Translations under genes and position numbers: made by a program
The notes under the pieces: model-generated
Seen by the model: only the letters and a program-made list of their open reading frames with translations
What the model was told of the DNA's origin: nothing
Database searches by the model: none
Part shown: in pieces, positions 1-64,000 of the stretch
Layout: each line of letters opens with the position of its first letter
Numbering within the stretch: the first letter of the stretch is position 1
Source of the DNA: Gonapodya sp. JEL0774
Lineage: Eukaryota
Reading direction: 5' to 3'
Length of the DNA: 64,000 nucleotides
Assembly: GCA_027604505.1 (NCBI GenBank)
Contig: JADIIX010000069.1
Coordinates: 1 to 64,000, forward strand

Positions 1-1171
1 AAAGTGACACAGGTACCCACGCTTGGAGAGGCCTTGTGATGAAGACCCACACAAAAAGAACCGCGGCAAGACTTGTTCCGACGACCAAGGCCACAGCTGT
101 GCGCGTGTTGAGTAAAAGCAAGCGGTGATGAGGTCACATGAATGGTGACTGGACACCAAAATGGCTGGGATAGGTGAATGATCCCCCACCACACCGTCAA
201 TCTCTGCCGCACCTGATAATATCACAGTGAGCGTTGATTTCACGCCATCATCCTGTAGTTTTTGCTTCAGGTATATCGTGTCCCCGAGAAAGTCATAGAT
301 TGGTCTGCAAGAGTGAACCAATGAATGCGTAGGTCAAACTTAGCAGGTTTGTCGGCAACCATGAACCTTGCAACTCACGCTGCAGTGACCACGTAGTACT
401 TGAAGTTGAAAATGGTCGTGACCTTGAGCTGGAACATGTAGTCGCCAACTTGCCAGTTTGAGTCCGCAATGTCGGCGGAGAAATTGAAGCCGGAGTACTG
501 GTAGATCGTCGCGGCAGAGATATTGAGGAGCGGATACTGCTCGTAAGAGTAATTTTGTATCGGCCGTGGGCTTCCATTCAAAATTAACGCCTGCGCGTCG
601 GCAGAGCGCAGTTTTTGAGCGGTCAGATAGAAAACTTTATGTGGAAGATCACCTCTGTCTGCATCGTGCGATTGCCCAGTCCTGAGATCGCAACCATCTG
701 TCCCCCGTTAGAAGGAACGAAAATATAGAGCAACGAATTTTTTGTCAAAGTGGCCTTGGCCGTGTCAAGCACCTGACAGAGATTGCCCAGCGTGAGGGAA
801 ATGGATGTTGTGCCGATGGGGTTCCCAGAAGGATCGCGAACGCCGACATACAGCTGCTGATATCCTATATTGCCTAGGGCTACCGTGTATTCCGTGATGT
901 ATGCGGTCCCCTTTGGGATGGGGGTGAACGACATTGGAGACTCAGCGGGCTTACGGAAGGAAAAGGACAAGTTTCCGATAGCCACGAGTGTCACAGGGTC
1001 CCGAGGATACACATTGTAGTAATCTTGTGGCAGTACGCTTGAAACGGGGCAAAAGCGCTGGCAAATCAGACTTGAACCTCGTATCAATAAAGCTGGCGGG
1101 CCAATCCCGCCGAACACAACATTGGAGGTCAAGGCAATGGTGTTTCTGCCATTCATTATTGAGTAGCTCAT
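1..1171 (-). CDS. Multi-exon hypothetical protein, beta-rich and possibly extracellular; runs off the left edge of the window
   Basis: ATG at 1171. ORF 623-1171 joins ORF 375-581 through intron 591-652 (GT..CTGAC..CAG). A GTGAGT donor at 378 leads to a further exon. No family recognised. Confidence 0.55.
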
Positions 1172-3643
1172 TGAATCGACGGTTCCTAAGCAAGTGGAAG
1201 ATGGGTGGTAAAATTCAAGGACGAATTGAGGGTGTGGGAAATCTGAGAATCCAAAAAAAAAAATTTAATTTCACGCACCAGTGAGTTTGAATGTCGCAGC
1301 GGTTTGGTTAAGGAGCGGAATGAGCTTGCTGCAAGTAAATTCCCAAAATCATTCTATGGAAGTCGGAATGCCCTCCTACCATTTGGAGTTACTCACTCGT
1401 AATCGGTACCGTTCACAAGTCCACTCTCGATCGCCTGGACAAATGAAATTTCCGCTTGATAAGCCTTTGAGCGTATACATTAGTAGACATTTGTGGTGAC
1501 TTCAAATGTCTTGGGATTTGTCACCTGGTTGATGTAGGCCTCTGCGATTCCGCATACACCAAATTGACGTGTGATGGCAAAGAGATCCAGCTCAACTTTA
1601 GTTCCGCATATCATAGAGCTTTGGCTATCTTACGCAGTGCGGTAGAGACTGCAACGCTTGCATCAAAGAGGCGAGCCTGTCCGAGCGAACTGATGCCCCT
1701 CGATGCTGGTTGTGGTGAATGGTTCAACAAACTCTTCCAACTCAGAACCACCACCAATTGACGAAAACCTAATGACGAAGCCTACCTTGATCTGATGAAC
1801 TAGAAATAGATATGTTATTGGTGTTGACTCCAAGCCACACGGTCACGATGGCGACTGAAGAAATGCTGAGTACCCGCGATGTACATTGGAAACTGGGTAA
1901 GATTGCGCCCGGAGAGCAAACGAGCATTGGAACAGTGAGAGACGCACCTGATGACTACCAACAACAGAATGAGCGTTCTTAGGGACAGAGACCATCCGAG
2001 ATGCTTTGTGGTAGTACTGGATGGTGACACCGGGCGGGAGATAGAATCAGAAGGGGCAGATCGCACTGAAGTCTTTGCTTCCATCTGCATTGCCAGATGT
2101 TGTTCGCTCAAGTTTAGTTGAGCGAAAGTCGCGCGAAGTGATGAGGGAGATTGTACCTGTAAGGGCCCAAAAGGCCCCGGCAGATGGGGGCCTGTTCACT
2201 TCTCCGCCGATTATACATTGATTTAAATGCCAAGTCTGTTCGACTGATTCTCAGCGTCGTTAAATCATTTATGCCGATTTACGTGCAAATCTCAGTAGGA
2301 CCTCAACAGCCCAGCACTGCTCAGCCCTCCGACCAGGCCGGACACGACACTCGAACTCCCCCCAAAATGTATAATTGAACGTTTTTACGTCTTCCAGGAT
2401 GGATGTTTGAGATCATCAGACTTGCTCCTGCTGACATTGATATCAAGAATCCTCCTCTCACTTCTTCGTTCTATGATTCTGCAATTGAAATACAAACACA
2501 TACACACGTACAAATGACATGTCCATCTCATTTAGCAAACTAACGCCGTCATTAAACACAGTCCTCTACCACTCGCCTCCTTCACACCGGCAAATTAAAG
2601 TCAGTTTCGATAGGCGGGTCTAGAAGCGCAGTGTGCGTCCCAATGAGAATTGACGCCGCTCCCACTGTCGTACGAACGGGTCATGGTGTGGTGGATGTAC
2701 GGAGCATGGGACCATGGCGAGACGCGGGGGTCGCGTTGCGAAGATATTTCCACGTGAGTGCAGTGTACGGGTTGCGTTGGGTTGGGAGATTCGTACACGG
2801 TCGATGAAACCGATTCAAGCGAGAAAGAGTGAGAGAACGCGTAAGAAAAACAGACAGTGTGACCGACGACAGTAATGACAGCGGCCCATTTGCCATGTTC
2901 TCCCTCCGTCTTGCCATGTCATCATCACTCATCATCTCACACTCACTCAACCAAAATATTACGGACCCGCAGACGATATGAGCAACAAAGGGATTGATAC
3001 TGGTGCGCGAGTGCGGGCCGAGGAACGAATGTGCGAGAACCAAAGTTGATTTTTGGATGCGAGCTTGTTCACGAGCTCGGTGCGGAAAGAATCAATTTGT
3101 TCAGGTCGATTGGAGGTGTTAGGAGAGCGGGTTGTTGGGCACTACATAAAGCTGAAATCAAAGTCCTACCTACCACCACCAGCACCACAACCACGTATCT
3201 GTTTAACTGCTCAGCAGGTACCGGGACACTGTTTCTGCGGTGATGTGTGATGAACGATGGGCATTGTGCAATGCGAGCGACTGTTGGAACTACATATGTA
3301 TCGTGGTGCGCATATAATATAATGTACTATACAACAAGACTGTGTTTGATCTAACCTGCGTCAGCTCATACCTTTTGTTCGCGTCTCGCAAAGCAAGTTG
3401 AGCGATATCGATTCTACGAACAAGCTTCGCAGCATACCCAACACCGACGCTGACATCTGGGAAGTGCTGCCACTATTGATTGGTGCCTTAATCCTAGTTG
3501 CCGTGTTTTATGAAGAGATTAACTATTTGCGTCCCAAAATTAGAGACCAGCTCAGTTCGGGAGGCACGGGAGGAGTTTCCAATGCCGGCATCGGGCATCG
3601 ACCCTGGTGCGATCCTTCCACGTTTTCTCCTTATGACACTGCA

Positions 3644-6600
3644 ATGCAAGAAGACCCCACAAACGCCTTTTCATGGCGATTCGACCCAGAGGTGCGAACG
3701 TGTGCTTAAACCGCCCACACCATCTGTTTCTCGTTGTCGTTGTACTTTGGCTGACGCCATTCTTCACCTTCCCTGCGCACCATTCTCCACCTGTCGCTTT
3801 GGTAGGGACATATAGGTAACGGTGGAAACTTTGCTTCGTTCCTGAATGAGCTCCAGCCATCGACACCGGGCCTGGCGTGGCAGAGACTCGCGGGAGTCTT
3901 CAGCAGAGTCCGGCTCATACCCACGCTGAGAGCCCTCGCTTCATTCTCGGTTTCAATAATACTCTCACTCTCCAATACTCCTGTATATCTAAAAGAGGAA
4001 TTTCTATTTATTTGTGTCTGTATCGCATTGTCAAATCACACGGATAGGGTGGGAGGAAGTTTGCGGAGTCTCGGATGTAACATTGTGGGATGCTTTATCG
4101 CTTTGGGTTGTGCATTGTTGGGTGAGTTTTCAGGCTCCTGGAGCACATTGTGACATTCTTGTGGAGCTTGGATATTACATTCGAATTTGTCGCTGATGGT
4201 TTCGCGCAGCTCTTGCGGTGACACGCAACTTCCCTGTTGGCATGCTGCTCATGATTTTCATCTGGTCTTGTGCAAGCTGTCTCATTCTTCTGAAATGGCC
4301 TTTCACATATACCGCATATCTTTGTGGTGAGTTATCTTCTATACTTGCTTTCTTGCCGTCTCATCCTCCACGGTTTCTGTCTCGCACATCGTTCAAGCGT
4401 GTATCACTTTCTACTTTACGGTTGTCCAGGACGAAGCGCCGGAGATTGCATTTCCTTCTGCCCTTCGAACTGCACTCGCATTCTGCGTTGGATCCGCATT
4501 GTCTACCCTCTCCTGCCTCCTCATATTCCCCACTACTTCCTCCGGTGCTCTGCATGCGCGGGCCGCAGCCTTGACTCGGTCGTGTGGGGCTTTGTTCGAA
4601 CGACTCGCCAAAGTAGGAACCACCGGCGGAGGAGTTCCTGAAATCGAGATGATTAAATCATCGGTTGGATCCGCGCGTTTTGAACTCGCTTTGATGACGA
4701 GACTAATTGCGGAAGAAAAGGTACGTTGGCGACTCAAACACACTGCAGTGGCCCACGCACATTGGTGCTCATTCGGCCCACCGCAGTTCGAGCCTTTGCC
4801 ATTCCGTTCCCCACTCTCTCCTTCGGTTTTTCTGGCCCTCCAAGCCATGGTCTCCACGCTCTCTTCCATTTCCACTACTATTCGTACCCAGTCTGCTTCG
4901 AGGAATGCCCACGTTCCCGTTACCACCTCCCTGGGCACCCAGGAAGCTCGCCCCATTCGCAAGCGAGCTCAAACATTCGCCAACATCCACCAAGAGGATA
5001 CAGTCATGGGTGATACCATTGGTGGAGCAGAGCTTGCCAGGATGGCTCGAGAGATGGGGAATGCCGCTGCCGGGAAGGCGAGGAGACCACCTACAGTTGC
5101 ATCGGGCGGGATACCTCCTACTGTGCGCTTCCGCGAGGGTCCAACCATGTCTCTTGCACAAATGGCGGCTGCGATGAGCGGCGAGGACATTGGGAGAAGT
5201 CCAATTGCCGACGGCTCGGACGCGCATTCGGACGAAGAGGTTGCCATCGAATCGGAATACGATTCGGACGCTGGCTCCGACATGACTGCGGAACTTGAAG
5301 ATGCGGCGGTGAATATGGGTGAATCTGGCGGGTCCGGGGACACCTTGGTCGGCGCTCCGCACGTCTCGTCCCTCTCAGGAGCCGTGGCAGAACACCTCAC
5401 GAGCCTCCTCACAGAAGCGACGGAGGCGATTGCCGACCTTGCTGTTAATATTGCGGAAACACGTAAGCCACCGTATCGGTCTGGTTTGAAGGCGATCTCT
5501 GCAACGGACGGTCCCCCGACACCCCCAAACGGGCGTCGTTATTCAACCATTCCAGTTCACCATCTCCACCAACGTAATGCCAGTGTTGCGTCTATTCTTA
5601 GTCCCATGCGAGATGGGTTCGATGATCACCAGGCGGCGATCGTCGAGCACCTTTTCGAAGTCAGCGGAAACGGTGATCCTGATGCTGCGCGTCTCATGGA
5701 TATCAATTTTGTCTTTGGGTTTTTTGAGTACCTACGCCAACTTAGACGGCTTGAATTCTCGGTCAAGGTCCCTGTGATCGGACAGCAACCGTCAACTTGG
5801 CAAAACTTGAAACGTGCAGCGTGGCGAGCGTGGTGGGGGTTTCGAGATTGGTTGCCACACGGCGATCTCGTTGGGTTTCTATGGCTGAGTAGAAGAAGTT
5901 GGGAGCTTACAAGATTTGTGGTGACTTATGAGTATCGGTTTGCGATCAAGGTGTGTCTGTTTTGCTAGGCCACGTTTGGCACCTGTAATCTGATTTGCCT
6001 CATGCCAAAAGGTCTCCTTTGCAGTGACTCTCTTTTCAGTTTTGGCTCTCGTTGGCTCCACACGAGATTGGTATTTGGAATGGAAGGGGAAATGGGCCAT
6101 CATCACCATATTCGCGATCGCCTCGCCGACTCACGCCGGGGTCCTGATATCCGGTGTGCAACGTACATTGGGCACAGTGCTGGGTGCATTGATTGCCATA
6201 GCAGCTTTTGAAGCGTGTGTCGGTTCGCCATATGTGTTTTCCGTGCTGGCAGTCATCTTTATGGCACCCCTTTTTCTTATTAAGTATCATGGGGACCGTG
6301 AGTTGTCCAGGGGGGTTCCGGTAAAATGTTGTTTTTTGTTGTCCTCTGAGGTTTCTGGACAAAACCTTTCCTGTTCCAGCCGATTACATGAAAGCTGCTA
6401 CAGTGTCCGTCCTGACATTCTCTGTGGTTGCCATCCCACAGGTGAGTTTTACGTGGCAGCTAACCATATTGAAAGCTCACAACAAATGTTTGTGTGGCGT
6501 TCTGGTAGTGGATGGCGACCCACTACTCTTCTGAGCCAGCGCCGAACATCTTACGCATCGCGTACCAGCGTGTTTTAATGATAACTCTGGGTGGATTATT

Positions 6601-7537
6601 GACTGTGGTGATCAATCGGATGATTTGGCCAAGACTAGCCAGGGTGGAACTCAGGAAATCTCTCGGAGAGACAATTGAGGGAGTTGGGACTTTATAGTGA
6701 GTAAAGAGACTTTTTGCAAATTTTGGCAAAACCGATGTGAAGTACTCCTTTTTTGTCGCCCCAGTGCCCAACTCGCGAGCAGTTTCATGACCCGGCGACG
6801 CTTCACACAAGCGGAAACCGACAGAATCGAAGATCTCGAGCAGCGATTGCAGCTACGAATCATTCAAGAACGCGTTCTTCTTTTCCTTGCTCGGCGAGAA
6901 CCCCGCGCGCAAGGACCTTTTCCTCACCATACCTTCCACGAGTTAATTCGGTCTCTCCAATTTGTGGTCGATTTGTTGCGATCAACGCGTGTTGTGTTAA
7001 CGCAAACGCATTTCAACGAGGAGTTGGACGAGTCGCACATGTTGTTGCTCGACGCAGACCGCGTTCAAATGTTCAGAAATGTGTTGGTGCTGATCTGGAT
7101 CATTCGTGCCGCTCTGAAAATGAAGGCCCCGCTGCCTGCATATTTACCCGATTGTGGTAGGCTGTGCCCCAACAAACACTGTCGCCCACTGCAAATTGAC
7201 CAAAGGACTTCGTTTTACTACCCAGTATCTCCCCGAGTCCGATTGAACGAAAAGTTCTTGAAGTTGCGAGCAAAGTACCCCAGTGATACTAATGCATGGG
7301 CGACACTCGCATTCTACAGCTATTCGTTTGCGATGACTTTGATCATTTGGAGACTCGAAAAGGTGGCACTGTGAGTCTAAATCGACGTGTCTCGGTAAGG
7401 TATACTGCTCACGGCGAACTTTACCGGCCAGTGCAATTAAATCACTTTACGGTGAAATGCATGGTGTCGAAGGTCTCTCGTCAACAAACTTTGAAGATCT
7501 CATGCGTCAATTGGATGCGGAAGTTTCTTTGGATTGA
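3644..7537 (+). CDS. FUSC/ArAE (aromatic acid exporter-like, Bre4/YGL140C-type) membrane protein
   Basis: N-terminal TM exons (VGGSLRSLGCNIVGCFIALGCALL) and a long cytosolic loop (ORF 4499-5968). The FUSC_2-like block reads YRFAIK...KGKWAIITIFAIASPTHAGVLISGVQRTLGTVLGAL, followed by IAYQRVLMITLGGLLTVVINRMIWPRLARVELR, REPRAQGPFP and a final exon AIKSLYGE...* ending at 7537. The start codon is uncertain. Confidence 0.8.
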
Positions 7538-7803
7538 TTTTACGGCCCTAAATGATGAATACCCCCACAGATTTGGACTCTCATGTTTTGCTTTCTCTAC
7601 ATACCTCCATACGATACTCCCCACAGAAACCCTACAGATTGCAGTACAATATAGACAGTTTTGGTGTCCTTCTTTGTGTATGTAATCTGCTCTCAACCCG
7701 GAAACCTGTGTTGCAGGGAACGGAAAAACTCGGCTTACTCGGATCCGAAATAACCGACAATAATTCTCAGACTTTCCCCACAATTCGCACTTCGTTAATC
7801 TAA

Positions 7804-8829
7804 ATGCCAAAAGGTCGTCTCTACCACGCCCTTGGGTGCGTCCAAGGCAAGAGTAGTGTGATAATCATCGGAATCCATTTGAAATCTCGCATTGATTTGG
7901 CAGTGCTCGTTCCATTCGCTCGCTCTGGCTCATTCACGAGCTTGGATTGCAAAATGAGATCGAAGTTCTGCAATTAAATTTGAACGAGGGATCCGTGGGT
8001 GTTCTGTGTGTCGTGGATTGCGTGCCATCGTCGCTCAAAATGCATCGATCGTTCATTTATCCAGAAATTCCAACACGAGAATCCTAACAAGAAGGTTCGC
8101 TATTCCGAGTGACTATAAGTTGAGAGGAACCCCAAGAAACCTTGTGTCGTTTTCAGTTCCCTACTTTCGTGGATTCGGATGGGACCGTCGTGTTTGAAAG
8201 TGCTGCAATCGCTCACGTAGGTGTTCCTGCATTTTTTGTTTTTTGTTTTCTCGTCGCTAAAACTTTCGTTTGCCAGTACATTGGGGAGAAATATGGCAAA
8301 ACTATCGTGCCCGTCAAAGGCTCTCGGGAGTACGCACGGTACTTGACGTACATGTACTGGACTGTCGTAAACTTGGACAGTTGCGGATACCCTCTTTACG
8401 TCCAGGTCGGTTGTGTTTTGTTGGTTGCTGTGTGCGATTACGACTCAAACCTCAATTCCCTATGAGCAGCTCGCGTTTACGCCTGAGAACAAGCGTGACA
8501 AGAAGGGAATCGAGGACAAAATCAAACAACTGTACGAGCTTTATCTCCCGCAGCTTGAAGGTCTTTTGAAGGAGTTTGGAGGCCCGTACCTTTTGGGAAA
8601 GGAGTTGACAGCACTCGACATCCAAGTTGGGCCTGTGATCCAAGCCCTCAATCATCCCCGTGTACAGCTCCTCAAGAACAATCCCGTCATTCTTAATGTC
8701 AGTACTGTGTTTATTTGCTCTATTAAATCATACCTCTCACCAGTCACCTTTTCGCACTGCCAGTACTTGAATATCCTCCTGGAAAGGCCTGCGTTCCGAG
8801 TTGCTCACCGATTGAAACCAAAATTGTGA
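7804..8829 (+). CDS. Glutathione S-transferase
   Basis: Spliced protein MPKGRLYHALGARSIRSLWLIHELGL...NPNKKVPTFVDSDGTVVFESAAIAHY...GPYLLGKELTALDI...ERPAF carries the GST cis-Pro (VP), ES and N-capping motifs. Confidence 0.9.
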
Positions 8830-9054
8830 AGTAGTTTCAAGCAGTTTCATTTCAAAGATTCGGGAATAAATATACGAAGGATGCACGATTCTGGAGTTTT
8901 CCTAGGTCCACGAATGTAATACCTCGTTGTTCGTTCGCTTCACCTCAACCTTATCTTTGCCAACAGCAGCACCGATTTGCTGTGGCAGATAAACATGAAT
9001 TGTTCATCGTGGAAGATTATTCACATATCGTGGACGCGGATTGCCGCGGTACCA

Positions 9055-11100
9055 TTACATGGCAGCTTCTAATCGCGTTAGATCTTTTCCGAATGCACCC
9101 TCGCTAGCCAGGCTTCTAATCATCCCGATGTCATACCCCAATAGTTCCGTCATCAAATCCTCCCCATGTTCATTTCTCATGGGTCCACGTTGATGTATCC
9201 GGTGCATATTCCCCACCTTGACAGGGCTCCCAATCTGCTTGACGGTCCCCAAGGTCGGGTGTTCGTACTCCACCACAAGATCACGACTCGGCAGGTGCTT
9301 ATCTCGCAGCGCTTCGTGCACTGAGTTGACGGGTCCACAGGGTACTCCTGCATCCTCCATCAGCTCGAGCCACTCAGCGGACGTCTTGGTTTTGGTGACC
9401 GCTTCGATAGCGTCGACGACGAACTCGCGGTTTTTGTGACGGGAGGCAAAGTCCTTGAACTTGGAATCTGTTATCCATTCGGGTTTTCCAAAGACGCTGT
9501 TAGGGAAAAATTGGCATGACCACGTAGGTTAACACGGTCTCGCCTAGGATGAACGACAAATCCCCTTGGTCCACACTCTCCCACTCCACTCACCCACACA
9601 ATCGCTGCCAAAACTTTTCCTTTGCACACGCGATTGTTATCCAGCCGTCTGACGTTGGACACGCTGTGACGAGAGTCGCGCCTCTTGAGCTTAACGCCGC
9701 TGCAGGTTTAAGTGGATTCCTTGACCTACCTTGAAACGGAATCAACGTGGGATGCGCCGAGTGGTATGACCGCTCTGGGCGGTATTTTCCGTTGGTGGAA
9801 AGGTTGAATGTCGCAGGGTAACCCACTGACCAACAGAGCAAAAATCAACCGTGAATCAATGACTCCACGAAACATCACAATTAGAGATCGCTCACAAAAA
9901 TTCATGGCGGTGTCGTAGAGCGAAACGTCGCAGTCCATCCCCACACCGTCGCGTCGCGCCGCGTGGACTCCTGAAACTAAAGATAAGGCGGCGACGACGC
10001 CGCCGGCGTAGTCTACGAGAGACAAACCGGCTTTGGCTGCGAGGTGATAGGTCGATGTGGTGAAAATGTAATCGCGTGCGCAAGGCCGTCTGCTGAAAGA
10101 CACCAACTTGGTGGTCCTCCGGGATCACCCGTGACGTCCATCCAGCCTGGGGAAGATTTGGCGATAAAGTCAGTACCATGTCTTTTCACGATGGTACAGA
10201 AACCGAGCGACAACTCACCGCACATGCCCCTGAGGAACATCAAGGTATGCCCATGAAAGTTAATGTGAAGAACCAGTAACGGGCAAATGTCAGTATAGCT
10301 ACGCACTGAAGGACTGGATCGTATCCTGGGTTCTAACAGAAGTGTTCGAATTTGGAACTTTTTACCATGGTTAAAAGCATGTTTTGGATATCTTCAGCCC
10401 ACTTTAAGCCTTGGTCCAGACATTCCAAACGCCGACAGGGAGACACACACGATCCGAGGGTTGATGTGCTTGAGTTGATCGTAGGTGATGCCAATCTTCT
10501 TCGGCACGTCACCTGCATGCACAAAGCCGTCAAGGAACAAGCTTCGTCAATGAGCGAACGGGGTACTGGAATCCCACCTCTCAGATTGGAGTACACGGCA
10601 TCTGAGACCTTAACGAGGTCATCAAAGACTTTCTTCCCGGCCGGTTTGCTCAAATCGAGACTGATGGACTGAATGAAATCAATTGATGCCGACTGGCTTC
10701 GTTCGGTACGATGGGGCTTTGGGGGATCCAACTAACCTTTTTATTCCGATTGAAACTCTCGAAATAGATGTTGTCCTCGCCGACTTTCACTGGGCTTGGA
10801 ACGTATCGAGCAACGTCCCCACCCTGCAACATCCATTGGACGAGTTTGTGGTATTCAACTGTTCGAACATCCGCTTTTTCTCACGTTGCTGGGGTCTTCC
10901 ACCTTGATTACCTCCGCACCAATGTCACACAGATGAGTAGTTCCAAATGGGCCAGCCCCGAATTGTTCAACTGCGATGATGCGGACATCGTGGAGAGGAA
11001 GGGGACGTGATTGGGTGAATTGCGTGGTGGACACAGAAAATTTTCGAGCAACTGGAGCAATTGAGAGCGTAGGGCGAGGAATCCGTGCTATTCGGAACAT
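9055..11100 (-). CDS. CoA-transferase family III (CaiB/BaiF) with putative mitochondrial presequence
   Basis: Motifs PLHDVRIIAVEQFGAGPFGTTHLCDIGAEVIKVEDP, FESFNRNKKSISLDL, SNLRG, GLSLVDYAGG and TSDGWITIACAKEKFWQRL. The N-terminus MFRIARIPRPTLSIAPVARKFS is Arg/Ser-rich and lacks acidic residues. Many introns. Confidence 0.93.
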
Positions 11101-12535
11101 GATTGGTGGTTGAATCGGAACAGCGTGTTGAAGTGTGGTGGGAGAATCTGAACAGAACGGAATCAAAAGCACCCACCAAAAGCAATCCATTGGTGAAGAA
11201 TTAATGTGTGTACACATACTTCTCATTTGGCATTATGAGAATCGAGGAAGTAAAAGCAATAGTGTTGCGGTACAAATGAAGCGCGCATCGTTCCCTGGCG
11301 CACACGTTCTCTCCCCATTTCGTAGCGTCGGATTGCCGGTTGCCGACTCTAGACTGAAACACCGGACTTCTATAACAGGGCCTGCTGGATGCATTGTTTC
11401 AGGTTTGTCCCCGGACTCAGAACAAATGAGGGGATCGCACCCCAGCCAGTGGGAATTGCCCGCCTTGGCGGCGGGCGCGGTCCCCCAATAGTGTACTAGT
11501 TGAGATCAAATGACTGATCCTCATTGCCGCCGTCTATACAGGTGCGGTACCGTCATCATGACGGGCACCCCTGCAGGTTTTGGTTTCCCACGCAACCCCC
11601 CCTATTCTGTGCCTCAAGGAAGGCGACAACGCTGATATTGTCGATTCCACTTCACTTCCTCCACAACCTGAACACCCCTCCGTCTGGCTGGAGCGCCGTG
11701 GACCACGGATTGTGGAGTGGTTGTTCATTCGGAATCAGCTGCAGCGGTGAGCCAACAGCATCAGAATCAGAATCAGCTTTCTCTCCATGTTTACCGTGTG
11801 GTCTTGTTATGAGCGCCGAAACAGAGCAATGCCAACGGATGCTCGTGATAACAACAACATGCTGATGTGCGTATTGCAAGTCGCCACACAAGCAATGATT
11901 ACCCACGGCGTTAAGGATCTTGACTGGCTCTGTTGGTAGCTTTTTGAACAAGCGATCGTACGGACTAGGGAGAAATTTATTGCGTTGATCGGTGACGTAT
12001 AGTGTATCGTTAGAAACGCACGCGGACTTTGTGCCCCAATAATCTACGAGTGCCCGCCAAAAGCATGTCATCCTCGCGATCTCTCCAATGTATTCTACTT
12101 TCTTTCAGAGAGAAAGAACAAATGAGGAGATTTGCTGGCCTTGGCGGCGCTGACACCCTGCCGTCGAGGGATGCTCCCCGGCAAGGCTTCAAATATTACA
12201 TTTGCGAGTTGTGGGCAGGATCATAGACACTCTAGCCGGCAGGCCCAGTTGAAAAGTCCAACGCTTCTTAGTCGGCCACCAGCAATCTGACGCTGCAAAT
12301 CTCTTTAACCTCAAAGTCGGACCTAACTTCGCGGATAAAATGTAGTGCGTCCAGCTCTCGGACACAATATCTATTAGCATTGCATTGGTTGTCTTCTGGT
12401 GGAACGGTCGTGCGGTTTGGTTTCGTGGGCAACAAGGCCGCAGCCCCTCGTGGATCAATCACATTTGTTTCCGCATATGAAAGAGAACTCGGGGTTTTCC
12501 TGAGCAGGTTACTGAGCAGGTTGCCAAGGTTGCCG

Positions 12536-14769
12536 ATGGCCAGCATTTTCCGCAAACTGGGAGAAATCGAACGCTCCATTCCTTTCACGGTAGCAGCGGC
12601 GTGCATTATCGGGTTTGAGACCTTGGGACAGCGACAGGCGAATGGGGTCTTTCAAGTTCCGATTCAGCAATCGTTAGGATATGGGAGAACTGTGTTCTCG
12701 GTGAGAGCAAATAATATCGTAATCTCATTCAAGGGAGCTCATTTTCTTCACAACGGTCTTCTCGATATATATTCTGTCTTGGCAGTTGTCGATTGCGATA
12801 GTTCTCCTCCTCATGGGGTTGCTCGCACCTTGTTTCTCCATAATCATAGAGAAATTTGGGAGACCTGGAGTTGTTTTTGTGTTCTGTACTTTCTCCTATT
12901 GCATTGGGACTTTGGTGAGAAGGAGGAAGGGGCAAAATGCATAATCCGAACGAGTATCAGATACCTTCACTTCCCGCTGTCAGATATTCAGCTTGGCATT
13001 CGAAATCAACAATCCGGGACTCTGGGTAGCTGGTATTTCCTTGTTCACGGGTGTCGGAAGTGAGTCTTCACGGTACTGTGGTATGTCCCGATTTACCTAA
13101 CCTGCCTCTGTATTCGTTAGTGGCGGGCACTGGCTTCCCCGTAATGCTGGGTGAAGTCGGCAGGATGTTTCCGGGGAGCGATCCCCGCTCTTTGAGCAGG
13201 AGAGCGCTCTTGTTCGGAATCGTTCCCTCGGTGGCTCAAACCGGCCAGGTGAGATTCATGATTCTCCCCCACCGTACCCCCACCAACCGAGGACGACGTG
13301 TTTGTTTAAATGTTGAGCCGCCCTATTAGTTCGTCTTCGCTCCCCTCGCTCGCTCCCTCAATTCCTCTCTGGGGTGGAGTGTCACAGCCCGCATATTCTT
13401 CTACCAATCGTGCATCATCCTCCCGCTCGCCTTTGTTTTGCGCCGCAAATCAGGCGCAACGAGCACAGCAGCTAGCGCACAGCGTCAGGCAGACAACGAG
13501 GGCAAAGCAGCGGAGGACGAAAAAGCGCTCAAGAAGGAGAGTACGGCGGCTGGTACCGAAGTCGTCACAAAAACCACTGTGCGGGTGCCCGAACCTCCCA
13601 CCGTAGGGCTGGCCATTAAGGAAGGTGAGACTTTCCGCCGATTATTTATCGATGGAGAAAGTTGTCCACTCTTTCCCCGCCCTTCAGCTTTTTCATTTAG
13701 CCCGTTTCTGCTCATCAGCGCCGCGTACTTTGTCTGCGGCTGGCACGTCGGTTTCGTTGGCGCACGTGAGTCTCGGAAAAATTTGCTGTTTTTCCTTGAT
13801 TCTCATCGTCGTGATGTCACATGCCGCTATCATATCCACCTGACATTCAGACATCGCTCCGTACCTCCAGGTGAGCTCCTCGCACCCGTTCTGCGGAAGA
13901 AATCAACGTAAACTCACTTTCGTATCCTCAGGACCAAGGCCTTTCCGCAGACATCGCAGCCTGGGCTCTCTCCACCATCGGCATGGGAAGTGCCGTCGGG
14001 ACGTTTTTGGCCGGATTCGTCCCATCTCGTGTCAAATGGGTCAACGTCAAGTGGCTTTTGGCGTACATTTACTTCATGCGTAGCATCCTGTTGCTCTTGT
14101 TCCTCGTCATCCCCACGAACGTGCCCTTCACCATGATTTTTGCCGCGCTTTTTGGTGTGCACTGGCTCTCGACGGTTCCCCCAACGAGTGAGTTGACGTA
14201 TTTTCGCATTGTTCCATTGTTCGATTGATGGATTTCACAAGTGATGTCCGAAATGACCAATGTTCTCGGCGAATTTTCTCAACAGCGGCGCTGCTCGCAA
14301 ACTACTTGGGGACAAAAGTGAGTCGCAGATAATTCTATTTATATCTCTGGACCGTTTTTCTGACGCTTCCGTTTGAACATAGTGGCTTGGTACAATATCC
14401 GGCTGTGCGTATTGTGGGGTGGACCCGGACTCGTGAAGCTCCGAGTTAATAATGTTCCATTCATTCTGCACCAAGTCGCGTTTGCGCTCCACCAAACCGG
14501 CTCGTTCCTTGGCGTCTACCTTGGTGCACTCGAGTATGACACCACGAAGAGCTATGCGATCTGCTGGTGGATCAGCTTTGGGCTGGCGGTGAGTGGCAGG
14601 CGGAACTGGTGGCTTGTAGATGGAACCCTGCGCTGACCGCAACCCGTGGTTTTCTCAGTTGTTCGCCGGTGTCTGTGTTGCGTTCTCCCACCAGCGCAGT
14701 CTTCGTGTAAAGATTGCTACCGACGAAGCGTACGTAAAGTTAACAGGTAGTACAGAGACCGCTGTATGA
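12536..14769 (+). CDS. Major facilitator superfamily transporter (bacterial YbfB/OFA-like type)
   Basis: Motifs LGQRQANGVFQVPIQQSLGYGRTVFS, FLLISAAYFVCGWHVGFVG, YLQDQGLS, WLSTVPPT and HQTGSFLGVYLGALEYDTTKSYAICWWISFGL, across multiple short exons. TGA at 14767-14769. Confidence 0.88.
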
Positions 14770-14941
14770 CCTGCAGTTTTGGTTATGTATAAAGTTTTGC
14801 GAGCAACACCGCCTGCCAGCTTATTTTATATAATGATGAACTATGTAATAAAGGAATGTGGTACAGTTGTCGCAGCATTGACCCATGCTTTCATATTACA
14901 AAGTGTGCGTAAATTATTATACTAACACAAGAAGTCCACAA

Positions 14942-17227
14942 TCAAAAGTTCGATCGATTGAGAACAGAAGGCGCAGCCTTGACAGAACTTTTGGTCGATC
15001 CCTTTTTGGAGTTCCTCCAAGACCCAAACGTCACCATTTTGTCGTCCGAGATCTTGACGAACCCTCCAACAGCATCCCTCTTTGATGTTGATAGTTCGTT
15101 CTCCTCCATTTGGCTGGCGCCACGACGGAGCCTCCAAGAGTTGAATCCTCCCGCGCGGGTGAAGGATCCCATGGGACCTGTGGACTTGTAGCTCAATTCT
15201 GACATGCGCCTCAAACGGTGGCGGCACAGAACGAGTGTGAACAGTACGAGGACGAGGACACTGTGACGTGAATGATAAAATGATGAGACACTTGATTTCG
15301 ACGTGAAATCATGTTCGAACCCTTGCTCACCCTCCAACGACGGCCACTGCGATTGCCCAGGCAGGAACACCGCCCTTACCAAAGAGTCCGCCGACACCAT
15401 CTGAAACGCTGTCTCCAGCATCCAACTGGTCCGCTTTCAAAGTTGAGGGCACCGTCACTGAGATCTGCGCTATCATTGGCCCCACTTCGTCAGTAACGAG
15501 TATGACGGAAGGAGTGGTTACAACTGTCGTGACAACTTTGTTGTTTGTCGTGGCGCTCGTCATGGCAGCGGTACCCCCCTGCGGCAGAATGATGGTGCCC
15601 TTGGTATACCGGAATGTTGGCAGAACGTTGAACGAGACAGTCTTCCCGGCATCCGCGAGTACTATCATTCCATCATTGAGAGTAGTTCCCCCGAAACTCT
15701 GCAAGTAAATCGTCAACTGAGTATTGTTCTGACCCACGACGGGGGGATCCTGAGCAACGTTTGCGAGGAGACCAGATCGACTTCGGATGCCCGATTCCAC
15801 CAAGTCCCATCGTGTCATTTCAGGAACTCGAACAGCGGTGAGCTGCCACAAAACAGGCAGCGCATCAGATGTTGTGGGTGCTACACCCTGAAGGGTGGCT
15901 ACATACGACGACAGTTCATGATAGTTGTACTGTGATTTCGGTGTGCTGATGCGAGAGTTCGTGGTACTGTTGGTCCCGTAGTAAGTGAGCGCAGAGTGGC
16001 CACAAAAGCTGATTGGTGGGCTGATGTTGATCGAGACGGCAATTGTGTGTCCTACATAATCCGCAGCGGTGTACCCAATGGCTCCAGCCATCAGATTGCT
16101 TGCGAAGTCCATCTCAAAAGTCCCTTGCAATTGGCAAATGGCTTTGGGAACTAAAGTAGTCACCGTCCTTCTGACCGTGCACAGAGTTGAGACAGTAGGG
16201 TCGAACAACCCACAGTCTACCTCTCTAACTGAAGGGTGGATGACATCATCGGTCCATCCTTGGGGAGTGAACATCCCAGTGAAGCTGTAATTGAGGGGGT
16301 AGTGTTCTACGAGCTCATATGTGAAACTGACTCGAACGCGGTTTTCGACGAATCCCGAAGAATTGACTATTTGGACGGCGGAGAGCGCGGTAGAGGTCAG
16401 CGTGAAGGAATTTGGAGCGTACGAGACGGTTTGGGTAGTCGACAACTTCATGGTCACGGGCACGCCTACCACTGTGAGTTCGGCAAAAGGTGATTATATT
16501 CGAGGTAAATGCAATTCCATGCGCATGAATAACAACATACCTCCACCCGGGCTTCCCGCATCCTCCCAGTATAAGTACAAAATTGTTGAGGCCACCTGGT
16601 CAACGTCAATCGCCCAGCCACAGCCCGAAAGAGAGCTCCAGCTTCCCTTCAAGATGTAGTATTGGCCACACGTTTGGGTGTCGACGTACACCGATGTCGA
16701 AACACAGGAGGGGTTGGCTGGAGAACCGAAGGCATGAGCAACGGCTGCCAATCAATAGAATGGCACAAGCACGCTCACTATTAGTACCCAGAACAATTGC
16801 GTATCGTCTACGAAACCAAGAATTTCAGCCCGAAACCAAAATTGGAAAAGCCTGTGGAGACCACATACCGCTCGTTGATAAGATCCGCATCAATCAGAAA
16901 CTCCATGTCCTCCATTGCCAGTTTCATTCCAGCGATGCCCGCGTGGGCATCTGTGTGGGTTGTCGAGGTTTGAGTTACATGTTTCAATACTGTGCATCCG
17001 CTGTTCTCTGCATCGTTGAAATTTGGCGCCAGACCAGCCACCTGAGGCCTCCCCCCCGGTATTACATCTGCACTCAATGTTGCTGAGAACGATTGAGCTG
17101 TAGTTCCCGTGAAGAGAGCGAGGAAAAGGAAGGTGGCGGCGATTCGACGCCAGACCTGCTGGCGTGGACTCTCAGAGTCGGTGGATGCCGGCGAGCGCCG
17201 TCCTCCTCTTCGTGAGCTCATCCGCAT
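14942..17227 (-). CDS. Type I membrane protein with a Thr/Ser/Val-rich, Cys-containing ectodomain; unknown family
   Basis: Signal-like segment IAATFLFLALFTGTTAQ and ectodomain exons including ORF 15327-16472. The TM helix VPAWAIAVAVVGG|VLVLVLFTLVLC is split by an intron and followed by basic RHRLRR and a short tail ending at 14942. Confidence 0.75.
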
Positions 17228-17441
17228 GGACAACTGGCAGAATTCGAGTTGGCTTTTAACGTTGGCTTTTAACTTCGGATTGGAGTCCCTCGACTTCTGG
17301 CTGCACAACAAAGGCCAAAAGGAGAGGAGGGTCCTCTTACCTCAATCTATGAACACAAATGAATCAAACCCTTCATCTTTCTCGTTTTGTTTTTGTTTCC
17401 ACAAGTCGAATAAAAATCTTGGCCAGGTTTTTCCCTGGCGT

Positions 17442-20016
17442 TCAGAGTTCACATTCGACATTAGATATTCGCGACGTCACATTATTCAAGTTCGCGGTTA
17501 CCACCACAATGAGCTTTTCCCACCCATTCTGCGCCCGCTCCAAGTCTGTGTATGCCCACAAATCCATACTGGTGACTCCCCGTAAGTAAAACGACCCTAT
17601 TGTACCGTTTGACCGAACGTTAACATGCACGAGGTAGTTCACGTCGTCCCACATATTGGAAGGTATGTTGTAAGGAGGATCCCAAGTAATTCGGACATGC
17701 TCAGTTGGTAAGTCTTCCAGTTGCGTGGGATACAGGCATGTCAAGTGTGTCGGTGCTGACAGGGTTATATCAAAGTTGTGTGGAACCCGCCGGGCCAATT
17801 TCGACTGCCGCTCCCGCAATCCGATCTCCGCTTGCTCAATTATCTCCGACACTGTAACTGTGGTGTCTTGATAGATATGATACAGCCAAGATGGATCCAT
17901 GCAACAAATGTGCGGCTGAATCGGTGATGTGAGAATCTGTTGGCGTTGTGCTTGTGGAAGATGATTAATTCCACCATGAGAAGCAAGTCGGTCTGGGTGT
18001 CCCACAGTGCAATTGGAGTGGCGGTTCTGTAGAAATTGAACCATGATTCTCGAAGCTCTCCACCAATTGCACCAGGTGCAGTGGCGATGAATTGGAATGA
18101 ACTCACTTCCCAGAATTTGTATATCATATCTACTCCTCTGAGTTCCGCCAATGCTTTGTATGGCGAGATCATCTCACTTCGAACACCATATGGAAACATT
18201 TCTATGACTACGCTGAGTGGTTGAGCAAACATGGACATTGCCTGAAAAATGACACAGCGGTGTGTGTTCGCTTTGCGAGAAACAAATGCGAGCCAGAGCT
18301 CACCAACCCAGCTCCGTGCATTCCAAGCACGATTGTCGCCCTTCTCATGATTTTGACAATCTCTTCGAAAGAATGATCTTCAGAGTAGAGACGAAATACC
18401 GGAATGTCAAAATGTTTGAACAGCGCCTCCATGACCTCATCCTCATTCAGAATCAAACGATTCGCGCGGCGACATATCAAGACAATGAAAGGTCCATCAG
18501 TTGAATTCAAGCAATATCCTGGCTTGTTCTGTTCGGGTTCAACTTGGTTCGATATCCAATCTGCAACTTCTTTGACTCGGAATCCGACTTCATCCTCCTC
18601 CCAACCCGGTATCGCGTAGTCAGTTTGTGTAGCTTGACTACCTGCAATGTCCGCGAATAAATCTTCCGTCTGCCATTCGATGCCGTCCCCTTTCGCTGCT
18701 CTCCCTATGGGACCTTGTGGTCTCCAAAAGCCATACTGATACCAAGTCCCTTCTTTGCTGATGCCCACCACCGCGTCAACAAACAATGTTATATCGTGTT
18801 GCGCGTTTGAACGCAGATCTTCGGTCGCGGTCCAGGGTTCGTGATATGTGAAGAACCTGCGCCAGATGGACGAATAAGGGCCCGCAGCTGGCCAAGGGTC
18901 GAGAAATACGAGGTGAACGTCTCTCGAAAATGGCTGATGATGATCAGTTGATGCCGGTCCAAACTGTTTCAAAGTGTGGTAGAGAGCTATAATGTCATCA
19001 TGGAGAACATGCATGACTGGAATAAAAGCTTTGATCAATTAGGAGAGAAACGATTTAAAGATCGTCTCGTGCAATCTTACCATTGCCAGGGTTGAATCGT
19101 GCAAAAATAGCTGTTGTCACTCCAACCACCCTTACCTGTTAAAGTCGGAACACTTGGAATCAGGTTTTTCTCAAGTGACGGAAACTTTCTGATCTACGCC
19201 TCCACGCAAATCACCTCTGGAACTTCCTCAAAAATGTTGTCTTCAACCTCGTCCCAGTCCCACCAGAACTGCTTGTGGTATGCAACACTACTCAGCTCAA
19301 TAGCAGCTGATCGGGGCGAGGTTTTAGGTACGTTCTTCCTCGTTGAATCCCTCCCCAACACTGTAAACCATGCATCACGACTTGACGAATAGTACAAATT
19401 TCGAAAGCGGCAAATGCGAGACTGGAGTGCGGTTAATGGAGTGGAGGAAGGGTCCGAGTAGCACCATACAGATGAAGGGGGAAGGCGGGAGAAGTGCCGC
19501 ACTGTGACACGAAGTCCAGCAGTCTCAACTTCCAAAGGCAATTCCATGTTGGTAGGAGAAGCCTGCCCAGAGCTGGCAAAGCGTTTGCAAATTACGTTGA
19601 GTTCACCACGAAATGGAGAATGATGTCACCCATTGCACAGCACAACACACCTTTTCGGCTCATCATCCGCGCCGCAAAACATATCTCCTGTATCTGAGGC
19701 CATAGAAAATCCATTTAGTAACGATCTAGAGACATGTCAGTTCGTGGTAAAACGATGCGAACGGGCAACGACGGCTCAACTCTTCGGAACGTCGCGCAGA
19801 GGGTGACAAGTGGTTTTCCGAGATTTCCACACTCGCATTCCCATCTCGTAGCCGTAACAGCTTCGTTGAAGCAAATAGGAAAGCGAGGAAGCCAAGGATG
19901 ACCCAGAATTGAAGTGAGCGTATTGGAAACTTCGTCGTTTGCGACTTGGTGCAGTCTTCTACATCGCCAACTGTCGATGACGGACTATTGAGACGCTTTC
20001 GAGCTCGTAGCAGCAT
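17442..20016 (-). CDS. POMGNT2: GT61 glycosyltransferase, POMGNT2/GTDC2-like, with C-terminal FN3-like domain
   Basis: N-terminal type II anchor (FWVILGFLAFLFAS). Motifs RICRFRNLYY, MHVLHDDIIALYHTLKQF, RLILNEDE, LGMHGAGL, VVIEMFPYG, HPDRLASHGGINHL, HICCMDPSWLYHIYQDTTV and VRITWDPPYN parallel animal POMGNT2 in the same order. Confidence 0.85.
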
Positions 20017-20113
20017 TTTAGAGCCTCTTCTGAAAAAATAGAAGTTTTTCGGTACTTGGTTAGTGCGCAGCTCTTTGGTTGCTTCACAACACCTGAACCA
20101 ACGAAAAACACCG

Positions 20114-22910
20114 ATGCGGACGACGCTGACGATAGAAAACCTCGCACGACTTACAAAACACTACCAAGACACCGAGTACGATCGTGATGCCTTCATATCC
20201 TCCTACATCGACCAACAGAGCTCCTTGGTCAGCAGCGCCAACGCCGGCAGACCCCACCATCGGGAGGTTGCAGGCGCTAGCCAACGACCGGATGTGCGCC
20301 TGGAGACTACGGCACACGATGCCGATGGGCGGAAAGAGGAAGGACGCCTGTCTGACGTGCCACTTCAGACTGGGAGTGGACGAAAGCGGAAGAGAATCAT
20401 CGACGGTCTGCGATTGAGGGATGGATCATCGCCAAGGGCCCAGCCGTGAGTTGCCAAAAGTAATGTATCTTATTTGAGCGTCTATTTTTTGCCTGACTTG
20501 TCGCGCGCGCATTAGCTCCAAGACTCCACGAGCCTCTGCTTCTCGCCGCTCTCCCTATGCCACCAATCTCCACAACCCCACTGAGAATAAACCTATTCCC
20601 ATCGACGTTGTTTCCTCTCGCACTGAGGAGCCCTGCCCGAAGAAGAAGCGGCATTCGACTATCACGGAAACCGAACATGAGCGGCCAATAGCTACCAAGC
20701 CTTTTCCGGCTGTGAGCCTAGCGTTCGCAAGAAGGGACCAAGAACGAGCTAGGAGCGTGGATGAGGAGCAGGATGTGGTAGGAAACGGCCGGGCTACTCG
20801 GGCTCGAACGACGAGTCAAAAGCGTCGCAAGCCCAGCGAAAGTTCGGGAGGTGGTGGCAAGCCTATCTCTCCGCAGCGAGGGAAATCGGACGAAAGCCAC
20901 CGATTACGTGCGTCCAATGCTCGTTCCAAGTTTATTTCTCAAACGGAGAGACTTACGGTTAGTTTTGTGATGTGCTCCGGGCGTAACCTCCGTTAACGAA
21001 CCCGAAAATTGCAACAGGTCTCAGGGGAACTTCTTAAAAGGGTCGGGCTTTTCAATAAAGGTGCACGGTCCGCTAAATTGAGCAAGCCTCGAACCAGTAA
21101 GTCTTGTTGGGTTCAGTCAACAAGCACTTTGCTTACCTATGTGTTCCAGCTCGAAACCTATATGTGTTCGACGAACACCGCTTTTTGGAAGATCCCGAAT
21201 CTCCGGAATCATCGCACGTCAAAACCACCACGTTTGCACACAATGCGACGGCGAATTCGACTTCACAACGTCCAAGATCTGAAGACCCACCCCCAACTCC
21301 AGAATCAGTAAAAGCCTCACCAACTCGACGGGCGTCACCTGTCGCCTCCAGAGAACGCTCGCCTGACTCGGTCGTTCACATGGGGGATGTTCTGCTTAAA
21401 GACAGAAAAGTTGCTTACCTGGACGGAAATGAAGCTGGGAAAGAGCTACAAAAGGTTTTTACGCGAATGGCACGGAAAAAAGAGAAGGATAAGGGTGGAG
21501 GAAAACAGCAGCATGAGATCAGCAAGTACTTTGCAAGACAGGCAGATAAGAGCCTAGGACGGGAGAAAAATGCCGACCAGACGGAGAGTGAAGACAACAA
21601 GGAGAACAGAGAGCAACATGAGCCCCCAAGAAAAAACGATTGCGGTGTCAAGCCTGAGATTTCCCAGTCAGGAACCAGTACAAAGGTTGGGGAGGCGAAG
21701 AAGTTGCCACTAAAACCTAAAAATACCGGTGACGCTTCGGGAAGGAGAACTGATAAATCTACGGACGTATCTATGGAAGCTACTCTGCCTAAGCAACGGT
21801 CCAAGTCCGCAGACGCAGTCCGGGCGCCTCAAATCTCGAAGTTGAACCGAATCGGCAACTCTGCAGGCGCTAAAAGTACGACACTAGAATGTGGTCGGAT
21901 GGACAAACCCACTAAGTCCATTTTAAAGGTGAAAGCACAATCCGCCCCTGGTGCAAAAGGTGCAAATATCGACCTCGAAACCGAAAGGGATATGGCCGAT
22001 TCGAAGGTGACTAAGAGAATTAATCTCAATTACTCCTGCCATTACATTATTTGATAACGGCACTTCAATAGGAAAACTCATTTTGGGCATCTGAATACCA
22101 CGAAAACTTTGACGCAAATGTCAACATCGGTGCCCAAAAAAACCCAATCGCTACCGAGGAAGATGAACTGATGCTTGAGCTTTCCCGGACCGATGCACTC
22201 CTCAGAGAGGTCACAGAAGCCACGATGGAGCGTCTGCACGCGGGGTGAGTGGAGCTGAGGACCCTGACTTGGCCTGCGTGACATGTTAATGCAATCCCCA
22301 CAGTACAAATAGTGTGGTGAATGAGTATCGCCTAGGAAACTCTGCCGTTGGAGCGTTAGACAACAACTGTGATTTTACCGCCGCCAATCCGAATTCTTCC
22401 TTTCCGCAAATACAAGGGATAGGCGGTGCGATGGCGCTTGGGCATGACAATCCAGATGTTGATATGAGTGGAAAGCACTACGCGATTGACGTCGCCGGAC
22501 CTTTCCAAGGGGACCAGTATTGCCCTCAACAGACCATCACCACATCGTGGACAGATAACTATCACGCCCCGCAACAACAAGACCAAGCAGACGTGGCCTT
22601 TCTCCGCGAGCCCAACCTCCAAGAAGAGTTTTCCTACCGTCTCCCCAACCCGTTTTCGGATACCTTGCTCCACCCAGCCGCAATAATTCCCGAGGAAACA
22701 CCTCTCGCGGAGCTCATGGGACTGAATCGTGTTCACGATGATGTACAACGAACTCTTGATCAACTGCCGTGGAAACAGAGTGGAGGGAGAAGTGCAACGG
22801 GTGGCTCTTCAGGGGCCAGCTCCGCGAGACGACGATGGGTGGGCTCATCTGACAATGTTCGCGTGGGTGGCGTTGGGGAGATGCCGTTTTCTATGCCTAG
22901 AAGGCTTTGA
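20114..22910 (+). CDS. Hypothetical, largely disordered, basic protein (possibly nuclear)
   Basis: ATG at 20114, with long exons 20114-~20445, 21104-~22005 and ~22310-22910 separated by GT-AG introns. NLS-like RKRKR. One ordered-looking patch, RVGLFNKGARS...YVFDEHRFL. Confidence 0.65.
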
Positions 22911-23105
22911 CGTTTTTGGGCGACTGGGAAGTTATTTTCGGTTTATTTGTTTTTACATAATTTCTGATGTCGGTACCATTTCCTCATCGTAATTGTATTT
23001 ACGTTACTTTTTGTTGAATGATGATTGCTTATGAACCCGTGCCGTACGAGAAATACAAATGGATACAAATAGCTTTGGACTTGTTACATACATTTACCAT
23101 CACAG

Positions 23106-26100
23106 TCAATCCCTGACAACCGCAACGCACTCCACGACAGCTACACACTCCTTGGCAAACTCCCCCAGAACCACCACATTCCTCCAGAACTCTCTGAGCC
23201 TCGCCTTGTCTGTCAGTTCGTCACCAGCCGCCAGAGCACCATCTCTGTAACCCGCGCCACTTGCGGCCTCTCGCTCCATACCCATGCGAGCCTTTGCCGC
23301 GAATTCCCCGAAACGACTCGCTGCACCACGCTTCTCAAGCTCGAGTCTGCGGTCATCCACAGCACGGAGGTTATCCCGGAGACAGGTATATACCGACTCC
23401 GCTGCCGGATTGACCACATCGGCCGAGAACAGGCGGACAAAGACGTCGTTGCGGTCAAGTGCAGTTGCGAAAGTTGCGATGAGACCACTGAGGGCGAGGT
23501 TGAATTCCGAGGTGTTGTTAAAGAAGTCGGAAAGGCGGGTCAGGAGATAGGTTAACAGATCGTCCGAGAGGGCGGGAGAAGAGGAATCACCGAGTGGGTG
23601 AGGTTGCGAAGCAGGCGTGACAGGTGGCGCAACTTGAGCGTTCGCGTCAGAAACCGTCGGATCTGCTCTCGAGCCACTTTCAACCCTGTCACCATTTTCC
23701 CGACCATCCTCTCCGTCCACTACACTTTCAGGGTCTGTTTCAGAATCATCAAACCGAGCATGCCTACCACTGGTCGTCGCGGTCTCTGCATCTTCGAGAT
23801 ACGCCGCCAACCACCTACTACTATCCGACCTTCCAATCCCGTGTGAGGACTCCGCACCTTGACCTCCTACCGAAGCCTCCACCCCGATAGTGTCGCCGTC
23901 TCCAAACCACTCCACCGCCGCCACCAACCCCACATACCTCCCGAGCGCCTCTCTCCCGTCCACGTCTCCTTCGATCCACTTCCACCCTTCAAACAGCTTG
24001 CCGCCACCTCCCGCCAGCACAATTGCCGAAAGAAGCCTCATCCCCGCCACTGCCGAGGGCTCCTTCCTTTCCAACTCTGCCCTTCCCGGTCGCGCTGACG
24101 GGTCTGGACCGATGATAGTGCGCAAAATGGCGTCACGAGCTGGAGGGGCGGTGAGCAGGGCGAGAAGGGCGGGGCGCACGGGGTCGAGCGGGGGAGGTGC
24201 CGGTGCGAGTCCAGGTGCGGATGAGGGTGCCGAGGGTGCCGGTAAATGGGGTGTGAGAGGCGGTTCGATGAGTCGAGAAAGTGCGGCGAGGACTTCGGGA
24301 GGGGGTGGCTGGAACGTGACCGATGGGAGGAGAACCTGGTTGAGGAAGAGCGATTCGTACGATGCGAGGAGGTCTGCACGGAGCGCTGGCGACGGAGTAG
24401 ATCCGATGACGAGCGACAGGTGGTCCAGCAAGGCCAAGAACGCCTCGAGGGGGTCCGGCAGGTCCGGCGGAGGAATGGGAAGCGAGGCCGCGGACGACCC
24501 CGCAGACGCAACACCGGTGCCCAGCAACGTCCCACCGGCCCGTTGCGCCGCCCCAGACCCCGCCGCCGCGGCCTCCCTGGCCTGTCGCGCCTCCATGACC
24601 GCGACACTCGCCCGGACCTCTCTCCGCCACGCCTCACGTTTCACCTCGCGCTCTCCAAACCCCTCTGCCCAGGAGGCGGCCATGGCAGCGCCGAGGAGCT
24701 CGGCCAGGCCGAGTTTGACGAGGTGGTTGTGGAGCGGGGAGGACGGGGTGGCGAGCGGGGAGAGGTAGAGGAGCGCTTGTCTGGCAAAGTCGCCTGCGCG
24801 GGATGGCTTGTGGAGGAGGGCGAGGATGAGGGTGAGCAGTGGGGCGGGGGAAGGTGGGCACGAGAGCGGAGAGGGTGCGGGGAGAAGGGAGGAGTGAGAC
24901 GGCGCCCGGGAGGGCGTGGTATCCCGCGGGGTTGGGGTTGCTTTCCCAGTCTGCTGCTGTTCGTTGGCCGCCGACACAGACGCCAAGGACGAGGACGAGG
25001 ATGACGTGGGTAGAGAGGATTGTCCCTTGCGGGATATTGAGGGCCGGGAAGGGTCCGCGGAAACGGAGAGACCTGTTTTCGGGTCCGTTGCAATGACCGA
25101 GACGACCGAGAGTTTGCGGTGGCGGTGGTTGGCAGGCCGGGATGGGGTGGCGGGAGGGGTGATGGGAGGGGTTGTGGGGGATGTGGTGGGCGGTGTGGAA
25201 GGGGGTGTGGTGGAGGATGGATCTTTGGGCTTGAGGAGGAGGAAGTGGATGGAGGAGGGGCGAAGATGAGCGGGGGTGCGGACAAAGAAGGAATGAGAGG
25301 CTCTTGGTGTGGTATGGGCACGTCCCCGCTCGCTGGGTCTCAGGCACGCGTTATCGGACACCTCCGGATTTCGTCGGAGCTATGCCTCGAATTCTCGAGC
25401 ACCCTGTCCAGTCCATTCACTGCGTGATTTGTGAGGTGAGACGGTTGGCCAAACTCGGAGCACAACGCCCCCTAAACCCTGGGCTCTGCTTGGTACAGTG
25501 TGGCCACTGTACTTTGGGCAATTCTTTCCAAGCAGACAACACGTCGTCGCTCACGGTGGTGAGAGGGTTTGTAATGCAGTTTGCGGTGGTTTCGTTCACA
25601 ACTCCGACGACCCCATACCACCACCAGCACCAAGACCACACAAACACAAACGTGCAGAGAATAAGACCCACCGCATCCCTGTCGAAAAACACGGCCAGCA
25701 GCTGGGGATACTCCCGTATGCACCTGGCCAGGTTGAACGCCATTTCCGCGGCTTGTTCTTCGTGGACAACGACCGCGGTGGACGACGGGCCGATTTGGGC
25801 ACGAGACGGTGCAGGCCTTCCAGCCCCACCAGTAGCACTGATAGCGCCGTGTTGACCGTTGGGGACGGCGTTGGATGTGTTTGCGAGCACGAGTGCGCTC
25901 CCCCTGACGTTTTTCTCGATACGTTCAGCGAACAAGTCGAGGAGCTGGGATATGGGAGCGTGGAGTGCGCGTTGGGTGAGAATGCGGGGGGGTAAGGCGC
26001 CGAGGAGGTCTGAGAAGAGGCGGGCGGATTCGCGGAGGGCGCCTGTGGGGTTGTCTTGGGCGGAGAGGAGGACGAGGCGGGCAAAGAGGCCGTGGTCGAT

Positions 26101-26720
26101 GGCGAATTCCTGTTGTGAAATGAGTCGAGGTGATTTGTCGTGTTTTTGCGGGTGGTCGCGGTGGTCGTGGGGAGTGTGAAAGGAATCCAGGTGAACACGA
26201 CAACTGGAAGGTACAACCGAAGTTCTCAGAACTCAAAAGCCCGTCCGATTGCGCCCGGTCCGATCTCTCAGAGTCTATCCGAGCCCGCGCAAATTTTCAT
26301 TTCATTTTTAATGCTCTTTGGAGAAAGGAAACGTACCAGACAAGGGCCGGTAATCTCGGTGTCGGGCGCGGTACGGGCTTCCCACGTCAGTATGCGGAGT
26401 ATTTCATCGATGCACTGCGGAATATCAGTGCGTTCCACGGTGGTGCCTGCGTCGTACCCGGAAACGGTGCGTCTGCGCTGAGGTGCGGCCAGTCCGCTCT
26501 TTCTGGGATCGTCGTCCCCCCCCGCTCCTGCACCTGCACCTGCCGCCGCCCTCCCACCGGCCCCGCGAGTCGGATCAAGCGCGGAGATGAGGATGGCCCA
26601 TGCACGTTGGAATCTGGAGAGTGATTTGGCGAGCGCGGCTGGGGAATTCGCCGGAACCAGCGATCGCTGGGACGACGCGGGGGAGTTGAGTCGCTGCCGC
26701 AGCCGCTCGAAAATATCCAT
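23106..26720 (-). CDS. FHIP/FAM160 (retinoic acid induced 16-like; FTS-Hook-interacting protein)
   Basis: N-terminal TDIPQCIDEILRILTWE...TGPCL. C-terminal LLTRLSDFFNNTSEFNLALSGLIA and FWRNVVVLGEFAKECVAVV are characteristic of RAI16/FAM160. Confidence 0.85.
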
Positions 26721-27178
26721 TTTCTTTTTCTTGCAAGATGCGCAGCAGCTGCGAATCAAGCGGGGTCGCCGGCGGGGGTCAAAGGAGTCCAGCTGGTGTC
26801 ATTGCAGTTGCCACAATGTCCATTGTGAGGTGAGCTTGGTTCTTCTTGTATGCTCATCCCCTTTCCCCCCCCCCCCCACCAACACTCAATATTTGAACTC
26901 TTTGTCCATCTAAATTTTCTCCACTTGGTCAAGCACACGGGATCAGCAATATACGTAAAGCTGCGCGGATGAACTTCCGCGGCAGCCAGATAAACAAGGG
27001 GTGGTGTGAGGAAGAGGCCAGGCAACTGGAGAGATGTATTTTATCACACAATTAGAGCTGAATTGGGCAGGCAATACGGGTTGGCTCAAAGAACTGGATT
27101 TGTTCAAAAATCATAAATTACATCAGTTTCACCTCTCTCATCTGAATACCCACGAAAATTCATGTATATTTTTCAGTT

Positions 27179-27736
27179 TCACACTGCCGAAGCGGCTTCA
27201 ACGGGTTCTAGCAGATAATATATGTCGGTTCTCTGCTGGGTGATGTCTTTGTTGTCTTCCCCATACACCTCCCACGACCATCCTGCTGACTTCCTCTTGT
27301 TATCCTCCATCCACTTGTGAATCTGCAGATGAGTTGGGTGCAGTTTATCGAAGGCTCCAAAGTGTGTCCACTTCACGGCCTCGCCCGACGGAATGCTGAC
27401 ACAGTGTACCCCGCCCGAGCCCTCCTCTTCCTTGAACTCCGTTTTCACTTCCACACCAAACTCTATATCCATCGCTGAGGGCATTGTCTTGGGGTGCTTG
27501 TAGAGGAAGACTTCGCGGCCGTCCTTGCGCAGGTTCGGATGGTCGGACAAAAATTTACGTACAGATTTGATAGCAGGGGGGAAGGTCTTGGCGATTTCTG
27601 GCTGCGTGACGCAAGCATGGACGGCGGCGATGGGAGAGGAGACAACCTGGACGATTTCTGGGGAAGACTGGGTGGAACGACAAAAGGGAGATGAGTCGTG
27701 GGATCAACGGCAGAAAGCGTTGGTGTATCTCACCAT
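27179..27736 (-). CDS. GyrI-like small-molecule-binding domain protein
   Basis: The first exon is ATG only (27734-27736), then intron 27668-27733, then SSPEIVQVV...MDIEFGVEV...IPSGEAVKWTHFGAFDKLHPTHLQIHKWM...AGWSWEVYGE...RTDIYYLL, a typical GyrI-like/effector-binding fold pattern. Confidence 0.85.
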
Positions 27737-28858
27737 AGCTGCTAGTGATGACTTGATTGTTTTGAGTCTGAACTTGGTCTTATTATATGATGAACTTCTC
27801 GGAACAGTCCCGATTGTTCCGGTATCGGCAGTCTTCGCATTGGTGTGTGTGTGGTGTGTGGCCTCCAGCCCTCAGCATGTTCATACTCTCTGTCCCAACG
27901 ACATGAAACGCACAGTCCGGAACCTGGCAGGAGGACGAACAACGACGCTGTTGAAATACAAAGCGAAGGAGCTTACGAGAGTCGGTAAAATAAAGAACAA
28001 GTCTGTCGTATACGGATTTTAGTCCGAAGAGCCGGCGGTCATAAACCACTCCAGGCGGTTCACCATGTAGGCACCACGACACGTTGGATCCCCACCGCCA
28101 CGCATACTAAAAGACGTGGATTGGTAAACACACGTAGTTCGTGTGCTCGATGGTGGCACTCGAAAAGCTGCTCGTTTCATCTCGGACATTGCTCAAGTAT
28201 ACTATATGTACTAGTGTGGCTACATGAAGGTTCCCTCCATCTGTCAACATGAACATCTATTTGAACTTAAGCCGTCAAGCCACCACGTGTCCTTGTCAGT
28301 CCAATAAAATACTTGTCGCTCTTGATTGACCCGTGACCTGCCTTGTTTTGGGTAGCTTTGGCCGACCGCTGTCCAGTCAAGAATGGCTTGTGGCGTCTGA
28401 GCCGTCATTACTGGCCATCAAAGAGTCTGAAGGCAAAAACCACCGTCGATAAAATTTATTAGCGGTCTGAATTTAGTGGTGTCTGAAATGGAATGCATAT
28501 TTTTGCCAGCGTCAGGGCGTCACAGGCCATCACGGCAGGTGCTGGCTCGCACGATCAGGAGCACTGCAGTGGTCCCCGCCCACTTTCGCAAAGCGCTCAT
28601 CAAGAACCCGTACAAAGGCAGGCCGGGAATAAATTCCACACCAAACCCAATCGGGGAGACGAATCGCCATTTTGGACAGAGCAGAACGCGGAATTTTGCG
28701 ATTTGCTGGACGGGAACGTGGAGTCTCAAACTCATCTCGGTCCCAAAACTCCCCCTTGGGCATCGGAGCCCCCACAAATCGCATCGACCCCCCGCTCGAT
28801 CGACCCCCAGCTTTGAACCAAACTCGTCCTACACTCTTCACCTCCGTCGCCGTCCGCC

Positions 28859-31811
28859 ATGTCCAACTCCAGCCCCGCCATCCGCACTGCTCGTACGAGC
28901 GGGGTGAACATCGAGCAGCTGTCGCAGCTCCACAGACGCTCCATCTTGCTGCTCCAGATCGCCCGCTCGCTCTTTGAGTTTGGCCCAGAGGAGGATAAAG
29001 TCGATGCCCTGGCCCGTAAAGTGATTCGTCACGCAACACACTTCTTGTCCTGTGACAGGGGCAGTCTCTTCATTCTCGATAAGGAGACGAACATTCTCAA
29101 GAGCGCTGTATGTCTCTGCTCTTTGTGACCTGGACCATGTGCTCTTCTTGGTCTCACCTGCGAACGTATCTTTCCCTCGTTCCATCCACAACCTCAACCT
29201 GCCCCTGTGATTTTGTGCTACTCTGTCAGGTCTTTGATACCGCACCCACCACCCCACAAGAAGGCAAATTCAAGGATCACAAGTTTTCTGTACCTGTCGG
29301 AGTCGGAATTGTGGGACATGTGGCTGCTACGGGGAAGGTGAGTGGTGTGAGAGCTTTGGGAATGGGATGGAGCAACACTGGATGTGGGAAAAAGTTCACC
29401 AAATGAAGGACACCCGACGCGTCCATCCGAATTGTATCAAAAGACTGTCGTCTTGAATGTACACTGCCGAATGCGCCCACCGATGCGTGCAGGCACGAGG
29501 GACGTCGAGATCGAGGGTTGAGGTTCCTTCCGCACTTCAAGCTCCATTTAAACCACACCCGTCAGAGACTAAATCGCTGCAACAAATGGAACGGGTCATG
29601 CTGGCAACGAATCCGTGGTGATTCTTTCGCGAACAATGCGATTTTTGGTATTCCGCAGCGAGTTTGCACAAAGACAGCGTGATTCCCGAGACTGACGAGA
29701 AGGAAGCCGATACATTAGCTTCAACTTTGCTGACACCATGACTTTTGTTGCTTGCTGTTTTGCCTTCTCACTACCCACCTCACCCCTCACACCCTACCCC
29801 CCGCCTGGCCTATTTCAAGCCCCTCAACATTCCCAACGCCTACGCCGACCCACACTTCAACTCCCAAATCGACAAAGCCACGGGCTACACCACCCATTCC
29901 ATCCTCTGCGTTCCCATCCTCAACGGCACCACGGTCCTCGGCGTGCTCAACTTACTCAACAAGTTTGAGGCCAAAGGACAGGGTCTGGCCGAACATCTGA
30001 GCTCCGCGTCTCCGTACCCTTCGAGTCAGGCGAGGGGATCAAGTGCAGCGGGGAACACTATTGTCGTGCGACCCTCGTCACCAGACGGGAGCAGGTACTG
30101 GGTACCCTTCACAGACGCGGATCTGGACCACGCAGAAGCATTTGCGGTGTATTGCGGTCTAGCACTCGACAAAGCGTTGCTCATTGACCGGGTCATCAAG
30201 TCGGAAAAGCGGCTTTCGATTGTGCTCGACATCATGTCGTACCACGCCACCGCCACCGACTCGGACGTGGATTCCTTCTACGACGGGTCTCTGCCGCCCC
30301 TCGGACCCGTAAGTCAGATCAGTATTGAAGATGGCCTGGTGAGGATCAAGAACGAGTTTGGGTTCCACTGGGCGTGGGAGGGACCCGAGCTCGGCCACGA
30401 GCTCCTGGAAATCGGATTCGACCCGCACGCGTTCAGTGATACGCAGCTTGTGGGGGCGAATCTGAGGATGATGAAAGATATGGGTTTTGTGGAGATGTTT
30501 GATGTGGACGTCAAGGCGCTCGTGAAGTTTCTGCTGAGCTTGGCAAAGAACTATCGCAAACCCAAGTGAGTTTACGTTCTCTCATCACCTCCTTGGCTAC
30601 CATCTCGTCTATTTGTATCTTCTCTCGCCCGTTTCTCAAAAACTTGATCTTTCAACCGTCGTTCGCACTCTGTTCCGTCCTCCCTTGAATACCAAAACTT
30701 CGCAGAGACGTTCCATACCACAACTTCCGCCATGCCACCGCTGTAGCCCATGGCATCTTTCTGCTCACCCGACGGTTCAACCTGCGCGCTTACTTGACGG
30801 ATATTGAAATCTTGGCCATGTTTTTGGCGTGTATGTGGTGAGTTGGAGTCGTGGCCACGTTGCGACGTAGGGGGGTTCTTTGCAGCCGTGTTGTCACCTA
30901 TTCCTCAATTTCCCCATCCGTTCGCTCGCATCTACAACCCCCGCTTATTTCATCTCCCCCTTCCCCGAACCTCCCATGCACACGCACACACAACATTCCC
31001 AGCCACGACGTTGACCACCGTGGCACAAACAACCAGTTCCAACGGCAAGCTAAAACCATTTTTGGTCAGTTCTACCACAATAGTCCAATGGAGGAGCATC
31101 ACGCAAATCACGCGCTCACGATACTGGCGGCGCAGGAACATCGGTTTTTGGGATCGATGGCGGCGGAGGATGTGAGTCAGAGTGCCAAAGGCTTCGTATA
31201 GCTGACGAAGGAAAATAAGACTCGCTCATTCTGACAATCAACTTCCTCATCTTTATTGCTATAAACCTTTCAAGTACGAACAACTCCTAACGATCATGAA
31301 GCGGACCATCATCCAAACCGATCTGGCCATCTATTTCAAGAACCGCACCATCCTCGAAGCTCTTCTCAAGGAGGGATCGCTCAACATCGACACGGACGAG
31401 ACCCACCGCGACCTCTTCCGGGGTGTCATCATGACATCCGTAGATCTGACGGCCATGTATAAACCGTTTGGCGCGGCTGTACACATTGCCGACTTCGTCT
31501 ATGCAGAATTCTTCATGCAGGGCGATCAAGAAAGGAAGATGGGATTGCCCATATCGGCGAACGTGGTGGACAGGAACAATGAAAAGGAAATTCCAAAGAT
31601 GCAAAAAGGCTTCTTTGAGTTTATCGTAGAACCTGCGTACGTGATGCTTTCGCAATGTATTACTGAGGCCAAAGTTCTCCTCGACGCGGTCAGGGAGAAC
31701 AAGAGGAGGTGGACAGAATGGAACGACAGGGGCATCGTCTACAAGATTGGGGGAATGGACGACCAGCTTCGAGCGGAGGGCTTGATCCCGGCTGTCTCGA
31801 CGGGGCACTGA
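28859..31811 (+). CDS. GAF-domain class I cyclic nucleotide phosphodiesterase (PDE10/PDE5/PDE11-like)
   Basis: GAF domain: CDRGSLFILD...GIVGHVAATGK|PLNIPNAYADPHFNSQIDKATGYTTHSILCVPI...NK. Catalytic domain: PYHNFRHA, HDVDHRGTNNQF, MEEHH, TDL, DL...AEFFMQGDQER, PKMQKGF. Confidence 0.95.
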
Positions 31812-31817
31812 AGAGGG

Positions 31818-31997
31818 AGAAGTGGGACAACGTTGCTAGGTCGTGTTTTGAATGTAAAATATTCGTACCGCAGTTGTATAAATTAGATCATGTTCAAATT
31901 TTACAGGTAGAAGTCGGACAACGTTGCTAGGTCGTGTTTTGAATGTAAGATATTCGTACCGCAGTTGTATAAATGAGATCATGTTCAAATTCTACAG
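31818..31997. repeat. 91-bp tandem duplication (2 copies) between convergent PDE and RhoGEF 3' ends
   Basis: AGAAGT(G/C)GGACAACGTTGCTAGGTCGTGTTTTGAATGTAA...TACAG occurs at 31818 and 31909 with a few substitutions. Confidence 0.95.
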
Positions 31998-32200
31998 CGG
32001 AGGCGAGAAACAAATCCGTTGGCAATGCACAAGCTTGCATGGTGGCGTCGGTAGTGAAAGCTATATGCATGTACTAACTCGTAACACGGATTCGATGATA
32101 AAACAATTTCGAGCTGGAACAAACAAAACAAACCTGCATCGTATTCGAGCGATTACAAAAGATAATGTTATATGTGGTCGCCGCACTGTTCATGCAAAAG

Positions 32201-35200
32201 TTACCCCAACGTTTCTGTTGAAACTTTTCCTGTTCCCACGCTTCCTGTACCTGTAGTCGCAACAGGTCTTTTTGCCCTCCACTGCTCAAATTGATCCACG
32301 ATCAAGGTTACGGATTTATGCCCGTCTTGGGATTCACTCGCATTGGGGCCGAGTGGGTCCCCTGTCTTGCCCGTTAGCCACTTGCTCTTATCAATTATGT
32401 TGGTACCGAGATCAAGTTGTCCAGGAAGAAGGGACGTAGGTCGAGAAGATACGGGCCGAAGCTTAACGGCCGCAATTGATGTGGCGAGAACAGTGGATGG
32501 CGGTCGGGAATTCGGGGATTGTTTTGGAGGTCTTGCGGCATCTACAGGGGCGACTGAGGGTGTTGCTTGCTTTACGGGGGCCGGCTGTTCAACTGTCGCT
32601 GTCGGCCGATTTGCGGTGGTGGCAAAGGGGGTTTGCCGTCCGGGGAAACTGCGATTGATCGCTGGTGCGATATTGGCTTGGAGCGCAGCAATTTTAGAGC
32701 CGACTGCAGGCCTAGGAGGTGGTTGCTTAGAAGGTTTGGCTGCATTTCCTTCGCTGGCTTGCCTTCCACCACTTTCCGCCTGACTTCCCTCAACCTCAAT
32801 GATACTCGATCGTACAGAACCTGGCTTGGGAGAGACTCTTTGCGCGAAACCTTGAGAATCTCTGTTGCTCGAAACTTGAGACGACGGTGACGCTGAGTGT
32901 CCAACCGGAGATCCCGCCGACGAACGTTTGGATGGGGACTCCATTGAAGGAACGCCCACTGTGAAAGGTGTGGTGGAAATGGCGACGTCGAGTGTGGGCG
33001 CCGTACCTCCTTCATTCCCTTCTAGTTCGTTCACTTCCTCCACTTGTGCCAGTTCTTGCGAGAAAGCTTCCTCGATTATGCATTGCTCCCCTTGATGAGG
33101 AGGAAGTTCTGAACCTCCATCCACAAGCTGAACGTGAGTTACAGCAACTGATCGCAACGTGTCCGCAACAATAGCGTCCTCGAACTCTTCGTTGGCTGCA
33201 GAGACAGGTGTGGGAGCGTCGTCGCCGGTCACTAGCGACAGGAACATTGCCGAGCCCGCAGATCTCAAAACGCCCACACCCCGGGGAACCGGCATGACGC
33301 TTAAATTGTCGGTGTGTATATCTTCATTTGATGAGATGCTTTCGATGGATTCTGTGACTGCTGCAGATTGACGGCGACCTCCTGCTATGTTACGGCTTTC
33401 GATTCCCTCAAGCGCCTCAATTCTGGCGTTATTGATGCCTTTCATCCAGCGATGTCGTTCCGCTTTCGACGGGGTACTGAAGTACATGGTCTTTTCTTCG
33501 TTGTTTCTGAGGGTTCGGAGCTCGAAAACGAAAGATCCTAGCAAACCAAGAATTGCATTAAAGAGGTTACCCACAAATGCACCACTAGCGCGTAAAGCCA
33601 CATTACCATCGTCTGCAGTGGCGACCACCTCCGTTGCCAGCACATCCTTGATGGGGTACACTGCTTTCACTTTCGCCTTTCCGTGTCCCCCAACCAACCA
33701 CCCTTGCGAAGGAACTGCGATGATCACACAATCAGAGAAAACCACAACATACCGAGCGTTTCCCTTTCGGGAGACTATGCCAGTCGGTGACGTGTCCGGG
33801 TTGTAATGGAGCTTGGAGAGGGTGGCATCGAGCAGATGCCGGCGAGAGACTTCGTAAGCCAGTTTTTGCTTCTAAGAAGACTGTAACTTATAGCGACTGC
33901 GAGCAGCCATGTTTTTGAGAGGGCCGCAAGTACACACCTCTGTGTATTCCAACTGACCCAGTATTTTGAGGGTCTTGATGCTGTTCTCCACGATGTGCCT
34001 CCGCTCATTCACCACATCAACCACCCGCATGATGGCATCCAAGGCTCCTTTCACACCAGCATAGTCAGGATGTGATTCAGCAGTGTGCTTCAGCAATTCC
34101 TGTTTGGGACGGAGAACCGTGTTCGGAATAATGGGAGGCGCGATGCTGAGCGGCACGTACCTTGAGTAGGAGAGGGTACTTGCATATTCGCTGCACTGGC
34201 TTCAACAAGAACGCACCGATGGTGAGATTCCTCGTTTCTTGTCGGAACGAGCAGTATTCGATAAAGAACTTGAGTTCGGTGTTTGAACTCTCGCCGTTCA
34301 AATATGCCATAGCTTCAGGTTGGTTTCCACAACTAGTTCATTACAATCACAAGGACCGTGTCAAAGCGAAGCCTGAAAGCTGCCCGAGAGCTGAATCCAA
34401 ACGATTCCTCACTAGACAGTGTACATCTTGAGATACGACGCCAGCTCCAAGAAAACGTCACCAACTTCCTTGACGATCCCTCCACTGCGAATTCTCCGGT
34501 CTTCAAGCCGAGCGAGGAGCTCCACGTTCACTGGAAGGATCTGTTCGATGTTGGAAAAGACGATCGCTATGCCTTTCGGGGGAAGGATTTTCTTTTCGCG
34601 CATAACTTTCAGATAAAGCTATGTTTCCAGTGGTTAACATCCCCGGGCATTATGAGATTTTCGAAGTGCTCGTCTAATTGCACTGAGGAGGTCCCCCAAC
34701 TCACATCGATGATTATCTTCAGATCTCGAACATACTCCTTCTCCGTGACCAGAGTCTCATAGATAATCTCTTGTCGTTTAAGCTCCTGAGCATCATAAAC
34801 TGACGTGTCGAGTACCACCTTGCCCACATCGTCCACTTTCCCCTTGGTTCGAATATCCACCCCGAGTTTCTGCATCGCTTCCGCCTCCGTCGGCGAAACA
34901 ACGAACCATTTATCCACGGCCATGATCCCACCGATGGCCTTTTTGGCATCCGAAATCGGGGCAACTGGGGACGACGCAGTCTCCGGACTTTCGTTCGCAA
35001 GGGTCGCTGCAATCTGTTCAAACCACAGATCCGAGTAGTTATAAATGACGCTGCCCTCGGGCCGAAGGGTTCCAGAACGAGACGGTCCACGGGCGTGAGC
35101 AGAGGACACCATACGGGATCCGTGTCCCTCGCCTGCGGCAGAAGGCTCAGAGGTATGTGTGGGTTCGCTGAACGATGCGTTAACCATGTCCGCGGGCAAT

Positions 35201-35856
35201 TCCGATGAGAGGCTTGCAACTGCGAGGCTATCTCGATCAGCGCGTGAGCCAGTACGATAGTGGCTATACCACGACCGCCGAACGGGCGGATTAGCTCCGT
35301 CTCCGGTCGCTTCTGGGGTTGCAACAGTGTTCGCGCCGTCTTCCCCAACAGAGACCGAGTGCGCACGAATGTCATCCCCAAGATCCTGGGAGAATGTCCT
35401 GTCTTTCATTGTTCTATTTCGTACCGTGTTCGCGTTGGAGCCCAAAGATTCCGTGGTGAGACTCTTGGGTCTGACCGTAAGCTTCGCCGTAGCCGATCTC
35501 CTTACATCGGATCCATCTTCTCCTCGCACGGCAGCAAGATCCGGCGCCAACTGCGAAGACCCAGCCTCGTCCCCTGGTCCTGAACCCGGATCCACAAGAG
35601 GAACCATCACGTTCTTACGGACGGTGCCCCCTTTGTACCGACTTTCAAAGAAAGATTTCGCCAGATGGGCTTTATCATCCGTTCCCAACGTCGCCACGGT
35701 TGCGGCTGCGGTGCTGGGAGCCTTTGATGCAGCCTTGGTGTGGTCGGATTGAGCAGGAAGGGACTGATCCATCTCGATCCCGTCTCCCGCCGGCGGTTTG
35801 GCTTGCGCTGAGAGTGGTCGAACCACCGATGCAAGCGAATTCGGACCGAGGGTCAT
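32201..35856 (-). CDS. Dbl-family RhoGEF (DH-PH) with disordered termini
   Basis: DH motifs KRQEIIYETLVTEKEYVRDL, VFSNIEQILPVN, FLLKPVQRICKYPLLLKELLKHT and VNERR, then PH-like VFSDCVIIA...YFSTPSKAERHRWMKGI. An alternative ATG exists at 35934. Confidence 0.92.
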
Positions 35857-36003
35857 CGGAAGGTGTTCAAATGGAGCTGGATCGGGTTGTGTGCATTCAG
35901 TCCGGCGACCATGACGGCACAACTGTAATTGCATCTCAACAATCTTTCAAAGTTCAAACGCAGCAGTTTCTGAAAGGATCAAATTTAACATGATTCTATT
36001 GCA

Positions 36004-36859
36004 TTACGCTTTCAATGCTGTCCGCAATGCATCTCCTAAACTACCCCGCGCTTCTCGCAATGCCCGTTCAGCTTGCGCCTTCGTCAGGTCAAGCTCATTG
36101 ATCTGAGAGTGATAAGTATTCCGTCCCAATGGGGTGCACCGGGGCCCAAGTTGTGCGGATGTGAGGGTGCCAGTGAAGAGGGCTGCGCTCAACCAAATAG
36201 ACTCTCACCAGTACATCCACGTCCTCCTTTGTTACCACAATTTTTTCGAGATCTCGTTCCCGTGCTCTTTGTTGTGCCTTCTGCTTGGCCTTCTCCAGAG
36301 CCAAAGCGGTCATCGCCTGGGTTGGACAAGGGACAAGCGCAACAGACATTGTTCACATGAGAACGGAGAACAAGAAATTCCAAGTGCATATACAAACTTG
36401 ACCAAGTTTTTTCTCGTCCACTGCCTGACCGGTTTCCTCCCCCCCATAAGCGTTCACGTTCTTGTATTGCGTTAAACACAGTTATGTGAGCATCACCGAG
36501 CGGATTCCAAATTTCGTTCATTTCGATGAAAATATCGCGATATGGTTTCGCGATTCGAAAAGAATCACGAGAGTTGTGGTGGGTCGTCAAAGAAGTTGAC
36601 CAGAATTCGTGATGGGAAACGTTTCGGCCTTCACACCCACCTGCATGTCCTTTCTCGCCTGTCCACCATGTCCCTTGACGTCCTCCTCGTCCTCCTTTTC
36701 ATCTGCTGCGACTGTTTCTTCGGATTGGGTGGGGGTGGTTGCTTTCGAGTCTGCCTTCTTGGCCTGCTCGAGGGATTGAGATGATGCAGAGGGGGTAGAC
36801 GTTGCGGATGAATTTGTGGATGCAGATGCGGTCGAGCGCTGCTTGGATTTCTTGGACAT
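36004..36859 (-). CDS. HYPK: Huntingtin-interacting protein K (NatA-associated, UBA-like C-terminus)
   Basis: Spliced protein ...GGQARKDMQ|NVNAYGGEE...DEKKLGQ|AMTAL...RERDLEKIVVTKEDVDVL|INELDLTKAQAERALREARGSLGDALRTAL* matches the HYPK UBA-like pattern. Confidence 0.85.
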
Positions 36860-37598
36860 GGTTCCGAGAATGACAAAAACTGATTTTCGAATGTTCGTCT
36901 TCACCTCTACAACCACCCGAGTGCAAACCAGCACACACTGTTCTGCTGAAGCGCCACGACAGAACAGTCTGGAATATTTGATATCAATCAGAACACCGCG
37001 CGTGCTACAGATATCACTCCCACTTTGTGGACTAATTCTGTACTGGACCATCAGTACATTCAGAATTGGAGATATATTGTGTGTGGTTTCAGCATAGTAA
37101 GTTTATTAATTATTGAAGGAAGGAGGGTGATTGAAGACGGAGGTGGTGGTGTAACATGAGGTTGCGTTCATCCCAGTCAACAACCGATTGACTCGCCCTT
37201 CCAAGCCAGGAATGAAGAAATGAAGTTTCAAGACTGAAGCCCCACATGCCTGTATCCAAACTCATGAAGTTCCTAGCTTTCAGCCGGAGTGGAGGTGGAA
37301 TGTTTGTTGTCGTGTGATTGAGAGGTCAACATGAAGGGCTGGGGAAATGTGTGAAACTGGCTTTGACATTCAACATTATGCCAACTATTGCAATTCTATT
37401 ATTGGAGGGAAGGTCAATTCTATTGGAGGGAAGGTCATTTACAAGGACATGTCTCCAAACAAGCACACAATTAGTAATATGTAATTGCCAGGTGCAGACA
37501 AAGCAGCACGGGCCGAAGTTCGCGGGAGGATCGCCGACGATCAAACCTTCCCTCGCTTGAAAACTCTCATTCTCGAGTTAAATTTAGCGATCGGTGAG

Positions 37599-39009
37599 AT
37601 GAGTGCAGGAGATAAGGTCATCATCACGGGTGCTAGTGGCTACAGTACGTGTTTCCACCACGTCCTTTCGAAACTGCTCATCGTGAAACTGTAGTGCTGA
37701 TTCATTCGACCTTTTCTCCTAGTCGCAGCCCACGTCTGCGATCAGTTTCTGAAAAGAGGATTCAGTGTCGTCGGAACAGTGCGCACTGAAGAGAAGGGAG
37801 AATATCTCGCTGCGCTGTGGAAGGAGTACGGCGACAAGTTCCGCTACGCATTGGTGCCAGACATGCAGATCCCGGGTGCATTCGATGAAGCAGCAAAAGG
37901 CTGTCAGGTGCGTTTAAACATCGCCGCTAGCATTGAATGTATCATTGTTGCACGGACTCATCGTTGTGATCGTTTTGTGACAGGGTTTTATCCACGTTGC
38001 TTCCCCCTTTTTCGTCGAGAATATTACGGACCCGATTCAGCAGCTGGTTGAACCAGCGCTGAATGGTACACGCAATGCTTTAAAAGCTGCTCAAAAGGCC
38101 GGTTGCAAGCGAGTAGAAATTACGTCGAGCTTCGCAGCTGTCTATCGGAGCTCGGAGCCGTTGCCCTATTTATTCACCGAGAAGGATTGTGAGATTTGCA
38201 TAGCTTTGAGTGCTGTCTTTTCCCGCATCTTTCAAATGTTGCATCTTATCCCCAGGGAACACCGACTCCAAACCCGATCAGGGCGGTGGCGACAGTTACA
38301 TGGCATCAAAAGCTCTTGCAGAAAGGAGCGCGTGGGACTTTATGAAATCAGAGGATGTTGGCTTCGATCTCGTGACCATGAACCCACCTCGTGAGCAATC
38401 CAACTGAAACATTATGGAAGTGACATTTTCGCTGTGGCTCACCTGCCTCTTTGTAGTTGTGGTCGGCCCTGCCATCCACGATGCAGGTCTCTCAAGCTTG
38501 TGAGTGCTCGAAGGGGTTCAATGGCAATCTCTTCACTCACGAACGTTTTACACCCCCTAGGAACACGTCTTTAGAAATGGTGCATCGATACGTATCAGGC
38601 TACTACAAAAGTGACTCAACACCCCAGGGTGGAACGGGATTTGTGCACGTCGTCGGTGAGTTACAAGCTGTGAGGGTTGGAGTTTTCGATATACTTAACC
38701 TGCGAACCTCGCACCCGTACAGATTTGGCCATTGCACACGTCCTGTCGTACACTGCGTCTGCTGCGTCGATGCAGAGATATCTAATCTCCGACGGTGTTC
38801 ACTCGTGGCAAGAAGTGTGCGATATTATACGGGAGGAGTTCCCCTCTCTTCGTGAGGTTGTACCAAAGGGTGCTCCTGGGGAGTACCCTCTGCTTGAATC
38901 CATCGATAACTCAAAGTCGCAGAAGGAATTGGGCATGACATATCGTGGCATTCGAGCGATATTGAAGGAATCTGTTGATCAGTTTTTGCAAATGAAGGGG
39001 AGTGCATAA
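37599..39009 (+). CDS. NAD(P)-dependent epimerase/dehydratase-family reductase (GRE2/aldehyde reductase II-like)
   Basis: Rossmann motif VIITGASGYIAAHV, IHVASPF, PALNGT, TSSFAAV and catalytic YMASK. Multiple introns; TAA at 39009. Confidence 0.92.
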
Positions 39010-39378
39010 ATGATAAATCTCGTATGTTCCCTTTGCACTTATCGCAGATATTATTTACACGTTGAACTAGAAAAGACGTAGATGTAGAGTAGAGCAGTCA
39101 TCATTGTAAAACGGGTGGCCTTCAGGAGCAGGGAGAACTATTCGGCGATGTAATCTTCCTGCGACCTAGTCACCAACCACCACGTCCCCACAACAGCTCT
39201 GGATCTCTTCTACCCTCCTATCTAGCTCCTATTCGTACATTGCATGGACAACACTTAACTATACATAATACTAATAATTACACTTTTACACAAATTGTTT
39301 TCATGTTTCCAGTTTACGCAAGAGTATTCCCAATACTTCGCTTCAGAATATCCGTGAGGCCCACCACATCTACGACGG

Positions 39379-42127
39379 TCAATCTTCAACCCTTTTAAAG
39401 TGCCCGTACCTTCCAGCCTTGAATACGCCATTGCGAAAGTTTGCATATATCATTGTCACCCGCTTGGGGTTTGGTGTGCCCTGAAGCGCCATCATGTTGT
39501 ACCACAGTAGCTGCCCCTTCTCAATCATGTCATATTGTGTTCCTGGCTGTGGGTCAGAGAACTTCACTTCCACAATGAAAAGATCATTCTCCCTGGTGGA
39601 GCCCTCGAAGTCTGTGTAGCCTTGAACGCAATCCAACTTGTACTTCTTTTGTGACAACCACTCGTTGACGCCAGTGGCTGCCATCAAATTCTCTGCAAAG
39701 AGTTCGATATTTGGAAGGACTTGCGCTACCACCTCTGCAGCATCATCTAAAAGTTCGGCTGTTGTGGCGGTGCTCTATTCATGTTCGCTCAAGGAAAATG
39801 ATTGAAAACTGCCAACCCACCACTATCAAAACCGTCAGCACAGAGTTGTGTAATAATGCGCTTTCGGCCGACTGCGCCTGACAAACGAAGGGGACTGAGC
39901 GCTGAAATACTGAGGAAATGTCCCAAAAACGCTTCCACAGTTTTGCCCAGAGCCATAAGTTCCTCGGCTTTGTACCAATATTTTTTTCCAAGGACGTTTC
40001 CCTGCTGGCCAAGCCCTTTTGTAAGATTTCTTTCAAGCTCCTCTTCTGTCACCCACTGCGCTGGCTCAACAATCTCCACCTTCTGCTCCCATGCCTTTTC
40101 AACGAACCGTTTGACACCGATAGTGCTCTTCCCGTTAAATTTATCTACCCTTCTCAAAAAATGGTTTGGAAGGTTCCGAAGGTTTCGATCAACAGAGTTC
40201 TGATACTCCACTTCAGCATCTTTGTTTCCACCCCTCACAGCCTCCTGAAGCAATTTAACACCCCGCGCAAAGTTCTTTCTGACAAGATCACTGTACTTTG
40301 ATAAGTCAAGATAGGCGCGGCTCATTGCATACGTCCCCTCTGCTTGCTGCGTTGGATGTTCACTACATTCGCTATAATACACTTGAGCTGGGCCGTATCG
40401 CACAGTGACACAGTGGTGAAGCAATCGAAAACCTCGGTCGTAATTCCTCTTCAAGATCTCTCCTCTCAAGTAGCCAAGGGCGAATGCGAATATCGCTGCT
40501 GCGTTTGATCTGCCCTTTCCTTTGATACATTCCTTGCGCAGCTCGATGGCTTGCTTGTTTCCGTGCTTCACAGCTTCCAAGAGAGATGTGACGAAGCCGG
40601 GATAGTCAGGATAGTCCCGGTGCTCAAGAGCCTGTGTAGCACGAGTAAAGAATTGAGCCCCCAAGTCCACTGGCGTTTCTTCGAGAGCTTGGCATTCAAG
40701 TTGCGTGTTTTGAAGCTCTGCATTGGGAGCCGCGGGTTCATGCGGCACATTTGGACCTCTTGCCACAGTAACATGGTGTTTATCTTCGACCCTTTTGGTT
40801 TCCACAATTTGAGTGGTGGGTTTAGCTTCCATTGTCCTGCACCCCAACGGTAGTTGGAAACCCATATCGGCGGGACCAACTCCGCCGGGTGAAAGTGGAT
40901 CTAAAGCTGTTTGAGATTTTGCACCTGAGGAATGAGCTTGAGATCTTCTTTCGCCATCAATATCACTCAGCTTACACTCAGATTGCGAAGCCAAAACGCC
41001 CTGTGGGGTCGTGTACTTGGGAGAGGGTGGAGCACTACTTATTGGAATATTCTTCGTATCAGACTGTAGCTGAGTTGACGCCTCCTCTTGCCCCGGCGGA
41101 GTAGGAGTGCCTCTCTGCTGATCGCTCTGCTTGGATTTCTGGCTTGCATCAGAAGAGCGAGGGCTGCGCCGACCGGGAACGGAGACCTGCCGAGACTCCG
41201 AGGCAACTACGGCAGTTGCATCTCCTTGGGAGGGCTCCCCCACCGGAGGAGTTGCTCTTTGCTGGCCACTCGACTTGGATTTGCCAGTTGCCTTAGAAGA
41301 GCGAAGGCTGCGCCGACCGCGAACGAAGACCTGCCGAGACAGCGGGGCTACTGCGGCCGCTGAATGTCCCTGGGAGGGGTCTCTTTGCCCCACCGGAGTA
41401 GTGGCTCTCTGCCGGACGCTTTGTTTAGATTTCCCAGTTGCGTCAGAAGAGCGAAGGCTGCGCTGGCCTGGGCCGGAGACCTGCCGAGACAAGGCGGCAA
41501 CACTAGTACTTGAGAGATCTCTCTGGGAACTTGCATTCACAGCGGGAGAAAAATGTCGATGATGTTGGTGCTGACTTGTAACTCTATTTGCCGTTCCCTG
41601 CTCCATAGAAGTCGCAGCTTCGTCGGGATGGACGTATGGGCACCTCCACCTGGGTATGCGACAGTTATTCTTGTGCCGACACGGGCCCAGAGCGCTTTTA
41701 TAGTTCGAAGGGTGGTATTTGTGCTCGTTTTTTGTATGGGCGAAGCCGCATCTCTCCCCGCGAGTGCAGGTTCGATGTTTGCACCGAACTGCACTGTAAG
41801 TGACTATCCAATAGAATGCTCTCACAAAGACTCATGTGAGGCAGGGCAACAAAATCTCACAGTTCTCTCCTCTCTCAGCCACCCTCCGGCGGAGCTCTGA
41901 CGTTGAGTGAGCGAACCAGCAACTGAAGACGTTGAAAGGACCGATCGGATGTTGAGTGGGGTCAATGCAATGAAGACGTGAGGATCGCAATGAAAATGTC
42001 CCATCAGAAACCTGGAAGCTCACTCGGCTCCGTATCTACACGTCGTTTTGTCCACATGATGATCGCACATCTTGAGCTTGTAGTCTCGGGGTAGCACACT
42101 TCCAGCAGAGTCCCACTGGGCGGCCAT
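39379..42127 (-). CDS. Unkempt-like tandem CCCH zinc-finger / Sel1-like repeat / PD-(D/E)XK nuclease fusion protein (~842 aa)
   Basis: Exons 42024-42127, 41861-41922, 39821-41803 and 39379-39758 join in frame (2529 nt). The protein has three CCCH fingers, Sel1-like helices and C-terminal GYTDFEG...LFIVEVK...QLLWY. Confidence 0.75.
41100..41510. repeat. Coding tandem repeat, ~3 copies with 144/150-bp period (48/50 aa) inside the CCCH-nuclease gene
   Basis: Anchor AGAAGAGCGA at 41151, 41295 and 41445. Peptide unit SRQV..(P/R)GRRS(L/P)RSS.A..KSK(Q/S)S..QR.T.P.G. Confidence 0.9.
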
Positions 42128-42526
42128 TTTGCATACGCGTTGCTGGTTTTGATGGTAATAGTGTTTCCTTGTCTGATTCCCAGGTAAAACCTTTGCTGCT
42201 GGCAGTTTGGGTTTCCGATTTTTGCCAATATATTAATATATTACGGTGGACACTATGTTGACGTTTTCCGTTGAGCATATCGTCCTTCACTCGGCAGGCT
42301 GAGCACGCTGGTCGTCGCAGAAATGGGGCAGGGATGATGGGATCGGTAAATAATGAACTGTTAGTGAGGGGGTTCTCACTGATATGGACCACTACATACA
42401 AATATACATGATAGACAAGGGGGGGCGATTGGGGGGCCCGGATTCCGCTTTGTATGGGACCAGATCAGAACGTTTATTCGACAGCAGCAACAACAATGTC
42501 CACTTCTTTCAATTGGCAGCAGGCTA

Positions 42527-45500
42527 CTACTGCATTGCGGTCTGCACCGCGACAACCCTCGCGTATGTGTCGCGCGACATTTTAAGACCCACTTTCCCCA
42601 AATACACCACAACAGCGTCCACAGCTCTCTTCAATTCTCCCATCCTCTGCCTATTCGCTTCGTTGTCGTACCTGCTTTCTCTCAAAGCCCTCCAAACCCT
42701 CGCCACACAGTCCACGCCCGCCACAACAATCTCAGACAAACTACGTGCTACTGAGTCGTCCAAGAACGCTGCGTCTTGCGCCCTTTGCTGGGCAGAGGCG
42801 AGATCTTGCACGTCCAATGGCAAGATTCTGGTTTTGTTGAGGGTCGCGAGCGCAGCCTCGAAACGCCCACGTTCGTATTCGTCGGCAAAGACCAATAAAG
42901 ATAGTAGCTGTCCAGCAGCGCGCCGCAGCTTGCTGTCAATCCGCAATGAGGGAGTGCGGTCGTAAAACGCAAGAAGGTCTTCGGCGTATTTGACGTCCTC
43001 GGCAACACTCGCTCCCGCAGCACCGCTCGGGACGATCCCAATCGCTCCACCGTCGGCGATCGCGGTCAATCTTTGGCCCGCCTCTTGCCCAAGCTTTCTG
43101 ACGACAGCTTCTAAAACCTTTGCGTGCTCACCCGCTAAGTAGAACAGCAGCACCACGTCTCTCCATTCTCCTCCAGTACGCACCACCCGTTCCGCGGCTT
43201 CTTTCGTTATACGACGAATGAACTCGCCTTGCTCGATTCTCAACAAGGGCGCGAAGCTCTCCAACTCTCCGGGCTGTACAGATCCGTCGGCGCGGACAGA
43301 ACCAAGCAAGCGCGCAAACTCTCGGCTTTCGAGAACCAAATCCGAAATGAGGCGGTGAGCCAGACGTGCATAGGTCTGAGCAGCGCTGGTGCTGTTGGTA
43401 CTTGACCCACGGAGAGGCTCACCGTAGAGTGCAACCAGGCAGAGATACTGAACAGCCTCTTCAGGGGCAGACTTCCCAAACATTCGGACGTGTTGTTGGA
43501 TCAAACGCGCGAAGTTGAGAGTGGCAACACTGTAGCCCGTTCCCGCTCCTGCTCCTGCTACCATCCCACCACCAGGAGTCGGTGAACCGGGCGCGGCTCC
43601 AAAGGAAATTCCGGACGATCTCCTGTTGATTCCAGAGGTGTGTGCATGTCCATGCCCATGGTCCATCACCGGTCGCTCGGTCAATATGCCCGGCTCAGAC
43701 CCATTTGGATCGTCAGGCACCCTGAGCGCTCCATAGTAGGCACAGGCGCACGCAATTTGCACCGCTTCGACTCGCAAAGCACCGTGTTCTTGATCACGAA
43801 GATAACCCACTGCTCGCTCGAACTCTCCACAGAGAAGGAGAAGGTTGAGGTAAGTGGCGGGAGTAGCGTACTTGGTCGAACGGTGAATATAGTACGATGC
43901 AACAGATCGAAGGGAAAATCGGTCTGAAGAAGCTTGAAAGTCGTCGGACGGACTGCGCTCCTGGGAAAGTGAAAGCTGAACCCAGAGGAAGTCCTCGGCA
44001 GTGCGAACAACAGAGCCATCGAACGGGGCGACACGAGGAAGGTGGGGTGTGCGAAGATCCAGTCGGCCAACGATCTTGTAAAGCGCGTACTTGAAAGGGT
44101 CTCCGTGAGGCTGCACAGAGTTGCTGCTGGAAGGTATGGAGCCTGTCCGTCCTCCCATGCCCGAGAAAGAGTCCGTTCCGCTCGCTGCCTGCTGCGCAAT
44201 GTTCTTGATCCGCATGTCCCAGTCGTTCCGAATATTATCCCGCAGATTCTTGGGCAGCCTTCCTTCCTCCCCGGCCTTCACGCTCCCTGCCCAAACGTTC
44301 AAATACCCTGGAAATGCCCCGTCCGAGGTCCTCGCCAACTCCCCAGACACCTCACTGGCAAACTTGACCGCTTCATCGAGCTTTCCAGACCTCACCAAGT
44401 AGAAGATGACAGCCCATGCTGGACACTCTCCCATGGTGGGGTGACGCACCAACTCAAGACCCTTTGGATCCCAATGCCCGGCCCTCATGTGCACTACGTT
44501 AACGTAACCTCTTGCACGTTCGGCGGCGCCGGGAATACCGCCCAGAGCCGCGGGTCGAGGATTTTGGTTCACAGTGCGCTCCATATGATCGGCATACTCG
44601 CGCTCCAGGAGTTGACGGGATCGGCGGGCGATGGTACGGCGGTAGGAGGCGGCTTCAGGTGAAGCGTCGTCAGCGCGGAGGGAGGAGAGGTATTGGAGTT
44701 CACGCGGGGTAGGTTTTTGGGTGGCACGACCGAGTGGGAGTGTTGGTGCGTGGTCATGCTCACCGAGAACGGTGGCCAGAATATGGAACGACCTGACGAG
44801 GCTGGCCACGGCCTGCTCCTTGGGTTTTAGTGAGTCCAGGGCAGTTTCGAGAGCGGAAACAATGGGGAATGGGGTGGAAGAGAGACGGGCTTCGTTGAGG
44901 AGACGAATGGATTTGGCGTACGCGGCAAGTCGGGCGGGGAGGTTATCTGTGAGAGCAGCAGCAACCGACCACGCACGGTGAGTCTTTGGTGAAAAGGGGA
45001 GGGCACAGGCATGCTCACCGTCTTGCATGTCCATTCCAATCTCACTCGGGCCTAAGAAAGAGCGTGAGCCTGGATTAAGGTTGCCCATGTGGTTAAAATT
45101 GGTGGAGCCGGGGGGAGGCAGGGGGGGCGGAATCAACAGAAGTGAGACATAACTTCTTTCCAATAAGCCCTAAACTTCAGAAAACAAATAAAACTAAGGT
45201 GTCACAGCAGAACCAAAGAAGAGGATTAGGGCAAACATTCATTTCCGAATGCGGAGTTGGGACAGTTGGACGCTGATCCTTCCACAAGCATGATTTCACA
45301 AGACAGAAAGCTCTCAAGTCGGAAAACTCACTATACCCCTTCATTCCATCTTCTAATTCTTCGAAAATCCGCTTCCTAGCCTCCTCCCATTCAGTCTTCA
45401 GAGCGCGGTTCATGGCCTCTTCGTAATCTCTCGTGGTTTTCACCTTACGTTCCTCGATGGCTCTAAGGATAATATTTTCATGCTGGTGGTTCAGAAAAGT

Positions 45501-45956
45501 TTCCAAATCTGTATCACCGACGGGAGTTGGGGGTTCGTAAGACTGAGCGAGTCTTATGGACGCAATGAGTTGAGATGTTTGCTGAGGGTCGACTCCAGCC
45601 CGTGATAGCAGTGACGCAGCACGAGGATCCAGTGACGAGGCTGAGGGAGGAGGGCCAGAAGCGGGCAAAGGAAGAGAGGCGGCAGGCAGAGGCGCGAGCG
45701 AAGGATTCGAATTTGGAAATCCCGACACTCCCCACGGTAAAAGCGGGACCGAAGGACTCCCATCGACCACCGCTCGTGATCCTTGTTCCTGCAATGCGCC
45801 GCCTACACCGGGTCTCCCAGTCCGAGCGCGCAGAGTTCGTGACATTGCTTCAATCTGCGCGAGGTCGCGGTGAAGGGGAGGAATTGGAGTCGAGGCATTG
45901 GCGATGTGGGCAGTTAACTTCTGGCTTTGTTTCTGAAGATCGCTCCAACTAGTCAT
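42527..45956 (-). CDS. NIC96: Nucleoporin Nic96/Nup93
   Basis: N-terminal WSDLQKQSQKL...PPLHRDLAQIEAMSR, DTDLETFLNHQHENIIL...WEEARKRIF, WAVIFYLVRSG, DPFKYALYKIVGR, TAEDFLWVQL and LLLLCGEFERAV. Confidence 0.93.
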
Positions 45957-46396
45957 GGTGGCGAATTGGTTTGAAATCCGCCCAAATTTTAAGGTGAAGA
46001 ACTGGTGGTGTGAATCCCCACGAAGTCCGTCGCTGCCTGGTCCAACAGCCGAGCAACGACTGAGCTTTTGTTCTCGATCAATCTTTTGTTCGTGACGAAT
46101 GATTAATAAACACTCAAATTCTATTGATAATTCGCGACACTCCGAGTTGAAACCCCATTCTGAGGGTGCAAATCATCGATAGATATGTATCTCCTTCTAA
46201 CATGTCTGATATGTACTGACCTAGTTTCCTCAATTAAAATGGTAGCACGGTGACATTAACATCCGGTATAGGGGTGTGTAAATGCGTATTTCAGCATGAT
46301 ATCATCTTCTCCCGGAACGTGCAACTCTTGACGAGATCTGGGAAAATGGCGTTAGGGTTTTTGAAACATTGAACAACAACAGTCGGACTGTCCTCA

Positions 46397-48486
46397 CTAG
46401 AGCTTTTTTCTCGCTTCCCGAAGCTTCTCAAGGTCCATATTGAGCTTGGACCTTTGAGCAACCACCTTACTGGACTCTTCGATCTCCCTGAGATCGGTGA
46501 GCTGCAATTGCTTGCGGAGTGACTCCATACCGACTCGGAACAGCCGTCTCTCGACGGCGTACATGCATACCGCGTCCACATACTTCTTTGCTGCAGTAGC
46601 AAGGTAAGACTTGATCCGATCGATTAGGTCCTTGATGTCGAAATCAGTCCCTCTGCTTGTGACCAACAGTGGTGCGATTGGATGGATGGCAGAGGCGACG
46701 GTGGTGCCGTTGATGGTCGCCCCATTGCTTCGCGCTTTTGTGAGCGACTCAGTATAGTGGTCCGAAGTGGTCATTGGCGTCATCTCATCGATGAACATCT
46801 CCTTTACTTCTTCCAAAATGCTCTTTTGTACGGAATATACATGATTCTCGACACAGGCTTGAAACGAGCGCTTGAGCGTTGCGTGCACGGTGTCTTGGAT
46901 AATGAGACGCAAGGTGTCACTGAAAGAGAAAGTCAGATGTCTTTTTCGACTTGACAAGAGCATGCCATGACTCACAGAACCGCCGAACATATAGCCTCGA
47001 CATGTTGCTTGGTAATATCGTGCCAGGGCTGGATACTCCCGTTTGCCAACTGCACGAACGCATGGTATGGCGGGAATCCCGGGAGCTCGTATCCCCGGCA
47101 ATCTCTGATCATTTTCTCTGCGAGAGTCGGGTCAAGTTCCTGACCCACGTGCTTCAAGATCTCAGCGTGAAACTTCTCGTCGAGATTGCGGATATTGGCG
47201 CGGAGGAACAGAGCTTCAGTGATATCGGACGAATGCGCGTAGCGACCAGTGGCACATGACTTGTACGCCTCCATAAAGACGGCAACGCTCTCGTGAAGAA
47301 CCACGTGCCTCTGTTGCTCGGTGGAGATTTCCATGCCCAGCTTGGCTAGCTCCTTTTCCTTCTTCTCGATCACCCGGTCGACCTCGGAGCGGACTTTGGG
47401 GAGCTCCTGCTGTACGTGCCCGTGGAGGATTCGGACGAGCCGCTCACGAAGTTCCATGACACCCCTCTGATTTTCATTGACTTCCGACCACGGGTGGAGG
47501 GTGAAGAATTGTTCTTCAATCTCGGTGAGCTTGGTAAGAGGGAGGTCAGATTCCACTTCGCTGAAATTGCGATTGCGGACACAGTGATAGCCAAGCTTGA
47601 AATCGCAGCGTTCGCCACGGAGAATCTTCAAGACCGTCTCCACTTCACCACCATCAATCGTGTCGCATTTCGTAATCACTCCCAAGGTTCTAGCGCCATT
47701 GTTGCCCAGTTTCTCAACCTTGTCCACCACAACATTGGTTGCAAGATCTTTATTGGCCGGTATCACTGCGAGAATGATTGTTCGCTCATTCTGGAGGTAA
47801 GGGTCCACAATTTTTTCGATATCTTCCTTGATCGTGATTGACTGGCCTTTGACTGGAATGGGGGAATGGAGGTTGAGATTTGGAAAATTAGATATTCCGC
47901 AACAAACAGGAATTCACCCACTTGCACTGTGCACATAACCAGGAAGATCAACCAACGTCAATCTGGGATACTTGGGACCACGAAGTTCGACAGATAGCAG
48001 CTTATCAGCAACGACGCCGACTCCGACGTTTGTCGAGTTGGTGTAGGCGGAAAGCATTTCCTTAGCTTTGCTTATGACTTGCTGAACATCTTCCTCGGAC
48101 TTGGGCGGGGGCAAATTTACAGGCGCTTCGGAGTTGCCATGCACAATCGAGACGGCAGACGTAAATTCTTCCGCTGGTCCCATGACAATTTGGGTGGCAA
48201 ACGTGGTGCACATTTCCTTGCCTTTTGGAAACGTAACCCCAGAAATGGCTTCTAGGAGAGAAGACTTTCCAGAAGACTGACTTTGAAAGCGTCGCAACGA
48301 GGAATGGGCACAGACAAATGGGAAACGGGAGCTACTGTAAGAAGACTGTCGCAGGGTTTAAGACAAGATAACTTACTCGCCAACGACCGCGATCTGAGGA
48401 AGCTCGATGAGGCGACCTACGCAGAGCTTGCGGACCTCGTCAACGCGGTCGAGAAGTGCCGCGGTGGATTGCAGAAAAGTCGCCAT
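46397..48486 (-). CDS. Mx-like dynamin-related GTPase
   Basis: G1 LPQIAVVGD|QSSGKSS (split by an intron), G2 CTTFAT, G3 DLPG, G4 TKCD, LGYHCVRNR, Mx-type RGYELPGF and a short GED. No PH or PRD domain. Introns include 46920-46975. Confidence 0.92.
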
Positions 48487-48854
48487 ATGCAAGAAGAGTA
48501 AGCGGATTGGGAGACAAAAAGAGCCAATACCGGATTTCCTTGAGACAATACCGGCGATCGACTCTTCTGAGACGTCTCACAGAAGACTTGGGGTTGCTCT
48601 TTATGTATCTGGAGCCCATTGTGTGACATCCTGGTATGAATGTAGGCTTGATCCCCTCCAGCGAAGCCACGAAGATTCATTCGCTTGCGATGCCGATATC
48701 CCGAAGAGTTACCGTGTCGCAGAAACATCAAATGGTTGACCGCAAAATTGGTGAACCAGAAAGGGTTTGCTGATCCACAAATGTAAGGCCCGCGTTACTG
48801 TAAACCCAGATTGAATGATATTACATTTACCTCCCGACTGAGTACGAGAGTACT

Positions 48855-51800
48855 ATGACGGTCGAAACACCCGAGGCACGTCAATTATACGAACCGCGCA
48901 AAGTTGATGGGCCTGTTTTCGCTGGTGTGCATGCCTGGATTAATCCCCTCGTTGGACATGAACGATTTAAAGAAGTAAGTCACAGTTGGTCAACGAATTG
49001 CACACGGAATCGCAAGAATATAGGAGTATTCGAGCGACCGCGAAGTAAAATGAAAAATCGAAGCTTTGTTAGCCGGCTCACCGTGGAATCTACCTCGTCT
49101 GGTGCACTGCGAGAGGACATTACTTCCTTGATTCCTGGCCCGACTTTATGATAACGGAGACTCAGAGTACACTAGTTTTACATTATTCTCATCGCTCGAC
49201 GCCTTGCAGCTCCTGCACTTACTGCGGGAGGGAGGAGGAGAATGTCTTTGGGCTCCTCCCTCTTCATCTGTCGAACCACACGCCGCCGCCGATTCCGATG
49301 CACCAAACACCACTAGTATGAATGTGATCGACCCAGCATTCTTGGTCTCTCAACGTGCCTACGATATCCCCGTCAACGTCACCCACATCGTCACCGATGA
49401 CACAGAGTGGGGAGTGCAGTACATTCGTAAGGAGTTCCTGAAAAGGGAAGGAGACCAAAAGGTTGTCGAAGTTACTGTGAGAGTTCATTGCGGCTTCTCA
49501 GCCCCGCTGTTGTCAGGAGTTCTTTCTGTGAATGCGCTGTGGGCAACCAGGCATCTCACAATCTTGGTTTCAATTTGACTATCAGCCTCTCTGGGTTACA
49601 ATCTGTTCCTCCCAAAAGAAACTTTACGAGTATGTGTTCGTGGCCTGCCCTGACCAGACATGTTCTCTCATGGGGTTGCTCGAAATCTCACTGAAATTCC
49701 TTTCATTTCACCAACCATATTCCAAGACCCTCCCGCTACTCACCCAACCCCACCATGTTTTTTTCGGGCGTCATTGCAACTTGCTCAGGGGTGCGTTTTG
49801 ACCATTGGACGGATCGTGAAACAGGAGTTGTCCCGTCCATTGAACCGTGTCTCCCTCCATCCTCTAGCTCCGGACACCCGATCGCGTTCATATCTTTGGT
49901 GCCATATGTGCATTTGGAGGGCAGTATCGGGATGGCCTCACCGCCGATGTGACACATTTGGTGACAACGGAGGGAGCTGGGGTGAGTCCTTAAAGGCGAG
50001 AACAGTGAAGCTTGATGGCATTGTGGCAATGAACGCCAAAGAACATATAAGTGATGGCAGACGGAGGAGTGGTGGTGTGAGAAAGGATGGAACGGGAATA
50101 TGTCTATCTCTTCTGTCCTGCCCATCTCGCAAGGTGATGGTTCGAACACGAAGTCCACATTTTCATCGCTCCAAACACTTTCACGCAGCAAAAATACCTT
50201 GCCCTTACCACCCATCCCGAGCTCCGTTTGTCCGCGCGTGCCGTCCACCCCCGCTGGGTTGACGACTGCGTGCGAACTCGCACCCTTCTCCCAGTCGAAT
50301 CTTTCGCTCCCCCATCAACTGCTTCTCCCTCTCCCGCCGAGCCGAGCGTTCCCACCACTGCCACCTCACAAAAACCAGAAAATGGCTCTTTGAACAAACC
50401 CCGCTCCCAGTTTCTCGCAGGACGGACAGTCTACCTGGATCCTCGATGTTTCGCACCTTCGACTGGCGCACCAGCAACTGCTTCGGCCCTCCAGCGATAC
50501 TCTCGTTTGATATCCTCCTGTGGCGGCCAGGCTATTACCAATCTCCCGCCGCTTCCATCCCCACCCCCTTCTCCGCCTTCACTTCCACCCGCGGGTGTAC
50601 CACACATGGCAGTGCTGCTCAACAGGGGGGACCCCAGAACTCATTTGGAAAGTCTTGGATGTTTGGTGGGGAGTTTGGACTGGCTGAGAGACGTCATTGC
50701 CGGTGAGAGGATAACGCCACCAAAGCAAAAGGTGTTGCACTACCCGAAGCCCACGAACGGCGTTCCAGGGGCGGGCGATTTTGTGAGTTGTTACAAATGG
50801 CTAGCAAAGATTAAAGAAATTTCACGCTGATAACACCAATTCACTGTGCTCCGGAGGACCACAGGTCATCTGCGTGAGCAACTACAAAACGCGGGCGGTG
50901 CGTGACGACGTTCAGAAAATGGTGGAGTACATCGGTGCCAAGTACACCAGCTCCCTAACTCCGCGGAATACTCACTGCATATGTGCCGAGCCAACTGGTG
51001 ACAAGTACACTCACTGCCTGGAGTGGAACATAGAGGTTGTCACACATCGATGGGTTTGTATTCATCTGGTCCATGAGGTGTCTCTTTTGCCCAGAACTCA
51101 TTCATTCGGGTTTTCAGCTTGAAGACACCCTGTCTCGTCTCAAGGTACAACCACTCTCTAGACCAGAGTACTCGTTCGTCGGAGCCGACCGTACGGCGCT
51201 CGAAGGCATAGCAGGTCGGAAAGCAATCGAGGTGCCAGATGATGTTGTATCGTTAGAAGGCACGCCCAAAAAAGCACTGGTCCAACCGACATCGGCGTTA
51301 GAGCCATCATCTGAGGCTCCGGCAAATCTGCGGCCTGGGCAAACCACCTCCTCTGAGGCAATCAAAGATGTTAGTGGAGCTGGGGAGAGCTCAGGCAAAT
51401 CCCAGTTGACCAATGGGGTTCCACCGGTCACAGTCGAGAGTGTTACAACGGATGTTGGGAAGGAAGAGAAGAGTCAGGTCACCACTGCGCCACCTGCTCC
51501 CCTCAGTACACCAACCTCTGCAAAACTGGTATCGGAGACCGCCAAGCCAATCGCGCAAAGCGCGCCGTCCTTACCTGCCGTGTCGGAGCCCAAGCCCTCA
51601 TCAACCAAACGGAAACCGCCCGATCAACAATCCCCCAATCGGTCCAAACGAGCTCGCCCATCATCTGAAAGGGTGGATTTGCGAGCGTCGGATAAAGAAG
51701 TAATCATAGACCATACACCTAGCACGAACGCAGTAGCGACGGCCCGTAGTCCCCCCCCCGCGTCGACACCCGTAAGGTCTCCGTCCGCCAAATCCTCCAC

Positions 51801-52900
51801 ACCTAAACGGCAAGCAAGGGCGGAGAAGTCCACTAGAAGCAATATCCGTGAGGGGTTGGTAAAGAGCTCGGTGAAAAAGCCAGCGATAATTGAAACTGGA
51901 ACTCGGTTGTTGACAAAATCGGAGTGAGTGTGTGGTGTATGCAAAGCGCGTATCCTTATCTTTTTGGTTGCACTCATTCTCACCATTTAATTTTGGCCTT
52001 CGCTAACACGACATTAGTTGGAAGGTGAGGTTGGGCACTTAACCCCCTTGCATTCCACCATCTTGGACAAGAGATCGTTGGTGCTGATTCACTTATGCTC
52101 TGCAGAATATTGTGAAAATCGGCGGCACGGAAGCCGCCTCAATCGAAGAAGCAACTCATGTTGTGACCAACCGGGTCACGCGCACGGAAAAATTCTTCGC
52201 GGCGCTGTGCTTATGCAAGTTTATTGTGGATCCATCGTGGGTTCTGGACAGTGTTTCGGCCGGCGCCTGGCTGGGTGAGTCTTGCTGTTATGCCGGGAAA
52301 GGCGGGATTGTTCCAAAATGAAGCAGATGCCTTTCGCAACACCGTTCATAAAAGATGAGAGTGCCCACGTTGTCAAGGACGCCGAAACAGAGAAAGTACT
52401 GAAGTTCAACTTGGTGGAGTCGATGCAGAGAGCGCGTCGTCGCAAATTGCTGACCAACCGTGTAGTGTGTGTTACACCGTCAGTTTTGCCGAGCGAGACA
52501 ATTATCAAGGGAATTGTGGAGAACGCTGGAGGCAAGGCATGTTCGATGGAATGAACTTTCGTGCCTTTCGCATGGTCACAATGTACATTTCCGTGAACGT
52601 AGTTTGTCTCGCAGCCGTCTCCGCGGAAAATCCGAGACATGATGGATGATACCATTGTTCTTTCTTGTGTGGCAGACGAGAAAATGTGGCGTGCGTTCAC
52701 AGAGAGGAATTTAAATGTGTGGGTTCGCGTTCTGGTGGCGATTGCTGCAGTTTCAAAAGCGTGGCTTTCCGACCTGTGCGCTCTCAATTTGAGACAGATA
52801 TACGACTGAGCTTCTTCTGCAGGGTCTTATTCGGCAAGAAGTCAATATGGACCAGCCAGACTTGATGCTGGCTGCAGGAAAGGAGCAACCAGAGCAATGA
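48855..52900 (+). CDS. Multi-BRCT DNA-damage scaffold (Rtt107/Brc1-like)
   Basis: N-terminal BRCTs (VFAGVHAWI, PLWV, MFFSGVIATCS, GSLDWLRD...LHYP, VSNY...VEYIGAKYTSSLTPRNTHCIC...VVTHRW), a disordered linker, and a C-terminal BRCT pair (ATHVVTNRVTRTEKFFAAL...IVDPSWV; IVENAGG; GLIRQE). Confidence 0.85.
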
Positions 52901-53084
52901 TAAGATGCAGCTGGACACAACTTTAGTATCCATTCACGTATCACTACGCACGCATGTATAAGTTCTTCAGATTGCATAACGCATATTTTTAGTTGAAACG
53001 TACATACTGGGTGCGTACATAAGTCCCGGCAACAATACCGCCGCACTCTGCGCTGCGGAGCTGCATGACGCGAAGTCCCAGTTT

Positions 53085-54066
53085 ATGCCAACTTCGTGGG
53101 CAAATCCTCCCCGATCGACGAAAGCAGTTTTTCGATCCACCACTCCGCCACCGTCCAATCCCTTCGTGCTTTGCGTGCGCTTTCATGGCGTCGCGGCACT
53201 CTGCGCCGCTCTCGTTGTCCTGCCGCTCATCGCTCTGATTCTGGGCTCGCTCCGTGTTCCGAGAGACATGTGGGGCGAGGTTCTTCCCCTAGCCTTCATC
53301 CAGCATTCTGACAATCCCAAGGCGTACTGGTGTTCCACGGCCAGTCTCGAGGAGAACGACTTCACTTGCTACCTACGCGGACCGGACAGTCTGGAGAGAT
53401 TTCTGGCGACGATGATCGGAGGGCCATTCGGTGGGACGGTTTTGGGACTGTGGAAGGTTGACATGGATGCGGATGTCGACGTTATGGAGTTTGAGGATCG
53501 GCGGGTGGGGTCGGGTTTGGGACTCAATACTTCTTTGGGAGGAGGCCGCATGTTGCATAGAGCTGGAAAGTGAGTAACTAAGAAGAGAGCGTCATGTGGG
53601 CCTCCACCACGACTCGTGGGCAACGAAATCGTGAGGGTACTGGTAAACCTCCGACCGTTTGCTCAAGAACACTCTTCTCGTAGCTCATATTCAACCGTCC
53701 AAATCCTCGAGCTTTGCTCAACTTAAATGTGGACTCATGCGGTGTTCTCCTTCGACCCACAGCGGCGTGCGCACTTTCCCCGACACCTCTCCCTCCTACT
53801 ACTCCCTCCCCCGCCCCCACGCCAGCCGCCGTCTCACCGCCCTGAGCGGCCCCGATATCCGGGCACTCTTTCGCGCTCTTGATACCAATGGTGACGGACT
53901 GTTAGACTTTCCGGATATCATGGGTTCGTGGGACAATTGGGACCACCACAAGCCTTGGAAACTGGAGGTGTTGCTGGACAGGTGGAAAGTGACGAAGCAG
54001 AGACGTGCTGAGGGGAAGAGGACGTATGGGGACGGGTTTGGATGGTGGAGCGATTTGGGATACTGA
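53085..54066 (+). CDS. Small membrane-anchored protein with a single EF-hand
   Basis: TM segment VAALCAALVVLPLIALILGSL. A putative intron 53570-53762 joins it to ORF 53659-54066, which carries IRALFRALDTNGDGLLDFPDI. Confidence 0.55.
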
Positions 54067-54072
54067 TGGGAG

Positions 54073-54335
54073 GGATACAATATTCTCACTCCAGTTCAGT
54101 CTCCGGTAGTGGATGACCACAATTATTCAGCTCTGTCAGCAGTCCTGGTGGAGTTCAGCTGCACATCTAGCTGGATACCAATACTCTGACTCCGGTTTAG
54201 TCTCCAGTAGTGGATAACCACACTGGACTTAATGGTTCCGCTCTTGCAGCAGTCCTAGTGGAGTTCAGCTAGATAACTAGCTGGATGCCAATACTCTGAC
54301 TCCGGTTTAGTCTCAAGTAGTGGATGACCACAATT
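54073..54335. repeat. Degenerate tandem repeat, ~2.5 copies of 100-110 bp
   Basis: GTAGTGGAT(G/A)ACCACA at 54107, 54207 and 54317. The intervening CAGCAGTCCT(G/A)GTGGAGTTCAGCT is also repeated. Confidence 0.92.
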
Positions 54336-54456
54336 GTGGAGGGTGGTTGAAGGATGTTACCCGTAACTGAAGTGCGTGCTCGAATATAGTTTCTTAATTC
54401 CATACGATGAATTGATTAATGGCAATGTTCTGTACATAGTATTGACATGAAAACCG

Positions 54457-55493
54457 TCATGCGTCATCCATTTCCTCGTCCACCAAATCCACCACAGGAC
54501 TCCCCGTATTGTTGTACTCCTCATCCACATCACCCCCATCCCCGTCCTCGTCCCCAATACCACCTGCTCCCATCCCGTCGTCGCCACCGTCCGCGTCAAG
54601 ATCGCCGTCGAGCACCCGGCTGTCGTCCAGTGCTGGGTCGTCTCGTTCCTCGGATGGTTCCCGGTCTTCGCGATCTTCGTCGGCGTCGCCATCTGCGTCG
54701 GCGCGAATAGGGTCCAGGAGGGGTTTGGTGACTGGGGAAGGGAGGTCATGGGGTGTGCGGGGGAGCAACCGGCCGATAGGATCACTTGTCTTGCGATGGT
54801 TGAGGTATACATCCTGTTGGCCACTCGCGACAATTCCCCCACATAATGGGGCCAGGTGGTAGTACCAGAATTTACTTTTACCCGTGATATATACGTTGCT
54901 CGAACGGAAGGTAGGACCCATTGACAAGAAATCATTCCAAGAGAGCGGTCGATAACCATCCACCATCCTCAACCCAAGAGTTTTTCATCAAACATGTTGT
55001 GACTCCACTCATTGTCTCCAAGTTCAGTCAATCAAACAACCGAGAACCGACGCCAAGGTTCATCTTCTGGCAGTTCTGGTGAGCCATGTATTCATTCCAA
55101 ATTCCAAACTCACCGACTTTACACCATCGGAAAACCTTCATCCCGTTCGTTCCCTGTCGCGGCTGGAGAGATGCCGGCCCTCCCAGTCCCGAAGGAATGG
55201 TCACTCCCGGTTTCGGGGGAGTCAATGGAGCCCACCGTCGTTCCCTGAACCCGATGGCATGATTGTTTGCACAAAGGTCGAGATCGAGCGGTATTTTCGG
55301 CGGATGAACGGTGTTTGTCAGCGATCGTTCCCATCATATCGCGACAAGAAGAAGCTGAAACGAACCATCTGTCAACCGGCGCAAAGTAGTCGCGGGACGC
55401 ACGATGGGAGGATTCTCGAGGGGGGTCCGGCGTTGTTTGGGGTTGCACAGGGGGATTTTGAGGTGCGGGTTGTGGGGTTTCTGCGCGTCGCAT
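54457..55493 (-). CDS. Hypothetical protein with acidic C-terminal tail
   Basis: Probable ATG at 55493 (MRRAETPQPAP). The last exon reads YRPLSWNDFLSMGPTFRSSNVYITGKSKFWYYHL... and ends in a D/E/G-rich tail. Internal splicing is not fully resolved. Confidence 0.45.
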
Positions 55494-56687
55494 TGTTGGG
55501 AATCGCCGTTCTGCTGGGCAAGGAGTTGCAGAAGTGCACATCGAGCTGCTGCGCACTATTCAACAACAGCAGATGCACGACCAACAAATTGATGTATTCG
55601 AATAGGAAGCAAACTCTCTTTTGGTTTGCCATTTGCGTACCTGGGATAAAGAACACGTAGAACAGGCATCCACGGTGAACTGAGTTGCCAAAGCGGACTC
55701 AATTCCTTTACATTTAACGGATCTGAAACACACCACTGTGAGCTGACTGCATGCTCTTGATTCAAGATTGATTGGTTGGTTTTGATAGTAATAGTTTTGT
55801 TATTGTGCAAGGGAGAAAAGGCGGCGAGTGGCACCGGCCCCATGCATATCAGCAGTGGCAGCACGATAGCAATTAAAGACAGATGTACTAGGAGAAGGTG
55901 AACATGTCACTTAAGCAACTTAGAGACAGGTATGCTGTCCCGTTGACTGTACGCCGGTAGGTCCCGGTGCTCCGTGCGTACAGCAAGTGATTCCAGAGCA
56001 GTTGGTTAGGAGATTCCAGAAGTTCCATGAATAATAATACACAAAGCTAGCGGATAGACGAAAGACGGATGTCTGGCGGTTGCCTGTTCATCCATGGGAT
56101 TACGTACAAATCCGCAAGCAACACACGCAATTGCAACATTGCAACACATTAAATATGTATACTTATTACGTATTATTAAAGCAGAGGACTCTATGGTGAG
56201 GACTCTAACTCTTAACGGGAGATTGTGTTTGAGCCGCAGCGGCTGCTGGGAAAAGGACGGCGGTGTGAAAACTTGGATCGGATCACATGAGTCGCGCTAA
56301 AAGTCGAACAGCAACCTCCGCTGTAAGCCCAAGAAGGTCGACGCATTGCATTGTTGCATCGGATCAGCGCTGGTTGCCGCCGACCCAAAAGGGGGACTCG
56401 CCGGCTGGACGGTTTCAGGTTTGTCCCGGACTCGCAAAAATAATATGGACTCGTTTCATATATGATCAGAATTTAGAATTCATGTTTTTGGATGTCCTTG
56501 TCCCTGAGGGGATTCATAAATAAAAAGCAAGGAGGTAAAAAAAATGGGATCCGCGGAACGCAACCCAGGTGGCCCTAATGAATCTGTGGAACCTATAATT
56601 GAAAATCCACCATCACTTCCAAAGGATCGCGAGTTATCTACGCTATTTATGTTGCGCGGGCGATTAACCCGTGCAGCATCTGGTCAC

Positions 56688-59200
56688 ATGAGGACGATTC
56701 TCGCTGTTCTCGTCCTCTTCGTCGCCAGGCAAGCAGCCAGCCTCCCCCATGAACTCGCACCGGGAACGAAACCCATGGGTTTCAGTTTCGCGGCCGTAAA
56801 TGGCTTCGGCAACTCGTCACTTCGTCGGATCGGTGATGGGCCAATGGGGGACGACGAGATTCCGGAAGGATTCAGAAAGATTCATTGGACGGAATCAATG
56901 AAAGGAGCTATTGCAGAGGACGCTCAAGGAGGCAACCTCACCAAGAGACAACAGACTTGCAACTGCTATGGGTTTGGCAACTATCTGTGCTCACAGGTTC
57001 GTGGTAACGACCTAGAGTTTCAACCGCCGCCCCACACAAAAAAAAAACTTATTCATGCTGGGAAAATTACACACTACTCGTAACAGGTGAACAAGTGCTG
57101 CGGATCTTCCAGCTACGGATGGGCATGTGGTGGTGCTGATGTGAGTTGGATTGTCGGATCTCAGCAGAAGAGGCAAACCTTTTCTCTCGTCCATATGACG
57201 CCGGGCTGACATTCGCCACTCTCAAAAGTGGTGCTCAACCACTCCTGGCTACTGCGTACAGTGCACTACGTGCTGTTGTTCCCCCAGTGTATGCTACACC
57301 GCCAACAACATCGTAAGTGTCCTTGTTCTGTCTGTCAATCGCCAATTTCCGCGATCACCCTCAAACGAAGTCCTTCCGTCTCATTCCTATTTTGGCAGAT
57401 TTGTTGCGGAAATTACCAATGGGGTTGTTATCGAGGACAGGAATGCTCGACAACGTTTGGTAAATGCGTGGAACCATGCTCAGCTCGAGGTCTCGTTGAC
57501 TGTGGTCCCAGCCATTGTATGCTTCCTGGAAGCACTTGCGTAAGTCAAGAGCCGTCGAATCTCTGTTTGCGAACCGAAAATTCACTGAACTGATACCACC
57601 ATTATTGTGTGACTCCTTGTAGTGCGACACTACCCAGGGCCTCAGCTGCGACTATCCGACCACAAAGTGCTGCCAGAACGGTTGCTGCCGATCAAGTGAG
57701 CGCTCTGTCACACTCTGTGACGAAATCATGGTTGTTGTTTTGCCTTTTCTCATACGAACCGTTCACCCACAAAACAAAAAGCCGATACCTGTAATCTGTA
57801 CACGTGTAGCGCTCCGGCACCGCCACCTCCACCTCCTCGTCCACCCCCGCCGCCTCCACCTCCACCTTCGTCCTTCCCCCCACCGCCACCACCCTCCTCC
57901 AGCGGTGCCCCGCCTCCACCCAGATCGGGCGACGGTCCACCTCCACCTCCACCTCCCGTTAGCGGTGAGAACTTGTGCCTCCGAAACGATATGGCTAAAT
58001 TAGCATGCAACTGACATAACACTCATTCCCCTCATTCTAACCCTTGTGATTCTGAGGCGGTGACGAAGGGGACGTCGGCTCCTCCACCTCTGGAAGTTCG
58101 ATCGTGACGTCGAGCTCCAGCAGTGCGCGAACCGGCAAAATCATCGGCGGCGCTGTTGGTGGGGCAGTAGGTGTCGCAGTTATTGGAGGGATCGCATACG
58201 CGGTCGCCAAGGCGAAAGGAACCGCCGCTGCTTCGGCCGCTGCCGCTGCCGGCGCTTCAAAGTCGGCGGCAGGAATGAGTGGTGGTGCCGTTGCCGGCCA
58301 GCAGTCACCCCTCCTCGGTGGTGGGCACAGCGTTGCTGGTGTGGCGGGTGGAGGAGCACCGCCGCCTCCTCCGCCAGGTGGGGCTGGTGTCCCACTTGGA
58401 CACGCACCTCCTCCAGCGTACGGGGTACCCATGGCCGATCCAACATCACCCGGAGTTGGAATGCATGCTGCAGCAACGAACATGGGACCGGGAATGGGTC
58501 CTCAAGGCATTGTTATGCAAGATCCGTCCGCACACGCGGCAATGGCGAATGCCGGGGCACAAGGAGGAGGAGGCTTAGCGCAGGCGCCTGCAAATGCGAC
58601 TGCGGCAACGGGAATGCAAGGGGCTCCTTTGCATGATCCCACTGCCATGGCTCAAGGAGTTCGGGATATCGCAGGACAAGGCGCTGGCGCCGTAAATGCG
58701 AACGCAACCACTGCTGCAATCCAACCGGGCGCCGATGTAATGGGTCAGGGCTTGGCTGGAGGATCAGCACAACCGCTGAGTGGTTCTGATTTAGTGAGGT
58801 GAGTGCCGAACAAGCAATCTCTTGTGACAGGTTTGGAATTTTGCACGCCACTTGCACCAGCTCACCGATCCTGTCCGGCGTGACGTACCTGTCCTCAAGT
58901 GGAGCGACCGCTGTCTCCGCCAGTGCTGCCAGCGGTGCTGCTGCTTTCGGTGGGGCAGTGGGAGTTGGTGCAGCTGCTGCAGCAATGCCTGGCATGGCTG
59001 GAACGCCGCCGCCTACGCACCCACTATTCAATTTGCTTGCCGGCCCAATCTCACCAGGTACCATTGAAGTCCCCTACTCAGGAGCTCCTCTGATGTCTTT
59101 CGCAAAGGTGGACTTGGATCGCGTTTTGCATTGTCTCCCAATTCTGACATTAATCTATTTTTTTTGGTTGCTGCCAGTTCAACCCCTCTTCATCCGATGA
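56688..59200 (+). CDS. Cell-surface protein: signal peptide, KR pro-site, Cys-rich domain, polyproline stalk, TM helix, Gly/Ala/Pro-rich tail
   Basis: Signal MRTILAVLVLFVARQAAS and LTKR|QQTCNC. Several short Cys-rich exons (KCCGSS, CTTCCCSP, ICCGNY, TKCCQNGCC), PPPP runs at 57810-57960 and TM IIGGAVGGAVGVAVIGGIAYAV. The 3' end is uncertain. Confidence 0.8.
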
Positions 59201-60219
59201 GATGGCGGTGCTGCCACAACAAATGTTTGATGTTAAGACACTCTATCGTGACGGGTAAGTCATTTACGCGTATTGTATCTGATCAAACGCGCTATGTAAC
59301 GATATGTTGAAATGAAATGTTTAGTTGGGCTGCCGCCTGGTGCTTGGACACGGGGTCATTCGGTTTCATTCCTCTGCAAGTATTCTGCCTGTCCTCTTTC
59401 TGATTCACAGGCAGCATTTTGATTCTCTTTTGTTCCTGCAGAAATTGCCTGGACCTTCGGAGTGTCCGATCGGAAAGTCCCTTGGGCAGCCCGATCCTCA
59501 ATGCTTCTCTTCCACCCCCACGAAGCGAGTCCCAACGCATTCCACTACCCAATTCGGGGGTTGTAGGATGAGCAAGTTCTTTTCGTTTCTTTGGTGACCA
59601 AGGATTTGTGATAGAAGGGCTTGGAGGACTTGTTTGGGATAAATTCGTATGCCTGGTGTGACACAACAGGAACAATCCCGTGAATTATATAAGAGTTAAC
59701 CCTTGACTGTAGTACTCAGTAGGAATTCTTTATCGTAGCTTCTTGTGAAATATTGAGGTTGCGCCAACATACACACCGTACAAGATGAATCACAGTACAT
59801 CATGACTGCTGTCGCTCAGCTGAACTGCCGCCACCGGTTTTGAGATATCATAATTCTCCCATCCGGACTACCCATCCTATTAGAGATACGCACGAACTGT
59901 GCACCGTGAAACTGCTGTACAATTGCATATCACCGCTATGAATTGATCGGAGACGGGGAGAACTCGTCAACTATGTACGGTCGCTTCAATTTATTGCAGG
60001 TATGAAATATTTGCTACCATTAATAGAATGGCTCCTCAAAGAGTATCATATGCAATGTTAAGTGCGATGAATGGGATTCTCAAGATGTTGATGCTCTTAC
60101 TCCCCACGTTTTGCTGGGTCGAAAACTGTCCGAGACAATGGAATCCTCTTTCTTCGGATTGGTCCTTGCAAAATCACGTAGCAATTAGCAAATGTAGCAG
60201 AATCGATGTTCCCAGGCTC

Positions 60220-63200
60220 TCACGGCACAACCACCGCCGACGCAGCCCTCACCCTACCCCTTCCTCTTAGGTCTTCTCCATCGGTCCGCCACGTTTCGTC
60301 CCCATGCTCTACCCCGTTACCGTTCCCATTCCCATTTGCATTTGCGTTCACATTAACACTTCCCACGTTGTTTCCTGCCGTTCTCCTCCGTCCAAACAAC
60401 TGCCCTAACTTCGACCGGGCCGGTTGATGAACTTGTGTCACTGCTGACGATTGACTCGTCCCAACACGATTTCCTCCTGATGGACTCGAGTTCAACGCGG
60501 AGTATGCCACACTTTCTACGCTCCGCGAACGACCCTTCTTCGCCGACTGAGCAATAGGCGGCGCCAAAGTCGATTGCGGAATCGCGACCGAAGCTGACCC
60601 CCCAGGCGCAATCGTTGTTTGTGCGCTGTTGACCATCGGAGAATTGAGGCCGGCTGAGGCAGGCGTTAGTTCTGTATTCGCAGCAGGGACAGGTGCAGTT
60701 GCGCGCCCTCTACCAAAGATGCGACGGCGAGCAGGCTGGCCAGCCGGAATGGCAGAGGAGCCTCCGTTTGACGCACCTGACAGAATGGTGGTCTGTTGTG
60801 GCAAAGGCGAGTTCACCGAATGCACTGGAGTTCCGGAACTATGTGCACTCGTTGCTGGCACACCTCCTCCACTTAGCACTGGGAGGGCCGAGTCCCCGTC
60901 TCCACCTCTCACCCCGTCCCACGCTCCTCCTAATACTGCCATAAGAGAATCAGCACCCCCATCCTCCTCCCCTTCCTCATAATCGTCGTCATCATCTTCA
61001 CCATTCCTATCCCTATCCTTCTCTCTTTCACCTCGCATCTCGTTCCCTCTCCTGCCGCCTCCCCTGAAGTAACCTCCAATCCAACCCCTTACCCAACCAG
61101 CTCTCTGCCTGACGGCACGTTTGGCCATGCCCCAGTTCACACTGGCAGAGTTTCTCACTACGTACAACACGCCACACCAAGTGGCGACAAGGAGCAGGAA
61201 GAATAAGTCCCAGCTACAAACTCGAAGGATGAACAGGTAGCATGTGAGGATCATAAGCAAGCGGCGCCGATTTCGGACAAGGGTAAGCGCACGGAGATCT
61301 AAATGCAATGTGGTTATGTGGTGTTGCGGTGGCAAATCTTTTTAGCACTCGATCAGGACAGCAATTACTTCGAATAGATGAACCTCACCCCGATACGTCC
61401 TTCCACCTGGTGCTCCAACAAGTCCAGGGGGCACTACAATCAGCCTGAGGAACCACCGTGCCATATCCACCGGACCACCAACAGGTGCCTCAGGTGTGCG
61501 TTTTTGGATGTCCGACTCCGTGTGAATCCAAGCACGAATGGGATCCAGGTCGAAGAACGGAGCGGGCTTTAGGGAGCCAGAGGGTGGAGGCGGAAGAGGT
61601 GTAGATAGCGAGGGCTGGGTAGGCTTAGACACTGGTGTATTGGGGATTTTAGACAGGGGGACAAGAGGGACAACCGCTGGCGGCGCTGACGACGAGGACG
61701 CAGATGAAGTTGTGTTCATGGAAGCGCTGCGGAGGACCGTTGTACCACGAGGCCCGCCAAACGGGAGGCGGGGGCCCCGAAGTGGTGGAGGAGGCGAGGG
61801 TGAAGTTACGGGAGGCGACGTGTAAGGGGGAAGCAAGGAGGTGGGCCTGCGCGGTGTAACTGCAGGTGAGGGAGAGGGGGATACGGCAGGTGTCGAAACA
61901 GATGGCGCAGAGGATGGTGCAATAGGGAGAGATGCGATGGCAATTGGGGCAAGGAGATCAGGATGTTGGGATGGGGATGAGTTGGCAGCTGGAGGCAAGG
62001 GAGGTGATGCCGGTGGTGCAGGCGAGTCAGCAGCTACGATTGAGCGCCATTCTGAGTCGGAAACTGGAGAGGATATCGCGGAGATAGAGGAAGACGAGGA
62101 TGAGGATGAGAAGGAGGATGATGTGGAAGGGGATTGGGGTGCATCTGGTTCAATCTCCGGATCCGCCACCAAAGTGCTGTCATTTTCTGCCACAACCAAA
62201 GACAGTACTCCACTCTTACGCCTCGCTCGTCCCGGGATGGTTACTGGTGGTGATGTGGACACGGGAGCTGCAGGAGCGATCGAAGAGGCGGTCGACGACT
62301 CAAGCCACGATGAAGACGCTGCCGACGACGTCAAGGAATTTGTTGTCGCAAGCGATGACGCAGAGGCCGAGGGAGCAAAAGGGGTGGAAGAAGTGGACGA
62401 CGAGAATGTTCGCGTGCGAGAGGATAGGAGTCCCGGTACCGGTCTTGCAAGGACCGGTGAGGGTGGTAACATCGGGTGGGTCGCCCACATGGGATCGCAG
62501 AGTGGGGGTGGTGGTTCCTTCACCGAGTATGCGGGATCTTCAAGGCCGTGATTGATGGTCGTGGGTGAAGCTGGCGGCGAAAGGGTCCGTGTTGATGTAA
62601 TGGTGAGGAAAGGAGGAAAATCGGGAACAGAAGAAGGCGGCAGAGGTGGAGCTTCGGCGGGATTCACGGTGGTGGAGGTGAGGACGCGTTCATCGGGTTG
62701 GGAAAGCGGCGGGCTCCCATCCATTAAAGATGTCCCCTTGCGATTCGCGTTCCCGTTCCTGCTAACGCCGTTCTCCTCAATACTTTTGTCTCTATCCGTT
62801 ACAAATCTTCTCGCGCTAGCGCTGCGCTGCTTCGGGACGGCCTGCTTCAGGATTTTCACCGCACGTTTCGCCGTGAGTTTACCGGGCGAGGTGGATCCGG
62901 TTAAGGACGGCGGCAAGGACGATGGTGAAGAGTCAGTAGTGGGAGAAAGTGTGGCAAGGAGAAATATCCACGCCTGGGAAATGGCGGGAAAGGAGTCGGA
63001 TTCGGCGACTGAGTGGATGTGAAGAATGTTGTGAGACCGAGACCAACAAAGACATCAGCAATCACTTTCAAAACCTAAGTAGAGCGTGGTTGGCTTCGTG
63101 TAACGGCCAGACCCGTCGTGCGAATGCGAGCACGTCCAGGGGATCCATGCAACAAGCGGAAAATTGAGCGTGTCCACCGGCTGGCCAATAAAACGCTCTC

Positions 63201-63934
63201 TGCATATAGCATTGAAAGCCTCATAGTCACTTTGCGGCCCATTCCTGATATGACAGATAGGTGAAGAGCTCCCCCGGCTCTGCACATGGTCCCATCCCTT
63301 GTCTGACTTTCGAATACAAAGTGCAACTCTGGACACTTGGTCCTCAATACGCACGTTTGTACACCGGAAACGACCGCGACACAATCCGCCAAGCAGGGTG
63401 TGCGGGTGAAACGATATTGTTTGACGAGGATGTATGGGGAACGGAGGACGCCGAGGACGACGGATTCAGGTGGAGGAGGAGGAAGAATTGGGAGATGGAG
63501 TGTGTAGCCCAGGCAAGTGGGCGAAAGTTATGGACTATGGACGGGTGCACAAGGGCCGGTGGGAGTGTTGACAGTGGGGTCAATGATGCGGCTGTAGTGA
63601 TCGAGGAAGTCGTAGACTTCGGAGGGCCAGATACTGAGTTGCCGGTGGAAACCGTGAAAGCCGTGGAGAGTAACCGATTATTATCTTCAGATGCCTGCGA
63701 GACATTATGAGTGTGCGTCGAGTTGAGTCCCAAGGCAGACATGGACTGCGATCGTTGCAGAAGTATGCCTGTGCTCCGAGCACTCGTCGCGATGCCCGAG
63801 CTGGAAATGGCATCCATGCCCCCCACATAGATATCCGCGCCAGTTTCTCGCTCGGTTGTTCCAACCGGCACTACTGATGCGGTCCCAATGCCCGCAACCG
63901 AGCCATTCGCCACAACTGCGATTTGTTCTGCCAT
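60220..63934 (-). CDS. Large Ser/Pro-rich hypothetical membrane protein with a two-TM hairpin
   Basis: ORFs 63344-63961, 61342-62916 and 60220-61335 are joined by introns, including 61338-61388. The ordered core is LHLDLRALTLVRNRRRLLMILTCYLFILRVCSWDLFFLLLVATWCGVLYVV...AKRAVRQRAGW. Confidence 0.7.
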
Positions 63935-64000
63935 CACGCTCGGTCTCACCACCACCTCCAAGTTGCGTTTCTGAAATTTTCAGAAGCGCGAGGGCGAGCG

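Follow-up and report, generated by a model that had tools for sequence, protein, structure and literature searches.

Analysis of a 64-kb stretch of DNA from the aquatic fungus Gonapodya sp. JEL0774 (the window) argues for a real, intact orphan fusion gene on the minus strand (39379..42127), a nuclear gene predicted to have four exons and to encode a protein of 842 residues. In this protein, an Unkempt-like cluster of three CCCH zinc fingers precedes a long low-complexity linker, a helical region with weak likeness to Sel1 repeats and a C-terminal domain carrying the motifs of RecB-family nucleases. The gene model is supported by splicing arithmetic, by a codon model and by a 3' part common to the 463-aa model of NCBI, and all parts very probably form one protein through three predicted splices. 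Judged by the comparisons below, the architecture itself appears to be new, and the known element is the wider theme of CCCH fingers joined to a nuclease, of which this gene would be a variation.

Gene structure and genomic setting

The exons, all on the minus strand, are separated by three GT-AG introns at the positions that an earlier note on this DNA had given. Exon 1 (104 nt; 42024..42127) contains the ATG and the first half of finger 1; intron 1 (101 nt; 41923..42023; GTGAGC..CAG) interrupts this finger, whose canonical spacing arises only after splicing; and exon 2 (62 nt; 41861..41922) supplies the second half of finger 1 and a basic linker. Intron 2 (57 nt; 41804..41860; GTGAGA..TAG), which has an in-frame stop inside, is followed by exon 3 (1983 nt; 39821..41803), a single open frame encoding fingers 2 and 3, the low-complexity linker, the Sel1-like helices and the N-terminal part of the nuclease region. 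Intron 3 (62 nt; 39759..39820; GTGGGT..CAG) is predicted, and exon 4 (380 nt; 39379..39758) encodes the predicted PD-(D/E)XK catalytic core and the stop codon. Together the exons in the spliced model amount to 104+62+1983+380 = 2529 nt, corresponding to 842 aa and a stop, and retention of intron 1, 2 or 3 would give predicted products of 35, 64 or 726 aa. Around the first ATG, A occupies position -3 and G position +4; it is preceded, 7 nt upstream, by an ATG in another frame.

The donors, acceptors and lengths of these introns resemble those of candidate introns, themselves inferred, at 8 of the 12 neighbouring junctions tried, which have donors such as GTGAGT, GTGAGG, GTGGGT and GTACGT and lengths of 51-140 nt. 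Because many alternative GT/GC..AG pairs at intron 3 would also restore a frame, its junction rests on the matching prediction of NCBI and on the local splice consensus. The connection of the fingers to the rest of the protein is independent of splicing, since fingers 2 and 3, the linker, the helical region and residues 601-716 lie in one open frame. With seven long ORFs from the window as its training set, a codon model ranked this frame best of six in four of the five segments, namely the linker, the helical region, the N-terminal part of the nuclease region and exon 4; the exception was the Cys/His-rich finger segment, where the frame was not favoured.

The only true database match of the gene was its own NCBI model, HDU93_008650 (463 aa), which forms a single-member cluster on one contig. 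By reading, the two models have the same C-terminus and the same intron 3 junction, and the NCBI model starts at Met380 (40830..40832, minus strand, placed by arithmetic; A at -3, G at +4) and thus lacks the fingers. Given the single open frame, the codon-model signal and linker repeats spaced in multiples of three, we infer that the NCBI model is 5'-truncated, suggesting that this finger-less public gene model should be corrected.

The surroundings are those of an ordinary eukaryotic chromosome. A Nic96 gene lies immediately upstream, and Pfam matches, found for 8 of the 17 ORFs scanned, include dynamin, PH, GAF, BRCT and glycosyltransferase families. Neither a compositional break nor a paralog of the fusion gene was seen within the 64-kb window.

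Searches for relatives gave little beyond the gene itself. Exon 4 matched 1 of 230 candidates among longer proteins, and residues 55-463 of the NCBI protein matched 1 of 6789, in both cases the query's own sequence; the C-terminal 244 aa matched none of 336 candidates at E up to 10. Against 1.84 billion representatives, exon 4 gave four matches, itself and three repeat proteins, which were rejected as relatives because their scores were sums of weak stretches. A viral scan with exon 4 gave 0 of 45, phages gave seven records at E 0.2-5, plasmids gave no match, and 3 of 401 bacterial genomes had a match at E up to 0.05, which is chance level; single weak loci in the metagenome, genome and viral scans (three in all) were likewise taken as chance. 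Most of the searches required exact word matches, exon 4 was the sole query of the sensitive one, the queries against the large protein databases came from the part beyond the fingers, and the genome sets covered were other than fungal; homologs are therefore best described as not found rather than absent, and conservation of the fusion and of its catalytic residues therefore cannot be shown. No literature on this gene was found for Gonapodya sp. JEL0774.

Zinc fingers, linker and helical region

The three fingers have the spacings reported earlier, C21-x8-C-x5-C-x3-H40 for finger 1 (aa 21-40; 41907..42067, split by intron 1), C63-x4-C-x5-C-x3-H78 for finger 2 (aa 63-78; 41736..41783) and C97-x5-C-x6-C-x3-H114 for finger 3 (aa 97-114; 41628..41681), all on the minus strand. 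Their assignment to the Unkempt type, together with the linker that follows finger 2, is well supported, with fingers 2 and 3 matching PDB entry 5ELK, a solved three-finger cluster of Unkempt (ZnF4-6), at E 3.6e-5 among PDB sequences; the match was best across finger 2 and its downstream linker. The next matches were to further CCCH RNA-binding proteins, CPSF30, Roquin, Muscleblind and BRF2, at weak E values of 0.15-1.4, and Pfam scores for the fingers were also weak (E 0.07-0.11). By eye, finger 1 and its basic linker look like the first finger of the 5ELK chain and therefore, combined with the match of fingers 2 and 3, the sequence indicates that the three fingers are one Unkempt-like cluster. 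Its likely ligand is a short motif in single-stranded RNA.

Comparison with Unkempt revealed both likenesses and differences. Like 5ELK, the protein has three CCCH fingers, the second joined to the third by the same type of linker, and as in Unkempt an extended low-complexity stretch comes next. Unkempt also ends in a RING domain, for which the fusion protein had no Pfam match. Unkempt has two finger clusters, specifying UAG and a U/A-rich trimer, and a long disordered region that binds CCR4-NOT and PABPC before a C-terminal coiled coil (PMC11009413). In contrast, the fusion protein has a single three-finger cluster and ends in a nuclease-like domain; Unkempt has no nuclease domain and works through CCR4-NOT and PABPC. 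By this comparison, the protein would work like half an Unkempt RNA-binding module, yet it is not an Unkempt.

Between the fingers and the Sel1-like region lies a linker of about 313 aa that was absent from the earlier note (aa 118-430; 40680..41618, minus strand), rich in S (15%), A (10%), Q (10%), P (9%) and R (8%) and likely disordered. It contains three frame-preserving repeats of about 49 aa (41103..41531, minus strand) with a 135-nt core, spaced 144 and 150 nt apart, both multiples of three. For one repeat pair, 15 of 29 differences fell at third codon positions, a clear excess seen in only one of the three pairs. Across the repeats, non-synonymous differences were numerous (11-12 of 36 codons).

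The helical region that follows (aa ~436-596; 40182..40664, minus strand) had been described as Sel1-like repeats. The Sel1 assignment is weakly supported here, since the match to PF08238 scored 17.9-18.6 bits (E 0.0028), below the gathering cut-off of 30.7, and a Sel1 repeat protein appeared among the PDB sequence matches only at E 7.5. These scores weakly suggest two or three Sel1-like hairpins.

The predicted nuclease domain

The C-terminal domain (aa ~601-842; 39382..40169, minus strand) is predicted to be a RecB-family, PDDEXK_1-like nuclease domain. All three motifs previously noted in exon 4 are present, namely motif II, G763-x2-D766 (39610..39621); motif III, E780-x-K782 (39562..39570), which aligned to the D-Y-K of AddB-type proteins; and the RecB-family motif Q799-x3-Y803 (39499..39513), which was aligned as well. 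The motif II Asp and the (D/E)-x-K of motif III are thus in the order expected for PD-(D/E)XK nucleases of the RecB family. Q799 and Y803, 16 residues past K782, fit the QxxxY rule, by which this motif directly following motif III marks RecB-family nucleases and is typical of non-specific DNA nucleases (PMC2475608). Exon 3 contains a candidate for motif I, G675-x3-E679 (39933..39947, minus strand as are the others), which was placed by visual comparison with YqaJ and AddB-type sequences and has no statistical support, the exon 3 part of the domain scoring at shuffle level. It lies 83 residues before motif II, compared to 93-95 in three AddB-type sequences. If this motif, identified by inspection, is correct, the domain straddles intron 3, as appears likely.

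Family-level searches pointed to the same group at scores below threshold. PF12705 (PDDEXK_1) matched exon 4 at 16.2 bits (E 0.01) and the NCBI 463-aa protein at 14 bits, short of the gathering score of 22, as every Pfam score of the fusion protein fell below its cut-off. In the ESM atlas, all 30 matches listed for exon 4 were PDDEXK_1 clusters (best 0.94), and PF12705 was assigned to 23 of the 30 listed for the intron-spanning 249 aa (best 0.95), the other seven having no family; the ten best named matches all belonged to the PDDEXK_1 family or clan. The top matches shared 134-150 of 256 features, as expected of either distant relatives or chance matches.

We also compared exon 4 with core profiles built from bacterial domains (AddB-type, 30 of 30 sequences; YqaJ, 9 of 16; Cas4, 16 of 22), from which rows without the anchor motif were dropped. 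A pooled profile of 55 RecB-family sequences gave exon 4 10.3 bits, a score that none of 5000 shuffles reached (maximum 7.2), and ranked it first of 566 window segments. For the single profiles, the shuffles scoring at least as high as exon 4 numbered 18 of 5000 for AddB-type, 525 of 5000 for YqaJ (a nine-sequence model) and 1346 of 5000 for Cas4. Other comparisons were less discriminating: hhalign to AddB-type domains gave 20.9, not significant beside the best of 40 shuffles at 24.0; whole-domain HMMs scored at shuffle level (143 of 2000 shuffles as high for AddB); and a motif expression matched 7 of 100000 shuffles, which is weak given that it was tailored to the query and fits only 3 of the 30 AddB-type domains. 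Single-sequence AlphaFold models had pLDDT values of 34 and 36, and fold searches with them returned generic helices only. With the nuclease and Sel1 parts, searches of PHROGs, NCBIfam, PADLOC and PDB sequences yielded no significant match.

The domain had been assigned a signature of the RecB, Cas4 or lambda-exonuclease type, of which the RecB-family core stands with moderate support and Cas4 does not. Cas4 has a four-cysteine Fe-S cluster; aa 600-842 contain only two Cys, a match to PF01930 was likewise absent, and the Cas4 core profile scored at shuffle level. The likeness to YqaJ and lambda exonuclease consists of the motif I Glu, alike by eye. An origin from giant-virus helicase-nucleases was not supported, as 18 such loci, collected with a motif, were alike by eye only, with no profile match and 3571 of 5000 shuffles scoring as high; the pooled profile used here omits these loci because the version including them was partly circular. 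Among the Pfam matches listed at E up to 10, from which filters drop weak ones, there was none to DXO, Rai1 or NARG2_C. The PIN/NYN domain of Regnase and ZC3H12 also had no Pfam match, and the motifs here are of the PD-(D/E)XK type.

Compared with RecB-family and PDDEXK_1 nucleases, such as AddB-type C-terminal domains and small phage and archaeal proteins, the domain is alike in its ESM neighbours and motif order, with spacings of 11 and 16 residues between the G-x2-D, E-x-K and Q-x3-Y motifs, as against 10-14 and 17-18 in three pattern-fitting AddB-type sequences. It differs in falling below the Pfam cut-off, in having E rather than H in the candidate motif I and in being encoded by a eukaryotic, intron-bearing gene that joins it to fingers of an RNA-binding type; it also lacks both a helicase partner and the Cas4 cysteine cluster. 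The C-terminal domain is predicted, with high probability, to have a restriction-endonuclease-like fold, and it probably performs metal-dependent catalysis. The closest motif set, that of RecB and AddB, acts on DNA, an observation that counts against a role in RNA decay.

Related proteins and possible function

The earlier note knew of no described protein with this architecture, and we did not find the full combination of fingers, Sel1-like repeats and RecB-type nuclease in the literature covered; one supplementary file of a survey, lying outside the search, may bear on this. CCCH fingers with a PD-(D/E)XK domain do have a precedent: in the 2012 survey of this fold, zf-CCCH was fused only in group 78, in two NARG2_C records, as far as the searched parts, which exclude supplementary file 1, extend (PMC3424549). 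Like the fusion protein, these eukaryotic records pair a CCCH finger with a PD-(D/E)XK domain in a single chain, and they differ in belonging to another nuclease group, in having the finger after the nuclease and in Sel1 (PF08238), which was absent from the seven searched supplement files; file 1 may bear on that point too (PMC3424549). The CCCH and nuclease passages retrieved from four other papers concern other proteins (PMC3710099, PMC4738411, PMC8409312, PMC8583954), and proteins with a KEN domain and CCCH fingers exist (PMC3710099).

Regnase-1/ZC3H12, ZAP and the KEN-domain CCCH proteins resemble the fusion protein in having CCCH fingers tied to RNA decay, and differ in having no RecB-type core. 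Regnase-1/ZC3H12 cleaves with a PIN/NYN domain and ZAP recruits a separate nuclease, the nucleases of this group having PIN/NYN or HEPN folds. RNases do occur within the PD-(D/E)XK fold, as shown by Rai1, Pet127 and the viral alkaline exonuclease (PMC3424549).

Of the readings considered, we tentatively favour one in which the nuclease is brought by the protein's own fingers to chosen RNAs for decay. The fingers would bind a short RNA motif and supply specificity, the disordered linker would supply reach, the Sel1-like helices may bind partners, and the PD-(D/E)XK site would cleave the finger-bound RNA non-specifically, providing a one-protein alternative to the CCR4-NOT recruitment of Unkempt. 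Since RecB-type cores usually act as DNases, the preference for RNA over DNA as substrate, to which we lean, comes from the fingers alone. If the protein acts on RNA, a RecB-type nuclease would have been retargeted from DNA to motif-selected RNA through Unkempt-like fingers, and the restriction-enzyme fold would join the known CCCH-guided RNA-decay enzymes in a compact design of fingers, tether and nuclease. The weight of the finding is limited in that the gene is a single orphan, with neither conservation of the fusion nor a tie to defence supported.

Other explanations divide over the integrity of the gene and over the activity of its product. It is quite unlikely that the parts are separate, either as the NCBI Sel1-like/nuclease product or, with intron 3 retained, as a finger protein of 726 aa that lacks the catalytic core. 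The start context of Met380, the out-of-frame ATG upstream of the first ATG, the alternative pairs at intron 3 and the predicted nature of the junctions are consistent with such a division, but about 345 open codons precede Met380 in exon 3 in a stop-to-stop frame (probability ~6e-8 at 3 stops per 64 codons, by hand arithmetic), this stretch has coding bias and intact fingers, and finger 1 becomes canonical only once spliced. A separate promoter for exon 4 has no space either, as this exon begins about 30 nt past the read-through stop, and a product started at Met742, the sole early Met in it, would lack the first helix. That the gene is a young, lineage-restricted chimera of a finger gene and a captured nuclease, drifting with little or no function, is very unlikely: although the NCBI cluster has one member on one contig and the searches made found no relatives, the collections searched may hold few relatives of this fungus, and the 842 codons are free of stops and frameshifts. 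An intron within the predicted nuclease domain and host-like codon use argue against a recent insertion of the domain.

If the gene does encode one working protein, its nuclease might instead degrade single-stranded DNA or DNA ends, in repair, at R-loops or in invading DNA-virus genomes, with the fingers recruiting or switching it through RNA. We consider this unlikely; the best motif and profile matches are to AddB-type DNases and non-specific DNA nucleases typically carry QxxxY (PMC2475608), but a helicase or other DNA-binding domain is absent, as is a defence or mobile context, and the layout of fingers and linker copies that of an mRNA regulator. Improbable, too, is an Unkempt-like adaptor in which the nuclease fold serves as a non-catalytic module binding RNA ends or protein, and mRNA is repressed through partners on the linker and helices. 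The order of a finger cluster and then an extended low-complexity stretch recalls Unkempt, and inactive members of the fold are known, such as RecC (PMC3424549); against this, D766, E780, K782, Q799 and Y803 are all present in a domain that has otherwise diverged too far to be detected, suggesting selection on catalysis.

Finally, the neighbourhood bears on the earlier proposal of an RNA-sensing effector against viruses or transposons, for which the analysis gave no support: the neighbours are ordinary chromosomal genes, PADLOC gave no match, neither a mobile context nor an expansion of the gene was seen in the window, and no homolog showed conservation or expansion. We thus regard as distinctly unlikely an immune nuclease of early-diverging fungi in which the fingers read viral or transposon RNA and license a RecB-type nuclease, derived from prokaryotes or their viruses, against that RNA or its source DNA. 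Such a protein would be a one-protein counterpart of the pair formed by ZAP and its nuclease, built on a restriction-enzyme fold.

Linker repeats and upstream ATG of the fusion gene

Analysis of the low-complexity linker between the fingers and the Sel1-like helices of the predicted fusion protein revealed three basic, Ser/Arg/Gln-rich repeats of ~49 aa (window 41103-41531), the copies showing 67-79% likeness to one another at the DNA level, and these possibly represent repeated binding or phosphorylation motifs. Seven nucleotides upstream of the main ATG, an out-of-frame ATG at 42134 (−) opens an overlapping frame of 32 codons; this ATG could dampen translation or could have misled the gene caller.

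Proteins compared with exon 4

The proteins of the giant-virus helicase-nuclease loci L081-L098 carry a C-terminal PD-(D/E)XK-like core with E-x-K and Q-x3-Y. Their Pfam matches fell below the cut-off (Cas4, E 0.002-0.06 in two of the three scanned), and they apparently constitute an uncurated family. Three tandem-repeat proteins matched by exon 4 in the representative search (P0002-P0004, E 1e-5 to 1e-36) were rejected as an artefact, their low E values arising because weak stretches were summed.

Other genes in the window

Beyond Nic96, ~4 kb upstream of the fusion gene, lies a dynamin-family gene (46397-48357, −) with Pfam matches to Dynamin_N and Dynamin_M, which appears Mx-like by its motif. 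The Pfam scan also identified an ORF with a BRCT domain; the ORF that comes after it is of low complexity and has no Pfam match (together 50138-51924, +). This fungal genome additionally carries a GyrI-like small-molecule-binding domain (27182-27703, −; Pfam E 9e-8).
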